DNA of 64,000 nt from Pristiophorus japonicus (Eukaryota), in NCBI RefSeq assembly GCF_044704955.1, contig NC_091997.1:66092001-66156000 (forward strand). The letters are read 5' to 3'. Positions 1 through 64,000 of the stretch are shown here, in pieces. The notes below the pieces were generated by a model. The model was not told where the DNA came from. It did no database searches and worked only from the letters and a program-made list of their open reading frames with translations. How positions within the stretch are numbered: position 1 is the first letter of the stretch; every line of letters starts with the position of its first letter. A program made the translations under genes and the position numbers.

Positions 1-332
1 TTGAGCCGTCCGGTGGTTGTGAAAGGCGCTATATAAATACATGTCTTATAGCAAAGAGGAGCAAGGACTCTGGCAGGTTTTAGCAGCCAACTGCAGTGTC
101 CCAGCTCCCACTCTTGCTGAAATAAGCTGGCTCAGCCTAGTTCAAGGATTGATCTTTGACATTCCTGGGCTAGAAGGGTCATTGTTACATTGGGAAGTGT
201 ATTCAGCCACCGAGCCAGTATCGCAGCCCTCGGGCAGTTGCGGAAATGTCAAATCCCACCGCGGTGAATTGATGAACATTTTCAATATCCTCCAGCACCA
301 ATAAAAAATAAAATATTAAATCCGCTACTTAC

Positions 333-367
333 TGCAGGATGTCTTGCTTTGTTAAAAAGGTCAGTTC
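333..367 (-). CDS. CIB1: Calcium- and integrin-binding protein 1, coding exon 2 (ELTFLTKQDIL); gene continues off the left edge
   Basis: 35-nt exon bounded by ttttgttttag acceptor and GTAAGT donor; translation matches CIB1 DLTFLTKQEIL and continues in phase from the exon at 1311-1361. Confidence 0.9.
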
Positions 368-1310
368 CTAAAACAAAAGGAGAAGGGGAAAAAAAAGTCA
401 CACTTCAGCATTTCTGCCACAGGGATGGACTGCAACAATGGTTAAATCAAAGTGCGCTCAGGCAAGGCGGGTGATTTATGATCCAACCACTGACTAAAGA
501 TGGACGTTCCTGGCCTTTACTGCAATGGGGAGAAAGGCTTGTACGCCTTTCCTGCTTCTTATGATCGCAGTTCAATTAATAGTCAGTTTGGCTCAGTTGA
601 TAGCATTCTCCTCTCTAAAATCAAGCCCCACTCCAAGGCTGACACTACTGTGCTGTAGGAAAGGAGTGCTGCATTGTCAAGAGTTGCCAACTTTCAGACG
701 ACATTAAACCGAGTCAGTTTGTTGAGGTGGATGTGAAAGGTCCCACAGAACTATAAACAAATTAGGGAGTTCTAGTGACCTGCTCAGCATTGCTCTGCTC
801 AACTAGCCCAGTCAAAAATAGATTAACCAATCAATTATCTCATTTGCTAATTGTGAAATCTTCGCTTGAGCAATTGGCTGCTGTATTTACATCAGTGACT
901 TCACTTCAAAAGATGTGATGTGCAGCACTTTGGGATGTCCTGACAGATGCAATAAAATACTATAGAAATGCAAGTTCAATTTATTCATCTTACATGGGGT
1001 TTTTTTGTTGCTCTTAAGAATAATCTTTTCTCTGCTGGTCTCACTGACAACGTGCTCGTTCTCTTGGGCAAGACGGTAGCAATGGAAACCAACAGGTTCT
1101 TGGATTGATGAGACTTTGGTCCCATACTGCAATCAGGACAAGGGTGGCTACTGACTGCCCACCCAGACCAACTTAGCGATTATTGAAAGAGTTGAGAGAA
1201 AATACTTTGGATTTAATTTATTTTTCTAAATACTTGGAATTATAGTTTAATCCAAACTTCTGACTGGGGACAAACTTTCCCAAGTCGTGTTTTTAATGTT
1301 ATTCTCTCAC

Positions 1311-1361
1311 CTGATATTCAGAAAGCTGCTCCTTGGAGAGCTGGCTAGCCGACCCTCCCAT
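1311..1361 (-). CDS. CIB1: CIB1 first coding exon MGGSASQLSKEQLSEYQ (N-myristoylation MG start); whole exon probably 1311-1486 including 125 nt of 5'UTR
   Basis: ACCATGG Kozak context, 51 nt then GTGAG donor; matches CIB1 MGGSGSRLSKELLAEYQ; upstream acceptor ctttttcctttcag at 1487. Confidence 0.92.
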
Positions 1362-2269
1362 GGTCCCAAATCGACCAGGCTGGCTCCAAACGTTAATTTC
1401 TGGTTCCTCTGGGAACACACGCTCTCCGAGGTGCCAGCAGCTCTCTCAACCTTTGCGTAATTAATGTAACTTGATTCAACCAGGACCTGAAAGGAAAAAG
1501 GACAGGTTAACATGTTGTGTGAAGATCTTTCTTCAGAACTGAAAATCAGAAAGATAAATGAGTCCCTTTATGGGGGCAGATAGAGACGACCAAAAACAGG
1601 TTGAAGTAGAACTAGGACACTGCTGACTCTCGTCACAGGTAGGTTTCAAAACCTACACACAACATTTTTGAGAAGCTGAATATCATCTGGGGCAATGAAA
1701 AGGCATTAAACTAACTTAAATTTACTACACACCTTTCACAGAAATTCTCCCCAAATGCTTCACACACAGTTAAATTATGTAGTTACTGTTGCTAATTGGA
1801 CAGATTCCACAAACAGCAAGATGAATAATCAATCAATCTGTTTCTAATAGATTTTAATTGAGAGGAATGTTGGCCGGGACCCTGGGAGACTCCCTGCTCT
1901 TTTTTTGAGTAGCGCCATCAGATATTTAATATTCACCTGCCTTGTTTGAATTTCCCAGCCAAGGGACGAAAGCATCGTCCTAGACTGTGTTTAAGGGTGT
2001 GAAAAGGCAAAAGAACCCCTCCAAAATAGGAGATTAAATAGTGGCAGAAACAGGCATGAAAATGGGGGAGATGGGCACGATCAGAGCACCCAGGACACAG
2101 ATGAGATCATTCTCCTGAACCCTACATTAAGCCCGGTAGTGTAGCCAACAGAGAAATCAGCAGTAATTGGAAGGGAATTTGAAGTGGTGAGCAACAGGGC
2201 AGTTGTGATCAAACTTGGAGATAGAACAGAAGTATTCTCGTGTAACCAAGCCACCTGATTTGCACAATA

Positions 2270-2870
2270 ATAACTTGTATTTATGTAGCTTCTTTAACGT
2301 AAAATGTCCCAAGGTGCTTCACAGGAGTATTATAAGACAAAATAGGCTGATACTGAGCCACATAAGCAGAAATTAGGGTAGGTGACCAAAGGCTTGGCCA
2401 AAGAGGTAGGTTTAAGGAGTGTCTTAAAGGAGGAAAGAGGCGGAGAGGTTTAGGCAGGAAATTTCAGAGCTTATAGAATACTACAGCACAGAAGGAGGCC
2501 ATTCGGCCCTATGCAACACAAAGCACGGCCACCAATGGTGGAGCGATTATAATCAGGGATGCTCAAGTGACCAGAATTAGAGGAGCACAGATATTTCTGC
2601 AGGGAGGTTGTGGGGCTGGAGGAGATTACAGAGATAGGGAGGGGCGAAGCTATGGAGGGATTGGAAAACAAGGATAAGAATTTTAAAATCGAGGCGTTGC
2701 TTAACCGCGGGCCAACGTAGGTCAGCGAGCACATGGGGGTTATGGGTGAGCGGGACTTGGTGCGAGTTAGGACACGGACAGCTGAGTTTTGCACCACCTC
2801 TAGTTTACGTAGGGTAGAATGTGGGGGGCCAGCCAGAGCTGCGTTGCAATAGTCAAGTCTAGAGGTAACA
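2270..2870 (-). mobile_element. L2-like LINE 3' fragment
   Basis: ORF 2471-2938 has VTSRLDYCNAALAG..LRKLEVVQNSAVRVL, typical of the L2 ORF2 C-terminus; related copies at 6290-6870 (+) and 14510-15030 (-). Confidence 0.8.
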
Positions 2871-3279
2871 CTATTGTGCAGGCAGTGGATGGGCGGGACG
2901 GCAAATGTTAGAGGTGGGCAAAGAGAAATGTGGGACAATTCTGCCCCCTCTGGAAATCTTGATACTTCACATTAAAACATTAACTGGAAAAATGAGGGAG
3001 GGGGGGGTGGGGGAGGAGAACTGATGACACAAAGCTTCGACTTCTAACCACTTTACTTTATACACATCATGCATTATAAATCAGATCATGGATGGTTTGG
3101 CATCTTGTTACAAAGAATACAACATAATGGGAGGGTTTCCAATGCTAATTCTTCCCGATAGTGAAACTTAATGCTTGCACTGTGCTGAGGTGGCTGATCG
3201 TAGCTGGAGCAGAGGCTTTGGTGTCTCAATGCCTCCAAGCAAAGTAGAGGGTGGGGAGAACAGTCCAGATTTATGTTCC

Positions 3280-3655
3280 AAAAGTTGTGGGTTCAAGTCC
3301 CACACCAGTGACTTAAGCACAGAAATCTAAGCTGACACTCCAGTGCACTACTGAGGGAGCGCCGCACTGTCGGAGGTGCCGTCTTTTGGATGAGACATTA
3401 AACCGAGGCCCCGCCTGCCCTCTCAGGTGGACTTAAAAGATCCCACGGCACTATTTCGAAGAAGAACAGGGGAGTTATCCCCGGTGTCCTGGACGATATT
3501 TATCCCTCAATTAACAATCATTAAAACAGATGATCTGGTCATTATCACATTGGGAGCTTGCTGTGCGCAAACTGGCTGCCACGTTTCCTATATTACAACA
3601 GTGACCACTTCAAAAGTGCTTCATTGGCTGTGAAGCGCTTTGGGACTTCCTGAGA
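3280..3655 (+). mobile_element. tRNA-derived Deu-domain SINE (SacSINE1/AmnSINE1-like)
   Basis: B-box GGTTCAAGTCC followed by Deu core GAGGTGCCGTCTTTTGGATGAGAC..AAAGATCCCACGGCACT..CCCGGTGTCCTGG; many copies in the window. Confidence 0.8.
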
Positions 3656-4429
3656 ATTGGGTTTAGCTTGATCTAATGAACACCCCCCCCCCCCCCCTCC
3701 CCTCCCTCCTCCTCCCTCCAGGTCAAAACTTCTGTCATCTGAGATAACATAAGAAATAGGAGCAGAAGTCAGCCAGTTGGCCCTTCGAGCCTACTCCGCC
3801 ATTCAATAAGATCATGGCTGATCTGATCTTGGCCTCAGCTCCACTTCCCTGCCCGCTCCCCATAACCCTTTGTTCCCTTATCGTTCAAAAGATCAGCCGT
3901 TTATTGAGTTTCAAACCTTCTTGTTTTCACGACATACTGAGAAGGAAGGCCATTAGGCTACGTGAGCTCATCACAGCATTCAAGATTCTCTTAAATAATT
4001 CATTGGCTTTTGCCTGGACCCCATCTCAAGTGTTGATTATCTCGTGTGTGAGGAACTTCCCCACCAGTCCTAGATTTGTCCTTTAAATCCCTCTGGTTCT
4101 ATCGTCAACCCTCACACTTCGGTGAAAGTGGAGTTGTGGTACTTGGCTCTTGAGGAAATAGTTACGTTGACCTGTCTCTGTATTCTGTGGGTGCTGAACA
4201 ATGTGCTCAACCTTGAATAACTTGCAGAAGCTTTGCAGATAATCAGGCACTCTGAAGAAATAGAAGGTTAACAGCTTTAAAGCAGTAGCAGACATTGAGA
4301 GATGGCGCTACAGGAAACAGCAACTTTCAGCAGCCCCAATCATTTGATTTTTATATTTAGAGAGTGAATGCCTTTAGCTAGAAATTGAGTTTAGGAAATT
4401 AAGCACAGTTTGACAAACACACAGCCAAA

Positions 4430-5190
4430 CCTACATAGGATATACGACACAGAAACAGGCCATTCGGCCCATGCCGGTGTTTATGCTCCACTCGAGCCTC
4501 CACCCGTCTTTCCTCATCTAAATCTATCAGCGTAACCCTCTAATCCCTTCTCCCTCGTATGATTATCTAACCTCCCTTTAAATGCATTGATACCATTTGC
4601 TTCAACCCCTCCTTGTAGCAGCGAGTTCCACATTACTCTCTGGGTAAAGAAGTTTCTCTATTGGATTTCTTGGTGACTATCTCATATTGATGGCCTCTAG
4701 TTAGACTCTTCCCCATAAATGGAAACATTCTCTCTGTATCCACTCTATCAAAACCTTTCATCATTTTAAAGATCACCCCTCAGCCTTTTTTCGAAAGAAA
4801 AGAGACCCAGTCTGCTCATCTTGTCCTGATATGTATACCCTCACATTTCTGGTATCATCCTTGTAAATCTTCTCTGCACCCTCTCCAGTGCCCCATATCC
4901 TGTTTATAAAATGGTGACCAGAACTGAACGCAGTACTCCAAGTCTGGTCTAACCGAGGTTCGATACAGGTTTAGCATAACTTCCCTACTTTTCAATTCTA
5001 TACCTCTAGAAATAAACCCTAGTGCTTGGTTTGCTTTTTTAATGGCCTTGCTAACCTGTGTCGCAACTTTTAGTGATTTGTGTATTTGTACTCCCAGATC
5101 TCTTTGTTCCTCTACCCCACCTAGACTTGCGCCCTTCAAGTAATAAGTGACCCCCCTATTCTCCCCACCAAAATGTAATAACTCATACTT
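4430..5190 (-). mobile_element. CR1 LINE 3' fragment
   Basis: RDLGVQIHKSLK..LEYCVQFWSP motif in ORF 4855-5139. Confidence 0.85.
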
Positions 5191-6289
5191 ATGACGCTCA
5201 GCCCATGGTTTTCTAAATGTCTATAGTTAATGGACAGGCTGAAACTGTTGGATCACTGGAAGATTAGATTGATCACTGGAAGACTGTGGCGAGGTACAAG
5301 AGAGATTTTGTGGATGTTAAACAGCAAGTAACTAACAAGCTGCTATGAGCAAGCGTGTGCCTGGATGTGGTCTGCTCTTGTACTCCCAAACTGAAACTTT
5401 AAGGAATTGTCCAAAGGCAGACAGATCCACGATATTGGGGCAGAACTTCAGCAACACGAGAAAAATAAATGAAAACAGCAACTAGCTCTGAAAGAGGTAA
5501 CAACCCAGCGAAGGGACATGAAATGTGTAGCACAAAGCAGCGCACCTTGTGAAGAAAGCAACAATTTTCCCCAAAGGGAATAAAGTGCCCAGGTGTGTGG
5601 AAACCTCAAGGCAAACGCCAGCGAACTCATTGACCAGGGACCTGGAATTAAAACCAACAGGAAAACTCACCCCGCCAGAAAGCTGAAAATGCTCGGAGAT
5701 CGTAAGAACTGCAGGAATTAAAAGACTTGCTGGAGTCAGAGTCAAGGCCAAGTCCCACACAGCGAAGTGAAATCGATCATACTCGTCTCCGTTCCCCAAA
5801 TACCCGTGCAGGAAACATGATCCCAAATGGTGGATTACGGTCGGCAATCGAACCCAAAACTCTCAAGACCACAGAAAGTTAGTAACATCCGGTGAGCTTC
5901 CCGTCTGCAGAGAAAATTGTCGCTCCCCAGGTCAGGAACAGCGAGAGAAACTCGCCCCTCCCAGAGGGAGGAGTCACCTCGAACAGGAGCGCTTCCCACA
6001 ATGTGTTGTCTTAAAGAGGATTGCACCCAATGCAGTCCAGGAGTAGAATATTTTGACTGACAACAGTCCAATTAGTCACAAATTAACGTGAATGTCCCAC
6101 AACAATGGACAGGAGGGACAGCCTAGGTGAGAATGTGTGTACAGATAGACAGGATTTAACTGCAACCTCTGATACCAAATAAATCCCGACTAATTAATTT
6201 CCAGAAAGTTTTAGATTAACCTGCCAATCCTGCCAAGATAAAATATTTCAAGGAATAAACCTTTGGATGTGATCTCAGTGTGGTGTATT

Positions 6290-6870
6290 AGCATAACTAA
6301 GACCGCCTACTTCCACCTCCATAACATCGCCAATCTCCCCACCCTCTCCGCTCCTGAAGCCTTTGTTACCTCTAGACTTGACTATTCCAACGCACTCCTG
6401 GCTGACCTCCCACATTCTACCCTATGGAAACTAGAGGTGATCCAAAACTTGACTGCCCGTGTCCTAACTCACACATCACCCCCTGCGCTCGCTGACCTAC
6501 ATTGGCTCATGGTTAAGCAATGCCTCAATTTAAAAAGTCTCATCCTTGTTTTCAAATCCCTCCATGGCCTCGTCCCTCCCTATCTCTGTAATCTCCTCCA
6601 GCCTCACATCTCATCCCCCCCCCACACCCGAGATATCTGCGCTCCTCCATCGGTGGCCGTGCCTTCTGTTGCCTGGGCCCCAAGCTCCCTCCCTAAATCT
6701 CTCCGTCTCTCTTTCCTCCAAGATGTTCCTTAAAACCTACCTCTTTGACCAAGCTCTTTGGTCACCTGCGCTAATTTCTCCTTTGTACCTCAGTGTTTAA
6801 TTTTATGTCTTATAATGCACCTGTGAAGCACCTTGGGAGATTAAAGGCGCTATATAAATAAAAGTTGTTG
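6290..6870 (+). mobile_element. L2-like LINE 3' fragment
   Basis: AFVTSRLDYSNALL..LADLHWL..ILVFKSLHGL motifs; tail ending ggcgctatataaat. Confidence 0.8.
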
Positions 6871-7022
6871 TAGTATTTGATTGTGACCTCAAAAATATTT
6901 CTCTGAAGAACTGAGGTCCAATGTTGGTGGCCTTTATTGTGAATTATTGTAGTCATGGTCAGTGCAGCTGAAAATAAAAGCCATTGAGTTGGAGAATGTA
7001 ATACAGGCCAAGAGTAAACACT

Positions 7023-7735
7023 GACAGACTGGGGTCCTAGAGTAATCACCGACAGACTGGGGTCCTTGAGTAATCACCGACAGACTGGGGTCCTAGAGTA
7101 ATCACTGACAGACTGGGGTCCTAGAGTAATCACTGACAGACTGGGGTGCTAGAGTAATCACCAACAGACTGGGGTCCTAGAGTAATCACCGACAGACCGG
7201 GGTCCTAAAGTAATCACTGACAGACTGGGGTGCTAGAGTAATCACCAACATACTGGGGTCCTAGAGTAATCACCGACAGACTGGGGTCCTAGAGTAATCA
7301 CCGACAGACTGGGGTCCTAGAGTAATCACTGAGACTGGGGTCAAAGAGTAATCACTGACAGACTGGGGTCCTAGAGTAATCACCAACAGACTGGGGTCCT
7401 AGAGTAATCACCGACAGACCGGGGTCCTAGAGTAATCACCGACAGACTGGGGTCCTAGAGTAATCACCGACAGACTGGGGTCCTAGAGTAATCACCGACA
7501 GACTGGGGTCCTAGAGTAATCACTGACAGACTGGGGTCCTAGAGTAATCACTGAGACTGGGGTCAAAGAGTAATCACTGACAGACTGGGGTCCTAGAGTG
7601 ATCACCGACAGACTGGGGTCCTAGAGTAATCACTGACAGACTGGGGTCCTAGAGTGATCACTGACAGACTGGGGTCCTAGAGTAATCACCGACAGACTGG
7701 GGTCCTAGAGTAATCACTGACAGACTGGGGTCAAA
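7023..7735. repeat. 28-bp minisatellite, ~25 copies (GACAGACTGGGGTCCTAGAGTAATCACY)
   Basis: Direct tandem repetition with period 28 (e.g. 7023, 7051). Confidence 0.95.
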
Positions 7736-8019
7736 GAAACCACAAGGCACTGTATATAGCTAAAATATGAGTTCAAGAAATATTAGATTCACTCCAGGGC
7801 AAGTGTTAAGTTGATGACAAGACACAAAGTACTCCTAGTTAAATCAAAGGGCAAATCTATTTAAATGAAATTTTATTAAAGGATTCCGCTGGTAAGGAAA
7901 GGTGGATGGTGCCTTTGAATTTAAAGGTGTTTAATAATGAGCACTTATGACTGCCAGGAAACTGATGCATTCTATAACTTGTTCCCCACTTTGACCACAT
8001 ACATTGCCATTATTCCATT

Positions 8020-8525
8020 CTTTCTTGAGTCAGAAAATTGAGAGTTAAAGTCCCACTCTAGAGACTTGAGCACAATAATCTAGGTTGACACTCCCAAAGC
8101 AAGTACTGAGGGAGTGCTGCACTGTCGGAGGGGTAGTCCTGAGGAAGTGCTGCACTGTCAGAGGGGCAGTACTGAGGGAGCGCTGCACTGTCAGAGGTGT
8201 CATCTTTCAGATGAAACGTTAAACCGAGGCCCCGTCTGCTCTCTCAGGTGGACGTAAAAGATCCCACAGCACTATTTCAAAGAAGAGTAGGAGAGTTCTC
8301 CCCGGTGTCCTGGGGCTAATATTTATCCCTCAGTCACCATCACTAAAACAGATTATCTGGTCATTATCACATTGCTGTTTGTGGGAGCTTGCTGTACGCA
8401 AACTGGCTGCCACGTTTCCTACATTCTAACAGTGACTACACTCCAAAAATTACCTTATTGACTGTAAAAGCAGTTTGGGACACCCGGTGGTTGTGAATGG
8501 CACTATATAAATACAAGTCTTTCTT
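8020..8525 (+). mobile_element. Deu-domain SINE with 3 internal copies of the 33-bp unit
   Basis: Same core as other SINE copies; triplicated GTACTGAGGGAGYGCTGCACTGTCRGAGGGG at ~8102-8200. Confidence 0.8.
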
Positions 8526-8539
8526 TCTTGGGATAAGCT

Positions 8540-9110
8540 GCTTACATTTCAACAACTTCATTAATCCTGATGTTCCTCTCCAGTCTCAATCCCCACCCCT
8601 TGTCACATTGGCTTCCCCATTGTTTTTTCTCTGCAAGAACATTGCTGCTGTTTTGCTTCATGTGAGGATTCTCCTTTCGGTATAGCCTTCGCTTGTTCCA
8701 GATCTCACACCAATGGTCCAACAATGTAGATCTCTCTCTCTTGTACTAGTCCTGCAGCCATGGCTTGCCCTTCATAATTTTGCTCTCCATCCTCCATCCT
8801 TTCTGTAGCACAGGATCAATCTAGAGATTACCATCCTAGTGGCCGTGTTTCTCAATCTACTGTCTAACTCCTTACATTTCTTTTGGAAGACCACAAATAG
8901 ACTTCTAACTATATCATTGGTTCCAACATGGGCAGTAACCAGTAGCTGCTCTCTCTCCCATCTGAGGTTTTTCTGCCTGTTCTGTAATGTCCTTCACCCT
9001 GGTAGCACTGAGGAAACAGATTATTCAGAACTCTCAGTGACAACTGCATATTCTTCTGGCTATGAATTTCCCACTGCTACCACTCTCGTATTCCTATAAT
9101 CCATCTCCCT
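8540..9110 (-). mobile_element. Decayed CR1 ORF1 esterase (SGNH-like) region
   Basis: Minus-strand remnants AHVGTNDI and LDHWCEIWNKRRLYRKENPHMKQNSSNVLA, broken by stops and frameshifts. Confidence 0.65.
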
Positions 9111-10464
9111 CTCACCACAACCTCCCTTCCCAACCCATATATTGCACTCCGCATACATCAAGAGGGACCCCTGCACTTCCAACACTTATAACTGATTGAA
9201 ATTGTAGATAGTCTTAGCCTGAGCTCTTAGCACCGAACTCTCACCAGAATCAAACTCTGCTTCGAAACTCACTTCAAACCACCATTAATTATAGAAAATA
9301 AATCTCACCATTTCTAAGCCAGTAGCTTCCGCCCAAATGTCCCTTCAGTGCTGATTTCTGAATTTGACAAAATACTTCCTCCTTTAAATGTCATACTTTG
9401 CCCTTTCACCATGAATAGCACATGAGTAACGTTTTATTATTGGTGGGTCGGAGAAGACAATCCAGTCATGAACTGTCGAGGGCATGTGAAGGAACAAAGA
9501 GAGTATGGATCTGCCCTTACCATCTGCTTTGTGGCTCATTATAAAGAAAGAAAGATTTGCATTTATATAGCGCCTTTCACAACAACCGGACGTCTCAAAA
9601 CGCTTTACAGCCAATGAAGTACTTTTGGAGTGTAGTCACTGTTGCAATGTAGGAAACATTATTATGCAAATTATAGCTGAACGATTGAATGCTCGGGGAA
9701 GATCCCAGCAGTCATCCACTCTTAGCTCTTATCAAACTCCTCTCACCTACGAATGGGATGCAAGACTGCTGGGAATGAGGCCAATAAAACTTTACTAAAC
9801 TATAATTAACCATACTCGAGTCTAAAGTCTACATCAGTATTTCATCAGGACCTTCCTGGATGAACGGTTAATCAGAACAAAAGAACAGAATGGGGAAAAC
9901 AGACAATTTGGCTTTGTACCTGCGTGTTTTCGTCTCAATAATGTTCCTGAAGAAATGCTAATTCTCGGTCTGTTTAAATCACTGAGGCCTGAAACATTCA
10001 GGGTATGTTATATTAGAATGTGACACATCAGTGTGACCTTGGGACTGTCACTTATGGTAACGGATTTCCTGATTTGCATTGTCTACATACACTGTGGTTA
10101 AAATTCCCCCACTGCTCTTGCTCACGGTGGCATATTTTATGGGGCATACAAAACCAGGTTCAAAGTGTGAATAGTTTGCTGCTCTCAATTGGGGCCCCGA
10201 TGCCCCAGGGAAAAGACTTGCATTTATATAGCGCCTTTCATGACCTCAGGGCGGCTGGGGGTAAGAGATCAGCCAGGTTTCATGGTCTTTGCCACAAATC
10301 AGTAACTTCACAGAGAGGAAAAATACATTTTAAAAAACTTGATGAACCATTAGGTTTAAAACTCACTGTCTGTTCACAGTTCAAACTGACAGCAAAGGCT
10401 TTGCATTTCCCCTGGTTTAGTAGGTGTGGGAGTGAGGCATAACTGCTAGCAAGGTTAGAAAGAA

Positions 10465-10978
10465 AGGCTTGCGTTTGTTTATAGAGCACCTTTCACAGCC
10501 TCAGGATGACCCAAAGTGCTTTACAGCCAATGAAGTATTTTTGGAAGTGTAGTCACTGTTGTAATGTGGGAAACGCGGCAGACAAATTGCGCACAGCAAG
10601 CTCCCACAAACAGCAATGTGATAATGACCAGATAATCTATTTCTGTGATGTTGATTGAGGGATAAATATTGGTCCCAGGACACTGGGGAGAACTCCGCAG
10701 GATCCTTTACGCCCACCTGAGGGGGCAGACGGGCCTCGGTTTAACATCTCATCCGAAAGATGGTACCTCCGACAGTGCAGCACTCCCCCAGTACTGCCCC
10801 TCCGACAGTGCAGCGCTCCCTCAGCACTGCCCCTCCGACAGTGCAGCACTCCCTCAGTACTGCCCCTCCGACAGTGCGGCGCTCCCTCAGCACTGCCCCT
10901 CCGACAGTGCCGCCCTCCCTCAGCACTGCCCCTCTGATAGTGCCGCCCTCCCTCAGCACTGGCCCTCCGACAGTGCAA
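10465..10978 (-). mobile_element. Headless Deu-domain SINE whose 5' part is ~6 tandem 33-bp units (10788-10978)
   Basis: Reverse complement of SINE core and tail; tandem CCCTCCGACAGTGCRGCRCTCCCTCAGYACTGC. Confidence 0.85.
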
Positions 10979-11439
10979 TGCCCACATCCCATGAACGAAT
11001 TAAAAGATATATATGAATTAGGAGGAGTCGGCCATTCGGCCCCTCGAGCCTGCTCTGCCATTCAAGAAGATCATGGCTGATCTTCGACCTCAAATCCACT
11101 TTCCCGCCGGATCCCCATATCCCTCGATTCCAAAAATCTATCGATCTCAGTTTTGAATATATTCAACGATTCAGCATTCACAGCCCTCTGGGTGATGAAA
11201 TTCTTCCTCATCTCGGTCTTAAATGGCCGACCTCATATCCTGAGACTGTGACCCCTGGTTCTAGACTCCCCAGCCCGGGGGAAACATCTCTCTGTATCTA
11301 CCCTGTCAATCCCCCTCAGAATCTGGTATGTTTCTATAAGATCACCTCCAGAGAATATAGGCTCAGTCTACTCAATAAGTTTAATGAGGTGCTGATTTTA
11401 GTGGATTCTGAGCAGACGGATCTGTGGTTTAAAAGCTGC

Positions 11440-11870
11440 AGCAGCGGGAGATTGGGAGGCAGAGACCCGGGAGGTGGGGGTGGGGGAGAGGGAAGGGAGC
11501 TGGGAACAGGCATTGTAAAAGAGGCAGTATTGTGATATATTCCCCCCGGAGCTGCTGTTGCGGCTCTCTCCTCGCCTCCCCCCCGGGGCCAAGTTGTCTC
11601 TGTGTCCCCCAGGGTGACTCCGCTGGTTTGGGCCGCTCGGGCGGACAGGAGCCCGGGGTCGGTGCTGAGAGCCGCAGCTCGGGGCCGGGCGGGCCAGGGA
11701 GCGAGAACAGGAGTTAGACAGGAGGGGGAATTTTTTAAAAAAGTATTTGAAGTTCGACATTTAAAGTTTGAAAAGTTCCAAAAACTCCACTGACCTGCGT
11801 ACAACGCACCCGGAAGCCGGGAAGAGATTCTGCGAAGTGGCTCCGGAGCCGCCTGCTGGCCGCAGAGACA
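11440..11870 (-). promoter_or_regulatory. CpG-rich promoter with short non-coding first exon (~11795-11826), probably for CIB1
   Basis: Unique GC/CpG-rich segment; ETS-type CCGGAAG; minus strand reads CTCTTCCCGGCTTCCGGGTGCGTTGTACGCAG|GTCAGT (donor); the CIB1 ATG exon has an acceptor and needs an upstream exon. Confidence 0.6.
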
Positions 11871-12540
11871 CTGTCGGAGGGGCAGTACTGAGGGAGCGCC
11901 GCACTGTCGGAGGGGCAGTACTGAAGGAGCGCCGCACTGTCGGAGGGGCAGTACTGAGGGAGCGCCGCACTGTCGGAGGGGCAGTGCTGAGGGAGCGCCG
12001 CACTGTCAGAGGGGCAGTACTGAGGGAGCGCCGCACTGTCGGAGGGGCAGTACTGAGGGAGCGCCGCACTGTCGGAGGGGCAGTACTGAGGGAGCGCCGC
12101 ACTGTCGGAGGGGCAGTACTGAGGGAGCGCCGCACTGTCGGAGGGGCAGTACTGAGGGAGTGCCGCACTGTCGGAGGGGGCAGTACTGAGGGAGCGCCGC
12201 ACTGTCGGAGGGGCAGTACTGAGGGAGTGCCGCACTGTCGGAGGGGCATTGCTGAGGGAGTGCCGCACTGTCGGAGGGGGCAGTACTGAGGGAGCGCCGC
12301 ACTGTCGGAGGGGCAGTACTGGGGAGTGCCGCACTGTCGGAGGGGCATTGCTGAGGGAGTGCCACACTGTCAGAGGGGGCAGTACTGAGGGAGCACCGCA
12401 CTGTCGGAGGGTCAGTGCTGAGGGACGCCGCACTGTCGGAGGGGCAGTACTGAGGGAGCACCGCACTGTCGGAGGGGCAGTGCTGAGGGAGCACCGCACT
12501 GTCGGAGGGGCAGTGCTGAGGGAGTGCCGCACTGTCGGAG
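11868..12540 (+). repeat. ~20 copies of SINE-derived 33-bp unit (CTGTCGGAGGGGCAGTACTGAGGGAGCGCCGCA), continuing into the SINE body to ~13105
   Basis: Period 33 (11871, 11904); followed by Deu core, which is interrupted by an RTE-like fragment at ~12751-13000. Confidence 0.92.
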
Positions 12541-13699
12541 ATGCCGTTAAAGCGAGGCCCCGTCTGCTCTCTCAGGTGGACCAAAAAGATCCCATGGCTC
12601 TATTTCAAACAAGTGCAGGGGAGTTGTCTCCGGTGTCCTGGTCAATATTTATCCCTCAACCAACATCACTAAACCAGATTATTTGGTCACTATCACATTG
12701 CTGTTTGCGGGAGCTTGTTGACTGTAAACTGCCTGCCGCATTTCCCACATTCATCATCACAGGCAGTTCCTCGGAGTCGAGGAAGACTTGCTTCCACACC
12801 AGAGGTGGGTCCTCAGGTGACTGAAGAGTGCAATGCGGGACCTACAGTCTCTGTCACAGGTGGGTCAGACAGTGGTTGGAGGGACGGGTGGGTGAGGTGC
12901 CTGGGTTGCTGCGCGCTCCTTCCGCTCTCAGCGATGAGACTCAAGGTGTTCAGCGCCTTCCCGGATGCTTTTCCCCTACTTTGGGCGGTCTTGGGCCAGG
13001 GATTCCTCTTCCCACATTACAACAGTGACTACAACTCAAAATGTACTTCATTGGCTGTAAAGAGCTTTGGTGGTCATGAAAGGTGCTATATAAATGCAAG
13101 TCTTTTTTATCCTTTTCTAACTCCATCGTAGGATCAGCACCAGCACCTCAGAGCAACCTGGGGCTGGGCAATAAGTCGCAGTATCATCCACATCCCAAGA
13201 GCAGAAAGAACCCTGGTCGGTGTTGGGAGGGACAGCAGAAACTTGCTCCACATGATAACACTCCATGGTGACCTTGTGCACAGCAACATTGCTCTTTGCC
13301 ACGTTGGAACCTGCAGTGGGATTTTACAGTTCAGGAGAGGAAGCAGGGGGGGGGGGGGGGGGAGGAGAAGGTCACTGGAGCCGGAGGGCTGAAGCCATGA
13401 GAGCACACTGGTGCACCGTGTAAAAAAAAGTTGCCTGTGGGAGCCACCCTCAACAAATCAGGCACCACCAGCAGTTCCTGCTTTTATTTCAGATTTCCAG
13501 CATCCGCAGTATTGTTTAATGGAAAAATGTGGCCAATCGTGGAGCGCCATGGGAGGAGGGGGGGGGGGTGCGAGGCAGGCGCGGAACAGGTTAAGGAAAG
13601 TTAAGTTAAATATTTTTAAAGTCTGAAAATAAAGTTACAAAGCTAAGTTCACTCGCGTGGAGAGAAACAAAAAGGCAACAGTGCTGGAGAAAGAGCTCA

Positions 13700-13715
13700 G
13701 GCGCCATCTAGCAGC
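13700..13715 (-). promoter_or_regulatory. Candidate CTCF site
   Basis: Minus strand GCTGCTAGATGGCGCC resembles the CTCF core CCACYAGRKGGCRC, in non-repeat sequence between CIB1 promoter and GDPGP1. Confidence 0.4.
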
Positions 13716-13769
13716 CCAAGCCTGTAACTACATCAAGTTGGCACTGAAAATGAATAGGATTTTTAAAAA

Positions 13770-14157
13770 TCATTCATGGGCTGTGGGCATCTCTGGCAAA
13801 GCCAACATTTATTGCCCATCCCTAATTGCCCCTTGAGAAGGTGGTGGTGAGCTGCCTTCTTGAATACAACTTGGTCCTTTCAGAGGGCAGTTAAGAGTCA
13901 ACAATAGTGCTGTGGGTCTGGGGGTCACATATCAGCCAGACCAGGTAAGGATGGCAGATTTCCTTCCCTAAAGGACATCAGTGAACCAGATGGGTTTTTA
14001 TGACAATCCGGTGGTCTCATCATCACCATTACCGATTCCAGATTTATTTAATTAACTGAATTTAAATTCCCCAGCTGCCGTGGTGGGATTTGAACTCTGG
14101 TCTCTGGATCATTAGTCCTGGATTACTGGCCCAGTAACATCACCACTGTGCTACCGC
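13770..14157 (-). mobile_element. Second tRNA-derived SINE family (another copy at ~46008-46390)
   Basis: Minus strand starts GGTAGCACAGTGGT (A box) then GAGTTCAAATCCC (B box); shared body with the 46-kb copy. Confidence 0.6.
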
Positions 14158-16089
14158 GTGCAACCAAAAATAATAGGAAATAATATTTGTGGATAGGAAA
14201 TACACACCCGATGCAATATTTTGAAGAGAAAGACAGATCGATGAAAGCACCTTAAGCAGCACTGGAAAAGCAGAGAGCCTGAGTGCCAGCTGCACTACAC
14301 AGTATTTGTCTTACATGGATCAGCTCTTCTCCCAATTCCTTGATGACAATCATATGGCACCGTGAAGCACACAGTGTCTGGGAACAGGGGCCTGGGCCAC
14401 GGGCTGAATAACTCCACTCAGTCCACCGAAATACTAGGAAGAAAAGTCAGTGAACAACAGCTGGTGAAAAGCAATGTCATACTGTAGTGAGTCACTGCCA
14501 ACTATATAACAACTTGTATTTATATAGCGTCTTTAACTTAGTAAAACGTCCCAAGGTGCTTCACAAGTGTGTTGTCAGACAAAACATTTTTAGACACCGA
14601 AAAACATAAGGAGAAATTAGGGCAGATGACCAAAAGCTTGGTCCAAGAGGTAGATTTTAAGGAGCGTCTTAAGGGAAAAAGAGGTAGAGAGGTGGCGAGG
14701 TTTAGGGAGGGAGTTCCAGAGCGCCTGGGCAACAGAAGGCACGGCCACCAATGGTTGAGCGATTATAATCAGGGATGCTCAGGAGGACAGAATTAGAGGA
14801 GTGTAGACATCTCAGGAGGTTGTGGGGCTGGAGGAGATTACAGAGATAGGAAGGGGCGCAGGCCATGGAGGGATTTGAAAACAAATGAGAATTTTGAAAT
14901 TGAGGTGTTGCTTAACCAGGAGCCAATATAGTTCAGCGAGCACAGGGGGTGATGGGTGAGCGGGACTTGGTGTGAGTTAGGACACGGGGCAGCGAGCACA
15001 GGGGGTGATGGGTGAGCGGGATTTGTTGCGAATTACGGATATCTTCATTTAGACGTGTCATGTGTTACGAGGACCGAGTAAATACAATCCACTCGATTTT
15101 ATAAATTCTATTTAATTAAACATTGTAACAAGAGCACAGACTTCAATCAGCAATCAGTGATTTAGACATCAGTAAAAAAGGAGGTCATACATCAAAGTGC
15201 AATTGGAGCCATCTAGTCCAACCCATCTCCCAGCTTTTTGCCCCCATTAATATTTTTTCAAGTGTGTATCCAATTTCCTCTTAAACGTTGTGGTAGATTC
15301 AGCATCGATAGCCCAGCAGTGGAATGTGTTCGAACACCACAGGGTGTTCCTCTAACCAGCCCCTCTGCTTTACAGTCCACTTTTCACAAATGTAATGCAA
15401 TAAATACAAAATAAAAATCAATGATTTAATGAATTGCGCAATGGTTCAGTAATGTTTCTAAAACAAAGTTTAAAAGTAAGTAAGGTTCAACACTTGGGAA
15501 ACACAGCATAAATAGTTTATAACAATCCCATTCATCAGTGTTTGCATAAAATCTCACTCAGTATCAGCGGTCATAGCTTGAGATTCTACAGAAATTTCTG
15601 TAGAGAAGGTGGCTGTTCATAATGCCACTGAGGCGCTTGCAGAGAGCCGGCATGGGCTCGACGGGCTGAATGGCCTCCTCCTGTGCTGTAACCATTCTAT
15701 GATTTATTCCAACTCATTCACCTGTTTTCTGACTCCCACCCTTCCATATATTTATCCAAATCGATGTAAAGCACGATTTTACAAACCGTGACAATATCCA
15801 AACGTTGCACAACAGTGAATTATCATGAAGCTATTCTCCATATGGAGATGAAGCACAGTGCACATTTTCCCAAGCACAGAGTTCTCCCTTCCTCTCTGAA
15901 GATACTGACTGGCTGGGAATACGTTTCCACAACTACTGCCTCGCTTCACCCAACAGACCATTCATGCACGAGTTTTAAATAGTGTCAGGACAGCTATTCC
16001 ATCATAGAGAGCATCACTGCTGAGGTGACCCCCTCCAGCCCTCACCTTATGGCCACTTGCATTGTCCAGCAGCGGGCAACAGATAGATC

Positions 16090-18890
16090 AAAAACTCAGA
16101 ATCACAGAAATTTACAGCACGGAAGGAGGCCATTTCGGCCCATTGTGTCTGCACTGGCCGACAAAGAGCTATCCAGCCTAATCCCACTTTCCAGCTCTTG
16201 GTCCATAGCCCTGCAGGTTACAGCACTTCAAGTGTAAATCCAAGTACTCTTAAAAATGTGGTGAGGGTTCTGTCTTTACCACCCTTTTAGGCAGTGAGTC
16301 CCAGACCCCCACCACCCTCTGGGAGAAAATATTTCTCCTCAAATCCCCTCTAAACCTTATAACAATTACTTTAAATCTAAGTCCCCTGGTTGTAGACCCC
16401 TCTGCTAAAGGAAATAGTTCAGTCCTGTCCACTCTATACAGGCCCCTCATAATTTTATACACCTCAATAAGATCTCCCCTCAGCCTCCTCTGTTCCAAAG
16501 AAAACAACCCCGGCCTATCCAATCTATCCTCATCGCTAAAATTCTCCAGTCCAAGCAACATAAGAACATAAAAATTAGGAACAGGAGTAGGCCATTCGGC
16601 CCCTCGAGCCTGCTCCGCCATTCAATGAGATCATGGCTGATCTTCGACCTCAACTCCACTTTCCTGCACTATCCTCATATCCCTTAATATCCAAAATCTA
16701 TCATAAGAAATAAAAGCAGGAGTAGGCCATTTGATCATGGCTGATCTAATCCTGGCCTAAACTCCACGTCCCTGCCTGCTCCCCATAACCCTTGACTCGC
16801 TTATTGTTCAAAAATCTGTCTATCTCCACTTTAAATATATTCAATGACCCAGCCTCCACAGCTCTCTGGGATAGAGAATCCCACAGATTTACAACCCTCT
16901 GAGAGAAGAAATTCCTCCTCATCTCCGTCTTAAATGGGTGGCCCCTTATTCTCAAACTATAGATACGTAGAAACATAGAAATTTACAACATGGAAGGAGA
17001 CCATTTCGGCCCATTGTGTCCGTGCCAGCCGACAAAGAGCCGCACAGCTCTTGGTCAGCAGCCCTGAAAGTTACATATAAACCTATGAACAATGAACAAT
17101 GGCAGAAAGGTAAAGAGCAGCCAGCCCAACCAATCCGCCCCACACAACTGTGACACCCCTTACACTAAAACATTCAACATTCCACCCCAACCGGAGCTAT
17201 GTCCCCTAGTTCTAGATTACCTTATGAGGGGAAACATCCTCTCTGCATCTACCCAGTCAAGTCCCCTCATAATCTAATACGATTCAATAAGATCCTCATT
17301 AATCTCCTCTGTACCCTCTCCAGTGCAATCACATCTTAGAAACATAGAAATTAGATGCAGGAACAGGCCATTCGGCCCGTCGAGCCTGCATCACCATTCA
17401 ATAAGATCATGGCTGATCATTTAACCTCAGTACCCCTTTCCTGCTTTCTCTCCATACCCCTTGATCCCTTTGGCCATAAGGCCCATATCTAACTCCCTTC
17501 TGAATATATCTAACGAACTGGCCTCAACTACTTTCTGTGGTAGAGAATTCCACAGGTTCACCACTCTCTGAGTGAAGAGGTTTCTCCTCATCTCGGTCCT
17601 AAATGGCTTACCCCTTATCCTTAGACTGTGACCCCGGGTTCTGGAACTCCCCAACAACATAGAAACATAGAAAATAGGTGCAGGAGTAGGCCATTCGGCC
17701 CTTCGAGCCTACACCGCCATTCAATGAGTTCATGGCTGAACATGCAACTTCAGTACCCCATTCCTGCTTTCTCGCCATACCCCTTGATCCCCCTAGTAGT
17801 AAGAACTACATCTAACTCCTTTTTGAATATATTTAGTGAATTGGCCTCAACAACTTTCTGTGGTAGAGAATTCCACAGGTTCACCACTCTCTGGATAAAG
17901 AAGTTTCTCCTCATCTCAGTCCTAAATGGCTTACCCCTTATCCTTAGACTGTGACCCCTGGTTCTGGACTTCCCCAACATTGGGAACATTCTTCCTGCAT
18001 CTAACCGTCAGAATTTTAAACGTTTCTATGAGGTCCCCTCTCATTCTTCTGAACTCCGGTGAATACAAGCCAAGGTGATCCAGTCTTTCTTGATATGTCA
18101 GTCCCGCCATCCCGGGAATCAGTCTGGTGAGCCTTCGCTGCACTCCCTCAATAGCAAGAATGTCCTTCCTCAAGTTAGGAGACCAAAACTGTACACAATA
18201 ATCCAGGTGTGGCCTCACCTAGGCCCTGTACAACTGTAGTAACACCTCCCTGCCCCTGTACTCAAATCCCCTCGCTATGAAGTCCAACATGCCATTTGCT
18301 TTCTTAACTGCCTGCTGTAACTGCATGCCAACCTTCAATGACTGATGTACCATGACACCCAGGTCTCGTTGCACCTCCCCTTTTCCTAATGTCACCATTC
18401 AGATAATATTCTGCCTTCGTGTTTTTGCCCCCAAAGTGGATAACCTCACATTTATCCACATTATACTGCATCTGCCATGCATATGCCCACTTACCTAACC
18501 TGTCCAAGTCACCCTGCAGTCTCTTAACGTCCTCCTCACAGCTCACAGCTTAGTGTCATCTGCAAACTTGGAGATATTACATTCAATTCCTTCATCTGAA
18601 TCATTGATGTATATTGTAAATAGCTGGGGTCCCAGCACTGAACCCTGCGGCACCCCACTGGTCACTGCCTGCCATTCTGAAAAAGACCCGTTTATTCCGA
18701 CCCTCTGCTTCCTGTCTGCCAACCAGTTCTCTATCCACGTCAGTACATTTCCCCCAATACCATGTGCTTTGATTTTGCATACTAATCTCTTGTGTGGGAC
18801 CTTGTCAAAAGCCTTTTGAAAGTCCAAATCCACTGGTTCTCTCTTGTCCACTCTATTAGTTACATCCTCAAAAAATTCTAGAAGCTCTTT
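16090..18890 (-). mobile_element. Cluster of nested CR1 3' fragments
   Basis: Repeated RGHSLRIRGKPFRTEMRRNFFTQRVVNLWNSLP peptides, (CTATGTTT)n tails, RT motifs [10 protein letters not shown] and KFADDTKL. Confidence 0.9.
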
Positions 18891-21800
18891 CATAATGCGC
18901 AACAAAAATATATTCCAGTGAAAAAGAAGGGCGGCAAGAAAAGAGATAACCAGCCGTGGATAACCAAGGAAATAAAGGAAAGTATCAAATCAAAGACCAA
19001 TGCGTATAAGGTGGCCAAGGTTAGTGGGAAACTAGAGGATTGGGAACATTTTAAGCAACAGCAAAGAATGACTAAAAAAGCAATAAAGGGAAGATAGATT
19101 ACGAAGGTAAACTTGCGCAAAACATAAAAACAGATAGTAAAAGCTTTTACAGATATATAAAACGGAAAAGAGTGACTAAAGTAAATGTTGGTCCCTTAGA
19201 AGATGAAAAGGGGGATTTAATAATGGGAAATGTGGAGATGGCTGAGACCTTAAACAATTATTTTGCTTCGGTCTTCACAGTGGAAGACACAAAAACCATG
19301 CCAAAAATTGCTGGTCATAGGAATGTGGGAAGAGAGGACCTTGAGATGATCACTATCACTAGGGAGGTAGTGCTGGACAGACTAATGGGACTGAAGGTAG
19401 ACAAGTCCCCTGGTCCTAATGAAATGCATCCCAGGGTATTAAAAGAGATGGCGGAAGTTATAGCAGATGCATTTGTTATAATCTACCAAAATTCTCTGGA
19501 CTCTGGGGAGGTACCAGCGGATTGGAGAGCAGCTAATGTAACGCCTCTGTTTAAAAAAGGGGGCACGCAAAAGGCAGGTAACTATAGGCCGGTTAGTTTA
19601 ACATCTGTAGTGGGGTAAATGCTTGAAACTATCATTAAGGAAGAAATAGCGGGACATCTGGATAGGAATAGTGCAATCAAGCAGATGCAGCATGGATTCA
19701 TGAAAGGGAAATCATGTTTAACTAACTTACTGGAATTCTTTGAGGATATAACGAGCATGGTGGATAGAGGTGTACCGATGGATGTGGTGTATTTAATTTC
19801 CAAAAGGCATTCGATAAGGTGCCACACAAAAGGTTACTGCAGAAGATAAAGGTACGCGGAGTCAGAGAAAATGTATTAGCATGGATAGAGAATTGGCTGG
19901 CGAACAGAAAGCAGAGAGTCGGGATAAATGGGTCCTTTTCCGGTTGGAAATCAGTGGTTAGTGGTGTGCCACAGGGATCAGTACTGGGACCACAACTGTT
20001 TACAATATACATAGATGACCTAGAAGAGGGGACAGAGTGTAGTGCAACAAAATTTGCAGATGACACTAAGATTAGTGGGAAAGCGGGTTGTGTAGAGGAC
20101 TCAGAGATGCTGCAAGGAGATTTGGATAGGTTAAGCGAATGGGCTAAGATTTGGCAGATGGAATACAATGTCGGAAAGTGTGAGGTCATCCACCTTGGGA
20201 AAAAAAACAGTAAAAGGGAATATTATTTGAATGGGGAGAAATTACAACATGCTGAGGTGCAGAGGGACCTGAGGGTCCTTGTGCATGAAACTCTTTTAGG
20301 AGTAAACAAAAAACATTAAACCGTGCCCCCCCGATCTGGGGGAAACACCAACATTTACAAGGCCCTTTTTTTTATTTTTGGGGGTTTTTTTGGGGCACAG
20401 AATCAAATTTTTTTCCAAGTGCCCCCTATAAAAGGGGAGGGGGACACTAAAAGCACCGGCAATTAAAACAAATTAACTTAAAAAACATAAAATCAAATTA
20501 AAATTTGGTTGCCAGGCGTGATGATGCACTCCAGTCCCTCCGGTGCCCACCTCTCGCGGAAGGCCGCGAGCGTACCGGTGGACACCGCGTGCTCCATCTC
20601 CAAGGACACCCTGGACCGGATGTAAGAGCGGAAGAGAGGCAGGCAGTCAGGTTGAACGACCCCCTCGACCGCCCGCTGCCTGGACCGGCTGATGGCACCC
20701 TTGGCCGTGCCCAGGAGCAGTCCTACGAGGAGGCCCTCGGACCTACCCGCTCCCCTCCGCACAGGGTGCCCAAAGATCAGGAGTGTGGGACTGAAGTGCA
20801 GCCAAAATTTCAGGAGCAGCCCCTTTAAATAACAGAACAGGAGCTGTCCTTGTGCATGAAACTCTTTTTGGAGTTTATCTGCAAAACAAAAACATTAATC
20901 GGTGCCACCCGACCTGGATGACACACCAGACATTTACAAGGCCCTCTTTTTTTGTTTTTTTGGGTTTTTTTTTTGTGTTTTTCTTTTTTTTTGGGCACTA
21001 AAATCACCTTTTTTCCCCAGTGCCCCCTATAAAAGGGAAGGTCCTTGTGCATGAAACTCTTTTTGGAGTTCACCTGCAAAACATAAAACATTAAACGGTG
21101 CCACCCGACCTGGGTGACACTCCAGACATTTACAAGGCCCTTTTTTTCCCCCCCTTTTTTTTTTGTTTTTTTTTTGTTTTTCTTTTTTTGTTTTTTTTTG
21201 GGCACTAAAATCACAATTTTCCCCAGTGCCCCCTATAAAAGGGAAGGTCCTTGTGCATGAAACTCTTTTTGGAGTTCACCTGCAAAACATGAAACATTAA
21301 ACGGTGCCACCCGACCTGGGTGACACTCCAGACATTTACAAGGCCCTTTTTTTTTTTCCCCCCCCTTTTTTTTTGTTTTTTTTTGTGTTTTTCTTTTTTT
21401 GTTTTTTTTTTTGGGCACTAAAATCACAATTTTCCCCAGTGCCCCCTATAAAAGGGAAGGGGGACACTAAAAGCACCGGCAATTAAAACAAATTAAACTT
21501 TAAAACGTAAAATCAAATTAAAATTTGGTTGCCGGGCGTGATGATGCACTCCAGTCCCTCCGGTGCCCACCTCTCGCGGAAGGCCGCGAGCGTACCGGTG
21601 GACACCGCGTGCTCCATCTCCAAGGACACCCTGGACCGGATGTAAGAGCGGAAGAGAGGCAGGCAGTCAGGTTGAACGACCGCCCGCTGCCTGGACCGGC
21701 TGATGGCACCCTTGGCCGTGCCCAGGAGCAGTCCTACGAGGAGGTCCTCGGACCTACCCGCTCCCCTCCGCACAGGGTGCCCAAAGATCAGGAGAGTGGG

Positions 21801-22742
21801 ACTGAAGTGCAGCCAGAATTTCAGGAGCAGCCCCTTCAAATAATGGAACAGGGGCTGCAACCTTGTGCATGAAACTCTTTTTGGAGTTTATCTGCAAAAC
21901 AAAAACATTAATCGGTGCCACCCGACCTGGATGACACACCAGACATTTACAAGGCCCTCTTTTTTTGTTTTTTTTGGGGGGTTTTTTGTGTTTTTCTTTT
22001 TTTTTGGGCACTGAAATCACCTTTTTTCCCCAGTGCCCCCTATAAAAGGGAAGGTCCTTGTGCATGAAACTCTTTTTGGAGTTCACCTGCAAAACATAAA
22101 ACATTAAACGGTGCCACCCGACCTGGGTGACACTCCAGACATTTACAAGGCCCTTTTTTTCCCCCCCTTTTTTTTTTGTGTTTTTCTTTTTTTGGTTTTT
22201 TTTTGGGCACTAAAATCACAATTTTCCCCAGTGCCCCCTATAAAAGGGAAGGTCCTTGTGCATGAAACTCTTTTTGGAGTTCACCTGCAAAACATAAAAC
22301 ATTAAACGGTGCCACCCGACCTGGGTGACACTCCAGACATTTACAAGGCCCTTTTTTTCCCCCCCTTTTTTTTTTGTGTTTTTCTTTTTTTTTTGTTTTT
22401 TTTTGGGCACTAAAATCACAATTTTTCCCCAGTGCCCCCTATAAAAGGGAAGGTCCTTGTGCATGAAACCCAAAAGGTTAGTTTGCAGGTGCAGCAGGTA
22501 ATCAGGAAGGCAAATGGAATGTTGGCCTTCATTGCGAAAGGGATGGAGTACAAAAGCAGGGAGGTGTTGCTGCAACTGTATAAGGTATTGGTAAGGCCGC
22601 ACCTGGAGTACTGCGTGCAGTTTTGGTCACCTTACTTAAGGAAGGATATACTAGCTTTGGAAGGGGTACAGAGACGATTCACTAGGCTGATTCGAGAAAT
22701 GAGGGGGTTACCTTATGATGATAGATTGGGTAGACTGGGTCT
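18891..22742 (+). mobile_element. CR1 ORF2 segment interrupted at RDLRVLVHET by the Tx1-like array; lacks its own 3' end
   Basis: ORFs 19172-19618, 19819-20319 ([16 protein letters not shown]) and 22432-22746 are colinear CR1 RT; the sequence resumes exactly at 22470 (CCAAAAGG). Confidence 0.92.
20292..22454 (-). mobile_element. Tandem array of seven 5'-truncated Tx1-clade non-LTR retrotransposon 3' ends
   Basis: Two long units encode an ORF2 C-terminus (LLKFWLHFSPTLLIFGHPV..LLLGTAKGAI..FRSYIRSRVSLE..FRERWAP) resembling Tx1-clade ORF2; five short ~180-bp units; all separated by the duplicated target CCTTGTGCATGAAAC. Confidence 0.85.
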
Positions 22743-22995
22743 TTAATTCCCTGTTTTCTCTCTCTCTCTCTCTCCTTTTTTAAAAAGTGGTGTTACATTA
22801 GCTTCCCTCCAGACGGTAGGAACTGATCCAGAGTCAATAGAATGTTGGAAAATGATCACTAATGCATCCACTATTTCTAGGGCCACTTCCTTAAGTACTC
22901 TGGGATGCAGCCTATCAGGCCGTGGGGATTTATCGGCCTTCAATCCCATCAATTTCCCTAACACAATTTCCTGACTAATAAGGATTTCATTCAGT
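22743..22995 (-). mobile_element. CR1 ORF2 fragment, probably the upstream part of the minus-strand element ending at 18890
   Basis: LKADKSPRPDRLHPRVLKE..WREANVTPLFKKG. Confidence 0.8.
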
Positions 22996-23930
22996 AATGT
23001 GGTGACCAGAACTGCAAGCAGTACTTTAGCTGCGACCTAACTAGTGTTTTATACAGTTCAAGCATAACCTCCCTGCTCTTATATTCTATGCCTCGGCTAA
23101 TAAAGGCAAGTATTCCATTTGCCCTCTGAACCACCTTATCTACCTGGCCTGCTACCTTCAGGGATCTATGGACCTGTACTTTCCAACTTCAAGATGCCAT
23201 GGCCAATTGTGACACCCTCACCACCATGACTGGCACCCGCTAATTCAGTTCAGAGTGGGACTTGGGCAATTAACCTAAGTGCAACATTTACCCACAAGAT
23301 GTGTCTAAATAATTTAAGTAAATGGCACAGCTCAATTCTTGAGCTTAAGTTTCAAGTTCAAAACATTTAAACTAAAGATAACCGTAGACCATGTCCACAC
23401 GAGTGTTCACCCTGTATATCGCTACTTTTACAACAGGGAGTTTTGCACATCTGTGGAGTGAGAAACAGAGTTAACGTTTCGGGTCTGTTTCTCTCTCCAC
23501 AGATGCTGAGTGTTTCCAGCATTTTCTGTTTTCATTTCAGGATTTCCAGCATCCAGCAGTATTTTGTTTTAATGTTAAAGTCGACATTCTGGTTACCACC
23601 TGCATGTCCAGTGGTCGTCAGACCAGCATCTCTCCGAGATCAATGAAAACTCAGACAAAGGAGGAGGTGACATAACAGTCACACTGCGTCTAATTGCAAC
23701 ACCACGTTTATGATTGGTCCCCTTGGAGGATAAGACACACCCAACAGTTTGTCTGGAATGTGTAATATGATCCAGTCTACAGAATGTGGAAGTCTAGTTA
23801 GCTTTGTGAAGATCCTCTCTTAATAGTATTCTGCAAATGTAGTTATAGGTATCCTTGCCTGGTAAAATAAAAGAAGTGATACTCTAATGAATAATTCTTT
23901 GGCGTTTTATGGGTTTTTCTCCTTCAGCAT

Positions 23931-23936
23931 TTTATT
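23931..23936 (-). terminator. Candidate GDPGP1 polyadenylation signal AATAAA
   Basis: TTTATT on the plus strand ~120 nt past the stop codon. Confidence 0.45.
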
Positions 23937-24052
23937 GCACTTCAAAGCCATTCATTGTTCGGTGATGGTTGAGAGAGGTCTGATCAATTTAAGTTTTTCC
24001 TAGAATATGTTAAGTGTTTTTCAGAGATTGGTGGGCAGCAGATGAACTGATT

Positions 24053-25159
24053 TCAATCCTCTAGAAACTCGGCAATTTCCAATCGAAGTTGGGAGAGTTC
24101 CTCTTCGGGGAGCAAGTATTTGCGGATTATTTCTAGGGCTTTCTCCTCCGTCAGGCTGCTGTAGTCCTCGGGGTTGTTGACGGGCAGGTGCCCCGCCAGC
24201 TCGCACAGGGCGACGTTGAACGCCGCCGGCTCCTTGACGCCGAAGACGGACCTGCGGGGCCAGAGGATGAGGCGGACCCCGTCCCGGGAGCCCGTGTCCT
24301 CCTGCCGGCCGCCCAGCGGGCAGCCCCGGGTCAGGAAGAGGTTGTGGGCCAGCGAGCGGTCCAGCAAGAAGTCGGCGAGGCGGTGGAGGGCGGCGGCGGT
24401 CTGCGGGATGTCGGTGCCGTCGGTGTAGAGGACCAGCCCGCGGGTGGGGTGGCCGGACATGAGGTGGACTGGGTGGCCGGCCCGGCCGCCCCCTCGGTCC
24501 GGTGTCAGGGGCTCAGTAGCGGCCCACTCCACCCTCAGCCGGTGCGGCAGGTAGTAGCCGTGGAGGTGCAGGTGGTTGACCGAGGCCAGGGCCCCCAGGC
24601 TGTTGAAGCCCACCCGGAAGCCGGGGTCCGAGCTCAGGAACATCAGCTCCAGCCCCCGCAGCACCGAGGCCCGGCTCAGCACCTGCGGCAGGCCCCGGGC
24701 CGGCTCGGGCAGCAGCAGGACATGGCCGAACTCCAGCGGGCTGACATTGATCACCAGCAGGGCCTCCTCCTCCTGCCCCGGCCTCAGCGCGAACAGTATC
24801 TCCCGGGCCCCGATCCGCCCGAAGTGGAAGCCCCGCGGGTCGAAGGGCTGCCGCAGTCCGAGGATGGGCTGCGGCCGGCGGCGCTCGGTGGCCCGCTGCG
24901 GGTTGAGCTGAGCCAGCAGACGGCTCGGGCCCGGCAGCACCCGGCTGGGAGGCCGGGCCTGCGGCAGCGAGTAGCGGAAGCAGTCCCGCCGCTCCTCCCA
25001 GGCCGAGCGCAGCGCCCGGTCCAGGCGGGAGCCGGGCCCCGGGCCGCCCCACCGCACCCCGCTCCGGTGGAAGTCCGCCTCCGAGTAGGCGAAGACCCCG
25101 GGCTGGGACCGGGACCGCTGCCTCTCCCGCTCCGCCTCCCCGCCACTGGGCGCCGCCAT
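24053..25159 (-). CDS. GDPGP1: GDP-D-glucose phosphorylase 1 (HIT superfamily), single coding exon, 368 aa
   Basis: Intact GC-rich ORF; motifs AQLNPQR, INVSPLEFGHVLL, VGFNSLGALASVNHLHLHGY, FNVALCELAGHLP; AAGATGGCG start context at 25159; synteny with CIB1 and TTLL13. Confidence 0.95.
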   Translation of the reverse strand: MAAPSGGEAERERQRSRSQPGVFAYSEADFHRSGVRWGGPGPGSRLDRALRSAWEERRDCFRYSLPQARPPSRVLPGPSRLLAQLNPQRATERRRPQPILGLRQPFDPRGFHFGRIGAREILFALRPGQEEEALLVINVSPLEFGHVLLLPEPARGLPQVLSRASVLRGLELMFLSSDPGFRVGFNSLGALASVNHLHLHGYYLPHRLRVEWAATEPLTPDRGGGRAGHPVHLMSGHPTRGLVLYTDGTDIPQTAAALHRLADFLLDRSLAHNLFLTRGCPLGGRQEDTGSRDGVRLILWPRRSVFGVKEPAAFNVALCELAGHLPVNNPEDYSSLTEEKALEIIRKYLLPEEELSQLRLEIAEFLED

Positions 25160-25189
25160 CTTGCTCTGACGTCTGAGGCCTCGCCCCAG

Positions 25190-25262
25190 CCGTTGCCATG
25201 GCTCCCGGGTTGCCCACGCACAGCGCATGTCTGAAAATCCAGCCAGACGTTACCATAGCAAC
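25190..25262. promoter_or_regulatory. RFX X-box elements upstream of GDPGP1
   Basis: GTTACCATAGCAAC at 25249-25262 fits GTNRCCATRGYAAC; partial GTTGCCATGGCTCC at 25192. Confidence 0.65.
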
Positions 25263-27245
25263 AGGACTAGGCCTTTCAGCCTGATCTACCATTCAATTAG
25301 ATCTTGGCTGATCTGCAACCTAACTCCATCCACCCGTCTCTGGCCCACATCCCTTAATACCTTTGGTTAACAAAAATCTACTCACCTCTGATTTAAAATT
25401 AACTGATCTAGCATCAATTGCCGTTTGCGGAAGAGTTCAAAACTTCTACTACCCTTCAGTTGCCTGGGCCCTAAGCTCTGGGATTCTCTCCCTAAACCTC
25501 TCCACCTCTTTCCTCCTTCAAGACGCTCCTTAAAACCTACCTCTTTGACTTTGGTGACGTGCCCTAATGTGACTTGGTGTCAATGTTTTTGACTTATAAT
25601 ACTGTGAAGCACCTTGGGACGTTTTACTACATTAAAGAGGCAATATAAATACAAAGTTGTTATTGTTGTGGAGAAATGTTTCCTAATTTCACTCCTGAAA
25701 GGTCTAATTTTTAGACTATGCCTCCTCGTCCTCAAATACTTAACCAGTGGAAATAGTTCCTCTCCATCTACCATAGAAACATAGAAAATAGATGCAGGAG
25801 TAGGCCATTCGGCCCTTCAAGCCTGCACCACCATTCAATATGATCATGGCTGATCATTCACATCAGTACCCCTTGATCCCTTTAGCCGTAAGGGCTATAT
25901 CTAACTCCCTCTTGAATATATCCAATGAACTGGCATCAACAACTCTCTGCGGTAGGGAATTCCACAGGTTAACAACTCTCTGAGTGAAGAAGTTCCTCCT
26001 CATCTCAGTCCTAAATGGCCTAGCCCTTATTCTAAGACTGTGTCTCTTTTTTCTGGACTTCCCCAATATCGGGAACATTCTTCCCGCATCTAACCTGTCA
26101 CGTCCCGTCTGAATCTTATACGTTTCTATGAGATCCCCTCTCATCCTTCTAAACTCCAGTGTATAAAGGCCCAGTTGATCCAGTCTCTCCTCATATATCA
26201 GTCCAGCCATCTCTGGAATCAGTCTGGTGAACCTTCGCTGCACTCCCTCAATAGCAAGAACATCCTTCCTCAGATTAGGAGACCAAAACTGAACACAATA
26301 TTCCAGATGAGGCCTCACCAAGGCCCTGTACAATTGCAGTAAGACCTCCCTGCTCCTATACGCAAATCCCCTAGCTATGAAGGCTAACATGCCATTTGCC
26401 TTCTTCACCGCCTGCTGCACCTGCATGCCAACTTTCAATGACTGATGAACCATGACACCCAGGTCTCGTTGCACCTCCCCTTTTCCTAATCTGCCACCAT
26501 TCAGATAATACTCTGCCCTCGTGTTTCTGCCACCAAAGTGGATAACCTCACATTTATCCACATTATATTGCATCTGTTCCCCTTAATATCTTGAAAACTT
26601 CGATCACATCACCCCTTAACCTGCTAAATTCATAGGATTACATTGGATATACGACACAGAAACAGGCCGTTCGGCCCAACCAGTTATGCTCCACTCGAGC
26701 CTCCTCCCATCTTTCCTCATTTAAATCTATCAGCATAATCATTTATTCCCTTCTCCCTTATATGCTTATCTAGCTTCCCCTTAAATGCATCGATACTATT
26801 CACCTCATGGGTAAAGAAGTTTCTTCTGAATTGCTTATTTGATTTCTTGATGGCCTTATATTGATGGCCTCTAGTTATGTTCTTCCTCACAAGTGGAAAC
26901 ATTCTCTCTCTATCCACTCTATCAAAACCTTTCATCATTTTAAAGACCTCAATTAGGTCACCCTTCAGCCTTCTCTTTTCAAGCGAAAAGAGGCCCAGCC
27001 TGTTCATCGTTTGGAGGGAATACAATCCTAATTTGTATAATCTCTGCCCATGGAGCCCAGGTATCATTCTGGTAAACCTACACTGCACTCCCTCCAAGGC
27101 CAGTATATCCCCAGAACTACTCACAATGCCCCAGGTGTGATCTAACCAGGGCTTTGTATAGCTGCAGCATAACTTCTAACCCCAAGTATTCTAGTCCTTC
27201 AGATATAAAGGCCAGCATCCCTTTTGGATTATTTTCTGTACCTGT
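25263..27245 (-). mobile_element. CR1 fragments (main copy 25773-26577) plus a short L2 piece, lying between the two CpG islands
   Basis: ORFs 25863-26573 and 26717-27124 are CR1 ORF2 C-termini. Confidence 0.88.
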
Positions 27246-27384
27246 TCGTGATTCAAGCACAGACTAGCATTTTAGTCCATTTACACACATACATGGCATA
27301 ATAATGAATGCATCAACTAAACGCATGCACCAACACTTATTTTGCTGCGAATAAGAATAATGAGCTAATCAGAAATCAAGATTG

Positions 27385-27810
27385 CAGAAACCCAATCATA
27401 GCGTTGGTTATTTTATTTTAACCAATGGGCGTCGACCTGCTGCTTTAACAGCCAATAGTCGCCGTCCGAGTGTCACTATGCAACCAATCAGCATCACGCA
27501 GCGCAGGCCACCAATGAAAAAGCCGCAGCCTTGGGGCCAATCAGAAACGGCGTCCGGTTGCCATGGCGACGCAGCCGGCAGAACCTGATGTGCGGCCTAG
27601 CGGGGCGGGCGGGCGCCAGGTGAGTGAGTGAGTGGGAGGCGGGCTGATTTACATCGAAAGCCGGGATGGATCGGCCGCGCCGCCCGGCACTTTGCACCGG
27701 GAGGCGGTGGGCCCGGGAGCGGGCGGGAGGCGGCCCGGAGCCCCTCAGCTTCCGGCCCCTTCACTCCCCATAGCAACGCGCCGCCGGCCCTTAGCAACGG
27801 GCTGCTGACC
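27385..27810 (+). promoter_or_regulatory. TTLL13 CpG promoter: six CCAAT boxes, X-box GTTGCCATGGCGAC (27557-27570), first exon ending at donor 27619
   Basis: CCAAT at 27392, 27422, 27452, 27484, 27511, 27537; CAG|GTGAGT donor; further TAGCAAC half-sites near 27770-27800. Confidence 0.75.
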
Positions 27811-29239
27811 AAATTTGGGCCAACTTTTACCCAGAGTGAATTATTCAATCTGATCCAAGATAAATCTTTAGTTAACTGGGGGGGTTACCAGGTTAAAGCA
27901 GTTAACCTAAGGCTTAGTATTTGTTCATTCGAGTTTAATTTTTGTAAATTCAAGTTTAATTTTTTGTAAATTCGAGATCGAAAATGCATTGCATTGGGTT
28001 TTCAATATTCAATATAATTATATGTGGGGGTGGTGCATTTTGGTTGGAGGAATAAGGAGGCCTCACACTCCCTGGAATATAAGAGTCTGAATGGGGTAGA
28101 AGAGCAAAGGGATCCAGGGATACAGCATCACAAAGCTGTACAAAAAAAATAGATTATCTGGGTCATTATCAGACTGCTGTGTGTGGGAGCTTGCTGTGCG
28201 CAAATTGGCTGCTGCATTTCCCACATTACAACAGTGACTACACTCCAAAAATACTTCATTGGCAGTAAAGCGCTTTGAGATGTCCAGTAGTCGTGAACGG
28301 CGCTATATAAATGCAAGTCTTGCTTATTAAAATAGCACTGCAGGTTAATAAAGCCATAAAAATGCAAACCAAGCACCGGGGTTCATTTCTAGAGGGATGA
28401 AAAGCAGAGAAGTTTTTAAAAACTTGTATAGAACCTTAGTTACACCACACTTGGAGCACTGTGCACAGTTGTGGTCGCCATATAGAGGCACTGGAGAAGA
28501 TGAAAAAAAGATTCACCAGAATGATACCAGAACTGAGAGGTTATAACTATTGGAAAAGATTGAACTCTTCCCCCGGATGCTGACAGACCTAACCCACATC
28601 ATTCCGCGGCAACCTTGTCCCACCCACCCTTTCCCTCAACAACTATCTGTCCCCTCTGTGACAGGGACTATTGTTCTCGTATTGGACTGTTCAGCCACCT
28701 AAGGACTCATTTTTAGAGTGGAAGCAAGTCTTCCTCGATTCCAAGGGACAGCCTATGATCGGTGCCTTCGCTGTAAAGAAATGGCTAAGATCTGAAGTCA
28801 GTGTTCAGGCCAGAGAGCTCCGCAGTGCGTAGGAGAGAGTTAAGGCATTGTGCCACCTGTAGAGGGGGGTCTGTGCTTACGCCCCGCAGTGGTAATCGCA
28901 GCCACAACAGCATCTATGTGCGCAGTTTTTTATCAAGTTGTTCTGGCTGTGTGCAAACTTCACAACATAAATTGCATTAAAAAAAACACTACACGTGTTG
29001 GAAATCTGAATGAAAATGCTCCAAATCTCAGTCAAACATCTGCAAAGGGAAAAGTCAGATTAACATTTCAGGAGCAAGGGGACAGGCCCTTCATCAGAAG
29101 TACACAATGTAGGGGAGACCCTTTATGGGATTGATAAGAGCAGAGGTTAAGTGGGATCCAGAGCTGGACTGCTCCATAGAAGCAGCTCTGCATTGTACAT
29201 GCGTTACAAGCTGTTACCATAAAACTACAATGGCGAGAT

Positions 29240-30860
29240 CAAAGATTTACAAGAATATTACCAGAACTGTGAGGGTATCCCTATCAGGAAAGGATTAAAA
29301 GGCTGGGTCTCTTTTCGCTTGAAAAAAGAAGGCTGAGGGGTGATCTAATAGAGGTCTTTAAAAGGGGAGGTGCAACGAGACCTGGGTGTCATGGTACATC
29401 AGCCATTGAAAGTTGCAGGTACATAGAAACGTAGAAAATAGGTGCAGGAGGAGGCCTTTCGGTCCTTCGAGCCTGCACCACCATTCAATAAGATCATGGC
29501 TGATCATTCACCTCAGTACCCCTTTCCTGCTTTCTCTCCATACCCCTTGATCCCTTTAGTCGTAAGGGCCATATCTAACTATCTCTTGAATATTTCCAAC
29601 GAACTGGCATCAACAACTCTCTGCGGTAGAGAATTCCACAGGTTAACAACTCTCTGAGTGAAGAAGTTTACCCTCATCTTGGTCCTAAATGGCTTACCCC
29701 TTATCCTTAGACTGTGGCCCCTGGTTCTGGACTTCCCCAACATCGGGAACATTCTTCCTGCTTCTAACCTGTCCAGTCCCATCAGAATTTTATATGTTTC
29801 TATGAGATCCCCTCTCATTCTTCTAAACTCCAGTGAATACTGCAAGCGGTCAAGAAGGCAAATGACATGTTGGCCTTCATAGCAAGAGGATTTGAGTATA
29901 GGAGCAAGGAGGTCTTACTGCAGTTGTACACTGCCTTGGTGAGGCCACACCTTGAATATTGTGTACAGTTCTGGTCTCCTAATCTGAGGAAGGACATTCT
30001 TGCTATTGAGGGAGTGCAGCGAAGGCTCACCAGACTGATTCCCGGGATGGCAGGACTGATCTATAAAGAAAGACTGGATCGACTGGGCCTGTATTCACTG
30101 GAGTTTAGAAGAATGAGGGGGGATCTCTTAGAAACATATAAAATTCTGACTGGATTGGACAGGTTAGATGCAGGAAGAATGTTCCCGATGTTGGGGAAGT
30201 CCAGAACTAGGGGTCACAGTCTAAGGATAAGGGGTATGCCATTTAGGACCGAGATGAGGAGAAACTTCTTCACTCAGAGAATTGTGAACCTGTGGAATTC
30301 TCTACCACAGAAAGTTGTTGAGGCCAGTTCATTAGATATATTCAAAAGGGAGTTAGATGTGGCCCTTACGGCTAAAGGGATCAAGGGGTATGGAGAGAAA
30401 GCAGGAATGGGGTACTGAAGTTGAATGATCAACCATGATCATATTGAATGGTGGTGCAGGCTCAAAGGGCCGAATGGCCTACACCTGCACCTATTTTCTA
30501 TGTTTCTATGTTTAAAGTTATAAAAGGTTTTGATCGGGTAGACACTTGTTTGCACTTGTGGGAGGGACCAGGACTAGAGGCCATCAATATAAGATAGTCA
30601 CCAAGAAATCAAATAGGGAATTCGGAAGAAACTTCTTTACCCAGAGGGTGGTGAGAATATGGAACTCGCTGCCACAGGGAGTGGTTGAGGCGAATAGTAT
30701 CGATGCATTTAAGGGGAAGCTAGATAAACATAAGAGGGAGAAGGGAATAGAGGAATATGCTGATAGAGTTTGATGAGGAAAGATGGGAGGAGGCTCAAGT
30801 GGAGAATAAACGCCAACATGGACAGGTTGAGCTGAATGGCCTGTTTCTTTGCCGTATATC
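29240..30860 (+). mobile_element. Triple-nested CR1 fragments
   Basis: Outer CR1 (29240-29362, 30511-30860) contains a CR1 (29363-30510), which contains an antisense CR1 3' end (29421-29839). Confidence 0.8.
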
Positions 30861-31017
30861 CTAGGCAGTTCTGTGTAACAGTGAAAAGAGTATTGAACAT
30901 TCATTGCTGTAATGTTATTTTTCCCATGTGGTACAGGACCCCCGGTAACTTGCCCAAGTGGTAATTCTTCATGTGTGAGCAGACAGTGAATGTTGGCAAT
31001 CACATAGGCGACTATAA

Positions 31018-31560
31018 AACATAGAAACATCAAAATTAGGTGCAGGAGCAGGCCATTCGGCCCTTCGAGCCTGCATCCCCATTCAATAAGATCATGGCTG
31101 ATCATTCAACCTCAGTACCCCTTTCCTGCTTTCTCTCCATACCGCTTGATCCCTTTGGCCGTAAGGGCTATATCTAACTCCCTTTTGAATATATCTAACA
31201 AACTGGCCTCAACAACTTTCTGCGGTAGAGAATTCCACAGGTTAACCACTCTCTGAGTGAAGAAGTTTCTCCTCATCTTGGTCCTAAATGGCTTACCCCT
31301 TATTCTTAGACTGTGACCCCTGGCTCTGCAACTCCCCAGCAATGGGAACATTCTTCCTGCCTCTAACCTGTCCAATCCCGTCAGAATTTTATATGTTTCT
31401 GAGATCCCCGCTCATTCTTCTAAACTCCAGTGGATACAAGCCCAGTTGATCCAGTCTCTCCTCATATGTCATTTCTACCATCCCAGGAATCAATCTGGTG
31501 AATCTTCGCTGTACTACCTCAATACCAAGAACGTCCTTCCTCAGATTAGGGGATCAAAAC
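31018..31560 (-). mobile_element. CR1 3' fragment
   Basis: ORF 31112-31375 CR1 C-terminus and tail. Confidence 0.85.
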
Positions 31561-32159
31561 TGACCCAAATAGAATACGCTGCCTGTCGCCCAAACTGGAG
31601 CACGGGATATCAGTTAGGAGTAGGAACTCTGGCGGCTTTGATTTTTTTTCCCCAACACTCCCAAACCCAGCGAGTTCAAGTGTCACAACCCAACTATTGC
31701 CCTGCCTGAGACCAGTTATCTCAGCTCAGACATGGTCTGACTGGCTCAGTACCACACCAGTATGTGCATTTATCCGTGGAAGCACTGGGGACATCAAATG
31801 AGAATTTGTTTATCGCAACATATAGTGTGCGGTTGCAGTCACTTTACAGCCAGCTTTCCAATAGCCTGTGACAATACATCGCTGCACAATGGGCATGGAG
31901 CTCTTTACCAAAGCAGCTGCTGTGATACAGTAGTAAACAACCTGTATTCCCAGTGAGTGCCAGTGTAATAGAACACTCTGTCTGCCATGGGCTAGTCAAG
32001 GGGATAACGCTTAAAGTCAAAAATAATTTGGCTGCCTATTGAAAAATGGTGACATGTAAATGCTATCTGAGGACAGGGTGGAGGTCCGTTGGAATTCCCT
32101 GCCCCCCCCCCTCCCCTTTCACCATTGTCAGTACCAGTTGACATTCACTGTCAATGAGG

Positions 32160-33462
32160 CAGAGTCAGCATGGATTTATGAAGGGGAAATCATGTTTGAC
32201 AAATTTGCTGGAATTCTTTGAGGATGTAACGAACAGGGTGGATAAAGGGCAACCAGTGGATGTGGTGTATTTGGACTTCCAGTAGGCATTTGACAAGGTG
32301 CCACATAAAAGGTTACTGCACAAGATATAAGTTCACTCGGTTGGGGGTAATATATTAGCATGAATAGAGGATTGTCTAACTAACAGAGAACAGAGAGTCG
32401 GGATAAATGATTCATTCTCTGGTTGGCAACCAGTAACTAGTGGGATGCTGCAGGAATCAGTGCTGGGACCCCAACTATTTACAATCTATATTAACGACTT
32501 GGAAGAAGGGACTGAGTGTAACGTAGCCAAGTTTGCTGATGATACAAAGATGGGAGGAAAAGCAATGCATGAGGAGGACACAAAAAATCTGCAAAAGGAC
32601 ATAGACAGGCTAAGTGAGTGGGCAAAAATTTGGCAGATGGAGTATAATGTTGGAAAGTGTGAGGTCATGCACTTTGGCAAAAAAAATCAAAGAGAAAGTT
32701 ATTATTTAAATGGAGAAAGATTGCAAATTGCTGCAGTACAGCGGGACCTGGGTGTATTTGTGCATGAAACACAAAAGGTTAGTATGCAGGTACAGCAAGT
32801 GATCAGGAAGGCCAATGGAATCTTGGCCTTTATTGCAAAGGGAATTGAGTATAAAAGCAGGGAAGTCTTGCTGCAGTTGTATAGGGTATTGGTGAGGCCA
32901 CACCTGGAATACCGCGTGCAGTTTTGGTTTCCATATTTACAAAAGGATATACTTGCTTTGGAGGCAGTTCAGAGAAGGTTTACTGGGTTGATTCCGGAGA
33001 TGAGGGGGTTGACTTATGAGGAAAGGCTGAGTAGGTTGGGTCTCTACTCTTTGGAATTCAGAAGAATGAGAGGTGACCTTATCGAAACGTATAAGTTATG
33101 AGGGGGCTTGACAAGGTGGATGCAGAGATGATGTTTCCACTGATGGGGGAGACTAGAACTAGAGGGCATAATCTTAGAATAAGGGGCCGCCCATTTAAAA
33201 CTGAGATGAGGAGAAATTTCTTCTCTCAGAGAGTTGTGGATCTGTGGAATTCGCTGCGTCAGAGAGCTGTGGAAGCCGGGACATTGAATAAATTTAAGAC
33301 AGAAATAGACAGTTTATTAAACGATAAGGGGTTATGGGGAGCGGGCAGGGAAGTGAACCTGAGTCCATGATCGGATCAGTAATGATCATATTAAATGGCG
33401 GAGCAGGCTCAAGGGGCCGTATGGCCTACTCCTGCTCCTATTTCTTATGTTCTTATGTTCTT
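32160..33462 (+). mobile_element. CR1 3' portion carrying an unoccupied homologue of the Tx1 target site (32751-32780)
   Basis: ORF 32445-33101 with RDLGVFVHETQKVS uninterrupted; (TTCTTATG)n tail. Confidence 0.9.
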
Positions 33463-33629
33463 GTGTCTTCTCCTGTGGAGAACCACAAGGGTCAGGTACC
33501 TGGTAGCTGCTGAATCTCAGCTGAGTTTGAGCAGGTTCGAGGGGCCAAATGGCCGACTCGCTCCTATTTCTATGTAAGCCTGAGGATGTTTTTGCAAATC
33601 CCTTTCACCAAGTCTCTGCGTCTCACAGA

Positions 33630-33916
33630 ATGAATGCTTCTGGGGCCAGGAGTGATTCCGAGGGAGAATCAGCTGAAGAGGAAGCCGAGAATGAGGAAGA
33701 GAATCTGATTGAGGAGTCGGAGGAGGAACGAGCCAGAGTGCCAAGGAGGAACATACCAGTGAGAGAGTTGTTGAGGCGCATCAAACAGCCCAAGCGGCTG
33801 GGAGAAGAAGAGAGACTTCACAAACAGGAGCTGATAATATCCAACCAGAACGCCGAAGGAAATGACAATGCCATTAAGGAAGAGGTGCTCAAGAAGAAAA
33901 AGAGGAAGAAACGCAG
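33630..33916 (+). CDS. TTLL13: TTLL13 N-terminal coding exon (acidic tract, KKKKRKKR); exon may start at 33579 or 33629
   Basis: Open frame ending CGC AG|GTAT, in phase with the next exon; the basic cluster precedes INL.NCKY in TTLL6/13. Confidence 0.75.
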
Positions 33917-34004
33917 GTATAATCAGGACTGACCTTTTACTGACCTCTTCACAGGTCTTTCACAATTATTAACATCACTGTCACAATGTTTTCTACTTGC
34001 ACCA

Positions 34005-34790
34005 ACCCGTATCTCTTGGCCACTCCCTCACACTGACCAGTGTATCTCCCGATCACTCCCTCACTCTGACCGGTGTATCTCCTGGTCACTCCCTCACACT
34101 GACCGGTGTATCTCCCGATCACTCCCTCACACTGACCGGTGTATCTCCCGATCACTCCCTCACACTGACCGGTGTATCTCTCGGTCACTCCCTCACACTG
34201 ACCGGTGTATCTCCCGGTCACTCCCTCACACTGAACGGTGTATCTCCCAATCACTCCCTCACACTGACCGGTGTATCTCTCGGTCACTCCCTCACACTGA
34301 CCGGTGTATCTCCCGATCACTCCCTCACACTGACCGGTGTATCTCCCGATCACTCCCTCACACTGACCGGTGTATCTCTCGGTCACTCCCTCACACTGAC
34401 CGGTGTATCTCTCGGTCACTCCCTCACACTGACCGGTGTATCTCCCGATCACTCCCTCACACTGACCGGTGTATCTCTCGGCCACTCCCTCACATTGACC
34501 GGTGTATCTCCCGATCACTCCCTCACACTGACCGGTGTATCTCCTGGTCACTCCCTCACTCTGACTGGTGTATCTCCTGGTCACTCCCTCACTCTAACCG
34601 GTGTATCTCTCGGTCACTCCCTCACACTGACCGGTGTATCTCCCGATCACTCCCTCACTCTGACCAGTGTATCTCTCGGTCACTCTCTCACACTGACCGG
34701 TGTATCTTTCGGTCACTCCCTCACACTGACCGGTGTATCTCTCGGCCACTCGCTCACACTGACCGGTGTATCTCTTGATCACTCCCTCAC
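34005..34790. repeat. 33-bp minisatellite, ~24 copies (CCGGTGTATCTCYCGRTCACTCCCTCACACTGA)
   Basis: Tandem repetition; produces spurious 11-aa repeat ORFs. Confidence 0.95.
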
Positions 34791-35589
34791 GTTAATCAAT
34801 ATTAACCTGCATCTTCTGAATACTGCTCCCATATCTGGGGAGATTCTTCTAAAACCTTTCTCACATTCAGAGACACAATATAAATAAAACGTGTTGCCGT
34901 GAAGTTGACCCTACGCTCGGCTCCAGCCTCCCATTTCACTCTGTCGCAACGTTCATTTTTTCTCTCTATTTTCTATTTTGCTTCTCTGAACTTTCCTCTC
35001 TTAGTCTTTCTTTGGCCCATGGGACCATTCAACACACTCTTCCTCCCCATACCCTCATAGTGTTGAGATCCTGCACACTGTGACAGGACCTCAAATCTGC
35101 GGATCTCCTTACCTCCCTCAGACTACCTTCCTCCAACATTTTTGGTGTTGGAAATCACAATGGGGCTGAATTTCTGCTGCCGTTTAGGCGGACTCCTGCC
35201 ACAACTACTGCAGGAGCAGCCGTGACCTAACTGTGCCAAGTCCACAACTAAGCTGCCCAGCTCTCTAAGGTGGTGCAGCCTCTGCCCGTCCCCTGGGACC
35301 AGAGGTGGGGATGCTCTAGACTGGCAATTCTCGCTTGTTAGTCCAATATGGAGGCTGGTGCACCATGAGAGGAGGCATATGTACTCCTGGAAGGGTGCAA
35401 GAGGGCCCCAGAGTTGTGGAGGGGGGGGGGGGTAGCGGGTGAGGCCGGGGGAAATTTTGTGTGGACTGAAGGGGCCAGGTACCCCCGCCCCCCCAGGGAG
35501 GCAGTCGGGGCTGGCAGACATTTGAGATGCTCAGAAGACGCAGGAAGCCCTCTTGCAAATCAGGTGACCTCTTACTGACCCCACATACT

Positions 35590-36032
35590 CTGGCAGGGTC
35601 AGCAGCGAAGACCACTGGCAGCGTCAGCGCCAGAGGCCACTGACAGGATCAGCAGCGAAGGTCACTGGCAGGGTCAGTGCCAGAGGCCACTGGCAGGGTC
35701 AGTGCCAGAGGCCACTATCAGGGTCAGCAGTGAAGGTCACTGGCAGCGTCAGTGCCAGAGGCCACTGGCAGGGTCAGCAGTGAAGGTCACTGGCAGTGTC
35801 AGTGCCAGAGGCCACTGGCAGGGTCAGCAGCGAAGGAACTGGCAGGGTCAGCAGTGAAGGTCACTGGCAGGGTCAGTGCCAGAGGCCACTGGCAGGGTCA
35901 GCAGCGAAGGAACTGGCAGGGTCAGCAGTGAAGGTCACTGGCAGGGTCAGTGCCAGAGGCCACTGGCAGGGTCAGCAGCGAAGGAACTGGCAGGGTCAGT
36001 AGTGAAGGTCACTGGCAGGGTCAGTGCCAGAG
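35590..36032. repeat. 24/25-bp minisatellite with a 74-bp higher-order repeat
   Basis: Units CTGGCAGGGTCAG + (TGCCAGAGGCCA, CAGCGAAGGAA or CAGTGAAGGTCA) cycling in the 3' half. Confidence 0.9.
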
Positions 36033-36320
36033 GTCCAATATTCAGGCCCAATGTCAGCATCTAAAAAGAGGAATTATTAAATCTTTTAGGTGGCTATCTA
36101 ACAGATCTGCTGCATATTCCCATAGTTCTTTTGTTTTTAATTTATGTTTCCAGATTTTTTTTTTACCTCAGAATGAGTTATCGTGACTGCTCTACACTGA
36201 ATACTAGCTTAACTGTTGAGCCATCGAGTGGCAATGCTGAACCCAGGCCAGTCATTTCCCACAGGGAAAACTGTAACTTCTGCTTACTTTATTGAGATCT
36301 CAGCCTCTTCTTTCTTGCAG

Positions 36321-36361
36321 GTGTATTGGAATAAATCTGCTCAATTGCAAGTATGATAGTG
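36321..36361 (+). CDS. TTLL13: TTLL13 exon (CIGINLLNCKYDS)
   Basis: ttgcag acceptor, GTGAGT donor; matches INLTNCKYES. Confidence 0.9.
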
Positions 36362-37328
36362 GTGAGTATCAATGAAATTAGGGTTAATGGGATCAGGGAG
36401 TGGGGGGAGACTCGCACAGATCTGTGCAACACATAGGGGTTTTTGCACCTCCAAATTCCTCCACTCCTTTCCTAAAGGTGCTGATTCATTTTGGGGTGCA
36501 ATTCTGTGGGTGTCTGCCACTCTCTGTGGCTTGCTCAGGTAGCTGTGTGTGAGCCTAAACAGTGAGTGTTGGCTAGGCTGTTCAATTTGGGCCTATCTGT
36601 GATGCCTGCACTAATCACTGCGTCCCTGGAGTCCGTACACATGGGCTTTCCAGCAAGCAGGAGCCCTGACTAATTCCACCTCCCACCCCACCCTTTGCTG
36701 CCCCACGGATACTGGTTGATCAATCAGAAATATAACAGTGTCTCCCGATTGCTGAGATAGGGTAGGTCAACACAGACTATCAAGTTAAACCTAGGACCTT
36801 CCTGGTATCTGTAGCTGAGTTCCACATCAGGCAGTGTATTCACCCACTGCTCTATTCTTGTATACAGAGACCAAAATATATTTCAGTAGTCTACACTCTA
36901 AAAGTCTCGTTTGATGGTTTTTTGTTTTAATACTGAATGTGATGATGACTATTCCATTTATATTGCACTTAAATGTTTAATTACTGAATTCATTAGTCAA
37001 AGTTTTGCAAATTATTTTCTATCTCTTTATCCCATGAAATTCTCTTCTTTATCTCTCCCACTCTTACTCTTATGAACTGTTCATTCATCCTGTCTCTTTT
37101 AGACATTGCTTTCTTTTTCTATTTCTCTCTGTTTCTTATCGCTTCTATCTTTCTCTTTCTTTTCTATCTCTCTACCTCTATCTCTTCCTCTCTCCCCTAC
37201 ATTTCTCTCTCTCTCTCTCTCTCTCTATCAATCTCTTGATATCTCTCTCTCTCTCTCTCTCACTGTGTATCTCCCTCTCTGCCATATGACAATGGTTTAT
37301 GTCTCCACCCTCTGTTCTTGTGTTCCAG

Positions 37329-37447
37329 TCCGCCGTGCAGCTCGTCGATATGGTCTGAAGGAGGTTGGGGAGGATGAAGAGTGGATATTGTACTGGACTG
37401 ACGTCTCGGTTTCTCATGAAAGAGTTATGGAGATGAAACGTTTTCAG
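37329..37447 (+). CDS. TTLL13: TTLL13 exon (VRRAARRYGLKEVGEDEEWILYWTD..MKRFQ)
   Basis: AG/GT bounded, preceded by a long CT-rich tract; GLKEVGEDEEW is TTLL13-like. Confidence 0.93.
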
Positions 37448-38318
37448 GTCAGAATCACAGCACTGAGGAGGAAAAGAAGAAATAAACATTATAAAGGGAT
37501 TGGTTTCAGACCACAGTACTGGACTGGCATTTTGTCTTAAAACCTTTTTATTTCTGAAGAAGAGTAAGTTATAAACTATTCTTGAGTTCCACTTACTGTT
37601 ATGATGCCTTTTTAATTTTAATTTTGTTACCTAAATTAGATGCTTGTGGAAAATCAGGATATATTCTTATAATTTTAATTGTTATCTGATGCATGATCCT
37701 TCTCTCATCCCGAGTCTCCAGCCTCTCTGTTTCCATTGCAATCATGTCTCCACCCCCTCTCTTTCTCTCTTATCAATACTACTCTGTCATTACTTCCCTG
37801 AACCTTCGTCTCTTGCTCCTCCCAACCCACAGATACACCGCTCTAAATGCTCTGCTTCCTCCCTGTTGAAACAGAAGTTCACCATCGCATCTAATAAGAA
37901 CATAAGCTCCGCTATTCAATAAGGTCATGGCTGATCTGATCTCGGCCTCAACTCCACTTTCCTGCCCGCTCTCCCACTCCACTTCATTCATTCCTCAAAC
38001 TGTTGAACTCCGTCTTCACTTTGGCCAGCTGCCTGAGGCTTTTAAAACCCAAGCTCGGTGTCACCTCATCGACATTCCCGCCAAGTTGCATGGCCGTGCA
38101 GCGGTCTGGAGGTCCTGCGCAGACCACTCACCGGCTCTTACATTGAAGAAACCGCGCATGCACGGAGATCTGAATGGGACTGTGCACGAAAAAAATTCGA
38201 GGGAACATTGCACCTCATCACTATTTCATGATTTACCTGTCTGCTCTCCAGACCTTCCTGGTCCAAATTACCTGGTGCTTGCGATTGTTGATCTTTGTAT
38301 TTCTTTTCATACCTGCAG

Positions 38319-38449
38319 AAAATCAATCACTTTCCAGGAATGAGCGAGATCTGCAGGAAGGACCTACTGGCCAGGAATTTGAATAGGATGCTGAAACTCT
38401 TCCCAAACGAATATAATATCTTCCCACGTACATGGTGTTTACCTGCCGA
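38319..38449 (+). CDS. TTLL13: TTLL13 exon (KINHFPGMSEICRKDLLARNLNRM..FPRTWCLPA)
   Basis: TTL-domain signature, AG/GT bounded. Confidence 0.95.
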
Positions 38450-39395
38450 GTGAGTGGCCTTAGACTTGGCGATGAAATGTATGGTTGGATGGAGATAGGG
38501 CTCTGTGGTTGAGTAAAAAAGAACAGCGCCTCATCACAATTCTCAGGACACCCTAAAGCACTTCATAGACAATAAGCAATCGGAAGCGAGGTGACATATA
38601 TTATATAGGGGAGTGCACAGCAAGGTCCCACAAACAGCAATGAGGTGAATAACCAGTTAAACTGCGGTTCATCGGCATTTGTTCATGGAGCAATGTTCGC
38701 CAGCTGATTGGGAGAAGTTCCTGCTCTTAGCTGGTCATTTATAGTGTTGCTGTTTTTTGGGACGTTGCATTATATGGTTAGGGCATCTTGTGCATGGGTT
38801 GGAAAAGTAGATGGTTTCTCGTGATTGGTTAAGGGGGCAATTGGTAGCTAGTTGGAAAGGTAGGTTTAATTTGAATTGATACTTGGGTCTCCCAGTTATA
38901 GGACTTGCTAAATATAATCTTTAATCGTAATCTTTTGGGATTTTGAAGATGAAAGCTATATTCATTAATGTTAGTTAGATGTTTATAATATATTGGGCTT
39001 GACAGGGTAGATGCAGCGAGGATGTTTCCCCTGGCTGGGGAATCTAGAACCAGAGGTCACAGTCTCAGAATAAGGGGTCGGCCATTTAGGGCTGAGATGA
39101 GGAGAAATTTCTTCACTCAGAGGGTGGTGAATCTTTGGAATTCTCTGACCCAGAGGGCTGTGGAGGCTCAGTCTTTGAGTATATTCAAGGCTGAGAGCGC
39201 TAGATTTTTGGATATTAAGGCAATCGAGGGATATGGGGACAGTGCAGGAAAGTGGAGTTGAGGTAGAAGATCAGTCACGATCTTATTGAACGGCGGAGCA
39301 GGCTCGAGGGGCCGAATGGCCGACTCCTGCTCCTAATTCTTATGTTCTTATGTTTATCATGTGATCTTTAAACGTTCTGTTTGTATGCTGTACAG

Positions 39396-39552
39396 TTTTG
39401 GGGATTTTCAGGCCTACTGCAGGATGAAGAAGACCAAGACGTATATCTGTAAACCAGACTGTGGGTGTCAGGGCCGGGGGATTTTCATTACCAGGAACCT
39501 AAAGGAGATTAAACAAGGAGACCGCCTGATCTGCCAGCAGTACATCTCCAAG
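39396..39552 (+). CDS. TTLL13: TTLL13 exon (FGDFQ..YICKPDCGCQGRGIFIT..CQQYISK)
   Basis: ATP-grasp motif with Q at the elongase-type position (CQGRG); AG/GT bounded. Confidence 0.95.
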
Positions 39553-39869
39553 GTATTGCATAGTGTTTACAGCACCGAGACAGACCAACAGCAAGCAACC
39601 ATTTTGTTCACACTTGTCTCCCCTTCCTCACTTGAAGTGACAGAAGCAACTTCCAGCACCTTAACCCAGCCACCATTCTTTAAATGTGAGCTTGGACAGA
39701 GAAGGTTGGTGGGCTTGGCACCCAAGCCTAATCCTGTTCTGACCTCCAAACCACACCTACACTTTCCAGGAGGACTGAACGCGACTGTAGTATGTCTACG
39801 GCCACCTCAACTGCGATCCGCTAACTCCGCACAGACCAGGGAGCTGGCTCCTGCTCTGTATGGGCCAGC

Positions 39870-40190
39870 AACACACTGGGCAGTTCACTGAGCTGGGTCA
39901 ATAACACACTGAGCAGTTCATTGAGCCGGGTCTGTAACACACTGGGCAGTTCATTGAGCCGGGTCTGTAACACACTGGGCAGTTCATTGAGCCGGGTCTG
40001 TAACACACTGGGCAGTTCATTGAGCCGGGTCTGTAACACACTGGGCAGTTCATTGAGCCGGGTCTGTAACACACTGGGCACTTCATTGAGCCGGGTCTGT
40101 AACACACTGGGCAGTTCATTGAGCCGGGTCTGTAACACACTGGGCAGTTCATTGAGCCGGGTCTGTAACACACTGGGCAGTTCATTGAAC
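39870..40190. repeat. 33-bp minisatellite, ~10 copies (ACACACTGGGCAGTTCATTGAGCCGGGTCTGTA)
   Basis: Near-perfect tandem repetition. Confidence 0.95.
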
Positions 40191-40901
40191 CACTGGGAGA
40201 AGCCTCACAATGTGGAATGTGTCAGGGTTGATTCCAGGATGTGTTTCCCACTATTCCCTATTTTTGACTTTAACTCCTGCACTCTTTATTTTCAGTTTGA
40301 GAGCCCTACACTCTGTCAGTGCACTAGAATATCTAAACAATATGACGAGAAATGGTCACTTGGCCAGGCAAAGCTCACCCTTCCAATATTCCCCCTTGCC
40401 CAGCACCGAACTGTTCTGCAACTGGGGCCAGGAAATGGGATGAGGCTGCGTAGGGTCAGATGAAGAGCTGGCAATGGCACAGTGGGCTCATTGCCGTGCT
40501 GTATTTTCAATGCTTCTGTGGTTCTAACTCTTCTGAATGCGCCTTAAAGTTTGTGTTTCTACTCCCCTGACAGATTATCCCAGACATTTCTCACCATTTG
40601 ACCCTTTTTCTACCCTTTCCCTCTAGGTCGCCCTTGCCCCACACTTTGAATTATTCTTGTTGGTTCTCTCTGCTCCACCTCCCCTCCCCTCCAGTGCTTG
40701 CATACCCCTTTTGCAGCATGGCCAACATGCCTGTACACGATACTCTGTGCGAACAGACTGGTATTTTTTTTAAGAGTCTTGGCATAACCCCAATAGATTC
40801 GTATTCCACTGTTCTACCCATGATTTGGTGTGAAGATGATGTTTGATGTTTGACAAGTATCGTATAGCCTACCGAATGTAGACTTCATGTCTCTTTCACA
40901 G

Positions 40902-41045
40902 CCTTTCCTCATAGATGGTTTCAAATTTGACCTCCGTGTCTACATCTTGGTAACATCCTGTGATCCCTTTCGAATTTACATGTACAACGAGGGACTGGCA
41001 AGGTTTGCAACGAGCAAATACAGCGAGCCCTCTAGCAGCAACTTG
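40902..41045 (+). CDS. TTLL13: TTLL13 exon ([30 protein letters not shown])
   Basis: KFDLR motif, AG/GT bounded. Confidence 0.95.
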
Positions 41046-42894
41046 GTAACTTTTCTTCCTGTGTTATGGCCGGGATTGTTGTTATTGTATCTGAGTACAC
41101 TTCATCATTGCTATCTTCTGCATCTTATAGATGTGCAACAGGCCCTTTTTCACAGTAAACTAACATAGCTGGGAGAAAGAAAGACTTGCACTTATATCAC
41201 CCCTTTCATGATTTCAGAACCTCCCAAAGCCCTTTACAGTCAATTCAGTACTTTTAAGTCACTGTTGTAATATAAGAAACGTGACAGACAATTTTCACAC
41301 AGCAAGCTCCCACAAACAGCAATGTGATAATGACTAGATCATCTGTTTTTAGATGTTGGTTGAGGGACAAATATTGGCCAGGACACTCCTGTTCTTATTT
41401 GAAATAGCGCCACGGGATCTTTGACATCCACCTGAGAGGAGCAGACGGGGCCTCAGCTCAACATTTCATCCGACAGACGGCCCCTCCGACAGTGCAGCAC
41501 TCCCTCAGTACTGCACTGGAGTGTCAGCCTGGATTTTTGTGCTCAAGTCTCTAGTGATTTACATTAAAGCCTGTTGAGATGGCCGCATTTGGGAATAACC
41601 GTCACTCTTTATGCAGCTCAGACCTGAATAATTAATGTATTAAAACCAATGTTCCCTCTAATTTTCTTTTGGTGCGCAGCCGCTTTAACTGGCTACGCAG
41701 CCCATTCAAATTTCCGTGCAAGCGTGGTTTCTTCTATTGAAAAGCTGGTGAGCAGCCTGCGCGGGACCTCCAGACCGCTGTGTGGCTGCACAGCTTAGCA
41801 GGAAACGTTGATTAAGATAGATGTTATCTCTATATAATGGTGGCCCTTAAGGCATGTATCCCTGTATCTATCGACAACAATATCCATTTATATAGCAGTA
41901 ATATAGTAAAATATCCCAAGGTGCTTCACAGAAGCGTTATCAGACAGAATCTGGTAGATAAGGTGGTTGAGATGTCATCCGGATACTTTCCTTTATTAGC
42001 CAAGGCATAGAATATAAGAGCAGTGAGGTTATGCTAGAACTGTTTTAAAACATTAGTTAGGCCACAACTAGAGTACTGCGTGCAGTTCTGGTCACCACAT
42101 TACAGGAAAGATGTGATTGCAATAGAAAGGGAGCAGAGGAGATTTACAAGGATGTTGCCAGGACTAGAGAATTTTAGCTATGAGGAAAGATTGGATAGGT
42201 TAGGGTTGTTTTCTTTGAAACAGAGGAGGTTGAGGGGAGATAAAATTATGAAGAGCCTAGATAGTAAATAGGAAGGACTTATTTCCCTTAGCAGAGGGGT
42301 CAATAACCAGGGGCATTGATTTAATTGGTAGAAGGATTAGAAGGGAGTTGAGGAGAATTTTTTTCACCCAGAGGGTAGTGGGGAGGGGGGGCGGTCTGGA
42401 ACTCGCTGCCTGAAAGGGTGGTAGAGACAGAAACCCTCACCGCATTTAAAAAGTACTTGGATAGACACTTGAAGTGCCGTAACCTACAGGGCTACGGACC
42501 AAGAGCAGGAAAGTGGGATTAGGCACGATAGCTTTTTCAGCTGGCATGGACACGATGGGCCGAATGGCCTCCTTCTGTGCTGTAAAATTCTATGATTCTA
42601 CTAATGTAACAACCAGCCACCTAAAGAGATATTAGGACAGATGACCAAAAGCTTGGTGAAAGAGGTAGGTTTTAAGGAGACAGGTTTAGGGAGGGGATTC
42701 CAGAGGTTGGGGCCAAGACCGCTGAAGGTACGGCCGCCAATGGTGGAGCAAGAGGCCAGAATTGGAGGAACACAGAGATCTCGGGCAGGTTGTAGGGCTG
42801 GAGGAGGTTATGAGATGGGGAGATGCAAGGCCATGGAGGGAGCTTGTGTCACCCATGACCCAAACCACTGAAATGTCTTGTTTGTTGATGACAG

Positions 42895-42980
42895 GATGAC
42901 ATCTGCATGCACCTGACAAACTATGCCATCAACAAGCACAGCAAGAACTTTATCAGAGATGGGGACGGTAGCAGCAAAAG
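42895..42980 (+). CDS. TTLL13: TTLL13 exon (DDICMHLTNYAINKHSKNF)
   Basis: HLTNY motif, AG/GT bounded. Confidence 0.95.
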
Positions 42981-43927
42981 GTACAATGAACAGGAAACTC
43001 TCGCCCACATTCTTTCAGCACTTTCAGTATGCAGCAAATATATCATAAAGATCCAATCAATGTTGCCCTGAAGGCTGGTTAAGGTGGTGTGGGGCTGGGT
43101 CTGTCTCTAGATTGAAGCATGTAGGACCAATCATCATTGAGAGGCTGACTGGTTAGGTGGGAGTCCTCAGTCCTTAAACCCAAAGCTTTTGCGATTGGAA
43201 AGGAACCTTACTTTTTGTATAAGTCTGGTGCCATGGTCATCAGTTTCAGTTGGAATTTCCCCAAGACCCAAAGGCAGTCGTGCTGGTGAAGCAGCATGCC
43301 TCACTATCCCTGTCTGATGCCAGTCACTGTAGCCTCACCATCTTCAACTGGCTCTCAGCCACAGACAGGAACATCTCCTTGCCCAATTGCAAGGCCTTGA
43401 AAATATTCCTCAACAGACCCAGATGCTGCAGTGCTGATTTAGCCCATTATATTGCGATAGTAACAAAAATCGTGCAACAACAATTTGTATTTGCACAGCG
43501 CCTTTAAAGTAGTATAACGTCCCAAGGCGCTTCACAGGAGTATTATTAAACAACATTTGACACCGAGCCACATAAGAAGATACTGGGGACAGTTGACCAA
43601 AAGCTTGGTCAAAGCGACAGAAGTAGTGTCTTAAAGGAGGAGAGGTGGAGAGTTTTACCCCTTGATATCTGATATATTAGTTACATAAGAACATAAGAAA
43701 TAGGAGCAGGAGTCGGCCATATGGCCTCTCGAACTTGCTCCGCCATTCAATAAGATCAGGGCTGATCTGATCTTCGCCTCAACTCCACTTTCCCTCCCGC
43801 TCCCCATAACCCTTGACTCCCTTATCGTTCAAAAATCTGTCTATCGCCACGTTAAATGTAGTACAATGTCTATCTATTTATCCCTGTATTGTATTAGTCT
43901 ATTCATATTGTGTTCTGTCATGTACAG

Positions 43928-44153
43928 AAAACTGTCCTCACTTAACAGTTGGTTGGAGCAGCATGGGCACAATACAGCAAAGGTTTGGGCAGACATTGAA
44001 GACGTCATCATTAAAACTCTAGTTTCTGCCTATCCGATCTTAAAGCACAATTACCGGACTTGTTTCTCCAATCACCTCTTTGGCAGTGCCTGCTTTGAGA
44101 TACTGGGATTCGATATCCTGGTGGACCGCAATTTGAAACCATGGCTCCTGGAG
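43928..44153 (+). CDS. TTLL13: TTLL13 exon (KLSSLN..CFEILGFDILVDRNLKPWLLE)
   Basis: Catalytic-core motif, AG/GTGAGT bounded. Confidence 0.95.
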
Positions 44154-45394
44154 GTGAGTTAAACAACAAGCAAGGTGTGATGGTATCAAAAGACTGTTGG
44201 AAAAATACAGAGTGCAAGTTGAACTGCTCATAAAAGAAAAAACTTTCATTTATATAGCACCTAATCACACTCGCAGGATGTCCCAAAGCACTTCATAACC
44301 AATGAATTACTTTTCGAGCGTACTCACTGCTATTACATAAGCAAACACGACAACCAGTTTACACAGATTCCACAGACAGCAAATGACACAAGTGACCAGT
44401 TCATCTGTTTTTGGTGATATTGGTAAACTCCCTGGACTTTTTCCAATGACGGCACAGGATCTTTACCGTCCATTAGAACCTCCTTGTGGAACCTCAGCTT
44501 AATGTTTCATCTGAGGGCCAACTCCTCCGACAGTGCAGCACTCCCTCAGCACTGCACTGCAGGGGCAGTTTGGATTATGCGCTTAACTCTCTGGCGTGAG
44601 GCTTGACCCCCCCCCCCCCCCCGAATCTTCTGACTCCGAGGTGAGAGTGCTACCCACTGAGCCGCAGCTGAAATTTAAGGGATAGCTGGGGATCTGAGGG
44701 CCAGCGAGAGAGACATAGCCCTGATATTGTGATACTGTTTCATTTTTGTGCAGCAGAGATGCTGTCAAAGTAACCTTAGTGAGTTGCTGCTATGCATCCT
44801 TTCGGCAGCCATAATGTGCCGGTGGTGGAGGGGTGGAGATTGAACCTAGTGACAGGGGTGCAGAGGACCAAACTGCTCTGTCCTAGATGGTGTCGAGCTA
44901 CTTGAGTACTGCTGCGGCTTCACCCATCGAGGCCAGTGGCAAGTATTCTATCACACCCCTGATTTCAGCCTTGTAGATGGCGGAGGGGCTTTGAAGGGGT
45001 CAGGAGGTGAGCCACTCGCTGCAGAGTACCCTCCCTCTGTCCTGCTCTTGTAGTCCCATTCAGCTACTGACATCCATACACAGCAGAAGTCACGGGGTAG
45101 TGATCAGGAGCAAGAACCATGATTTATTTCCTTTGTAGCGTAGAAGCATTGAAGCCAATTGTAGTTATTCATTCACTGCCCTGGATGAGATCAGTTAATT
45201 TAGCACATGCCAAATATGAATCATGGTTTGTTTGTATAGCTTCATGTCACACCAGGCAGCCATTTCCCCACAGTGCAATACGGAGTCTCCTTGGCAAACA
45301 ATTATTCGACTAGAACTGTAGTTTTGTACAAATGTATTCAGTAACCATCAGCCTGTGTGTTTTGTGCCAACACACCCCACATTTTGCTTCCCAG

Positions 45395-45576
45395 GTGAAC
45401 CACTCTCCCAGCTTCACGACGGATTCCAAGCTGGATCGAGAGGTGAAAGACAGTCTACTATACGACACTATTTGCCTGATCAACCTGGGAGCAAGTGACA
45501 AGCAGAAGGTGACGGAGGAGGAGCGACGCAGGGTGCAGGAGCGTTTGTGGCACCGTCACACAACTCGCGAATTAAG
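45395..45576 (+). CDS. TTLL13: TTLL13 exon (VNHSPSFTTDSKLDREVK..)
   Basis: Completes LEVNHSPS; AG/GT bounded. Confidence 0.95.
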
Positions 45577-45624
45577 GTAGAGGCTGTAAAGTCCTGTCCC
45601 CTCAGTACAGACTCACACGAGGCA

Positions 45625-45832
45625 TGTCGTGAAGTCAAGGTCACTCTGGACCTGCACCTTTATTTCACAGCTCTGGAATGCTGCACTTGCCTGAGACCTG
45701 TCCTTACATACCTGTCTCTTGCAAGTGCACCCCTGGTGGTAAGGTATGCTGGTGGTTACAGGTCATATCTTATTACAGTCATGTATAGCATGTTAGGATA
45801 CAGTTATATATAATAATGTAAGATACATGACA
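45625..45832 (-). mobile_element. Probable solo LTR (208 bp)
   Basis: TGTCGTG...CATGACA termini; same layout as the Gypsy LTRs here (CTTTATT, TATA-like, CCCCTGGTGG); no clean TSD. Confidence 0.55.
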
Positions 45833-46709
45833 GAGGAGGTGGCATCCAACGGGTTCACTGTACAATTCTGGCCTCTCCTGCATCCCCGACTTCCTCGCTC
45901 CATCATTGGTGGCCGTGCCTTCAACTGCCTAGGCCCTAAGCTCGGGAATTCCCTCCCTAAAACTCTCCGCCTCGAGGCGTTCCTTAAAACCTATCTCTTT
46001 CACCAAGCTGGCAAGGCCGGCATTTATTGCCCATCCTTAGTTGTCCTTGGGAAGGTGGAGGTGGTCTGTCGTCTTGAACCGCTGGAGTTTGATACAATCG
46101 AATGGCTCGCTCGGCCTCTTAAGAGGTTAGTAAAGATTCAACCACGTTGGTGTGGGACTGCAGTCACGTATGGACCCAGACCGGGTAAAGATGACAGGTT
46201 TCCTTCCCGAAAGGGACATTGGTGAACCAGTTGGGTTTGTACGACAATCCGACAGCTTCATGGTCACTTTTATCGGTGCTAGCTTTTTTTTAACTTCCAG
46301 ATTGCTTAAACTGAAATTCAAATTCTCAAACTGCCCCTGGTGGAATTTGAACTCGCCTTTTCTGGATTAATAGACCAGTAACATAACCAAAGTGTCTTCA
46401 GTCGAAAACAGACTATTTGACAGTGGAGGCGTCACAGCTGAGCCTGACCCTGGAGGAAAACTTTCCTCTGAACTTTCTTTTAGACCAGGGGAAATATTCC
46501 CACAATCTTTATGATGGCCTGAACCAAACATGACCAGAGAAAGTACGTGAATTCCTGTAATGAAGGCGCGTCAGCAAGTTGCATTTATAAACGCACTTAA
46601 CTTGGGAAAAATATCCCAAAGCGCTTAATTACAGAGGTGTAATATTAGAGGTACCGATAAAGCAGTCCGATTACCCTTCTCCTGACTTCAAGCCTTGTTA
46701 CTCCCACAG

Positions 46710-46898
46710 GCGTGAGCAGTACGAAAACTACCAGTTAGCCTGGCTCCAGCAGGTGGAAAAGTATGAGAAGGAGCACCTGGGAGGGTTCCATCGCATTTAC
46801 CCGCAGCCCGACTCTGAGAAATACGACAATTACTTCAAACAAAGCGGATCGCTCTTTCAGGAGACAATCGCTTCCAGAGCGAGGGAAGAATGTGCCAG
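46710..46898 (+). CDS. TTLL13: TTLL13 exon (..YEKEHLGGFHRIYP..FQETIASRAREECAR)
   Basis: GGF.RIYP motif, AG/GT bounded. Confidence 0.95.
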
Positions 46899-48313
46899 GT
46901 ATGAACTGCGGGCTCCTGGGCAGGGAGCCATTCATGGCCGTGTGATAGCCATTGATATCGATCGGAGAGTGCACAGGTTATCTGGCCTTGTACAGAGACA
47001 GAGTTGTATTTCTTGTTCTGCGTTTAATTGTCCCGGCAATACATCCTAAATCTCTATACTTGCTTTTGCAATAGCCTCACAGCACTATCCATGGACCTTC
47101 AATATTGATTCATAGACAGTAACATCCAGGTCCGCCTAGCGCTCAACAGCCTTGCTCAGCATCGCTCCTACCAAGTGTATAACACTACATTTATCTATAT
47201 TAAAACTAACTGCCAGAAATGGCCCCATTCCTTCATCACATTTAGACATCTATAACTGGGAAGTTCATGTGAAATTTGGAACTATTATTTATAGGAGAGA
47301 GTGTTTGGCATGACCGCTCTGGTTGTTAGCCCAACATTACAACAGTCATCACACTCCAAAAGTACTTCATTGGCTGTAAAGCACTTCGAGACGTCCAGTG
47401 GTCGTGAAAGGCGCTATATAAATGAAGTTTTTCTTTTTCTTTCCTTTATCTTTTTCTTTTTCTTTCTCTGTTTCCCCTCTTCTCCTGAAGGGTGTGACAT
47501 CCTGAGGTCTGGCTCCATGGGCACCAGTTTTGCTCTGGGATTTTGTCAATAGGGTCCCTCTTTTATCTATAAGCTTAGATGAGTGAATATCGGCAGGCTG
47601 TTCCATCGTGGAAGCAGTACCACTGAGCCCAACCCTATCCTTGCACAATGATCCATGTAGGCACATGTTCCTGCAAGAGTGATCAGGAGCAGGAATCCTG
47701 GCTGTGTTTTTCTCACCTCCCCCATAATCCACGATTGCCAACATCAATTCTGAGTCGACTAGACTTATATTCACTGGAATTTAGAAGAATGAGAGGGGAT
47801 CTCATAGAAACATATAACAGTCTGACGGGACGGGACAGGTTAGATGCAGGAAGAATGTTCCCGATGTTGGGGAAGTCCAGAACCAGGGGTCACAGTCTAA
47901 GGATAAGGGGTAAGCCATTTAGGACCGAGACGAGGAGAAACTTCTTCACTCAGAGAGTTGAGAACCTGTGGAATTCTCTACCGCAGAAAGTTGTTGAGGC
48001 CAGTTCGTTAGATATATTCAAAAGGGAGTTAGATGTGGCCCTTACGGCTAAAGGGATCAAGGGGTATGGAGAGAAAGCAGGAAAGGGGTACTGAGGGAAT
48101 GATCAGTCATGATCTTATTGAATGGTGGTGCAGGCTAGAAGGGCCGAATGGCCTACTCCTGCACCTATTTTCTATGTTTCTATGTTTCATCAACCGGCGA
48201 GCTGTTTACATGTAGCTGGTCCTGCGAATGTGTGAGATGGGCAAGAGCCGCCGGGGCATTGATTTGCGTTGGGTGTGCGTTGATTGATCAGTTATTGGAT
48301 ACTTTGTGATCAG

Positions 48314-48494
48314 GCAGCAATTGGAGGAGATCCGACTGAAGAACGAACCAAAGGAGCTGTTGGGAAAGGGGAAGAAATTGAAGGAGCAGAAGGACAGCAA
48401 CTTGCAGGGGGAGTCGGGGGGCGAGCCCCCAATGCTGGACCTGCTCTCCAACAAACACCCTGGCTGCTCATCCTTCAAGAATTTAAAGAAAGAG
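48314..48494 (+). CDS. TTLL13: TTLL13 exon (QQLEEIRLK..LQGESGGE..)
   Basis: Phase-compatible; QQLEEIRLK and QGES motifs of TTLL6/13. Confidence 0.9.
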
Positions 48495-48899
48495 GTACAG
48501 TTTCCAATTACTACAGTTTAACTCACCCACTGTCCGCCTACCAGAAGAACTGAAGCAATAGTATTTTAAATCTCTCTGGTTAAGTTCGTGATGCTAACCA
48601 GTCCTGTACAGGAATGCTGAAAGGGATAAAAGTTGTTAAATTAGCCAACCATGGAATTTCATCCAAACACATTACTGTCTTGAAAACAGCATATTTTATG
48701 GAATTTGTAACCCAAAATGCGTCATCTGATAATATTTGCAATTTGAAATGATTGAGACAGTGGTATGGTAGAAATGGGTTCGGGGCAATATTGGGAAAAT
48801 AAGTTCAGCCCAACCAAATTCCTCTTCACCTCTCCTGAATGTGCGGACTCATGTTTGACAATGGTTGGACCATGTGCCATCTGGAGGCCTGGTGAGCCG

Positions 48900-50930
48900 A
48901 GTCAATGAGTGTCAGCATACTGTTCGACTGTGATGGCCAAGCTTGATGTGGGGTGAGGGTCAGGCGGGCAGGGAATGGGGGCGAGCAGGAAGCCAGTCTG
49001 AGGCCTGGGCAATTTCAACTCCAGGGGCCTCATATGATTGACAGGCTGTCCACCGAAATCTGAGCAATGAGGGCATGCCCCCAGGTTTTCTGAATCCTTC
49101 CTACAGGTCTTGGTGGAGACGGTCAGGGCAAGGAGGGAAGCACTGCTTCCCAGCACCCACAGGAGCGTCCCCAGGGCCACTATCCATCAGGCCTGGACAG
49201 AGGTGGCTGACTGAGACAGCACCAGCAGCATTACTCCCAGGTCTTGGCTTCAGTGTAGGAAGAGGTTCAATGACCTCACCAGAATGTAAGGACATGTGTC
49301 ATCTCGAATAGCATCAGCACTCTGCATTCTACATTGGAGAGTGTGGCCATTCCAGGGAGGGTCCAGCCAGGCCTTCACAAGAGAGTCGGCATCACCAACC
49401 TTTGTAACTTTGGAAGTTCAATGGTCACCATGCAGGCTCTGGGCACCTTGGAGAGTGAGAGACAGGTCCACTTTGGACAGAAAAGACAGGGACTTTCAAG
49501 GAGACACTCTCCCTCTGCAGTCTGCGCTCCTGCAGGTCAGTGCAAGTGATGATTCCCCCTCAATCGCGATGGACGCAGTATGTGTTGCCTTCTCTCAGGA
49601 TTTCGGTACACGTGCTCCTTTGCTACCCCCTTCACCCAGCCATGGTGCCCGCTAGTCAGCTGGGCCAGACTGCTCCGGCAGCCGGGACCTCACGGCTGAA
49701 CCAGCCAGAAGTCACCAGCCACAAGCATCTCAGGGTGCTGACATGAGCAACAGCAGCCTTCCAGCAGCTTCACTGAGGCCACGAGGGGATCACCTCATAG
49801 GAGCAGTAGAGCTAGGACACCTTTATAAGAAAGGCACATGGGTTGACATTTGGATGATTTATGAATGGAAGGCAATTAGGGTGTTAGGAGTTAATTTATC
49901 ACATTTAGCAGTGTGGTTTCATGGCAGATTCTGAGTCTGCATCGTCACCATGTCATTGATATGAAAAAGTTGGCTGAATGGTTTCAATGTTCTTCAATGG
50001 AAGATTAAAGGACTGCTGAAGGAGGACTGTTAATACTTAGGAGCTTTGTCTAACTTTTCAGAGGAGGGGATGAGCAGGGCACTGGAGGCTCTGACCCCAG
50101 CATTTATGGCTGCAAAGCATCGTGTTGGCTCTACTTCTGCTTCTACCACACCTTCTCCTAAGTCAGGGTAGGTGCCGGCCATGGCTCAGTGGGCAGCACT
50201 CTCACCTCTGAGTCAGAAGGTTGTGGGTTCAAGTCCCACTTCAGAGACTTGAGCACAAAATCCAGGCTGACTCTCTCGTGCAGTGCTGAGGGAGTGCCGC
50301 ACTGTCAGAGGTGCCGTCTTACAGGTGAGACGGTAAACCGAGGCCCCACCTGCTCTCTCAGGTGGATGTAAATGATCCCATGGCGCTATTTCGAGGAAGA
50401 GCAGGGGAGTTCTCCCCGGTGTCCTGGGGCCAATACTTATCCCTCAAACCAACATCACTAAAACAGATTATCTGGTCATTATCTCATTGCTGTTTGTGGG
50501 AGCTTGCTGTGCGCAAATTGGCTGCTGCATTTCCTACATTACAACAGTGACTACACTCCAAAAGTACTTAATTGGCTGTAAAGTGTCCTGAGGTAGTGAA
50601 AGGCGCTATAGAAATGCAAGTCTTTCTTTGTCATCAGGTGATGTCTGTTACTCAGCCTCATCCAAATGCAACCCTCTCTGGCACCTGAACCTCCGCCTCT
50701 GCGGCCCGAGGATAAGCTCCATGATCATTCTGGTGGTCCCGTGGGATTGATTGTACCTGTGTTGCTTGGACATGGAGGGTGGAGGGTGCCATGCGCCATG
50801 CATGTCGAGGGTCTAACGTGTCCCCCACCAGCCGTCTGGTCATGTTGGTGGAAGGGTTGCACCCTGGAGAGACGGCTGCGTGTCACAGCAAAGTCATCGC
50901 TATACACTTTCCAGCAGCAGTCACTCATCA
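48900..50930. mobile_element. Decayed PIF/Harbinger DNA transposon (Myb/SANT ORF on +, transposase on -), interrupted by a SINE
   Basis: Plus ~49100-49285: LQVLVETVRARREALL..QAWTEVA*..RSWLQCRKRFNDLTR; minus ~50680-50830: LVGD..TRMIMELILGPQRRRFRC resembles the HARBI1-type R..IE..G.LK.RFR motif. Confidence 0.6.
50177..50629 (+). mobile_element. Full-length Deu-domain tRNA SINE (others at 41175-41555, 44240-44670, 61375-61835, all minus)
   Basis: A box TGGCTCAGTGG, B box GGTTCAAGTCC, Deu core, L2-like tail. Confidence 0.85.
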
Positions 50931-51635
50931 TCATAGGCAGTCCCTCGAAACGAGGATGACTTGCTTCCACGCCAAAAAAGGATGAGTTCACAGGTGTTTC
51001 GAATGAAGAACCCGAACTACATCCTGAAGGGTGGAAGATGCCTGTGCATGGATTTTTTTAACGTGTGGTGACTGTTGCACACCAGCCACCACACGGGCTT
51101 GACAGAGCTAGGTCTTGGTCCAGTGGCAAGGATCACCCAAGACGACTGGAGACCAGCTCTGCTGCACAGACCTAGTGCGCACACATATCGCAGTGTGGGC
51201 TGGTCCGTGCTGCCCCTGGGCCCTCGCAGTCACTAGGTACCGATCAGGAGCAGAAACCCTGGCTGTTTTTTAAAAAAAAATGTAATGTCCTTCCTGACCC
51301 CGTGGTGCTCGGGTCAATTGTAATGGCCCAACTGCAACTGAAACCAGTTAACTCAACAGAGACCGGAGATTGAATGGGTTGGAGGGCAAAATACACACCA
51401 AGCCTTGCATTTACTCCCAGGACGGGAAGATCCAAGCTTTGCCTTTGTGGGCCACCTAGGTGCATACCCTGGAGCCTCAATCACCACACACAAAGTTTAA
51501 ATCCACATTCCCATGAATCTACTTAGAACTCTAGTTGCTGATACCAACAGATCTTGTTGTTGTGATTATGGAGTTACCCACCAATGAGGTGGCCAACACT
51601 AATAAGACACTAGCACTATTTCAAATCTCCAGGCC

Positions 51636-54600
51636 TGTTACGTATGCAATAACTCAATAGGCTTAGTACCGTGAACTCAATCAGGTGCGACCTGACTCTA
51701 CTTTATTAGCTCTCAAAGTGAGGATTAAACATGGAGGCTTTCTTTATATACAAGGGCTGCACGTGTGTGTCTGTGGCCCAATGACCTCCGACGGTCGCTC
51801 CCCCTGGTGGCAGGTAAACCCAGGCATACATACATTACATCATTCCCCCCCCCCCCCCCCCCCCCCGAAGATCTTGGTATCAGTACTATTTACAAATTGA
51901 GACGGTCCGGGGTTTTCCACTCCCTAGTTGATCGTCTCAGTTCAATTCCAGATGTGAGTGAGCCTCTCCGAGTCATTCATGACTTGAGGCTGGGTAGCTG
52001 ATCTAATGGGAGTGGCAGTGTCCATGTCGGAGATTGAAGGTCCAGATTCATTTACAACAGCAGGGTCTTCTGATGGCTGAATATGAATCGGTTGGTCAGT
52101 GATGGTGTCTTCTTCAAGCTGTTTCGGTTCGTCTGTGTGCCGCAATTTCGTCCTGCATGTTTGCCCATTAGTGAGCCTTACAATAAGCACCCTGTTACCC
52201 TCTTGGCCGTAACAGTCCCAGTGACCCACTTGGGGCCGTGACCATAATTTATCACCTACACTGGATCGTTAATAGATATGTCGCGTGACACGGCAGTGCG
52301 ATCACTGCTGATGTTGACGTCTGTTTTCGATGTGATCATTAAGATCAGGGTGGACAAGCGAGAGCCTGGTCTTGAGACCTCTCTTCTTCAACAGTTCAGC
52401 AGGGGGGACCTCGGTAAGCATGTGGGGTCTTGTCCTGTAACTAAGCAGTATGCGTGACAAGCGAGTCTGCAAAGAACCGTGAGTTAACGCGTTTCAGGCT
52501 CTGTTTGATGGTTTGGATGGCCCGCTCCGCTTGACTATTGGACATGGGTTTGAATGATGCTGACCTTACGTGTTTGATACCATTAAGTCTCAAACTCTTG
52601 AAACTCCAAACTCGTGAAGCACGATCCGTTGTTGCTCACAACGATGTCTGGCAGACCATGAGTGGCGAACATGGCACGAAGGCTCTCAATGGTGGCTGTG
52701 GATGTGCTGGATGACATGATTACACAGTCGCTTGTCCACCCTGATCTTAATGATCACATCGAAAACAGACGTCAACATCAGCAGTGATCGCACTGCCGTG
52801 TCACGCGACATATCTATTAACGATCCAGTGTAGGTGCTAAATTATGGTCACGGCCCCAAGTGGGTCACTGGGACTGTTACGGCCAAGAGGGTAACAGGGT
52901 GCTTATTGTCAGGCTCACTAATGGGCAAACATGCAGGACGAAATTGCGGCACACAGACGAACCGAAACATTTTGCCCAGGAAAGGACCCGCATAATCGAT
53001 GTGGATCCTCGACCATGGTTTGGATGGCCACAACCACAGACTTAGCGGAGATTCCACTGGTGCATTGCTTAACTGCATGCAAATGTTGCACTGATGCACA
53101 CATGACTCCAAATCAGAGTCAATGCTAGGCCACCAAATGTGAGACCTGGCAATGGCCTTCATCATCACAATGCCGGGATGGGTACTGTGTAAATCCCGTA
53201 CAAATCTCTCCCTGCCTTTCTTGGGCATAACAACACGATTACCCCATAGCAAACAATCAGATTGAGTGGATAGTTCGTCTTTGCGACGATTGTAAGGTTT
53301 GATCTCATTACACACTTCCCTGGGAATGGCCGACCAATCACCACTAAGGACACAACATTTTACAACTGATAAGATCGCATCCTGGCTGGTCCAGGTCCTA
53401 ACTTGTTGAGCAGTGACAGGCGACCCTTCACTCTCAAAGGCATCCATGACCAACAGTAGGTCTGCGGGCTGTGGCGTTTCCACCTCCGGCATGGGCAACG
53501 GTAAACGGCTCAATGCATCCGCACAATTCTCGGTGCCGGGTCTATGGCAAATGACATAATCATAGGCAGATAATGTCAGCGCCCACCTCTGGATGCGGGA
53601 CGACGCCTTGGTATTGATATCTCTATGCTCTGAAAACAAAGATATGAGCAGCTTGTGATTGGTTTCAAGCTCTAAACGAAGCCCAAACAGGTACTGGTGC
53701 ATCTTTTTAACCCCATATACGCAGGCTAAAGCTTCTTTCTCTACCGTGCCGTAGGCTCTTTCCGCTTTAGACATGCTTCTCGACGCATTCGCAACGGGTT
53801 GTAGTTTGCCCGACTCATTGGATTGTTGGAGCACACAACCAACCCCATGTGATGAAGCATCACAGGCCAATACTAAACGCTTGCACGGGTCATAATGTAC
53901 CAGCAATTTGTTAGAACAAAGCAGATTTCTATCCTTCTCAAAGGCCCTGCCTTGAGATACACCCCAAACCCAGTTGTCGCCTTTTCTGAGCAGCATGTGC
54001 AGTGACTCTAAAAATGTGCTCAATTTAGGTAAGAAATTCCAAAGTAGTTGAGAAGACCAAGGAACGAACGCAGCTCAGTCCCATTCTGGGGTCTGGGTGC
54101 ATTTTTGATGGCCTCTGTTTTCGAATCCGTAGGCCTGATGCCGTCTGCAGCAATCTTCCTTCCCAGGAATTCGACTTCCAGTGCCATAAAGATGCACTTT
54201 GAACGTTTCAGCCTGAACCCCATTTTGTCCAGACGACGTAGAATCTCTTCCAGGTTGTGCAAGTGTTCGGCAGTGTCACGACCTGTGACCAGAATGTCGT
54301 CTTGGAACACCACGGTTCTAGGGACGGACTTCAGTAGACTCTCCATGTTTCTCTGAAATATGGCTGAAGCCGAGCGAATTCCGAAAGAACACCTGTTGTA
54401 AATGAACAGCCCTTTATGCATATTGATGCACGTAAGTTTCTTCGACAATTCAACAAGCTCCTGTGTCAAATAGACCGACGTCAGATCCAATTTGGTGAAC
54501 GACTTTCCCCCGGCTAGCGTTGCAAACAGGTCATCAGCCTTTGGTAATGGGTACTGAGCCTGTTTCAAAACTCGGTTGATCGTAACCTTGTAGTGTCCAC

Positions 54601-56342
54601 AAATCCTGACAGTGCCATCACTCTTCAGCACAGGAACAATGGGACTAGCCCATTCGACCGGTGAAATGACCCCTTCACGTTGGAATCTGTTCAGTTCGAT
54701 TTCTACCTTCTCCCTCATCATGTACGGGACTGCCCGGGCTTTGTGATGGACGAGCCTTGCATCCGAGTCCAGGTGGATCTCCCGTGAAGTTGCCATTGCC
54801 CGGATCAAACAGCGAGGGAAATTTGCTCAGCACTTGAGCTCACGAAGCGTCATCCACCAGTGACAAAGCTTTAATATCGTTCCAGTTCCACATTATTTTT
54901 TCGAGCCAACTCCTGCCGAACAGCGTTGGACCATTGCCTGGAACGATCCACCGCGATAGATCATGAACCACCCCATCATACGACACCTTGACTGCTGCAC
55001 TGCCAGTCACTGGTGTGAGCTCTTTGGTGTAGGTACGCAATTTTGCATTTACTGGACTCCGCTTGGCTTTCACGGCCTTGGTGTCCCACAGCTTTTCGAA
55101 AGTCCTCTGGCTCATAATTGACTGACTCGCACCCGTGTCTAATTCCATAGATACCGGCACACCGTTCAATTTTACTTCAATCATTATTGGTTGGCTCTTT
55201 GTCAGGAACGAATGTACACTATACATTTGCTCCTCGGGTACCTTGGGTTGCATTGCCGGATCCGCTCTGGATCGGTCATCATCATCCACGTGGTGTATCA
55301 CGGCATGCATGCTGAGTTGCGGACACATCCACAGAAGGTGCCCCATTTTCGCACAGCCTCTACAAATATACTGCCTGAAACGGCACTGATGAGGCCAATG
55401 ATTTCCCCCACAACGCCAACAGGGTGAAATCGGATTCGTGCCCAATGGCGGACTTCGAGTAGCTACAGGTTTCGCAAACACAGTCGGGTGCGCCCTGCCA
55501 GGTGCAGCTCTGCCAACCAACGACACAATCTGGTGCACAGTACTTGCCGTAGAGTTCCGACTCTGTGAGGATATCTGCTTTGTACCATCGATCGTGGTCT
55601 GGCAAGCCTGGGCGATCGTGATGGTCCTGCTCAGATCCAGCGTCTCCACAGCCAGCAGCTTCCGCAGGATCACCTCGTGGTTTATGCCTATTACAAAGAC
55701 GTCGCGCAGCATGTCTTCCAACGCGGTTCCAAACTTACACGGCCCAGCGAGACGTCTCAGGTCGACAACAAATTCCGCCACGTCCTGGCCCTCAGAATGA
55801 ACATGCTTGTAAAAGCGATATCTCGAGATAATGATACCTTTTTTAGGTTTGAGATGGTCCCGAATCAGAGCACACAATTCCTCATAGATCTTTTCCATTG
55901 GACGTGCAGGTGAGAGCAGATTCTTTATGAGGCCATAGATTTTTGGACCACAAACTGTGAGGAAAACTGCCCTGCGCCTAATTACTTCAGCGTCTTTATC
56001 CATCTTGTTGGCCACGGAGTACTGGTTGAGGCAATCTGTAAAATCCTCCCAGTCTTCTCCCTCCACGAATCGCTCCAGGATTCCAAAAGTGCTCATTTTT
56101 TGTGTGCGTGAAAGTTCGTATTGTCCCTCGTCGCCAAATGTTGCGTATGCAATAACTCAATAGGCTTAGTACCGTGAACTCAATCAGGCGCGACCTGACT
56201 CTACTTTATTAGTTCTCAAAGTGAAGATTAAACATGGAGGCTTTCTTTATATACAAGGGCTGCACGTGTGTGTCTGTGGCCCAATGACCTCCGACGGTCG
56301 CTCCCCCTGGTGGCAGGTAAACCCAGGCATACATACATTACA
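51636..56342 (-). mobile_element. Full-length decayed Gypsy/Ty3 (Mag-like) LTR retrotransposon, antisense in a TTLL13 intron
   Basis: 204-bp TG..CA LTRs (51636-51839, 56139-56342; 4 differences), TSD AGGCC/GGGCC, PBS TGGCGACGAGG (tRNA-Ser GCU), G-run PPT, gag with two zinc knuckles, protease LDTGAS, RT FQDD, RNase H DAS, integrase HHCC and HIDYAGP; frameshifted. Confidence 0.95.
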
Positions 56343-58584
56343 GGGCCTCACAAGATTCAAAGCAGCAAATAATCAGCACAAATAGGTCTGAGTTGCCTGG
56401 GTTGCCAGGTGCAGAGGCTGCATGTGGCTGTAGTTTGGTGACCCTTACACCAGGCCCAGTGGAACTTGCTGTCTGTTAGTTGATCCTTCTCTCACCTCTA
56501 ACCTGTCACCAGGGCAGCGGGCATACAAGTCTAAACATAATTCCTTAATTATTTAATAAGAATCAAGCCTGACATAGGATTGTACAAAGGGGTGGGTAAT
56601 GATGATTGCATCTCGTACTGACTTTGATCAATACCTGCCATCTTTTATTAAGACGAGTCAGAACTGAGGATGCAGTGGGTTAGATGGGACACAGTGGGAC
56701 CTGGGTTTCGAATCCACATGAGACTGACAAGAGGAGCAGCTCCTCTGTCTGGTGGCCATTAGGATCCAACATCAAAGGCGTTTGAGCATACTCAAGGCAG
56801 TGTCTATACTGCCTCTAATTTGGTGCTAAATTGGCTATCTCAATCCAAGAGATGGGCGGTGTGGGAGCAATGCGATACTGGTGCAATAGGGCAGATTAGA
56901 CAAAAGCAACTTCTGCATATAACTGTGCTCTATGTGACCCGGGGATGCTTGTTGCTGCCATTGTGTGCTCAAAATGGAAATGTTCTATTCCATTAGCATC
57001 CCTCGCCTTGACGAGTACAAGATTTGCTGACAAATTCCACACAAAGGAACGGCTGGAATAGATTTGTCCAGTGAAAGATGTTAAATGATACCTCTTTAAT
57101 TCTGTTGTAGGTCACAGATCAGTTGTTGCCAATGAGTGCCTATCCCATTCACCTTTGCCGGCTGACTTTTCTGTCTCTCGAACCTGACTAATCCAAATGC
57201 CTGTGCTCTACAATAAAGGTGGTTGCAAAAGAATACAATGAGTTACTAATTCTGTTTTTTAGTTGTACCTCACATCGACCAAAACACGGAAAAAATTCCG
57301 AAACGGGCTGGATACTGTAATGGGAGGGTCTGAGGACTCTGGTTTCAGAGTGTATTTTTGTGAGCTGATTTAATGTAGATTCGAGGAGACAGCCTCCACT
57401 ATGTTGCCTCCTATGAGAGAGAGCAGCACATCAGGATCCATCGCTAAACATGCTGGAAAACACTCAGCAGGTCAGGCAGTATCTGTGGAGAGAGAGAAAC
57501 AGAGTTAATGTTTCAGCAGAACACATTAGGATCATGTTCCTGGTATTTCTCTGCAGTGACCATGCTGGTGATTTTCTGACGCACATACTGTGTTTTTTTT
57601 AATGAAACAGATTCTTTAGTGCTTTGTGTGACATGGGTTGTTATTTGCAAATGCTCTGCTTTAATCAGGGAGGATGTAATATTCTGCTCTTTGTCATTGA
57701 AACGATCGTCACAGACACAATGGGCTGAACAGCCTCCTTCTGTGCCGTAAATTTCTCTGACTAGTGACGCTCAGAAATATTGAGAAGCCTCAAAGAGGGT
57801 GAATGCTATATCGGAAAATTTAGGGTATTGGGGGAATGGGTTTCAACAGGCTGAAAGATCTTTTCTTATCTTGAGGTTTCCTATGATGCTGACCTGACCT
57901 GGCATTTTCAGGACAGCGATTATCTAAATTAATGAAGGTGGAAAAAGAGGATGGAAGGAAATCGGATTTACAAATCCTGCATGCATTTGGATATTCCCAA
58001 TTGCTGTTGCAATATTGTATTTTTAATCAGAGAAATATCTGAATGTGAATGATTTCCTTGTAGAGACATGGGTCTTCCTTGTCTAAAGCACTTTGAAAGT
58101 TAGGCCACTCCAGTTGCTCAGTAAAAGTCAATCTCCAGGTCATACTGGGCAGCACAGTTTGTGGGTTCCACCTTTTGTCTGAACTGACTTAACTGATCTC
58201 ACCTTGCACATGACAGTAAGGGACGTACAGCTGGCATTATATCCCCGGACTAGGGAGGTAGAAAGTCTGCCCGTTCCTGGTTCTGATGGGGCTTTGCTGT
58301 GAACGCCTTCCCTAGTAGAGTATCCTCAGTCTAACCTCACACTTGAAGAATGAACACTTTGGAAGATGTGTCCGAGGGCTGCCATGATTTAGCACCTTCA
58401 GGGTAAGAGGTACAGAAAAGTGAGGAAGTAAACCATCACAAAACCTATCTGCATGTGCTGTATTTGATGACCGTATCGATGTGATGTTGATAACCAGTCA
58501 GTGTTTATAGAAATTACAACATGGAAACAGGCCATTCAGCTCAACTATTCCGTGTTGTTGTTTAACCTCCACATGAGCACACCA

Positions 58585-59130
58585 TCATAGGCTGACCCTC
58601 GGAATCGAGGAAGACTTGTTTCCACTCTTAAAATGAGTCCTTAGGTGGCTGAACAGTCCAATACGAGAGCCACAGTCCTGTGTTACAAGTGGGACAGATA
58701 GTCGTTGAGGGAAGGGGAGGGTGGGACAGGTTTGCCGCACGCTCTTTCCGCTGCCTGCGCTTGATTTCGGCACGCTCTCGATGATGAGACTCGAGCTGCT
58801 CAGCGCCCTCCCGGATGTACTTCCTCCACTTAGGGCAGTCTTTGGCCAGGGACTCCCAAGTGTCAGTGGGGATGATGCACTTTTTCAGGGAGGCTTTAAG
58901 GGTGTCCCTGTAATGTTTCCCCTCTGCCCACCTTTGACTCATTTGCTGTGAAGGAGTTCCGAGTAGAGCACTTGCTTTGGGAGTCTCATGTCTGGCATGC
59001 GAATAATGTGACCTGCCCAGTGTGGTCAGTGCTTTAATGCTGGGGATGTTGGCTTGGTCGAGGACGCTAATGTTGGTGCATCTATCCTCCCAGGGGATTT
59101 GTAGGATCTTGCGGAGGCATCGTTGGTGGC
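58585..59130 (-). mobile_element. RTE-clade LINE 3' fragment (related pieces at ~12751-13000, 28570-28760, 50930-51230)
   Basis: DTLKASLKKC..TWESLAKD..WRKYIREG and C-terminal C..C..SRIGLFSHLRTH. Confidence 0.75.
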
Positions 59131-59529
59131 TGTGATTAATCCAGTATCATTCGATTCTACAAAGTTTATTTTGGTAGGAAGCTAAGCATATCATGGGAAT
59201 AATATTCTGGACAGTGGCTTCGGGTAACCTAGTCTCAGTCAGGAGGTGATTGTGGTCACTGAGACTTGTCACCATTTTGTCATTCCCTTTGTCTCCAACT
59301 CATCCAAAACTCTGCCCCCCCATCCCCACATACTGCCCACAGCAACTCCCACTCGCCCATCGCTCCTGTCCTCAACACCTCAATTGGCTTCCTACTTCTT
59401 AATACATTGGAATCAAAATCTCTGTCTCATTTGCAAATCTCTCTATAGCCTCACTCAAGCTCTATTCCCTTAACCATTTCCACCCCAATGCCCTTTGATC
59501 CTTCAATTTCTGGATCTTTGTGCATTTTC

Positions 59530-59965
59530 TGAGAGATTGAGTAGTTTGGGCCCATGCTCTCTGGAGTTTAAGAATGAGAGGTGATCTTATTGAAACATTT
59601 AAGATTCAGAGGGGGATTGACAGGGTAGATGCAGAGAGGTTGTTTCCCCTGGCTGGGGAGTCTAGAACTAGGAGGCATAGTCTCAGGATAAGGGGTCGGC
59701 CATTTAAGACTGAGTTGAGGAGGAATTTCTTCACTCAGAGGGTTGTGAATATTTGGAATTCTCTGCCCCAGAGGGCTGTGGATGCTCAGTTTCTGAGTAT
59801 ATTCAAAGTTGAGTTAGATAGATTTTTGGACTGTAGGGGAATCAAGGGATATGGTGATTAGGTAGGAAAGTGGAGTTGAGGTCGAAGATCAGCCATGATC
59901 TTATTGAATGGTGGAGCAGGCTTGAGGGGCTATTTAGCTTACTCCTGCTCCTAATTCTTATGTTC
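59530..59965 (+). mobile_element. CR1 3' fragment (similar copies at 39000-39352, 41975-42600, 47755-48187)
   Basis: MRGDLIETFK..RRNFFTQRVVNIWNSLP. Confidence 0.85.
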
Positions 59966-60645
59966 TCCCTCTCTTCCACAACAGTAGAAACTCCCTCCCC
60001 AAATCTCTCTCCCCTACTATACTTCTGTTGCCATCTTAAAAAAAGAAACTCCTCAAAATCTCACCCTCTGCTCCTGCTATGGTCAACTCCTCCACTCAAT
60101 GTACCCTGAGATGTTTATTACGCTAATGGTGTATAAATGCAAGTCTATGATGGATTTGAACGCGCTCCCTTCTCTTCAAAATTTCTCTTCCCCAGAAAGT
60201 GCTTCCTTATACTGGGGTACAGTTTCACGGGTGTCAGAAGCCCCTTGAGATACATTCTCTGAGTGGTCATTCTTAATCTGTGAGCGTAGACAGTGAGTGT
60301 CGCAAGTCCCAGCCAAGCTCAGTCCTCACGCAATCTCCAGAAACTTTCCAGCAGGAAACACTGAATGGCGATTTTAAAAAAAAAAGAGGATCCTGGCTGA
60401 TTTTTCCTCTCCCAGTGATAGTGAAATCAGTTGCAGTGCCACTCCTGACGAACACAGTTCCTAGAGGACAAGGTTAGTGACAAAAATTAGCATCTGAACA
60501 CCAATCATCAATTCTGACCCATCCATTAACAGCTGTAAGTGTGTTGGTTATCAAAACCTTTTTTTCCAAATAAATTCCAGAACTGAGTTGCTCGTTCCAC
60601 TTCTGCTGATAGAAATGTTCTTTTTTGTTGTTGCGCATTTTACAG

Positions 60646-60840
60646 GAGGCCATAGACATCATGAAACCGTTGGATATTATCGAAGAGGAGGAGCTGCAGC
60701 GACTCAGCGGCCTACTGCAGAGGGAGAACCTCCTCCGGGCTCTGGGTGTTATCGAGCAAGTTTACCGCATCTTGCAAAACACTCCGGGCGTTAACTGCAG
60801 TGTTCAAAACCCTCCTCCGTGTGGTGCAGGCCAGAATAAA
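60646..60840 (+). CDS. TTLL13: TTLL13 C-terminal-region exon (KPLDIIEEEELQRLSGLLQRENLLRALGVIEQVYRIL); later exons not resolved
   Basis: tttacag acceptor, GTGAGT donor, phase 0; resembles the TTLL13 EEEELER..LLQRE.LIR.LG.VEQ motif. Confidence 0.85.
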
Positions 60841-63800
60841 GTGAGTTGCACAACTTCAACTTTGCACTCTTGTGTGAGGGCCGTCCCCGCCAGCAAATTG
60901 ATATCGGAAGTCCAGGGGCGCGAAGTGCAGGACTTCAGGATCATGAGGTGTCCGCGCCTGCATTTCCAGCAGGTGAAGCTGCCCGCTGGGGGCACAGAGT
61001 TTGGAAATTACTTGTTTAACGCTTGCTCTATTGTACAGAGGGAATGCTTTTTCCCTGCACCTCGTCCAAGGGCCCATTCTTCCTGTGTGAGCCTAGGCAG
61101 CAAGCAGGACAATATGAAACCTAACGCACCTGTTGGGAAAATGAGGAGATCAGGAGCATCGCAGGTTTGGCCTCCCGCCCGATTCTAGTCTCCATTGAAG
61201 AGACCAATATTGGGCGGGGTGTAAAACCCGGTCCCATGACATTCTCACCAGACAAGTTCCCATCACCCCAAGTTCCAGCATTTATTTAGTCATGAGTGCA
61301 TCATAGCAGAACCCGATCCTGTGAGGACTCACTGGTTATAAGCACGCTTTCTGCCACTGGATAAAGAAAGGGAAAATAAACTTGCATTTGTATAGCATCT
61401 TTCACGTCCCGAAGTGTTTTACAACCAATGAAGTACTTTAGAAGTGTAGTCACTGTTGTAATGTAGGAAATACAGCAGCCAGTTTGCGCACAGCAAGCTC
61501 CCACAAACAGCAATGCGATAAATGAACAGTTGATCTGTGTGTTTTTTTTTAAGTGTTGTTGGTTTAAAGATAAATGTTGGACACCAGGAGAATTCCACTG
61601 CTCTAATTCAAATAATGCTGTGGGATCTTTTGTGTCCATCTGAGAGAGCAGACGGAGGGTGGGGGTGGGGTAGGTGTGTGTGAGGGGCGGGGGGGAGTTT
61701 AGTGTCTAATCGTGAACCTCCAATAGTGCAGCACTAAAGTGTCAACCTGGATTTTGTGCTCAAGTCCCTGGAGTGGGGCTTGAACCACAACCTCCTGGCT
61801 CGGAGGCGAGAGCATGACCCACTGAGCCACAGCTAAAAGACATCAGAAATGCCAAGTGTGGTTAACTTTTTAAAATACTTCCTAGGCCAGAGCTGCTAAG
61901 ACCAATTGTAAAACCCTTGTCGCTGCCCCAGAAACTTTAACAATAGTTTGTGTTAGCTCTAGATCTTGCTCTTCGGCACTGACCATCAGGATTAATGACG
62001 AAAAGAAAAGGGTTGAAGGTCAAGCATTACTAACCCCATCTTCCGACACCCACTCCTCCCCATGGTTTAGTTAAACATTCCTTTTATCCCACTTCAGACA
62101 AGGCACTCTCTAGAAATGGGAGTGGGAACATTATTGTGTACGAGTTATATTTGTCTGGTCACTATGTGTAAACGTTGTTCCGTGTTTCTCAAAAAATTGT
62201 AAAGCCGTTCTAAAACAGAGTCGTAGGTCTCAGCACCTGTCGGCTCGCAAGGGCAAAGGGCAAGCTAAGAGTTTCTCTTCCTCCTCGCTGACCAAAGCAT
62301 GTGCACGTGAACGTGGGGCGAGTACAGGTTTGAGCTTGGCCGTGACGCTCGGCCTGATCAACACTTGACGTCTAGGTCCATGCAGTTGCAGTGCCCGCTT
62401 TGGAGAGGAGTTGGAGGGCAGCCAGCCCCTGTAGAACTGTACCCCGGCACGAGTCAGCACCTCCCAGAGAACTTGAGAGAAAAAGTCGGATAAGAATGTG
62501 TAGTAAATGTATGCACCACCAGTGCTTAATGCCAGTATTCACCTTAGCCAAAACAGCTTATCTGGTGATTTATCTTCTTTGCTGTTTATGGCATCTTGCT
62601 GTGCGCACGTGGGCTGCTGCGTTTGGCTATATACCAATAATGAGCGCACTTCAAAACAATGACCCTTTGGCTGTGAAGTGCTCTGGGATGTCTTGAGGAG
62701 ATGAAAGATTTAATTTAAATTGATTTTCTAAATGAACTCAGACGATCATATTAGGTGTACTGAAGGGACACCGGGGCTAAGTCACCACAGGAGTTGTCCC
62801 GATCACTTCAGAAACACTGGGAGGAGGGAGGGGGGAAGGAGGAAGAGAGAGGGGCGATGTCCGTTTCTCCGGGGTTTCCACGGATCTTCTGCCAAAGTAA
62901 TGATGGACAATCAGGAGAACCCCCGTGGAAACAGCTGGAGGTTATTCTGAAACTAATCAACGTGCTGCTGTTAACGTGCCGGCAATGCTGGAGATAGTAC
63001 TCAAACTTCATGTAAAGCACATCGTCAAACATAGCGTGCGGGGCAATCGTAGTATGGAACAGCCTCATTGTCTTTAGTCAGTGGCTATCGGACATGCATG
63101 GAAACCTATTACTATGTTTAAGAGTCTCCAGAGTAAACTACTGAGGAATCCACATAGGTGTTGACTCTTTGGTGCACCCTGTCTCCCTCCGAGGCCACAT
63201 CCCACTTAGCTGAGCCGCGAAAGAATGCTGCTGCAGATTAGCAAGAGCCAAGGCCCCACTGACCCCAAGCATGGGCAGGGGTTTATCCGGCTAACATTGC
63301 ACTGCTTGCCTGCACAGACCATTGGTGAGCATGCCCTTCGGGCACTGACTTGTACAGTTATCTGTGCTGTATCTCATAGAATCATAAAGCACGGAAGGAG
63401 GCCATTCGGCCCATCGTGCCTGTGCCAACTCTTTGAAGAGCTGTCCAATTAATCCCACTCATCCCTACTCTTTCCCTATAAATTTCTTTATTTCAAGTAT
63501 TTATCCAATTCCCTTCAGAAAGTTACTGTTGAATCTGCTTCCACCGCCCTTTCAGGCATTGCATACCCAGATCATAAAAGAAATGTCTCCTCATCTGCCC
63601 CCTGGCTTTTCTTTACCAATTATCTCTAAATCTGTGTCCTCTGGTTATCGACCGTCCCGCCTCTGGAAAGAGTTTCTCCCTATTTGGTCATGTGGAGAGA
63701 AAAAAGAGTAGCAAAGAATTGTAGCGTCACAGAATGAAGTAAGACATTAAATTAATTCGCAGGGTCTTTGGCTCAACTAATGACCGGTAGCTGAATCAAC

Positions 63801-64000
63801 AGGGGAGAATTTGGAGTGGGGGCATATCCGAGATAACGTAGGGCTACTTTTGTGGTCACTGCGTCGGTTCCTCTAAATGCCGCCCCCCTTTTCAGTAGCA
63901 TGCAGGCTGCAGGGACACTGAGATTGTCCCCATTTTGTTTGTGGAGGAATTTTTATTGGGGGAGGGGGGGAGGCGGGGGAGAAATCACCAATTCTCCACA

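Follow-up and report, generated by a model that had tools for sequence, protein, structure and literature searches.

A LINE of the Tx1 clade in the shark Pristiophorus japonicus almost certainly targets one site in ORF2 of a CR1 LINE, where it lies antisense, and where its copies are stacked at that site neighbouring units commonly share a 5' truncation point and carry 3' parts from different donors. Targeting had been proposed in an earlier note on one array in the window (the whole stretch of 64,000 nucleotides analysed, positions 66,092,001 to 66,156,000 of contig NC_091997.1), whereas the inheritance of junctions, absent from that note, is the more unusual feature. The 5' completion and joining of LINE cDNA is an open question, most copies ending truncated, and in this genome natural replicates exist by the thousand, each with a homologous template at the nick and an outcome that can be read from the sequence. 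The window array consists of the following parts.

18870..20275, plus strand: host CR1-type LINE, ORF2 (RT region, RVT_1 match), 5'-truncated, two frameshifts ahead of the target
20276..20289, plus strand: 14-bp target copy 1, adjoining CR1; the array's 3' end in the element's reading direction
20290..20846, minus strand: unit A, 5'-truncated Tx1, ORF2 C-terminus and 3' UTR, most diverged variant
20847..20860, plus strand: 14-bp target copy 2
20861..21041, minus strand: unit B, 3' UTR alone, second variant, shared junction J
21042..21055, plus strand: 14-bp target copy 3
21056..21247, minus strand: unit C, 3' UTR alone, third (common young) variant, junction J
21248..21261, plus strand: 14-bp target copy 4
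21262..21860, minus strand: unit D, ORF2 C-terminus and 3' UTR, third variant
21861..21873, plus strand: target copy 5, 13 bp
21874..22054, minus strand: unit E, junction J, tail identical to that of unit B
22055..22068, plus strand: 14-bp target copy 6
22069..22252, minus strand: unit F, junction J, third variant
22253..22266, plus strand: 14-bp target copy 7
22267..22453, minus strand: unit G, junction J, third variant
22454..22467, plus strand: 14-bp target copy 8, then CR1
22468..22745, plus strand: host CR1 ORF2 resuming in frame (TQKVSLQV...VRPHLEYCVQFWSP...), then interrupted by other sequence

A recount of the 15-mer described in the earlier note gave exactly the eight copies listed there (starts 20277, 20848, 21043, 21249, 21861, 22056, 22254 and 22455), against a chance expectation, with 2 mismatches allowed, of 0.22 on average (0 of 100 shuffles reach 9). 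The seven inserts between them (556, 180, 191, 597, 180, 183 and 186 bp) were again seen to be antisense, with one common terminal base, without poly(A) and in three 3' variants, and once they are taken out the CR1 frame ...QRDLRVLVHETQKVSLQVQQ... is regained. The duplication of the target is real, but not its supposed length of 15 bp: it is the 14-mer TCCTTGTGCATGAA, 14 bp long in 7 of 8 copies and 13 bp at 21861, and the last two bases of the 15-mer are, in copies 1-7, the element's own terminus (...AAAAGAGT). Copy 8 fits the 15-mer because the host CR1 here carries a minor GAAAC variant, which a hand count found in 16 of the first 100 empty CR1 sites listed. Ordinary 5' joints read, on the element strand, as host ...GGGA|TTCATGCACAAGGA| with the element starting directly after, and that of unit D lies at a microhomology of 9-10 nt between the element's own ORF2 and the target, a joint used at other loci too. 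Microhomology as the rule for 5' joints was rejected, with none in 31 of 59 rows, at least 1 nt in 12 and 16 unreadable against a single reference copy.

Concerning the host, its RT region matches RVT_1, and its VRPHLEYCVQFW motif and 3' tail of short tandem repeats are what we take to be CR1 marks; the label CR1-type is given on the RT and these motifs. That the insertions inactivated the host LINE, as had been suggested, finds no support, since this CR1 copy lacks its 5' part anyway and carries two frameshifts before the target.

The element was characterized through an own-genome search (5.9 Gb) with unit D, which gave 883 candidates, of which 40 were scored and 30 loci fetched. At least the first part of the target follows the element end in 28 of these 30 loci. 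Full-length copies of about 7.18 kb were obtained, with an ORF1 of 700 aa and an ORF2 of 1,302 aa that holds an APE-type endonuclease (Exo_endo_phos, 12-233), an RT (RVT_1, 518-767) and a weak zf-RVT; a CCHC knuckle in ORF1 is weak and below the cut-off (zf-CCHC, E 0.0025). The 3' terminus is fixed, ...AAAAGAGT, without poly(A). Tx1-clade identity, as proposed in the earlier note, is borne out by these domains, by 49% identity to Xenopus TX1 ORF2 over 100% of the length and by a quick RT tree (43 rows, no L1 row, CR1 as outgroup) in which the element is sister to a stingray sequence in a clade (SH-aLRT 99) with Xenopus TX1 and turtle sequences. It falls outside the Keno (U2) and Kibi/Koshi (microsatellite) groups, its target being CR1 and not U2 snRNA or (TC)n, and U2-associated and (TC)n-flanked relatives sit in other branches. 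Both ORFs are open in 14 of 25 full-length units read, so the family would likely be young or active; no RNA dataset among those listed holds the element. Relatives in metagenomes are only 26-46% identical. Sequencing runs of three other organisms contain the CR1 and close Tx1 pieces (one contig of 668 nt has 9 changed letters), and no contig among those listed for them bridges the Tx1-CR1 junction.

Genome-wide, a flank-free pattern finds 16,386 element ends, and exact joints of element end and target number 15,664, against 0 for the control pattern. Of 90 consecutive ends that both lists cover, the exact target follows 66, and at another 15 there is a variant target or an array joint at the site; 8 lie off target and 1 was not retrieved. 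This puts 81 of 90 on target, or 77 of 86 without 4 segmental copies. Kojima regards a family as target-specific when one flank type occurs in more than 20% of copies (PMC4494074, in the text accessible); our element is so by this definition, one flank type standing far above 20% with many different 5' truncations. Matched 34-base patterns count 5,790 filled and 28,700 empty sites (about 17% filled), which makes it a LINE-on-LINE parasite at scale, present at roughly one of every six intact sites that a single CR1 subfamily offers. The target is thus, as had been supposed, a coding motif of CR1 ORF2. A second CR1 subfamily reads VMVHQS at the site and has one insertion, 9 nt off (L133). The CR1 tail (TTCTTATG-type) lies about 680 nt beyond the target site in 41 loci, so we infer that many truncated CR1 copies retain the site. 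Hitch-hiking in amplified CR1 was considered and rejected: where the same junctions occur at several loci of contig C1 they belong to 99%-identical 3-kb segmental copies, which were dropped or noted. Groups of such segments at the start of this contig (L056-L070), each group with one Tx1-in-CR1 junction, are recent segmental duplications.

That the 15-mer follows nearly every copy, and that the RT seems to jump between RNAs, might suggest that it is carried in the element RNA by read-through or template jumping; the window array, read from assembled sequence, might instead be an assembly artefact. Both are highly improbable. Locus-specific variants of the target site duplication (TSD) run through every joint of an array, including the CR1 side (L120, L121/122), and of the 8 off-target ends 7 are followed by TTC and 5 have TSDs of their own, 12-15 bp long; the target core is therefore host DNA, regenerated as a TSD as the earlier note held, and the case in which the 15-mer is part of the element, which that note had named as its refutation, falls away. 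The 15-mer is, moreover, present in the 28,700 empty CR1 sites, and as to the assembly, the units differ from one another and similar arrays occur at many loci. One off-target copy (L003, G000:C3852:242811) has a 3' flank that resembles, by eye, a C2H2 zinc-finger gene.

To characterize the arrays, 38 regions were taken in order from the list of internal joints, skipping six entries already seen or belonging to full-length clusters; pairs were counted if the downstream unit was truncated and at least 150 nt long, and two repeated blocks and two pairs with the upstream end outside the region were dropped. By hand count, a common 5' truncation is found in 25 of 38 neighbouring pairs and 17 of 23 arrays, nearly all from contig C1 and with pairs within an array not independent; the remaining 13 pairs comprise 6 longer, 6 shorter and 1 with another RNA. 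Between arrays, truncation points coincide in 10 of 1,711 pairs (<1%, hand count). Truncation hot spots set by RNA structure or microhomology, with independent units, would account for the few points that do recur between arrays and for the microhomology joint of unit D, which other loci also use, but they leave unexplained why J is found nowhere else in the genome, and a foreign 5S head cannot derive from a hot spot in the Tx1 RNA. The uniqueness of J and the arrays headed by 5S refute this reading, which we consider scarcely credible.

The neighbours that share a junction are chimeras, with a 5' part resembling the resident copy and a 3' part from another donor. They differ by 1.7% in coding sequence, against a median of 1.9% between loci, and in a comparison of 40 pairs that includes arrays chosen earlier by spacing, and that separates private mutations from donor-type differences, 201 of 544 non-CpG differences (37%) are alleles seen at at least 2 other loci, where 3.3% would be expected for new mutations. 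Relative to expectation, donor-type differences amount to 0.08 at 0-100 nt from the junction, 0.27 at 100-250 and 0.6-0.8 at 250-2,000. A foreign head, serving as a natural marker, bears this out: 32 joints start with captured 5S rRNA, and in 5S-headed arrays the head and an array-specific breakpoint are kept in 12 of 12 units (5 of 5 arrays) and the tails differ in 7 of 7 pairs. Past the switch point, private mutations are more numerous in the downstream unit than in the upstream one (134 vs 91, p=0.005; by pairs 16 vs 6, p=0.05). The neighbour on the 3' side is thus older on average, which supports statistically that array growth takes place chiefly at the 5' duplicate and now and then at internal duplicates. 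True block duplications were also found (L162/163, L195), as were near-identical neighbours among full-length copies. At another locus (L080) a 117-bp duplication spans CR1 flank, target copy and the resident's first 62 nt, which recalls rearrangements at R1 insertion sites.

Turning to the window, junction J occurs in 5 copies in the 5.9 Gb genome, all inside the window and on two tail variants. Over 300 nt, units B and E agree at 98% of positions, and their tails are identical; the haplotype of this tail is found in only 71 of about 16,000 copies genome-wide, 12 of these 71 in 5 tandem clusters; it is thus rare and not private to the locus, as had been considered. Since J is unique to this locus and the B/E tail is rare, part of the array would have been copied locally: unit E is likely to be a local copy of unit B, judging from these similarities, and unit F perhaps came from C by local copying when D joined through microhomology. 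The tail of F and G is the commonest haplotype (13 of 137), so that by tail their histories are indistinguishable. From the polarity of the array, A is likely the oldest and G the newest unit. We infer that J arose once and that units A, B, C and D each needed a donor RNA of its own, four or more in total. Of the earlier view of an array built by repeated insertion, re-insertion at the duplicated target therefore stands, and seven ordinary insertions do not, given the uniqueness of J and the tail shared by B and E. A history of one or two insertions, simply multiplied in place by tandem duplication and then diverging neutrally, would explain J, the B/E likeness and with them part of the array. 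This simpler history is nevertheless very improbable, for the three tail variants differ by 6-20 changes and two of them are present elsewhere in the genome, units A and D have different joints, and as a general account it is refuted by the alleles that neighbours share with other loci (37% against 3.3%), the distance gradient from the junction and the 5S-headed arrays.

The explanation we favor, and hold as a whole to be reasonably probable, combines site-specific Tx1 insertion, growth at the duplicate and cDNA completed on resident DNA. The endonuclease would nick the CR1 coding strand at CATGAA/TCCC, as suggested by Tx1L biochemistry, the 3'-OH at the nick would prime reverse transcription from the element's fixed 3' end, and a second nick 14 nt on would leave an overhang, mostly joined bluntly. 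New copies would enter at the target duplicate that lies 5' of a resident; the cDNA would then leave its RNA, anneal to this homologous copy, whether in cis or on the sister chromatid, and be extended along it as far as the second nick. As that nick coincides with the first base of the resident, extension would run off at the resident's junction and the end would join the overhang there, so that the 5' end is inherited, and entry further down the array would copy whole units with their TSDs. Completion coupled to integration is, on the pattern of junctions and alleles, the probable course.

The same chimeric product would arise if each copy inserted with its own 5' end and later recombined with the resident, either on the sister or on a homologue without the new insertion, so that gene conversion or unequal crossover replaced the 5' part and multiplied units; static sequence does not date the copying relative to insertion. 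Local recombination does act, as the tandem clusters of the B/E tail and the block duplications show, and certainly contributes; the scatter of switch points over hundreds to thousands of bases, and the more frequent sharing of junctions by residents longer than 1 kb, also suit it. As the general cause it is unlikely and ranks second, because in most pairs each insertion would call for a recombination event of its own, even with units of 180-350 bp and diverged tails (the window, L161, L169, L183 and the C5 array). It would also have to keep a single junction across arrays with three distinct tails (L044, L117, L118 and two 5S arrays), and none of 5 5S arrays was found half-converted.

If completion is instead coupled to integration, insertions can become full-length and subfamilies can recombine by this means, with relevance to site-specific retrotransposon tools. 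Intact heads number 4,178 after another copy and 448 after CR1, and 55 of 100 copies upstream of a head-intact copy are full-length against 6 of 100 first units adjoining CR1, a contrast that is based on exact patterns and confounded by age and array amplification. Of 17 adjacent full-length pairs, 10 have the first 250 nt in common, and in 5 of these the shared stretch reaches at least 2 kb; the other 7 are unlike from the very beginning. Inheritance of the 5' end is thus not obligatory, as the 13 differing pairs above also show. We lean slightly towards a wider view in which Tx1 escapes 5' truncation by homing beside its own copies: truncated residents would clone their junction and full-length residents yield full-length recombinants, CR1 would give about 35,000 interchangeable docking sites near its 3' end, and the RT would also string pre-tRNA and 5S RNAs there, a nursery for SINE heads. 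Such arrays inflate insertion counts. In one example (G000:C1:9708001-9778000, L276-L282) a single CR1 holds seven full-length and two truncated copies over about 60 kb, six of them with both ORFs open.

The targeting of other transposons by Tx1 families is already known, with Tx1D, Mariner-N4, LTR elements and Harbinger as published targets in the accessible parts of PMC4494074, PMC6719617 and PMC1950540; the CR1 target adds to this habit, and junction inheritance is the new part. No CR1-targeting Tx1 was found in the literature searched, with Repbase, Dfam and most subscription papers, which could list the family, outside its scope, nor were inherited 5' truncation points, again with most subscription papers outside. 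Background on CR1-group elements of sharks is given in PMC3747384 and PMC13343379, as far as their accessible text goes. Closest is Tx1L of Xenopus laevis, of the same clade, with 49% ORF2 identity, an APE-type endonuclease and another transposon as target (PMC4494074, PMC6719617, both as accessible); in vitro the Tx1L endonuclease nicks hardly anything but its own target (PMC1950540, accessible part). Tx1L, however, targets the DNA transposon Tx1D and not a coding motif of a CR1 LINE, and the shark element has thousands of filled sites and arrays; the accessible text on Tx1L does not mention junction inheritance. The crocodilian families Tx1-Mar, Tx1-8_Crp/Tx1-4_AMi and Tx1-9_AMi likewise prefer Mariner-N4, LTR retrotransposons or Harbinger, antisense at one region, and crocodilian SINEU has small-RNA heads and tandem copies (Kojima 2015, PMC4494074, accessible text). 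In the same text no CR1 target is described for these families, which are old (85-91% to consensus), whereas in the shark family open ORFs are numerous and the site is defined to a single base.

Arrays of Drosophila R1 are alike in being formed by an APE-type site-specific LINE with a 14-bp TSD, a bare TSD between copies and entry at the 5' TSD (Stage and Eickbush 2009, PMC2718515, accessible part); here too copies are parted by a bare TSD and growth is at the 5' TSD, although the element is not of the R1 clade. R1 differs in clade and in its rDNA target, and the accessible part of that paper reports no shared 5' truncation points or chimeric neighbours. In templated insertions of human L1 the cDNA comes off its RNA and anneals to DNA close by, in an SDSA-like step, but these are rare (22 among about 3,600 insertions, with templates <250 bp; bioRxiv 10.1101/2024.08.27.596794, in the text accessible), whereas in the shark element about two thirds of tandem events are concerned, with tracts up to kilobases. 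Resident templating would be frequent here because targeting sets a homologous copy at the nick.

Small RNAs are also found at the CR1 site. At 17 of 20 dispersed loci (L136-L155, e.g. G000:C1:11274843 and G000:C7:183440096) a piece of Tx1 tail, between 9 and several hundred nt long, is fused to RNA sequences joined end to end: 5S rRNA, pre-tRNA that keeps its leader and trailer, and other tRNAs. This looks like template jumping of the RT; the tRNA in these inserts is presumably tRNA-Asp. A companion SINE family with fixed structure was rejected, since every tail is different and the tRNA-headed inserts are therefore single chimeras. Three further loci (L151, L154, L142) show tRNA joined to the CR1 3' tail (two loci) and, off target, a tRNA-headed snRNA-like concatemer whose parts we take to be tRNA-U2-like-U1-like. 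Long tandem runs at G000:C23:15.7-22.6 Mb, with about 1,955-bp spacing, match the tRNA pattern and are probably the source tRNA gene arrays.

A final observation concerns the rest of the window. An open frame of 239 codons on the minus strand (24062-24778), with the array about 1.6 kb past its end, carries an HLHLH motif, has no Pfam match and is presumably GDP-D-glucose phosphorylase (GDPGP1). Minisatellites with periods of 28, 33 and 25/74 bp lie at 7011-7732, 10766-12540, 34009-34790, 35590-36033 and 39870-40188.

Follow-up and report, generated by a model that had tools for sequence, protein, structure and literature searches.

Here, we found that a terminal hairpin is present in each of the seven units of a tandem array of Tx1-clade LINE 3′ ends, located within a 64-kb window of Pristiophorus japonicus DNA (the whole stretch that was analysed, 64,000 nucleotides). 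The hairpin occurs in three sequence variants, with variant A in one unit, variant B in two and variant C in four. The hairpin is real and probably maintained, while its conservation by compensatory changes was not demonstrated.

The array (20292-22454) consists of seven Tx1-clade 3′ ends arranged head to tail on the minus strand, and lies antisense within a host LINE (Table 1). The 15-nt core of the target-site duplication is found in eight copies, between and flanking the seven units, and seven of these copies reach 17 nt. In all seven units the 3′ junction is fixed, with the short A-rich end abutting the target duplication and no variable poly(A). Every Tx1 copy in the window is truncated at its 5′ side, inside the last 116-124 codons of ORF2, and no further copies of the array units were found in the rest of the 64-kb window.

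The original prediction had called the element Tx1-like, and the ORF2 homology bears this out. The ORF2 C-terminus shares 43% identity over 100 residues with the Xenopus Tx1 149 kDa protein (pairwise E 2e-18). The closest relative, P0001 (72%), is in turn 41% identical to Xenopus Tx1 over 99% of its length, and the same ORF was found in pieces within predicted proteins of Pristis and Pristiophorus (three of the seven matches), pointing to a cartilaginous fish as the probable source. Assignment of the array element to the Tx1 clade is thereby supported at the level of sequence homology. The array breaks the host LINE just downstream of its reverse-transcriptase domain. Its motifs make this host a presumed CR1-type LINE. 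The Tx1 insertion is antisense, at one conserved coding site of this presumed CR1-type LINE, with a 15-17 nt duplication (20277-22469), and three other copies of the host LINE region in the window (near 32760, 18300 and 26400) are all without insertion. A very high-copy Tx1 family with a coding target of CR1 type may be more notable than the hairpin at this locus.

Table 1. Positions of the array units, their terminal hairpins and the neighbouring features (coordinates of the window).
Feature	Position	Strand	Remarks
Left part of the host LINE, with the C-terminal part of the reverse transcriptase	19768..20291	+	Pfam RVT_1, E 2e-19
Target-site duplication core, first copy	20277..20291	+	Later copies start at 20848, 21043, 21249, 21861, 22056, 22254, 22455
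U1, 5′-truncated Tx1 copy	20292..20847	-	Variant A tail; ORF2 C-terminus at 20493-20847
U2, short unit	20863..21042	-	3′ UTR part only; variant B
U3, short unit	21058..21248	-	Variant C
U4, 5′-truncated Tx1 copy	21264..21860	-	Variant C tail; ORF2 C-terminus at 21513-21860, with 9-nt deletion
U5, short unit	21876..22055	-	Variant B; tail identical to that of U2
U6, short unit	22071..22253	-	Variant C; tail identical to that of U3
U7, short unit	22269..22454	-	Variant C; tail identical to those of U3 and U6
Host LINE right of the insertion	22470..22746	+	Frame resumes in register with the left part
Terminal hairpin, variant A (U1)	20323..20348	-	Arms of 11 and 10 nt; 6-nt loop predicted, or 5-nt loop plus bulge; 31 nt from 3′ end
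Terminal hairpin, variant B (U2)	20902..20924	-	Stem of 9 bp with two U-G pairs; 5-nt loop
Terminal hairpin, variant C (U3)	21098..21120	-	9 bp, 5-nt loop, one U-G pair
Terminal hairpin, variant C (U4)	21304..21326	-	
Terminal hairpin, variant B (U5)	21915..21937	-	
Terminal hairpin, variant C (U6)	22111..22133	-	
Terminal hairpin, variant C (U7)	22309..22331	-	
14-nt block just 5′ of the hairpin	20352..20365	-	Invariant in 7/7 units; also at 20931, 21127, 21333, 21944, 22140, 22338
Internal A-rich tract	21347..21412	-	About 75-85 nt upstream of 3′ end; 27-66 nt and 74-83% A across units
Upstream mutually exclusive stems H1 and H2	21413..21467	-	H1 21439-21467, H2 21413-21444; H1 of U1 at 20419-20447

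Read in the sense of the element, the 3′ UTR comprises a U-rich stretch, the H1/H2 region, the A-rich tract, the 14-nt block, the hairpin, a U-rich spacer and the short A-rich end. Conservation is higher in the 14-nt block and in the last 12 nt than in the hairpin. The arms of H1 resemble those of the terminal hairpin. In the H1/H2 region (21413-21467; 20393-20447) the predicted choice of stem differs between variants A and C, and in H2 a G-U to G-C change distinguishes U5 from U2. Possibly, the internal A-rich tract was once the poly(A) end of the element, and the terminal module came to lie behind it later, through transduction or duplication of the H1 module.

The hairpin sequences and coordinates quoted beforehand for variants A, B and C proved exact, and the distance between the hairpin and the 3′ terminus of its unit is 31, 39 and 40 nt in A, B and C, respectively, in line with the proposed distance of about 30-40 nt. 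Folding is better in element sense, with -14.9, -12.4 and -15.0 kcal/mol for A, B and C on the minus strand against -11.7, -3.8 and -10.5 kcal/mol on the plus strand, and all wobble pairs are G-U pairs on the element-sense strand. The proposed stem with a 5-nt loop was recovered in B and C (9 bp) but not in A, where the minimum-energy loop has 6 nt and three U-G pairs follow one another. The loop reads A-G-purine-U-C, in which the G at position 2 is constant and variation is confined to position 3.

With thresholds of 9 bp or more and -12.4 kcal/mol or lower, nine hairpins were found on both strands of the remaining window, which corresponds to about 0.6% per 80 nt. Windows of 33-36 nt gave local z values of -2.2 to -2.5, having been cut around the hairpin itself; compared with dinucleotide shuffles, the whole tails of 74-83 nt were unremarkable (z of +0.24 to -1.03). 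For variants B and C, the pair probabilities of the hairpin were 0.74-1.0 at all context lengths tried. The variant A hairpin is predicted to form in the last 83 nt only, since in the full UTR its pair probability is at most 0.28 and a motif further upstream takes over the pairing of its 3′ arm (0.99). In these models, a stable hairpin close to the element's 3′ end is robust in B and C, and in A it is restricted to short context. An Rfam scan of 19500-23000 returned seven matches up to E 5, none of them close to the gathering score.

The original prediction also described the stem as conserved by compensatory changes. This was overstated: one two-sided change does exist (A-U to C-G in variant A), but the covariation is not significant. 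In the alignment of the seven tails (four distinct rows), six of the nine stem pairs are invariant, one is changed on one side (C-G to U-G in variant B), one on both sides, and one is broken (G-C to U.C in variant A), the last of which did not appear in the earlier account. Variant A comes back to ten pairs through a 2-nt slip of its 5′ arm and a gained G. The covariation score of 0.167 for these tails was reached by 129 of 500 shuffles, and a control slid by +3 scored equally. A second pair flagged by RNAalifold as changed on both sides (columns 21/48) was not counted, being broken in A and located outside the stable stem. Furthermore, three random stem substitutions produce a two-sided change that keeps the pair in 7.6% of simulations, and both bases of the two-sided change in A extend C and G runs.

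The distribution of changes between variants is more informative. Relative to C, the 30 nt of the hairpin in A carry six substitutions and an indel, which is the highest number of substitutions of any 30-nt window; elsewhere, five substitutions were counted in two UTR windows and the ORF2 5′ edge, and mostly none or one per ORF2 window. The stability of A was nevertheless kept. When changes were placed at random, this outcome was seen in 0.9% of 1500 trials without matching and in 2.4% of 3000 trials matched for the type of change. The dense changes in A with retained stability are a better argument for constraint than the covariation. The change in variant B is uninformative, with 42.5% of controls performing equally or better. 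A functional hairpin is plausible. The read contigs on the array gave no phased tail variants; among the 40 of 90 rows listed for them there is no substitution inside the hairpin, which is not proof of absence.

In the past, hairpins at the 3′ end of stringent LINEs have become well known, as have Tx1 families that target transposons and form tandems around the duplication. In UnaL2, both loop and stem are required, and the protein is thought to read G2 of the GGAUA loop (PMC1636434). PMC4176376 likewise states that loop and stem of the ZfL2/UnaL2 3′ stem-loop are needed; the name "TX1" there denotes a mutant, unrelated to the Tx1 clade. With UnaL2 and ZfL2-1/ZfL2-2 (L2 clade) the present element shares a hairpin near the 3′ end, the absence of a terminal poly(A), a loop of 5 nt whose second base is G, and a stem whose sequence is more variable than its structure. 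In contrast to UnaL2/ZfL2-2-type hairpins, loop positions 1 and 5 differ (the loop starts with A and ends with C, and is not GGAUA), the 9-bp stem of B and C is perfect, lacking a bulge or U-U hinge, and a unique tail of 31-40 nt stands in place of short terminal (UGUAA) repeats. The elements belong to different clades and the analogy is distant.

PMC3472496, PMC3747384 and PMC5135761 describe stringent-LINE 3′ hairpins that include an L1-clade lineage with compensatory changes. In monocot L1-clade LINEs (LINE1-1_ZM group; Ohshima 2012), a 3′ hairpin with a variable stem is likewise accompanied by conserved flanking nucleotides; several compensatory changes and partner SINEs are reported there, whereas the present element shows one change among three variants. 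For human L1, L1 being the sister group of Tx1, PMC10830416 (Thawani 2023) shows that ORF2p cradles a stem upstream of the poly(A), from which a single strand leads to the priming site, and that disruption of the stem modestly lowers and scatters priming. A stem upstream of a single strand is thus common to both systems; human L1, however, needs a 3′ poly(A), while here the short A-rich end is fixed and an A-rich tract lies upstream of the hairpin. Crocodilian Tx1-Mar was proposed to mobilise the poly(A)-tailed SINEU, and no LINE sharing the SINEU-1 tail was found (PMC4494074). Therefore, stringency of Tx1 elements is not established.

Tx1 elements are a site-specific sister group of L1, and in the literature found it is unsettled whether they recognise their RNA by structure or by poly(A). 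A young family of very high copy number, without terminal poly(A) and with several tails on near-identical ORF2 ends, is a good test case for this question. Other Tx1 families also target transposons, i.e., Tx1L in Tx1D (Xenopus), Tx1-Mar in Mariner-N4_AMi, and Tx1-8_Crp/Tx1-4_AMi in LTR elements (crocodilians). As here, they use one repeat site, make a duplication of about 16 nt and form tandem copies sandwiching the duplication, with antisense orientation at one Mariner site; in contrast to the present case, the targets named for them do not include the coding region of a CR1-type LINE. A Tx1 family on a CR1-type LINE adds a target class. The literature search, with subscription papers, Repbase and the supplements of PMC4494074 outside its reach, found neither a 3′ hairpin in Tx1 elements nor CR1 as a Tx1 target described in any paper. 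The known principle is left unchanged by either the hairpin or the target class unless the guide-like pairing considered below is real.

The original prediction further interpreted the variants as separately evolving subfamilies that imply independent insertions. In support of this, the 5′ junctions of U1 (variant A) and U4 (variant C) differ; on the other hand, the five short units of B and C share one junction, and within ORF2, U1 and U4 carry the same allele at 12 of the 14 major polymorphic sites (hand-picked from the read table). The 5′ junctions of U1 and U4 are no more than 2-5 nt apart, 15 substitutions separate the two units along 402 upstream bases, and the A and C tails sit on near-identical ORF2 ends. 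The truncations of the long units, at 20847 and 21860, use different microhomologies, which suggests a truncation hotspot.

The five short units have one exact common 5′ junction, at a G-run microhomology. In run X1, the depth across this junction was 344-517 (several junction forms) compared with 121,004 in the duplication bin, next to which a bin of 318,753 was recorded; these depths are rough and come from 72% of the run. Truncation at such a rare point is unlikely to have occurred five times independently, and the array is best explained by a few true insertions that were followed by duplication and exchange at the locus. Copying a long unit together with B and C as one block is insufficient, as U1 and U4 differ in junction, tail and the upstream substitutions, and U2 and U5 are near-identical. 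As candidates for a partner SINE, the short units have one common 5′ end, but they start inside the UTR and lack a head, and the low junction depth in X1 disfavours a high-copy SINE made of them. The short-unit 5′ junctions (21042, 21248, 22055, 22253 and 22454) fall inside H1, and the plus strand of the junction end holds a TATAAAA motif, probably by chance.

Across the Tx1 family, independent insertion is evident. Run X1 yielded 40,398 contigs on the array; among the 12 of 28 joints listed (with inserted letters), seven run into the duplication at its start, and six of these seven depart from different positions in ORF2. Several upstream-UTR alleles of U1 occur in the wider family (21501 at 14% and 21507 at 8% of the X1 depth), where the U1 hairpin itself was unseen. 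Because these alleles recur, variant A is not merely a decayed copy. Runs X8 and X12 (organisms B and C, letters unrelated to the hairpin variants) gave three and one contigs on the array, respectively. At 21471-21842 each has one long contig of low depth that is nearly identical to the ORF2 end, with two differences plus the 9 nt absent from U4; close relatives, carry-over and transfer are all compatible with these contigs. The contigs of run X13 span ORF2 and the upstream UTR and do not reach the tail.

By analogy with known systems, the hairpin may be a cis element of this site-specific Tx1 LINE, located in its 3′ tail, conserved in structure and serving template capture or priming, and we give this reading about an even chance of being correct. 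It is modelled on the stem and single-stranded tail bound by human L1 ORF2p and on the L2-clade UnaL2/ZfL2 stem-loop. ORF2p would engage the stem, mainly by its shape and perhaps by reading the loop G at position 2. Such engagement would capture the RNA of the element itself and set the start of target-primed reverse transcription, with the single-stranded, U/A-rich 31-40 nt presumably running from the stem to the active site. The presence of the hairpin in every unit, its stability in B and C, its rarity by chance and its retention in A are consistent with this reading, as are the element-sense wobbles, the fixed 3′ junction without poly(A) and the loop G2 also found in UnaL2. The cradling of a stem upstream of a single-stranded template by an L1-clade ORF2p (PMC10830416) points the same way. 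Several observations nevertheless argue against it: covariation is not significant, the two-sided change lies in C/G runs and one pair is broken in A, whose hairpin is outcompeted in the full UTR; whole-tail z values are unremarkable, the hairpin does not keep a constant distance from the 3′ end (31 nt in A, 39-40 nt in B and C), and it is less conserved than the neighbouring 14-nt block. In addition, Tx1-Mar has been proposed to mobilise SINEU although no tail common to both was found (PMC4494074).

Alternatively, the proteins of the element may read the 14-nt block and the A-rich tract, the latter in a relaxed, L1-like manner, and read-through RNA may pair with the nicked target, in which case the hairpin would merely compact the tail or represent one state of a larger H1/H2 fold; we consider this rather unlikely. 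The stronger conservation of the 14-nt block and the last 12 nt fits this alternative, as do the A-rich tract found in all units, the different long-range fold predicted for variant A, and predicted folds with target read-through, in which the 14-nt block pairs with the duplicated target. L1 ORF2p, moreover, requires poly(A) and depends only modestly on the stem (PMC10830416). The A-rich tract is, however, impure, variable and about 80 nt from the priming site, and high stability is predicted for the hairpins of B and C whatever the context. Slippage in C/G runs and quasi-palindrome template switching in DNA can mimic compensation. The hairpin could accordingly be a by-product of a UTR built from repeated G/C-run motifs, formed by either process with no selection on RNA structure, which we judge unlikely. 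The sole two-sided change does fall in homopolymer runs with indels, the arm motifs recur upstream (in H1 and H2) and compete with the hairpin in A, and the non-significant covariation comes from three variants only, with B probably derived by few changes. Against such an origin, hairpins of this kind are rare in the remaining window and the type-matched control gave p of about 0.02. The wobbles favour the RNA-sense strand, while a cause at the DNA level would be strandless, although two to four independent wobbles are weak evidence; in A, both strands fold almost equally as DNA.

A further alternative assigns the hairpin to the extruded centre of a bipartite RNA guide, whose flanks would bridge the nick by base-pairing with the other strand of the target and so aid the choice of site. 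We regard this as very improbable, and no less so its extended form, in which the bipartite guide would complement the endonuclease and the tail as a whole would have been attached, as a module, after an older A-rich end. The blocks 20352-20365 and 21275-21290 were compared with the target at 20275-20289 and 22478-22491; they are collinear, with the hairpin between them. Across the duplication, the invariant left block and the plus strand of the target agree at 12 of 15 positions, a likeness equalled by 0.7% of background windows, and in variant C the spacer after the hairpin contains a 10-nt exact match just past the insertion point. For C, the two-block likeness was matched by 27 of 17,606 background windows, but for B and A the corresponding numbers rise to 309 (1.8%) and 963 (5.5%), the right block being altered in B and deleted in A, so that the likeness is strong for C only. 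Single-alignment scores were not significant (38% for A, 17% for B), and the blocks were chosen post hoc. A piece of the target captured by the element in the past would look just as similar and need have no function, and site specificity of Tx1L resides in the endonuclease alone according to PMC1950540.

Searches for relatives elsewhere yielded no candidates within their respective scopes. Protein-based locus scans of metagenome and viral contigs gave 584 and 413 pattern matches, respectively, among which no relative was confirmed. A DNA pattern neutral to the hairpin matched 14 metagenome, 3 genome and 0 viral sequences; none of the 17 aligned to the array, and these matches were ascribed to chance. 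The translated search with the tail read-through returned three unrelated repeat proteins and no candidate.

Apart from the array, the window contains an LTR-retrotransposon pol on the minus strand (52848-56156), distributed over three frames with protease, reverse transcriptase, RNase H and integrase zinc finger. Exons of a gene of the tubulin-tyrosine-ligase family lie on the plus strand at 39337-39891 and 43704-44162. Furthermore, minisatellites with a 33-nt period, and one with a 28-nt period, are located at 8102-8197, 10766-10977, 11869-12540, 34009-34790 and 39870-40188, and at 7011-7732.
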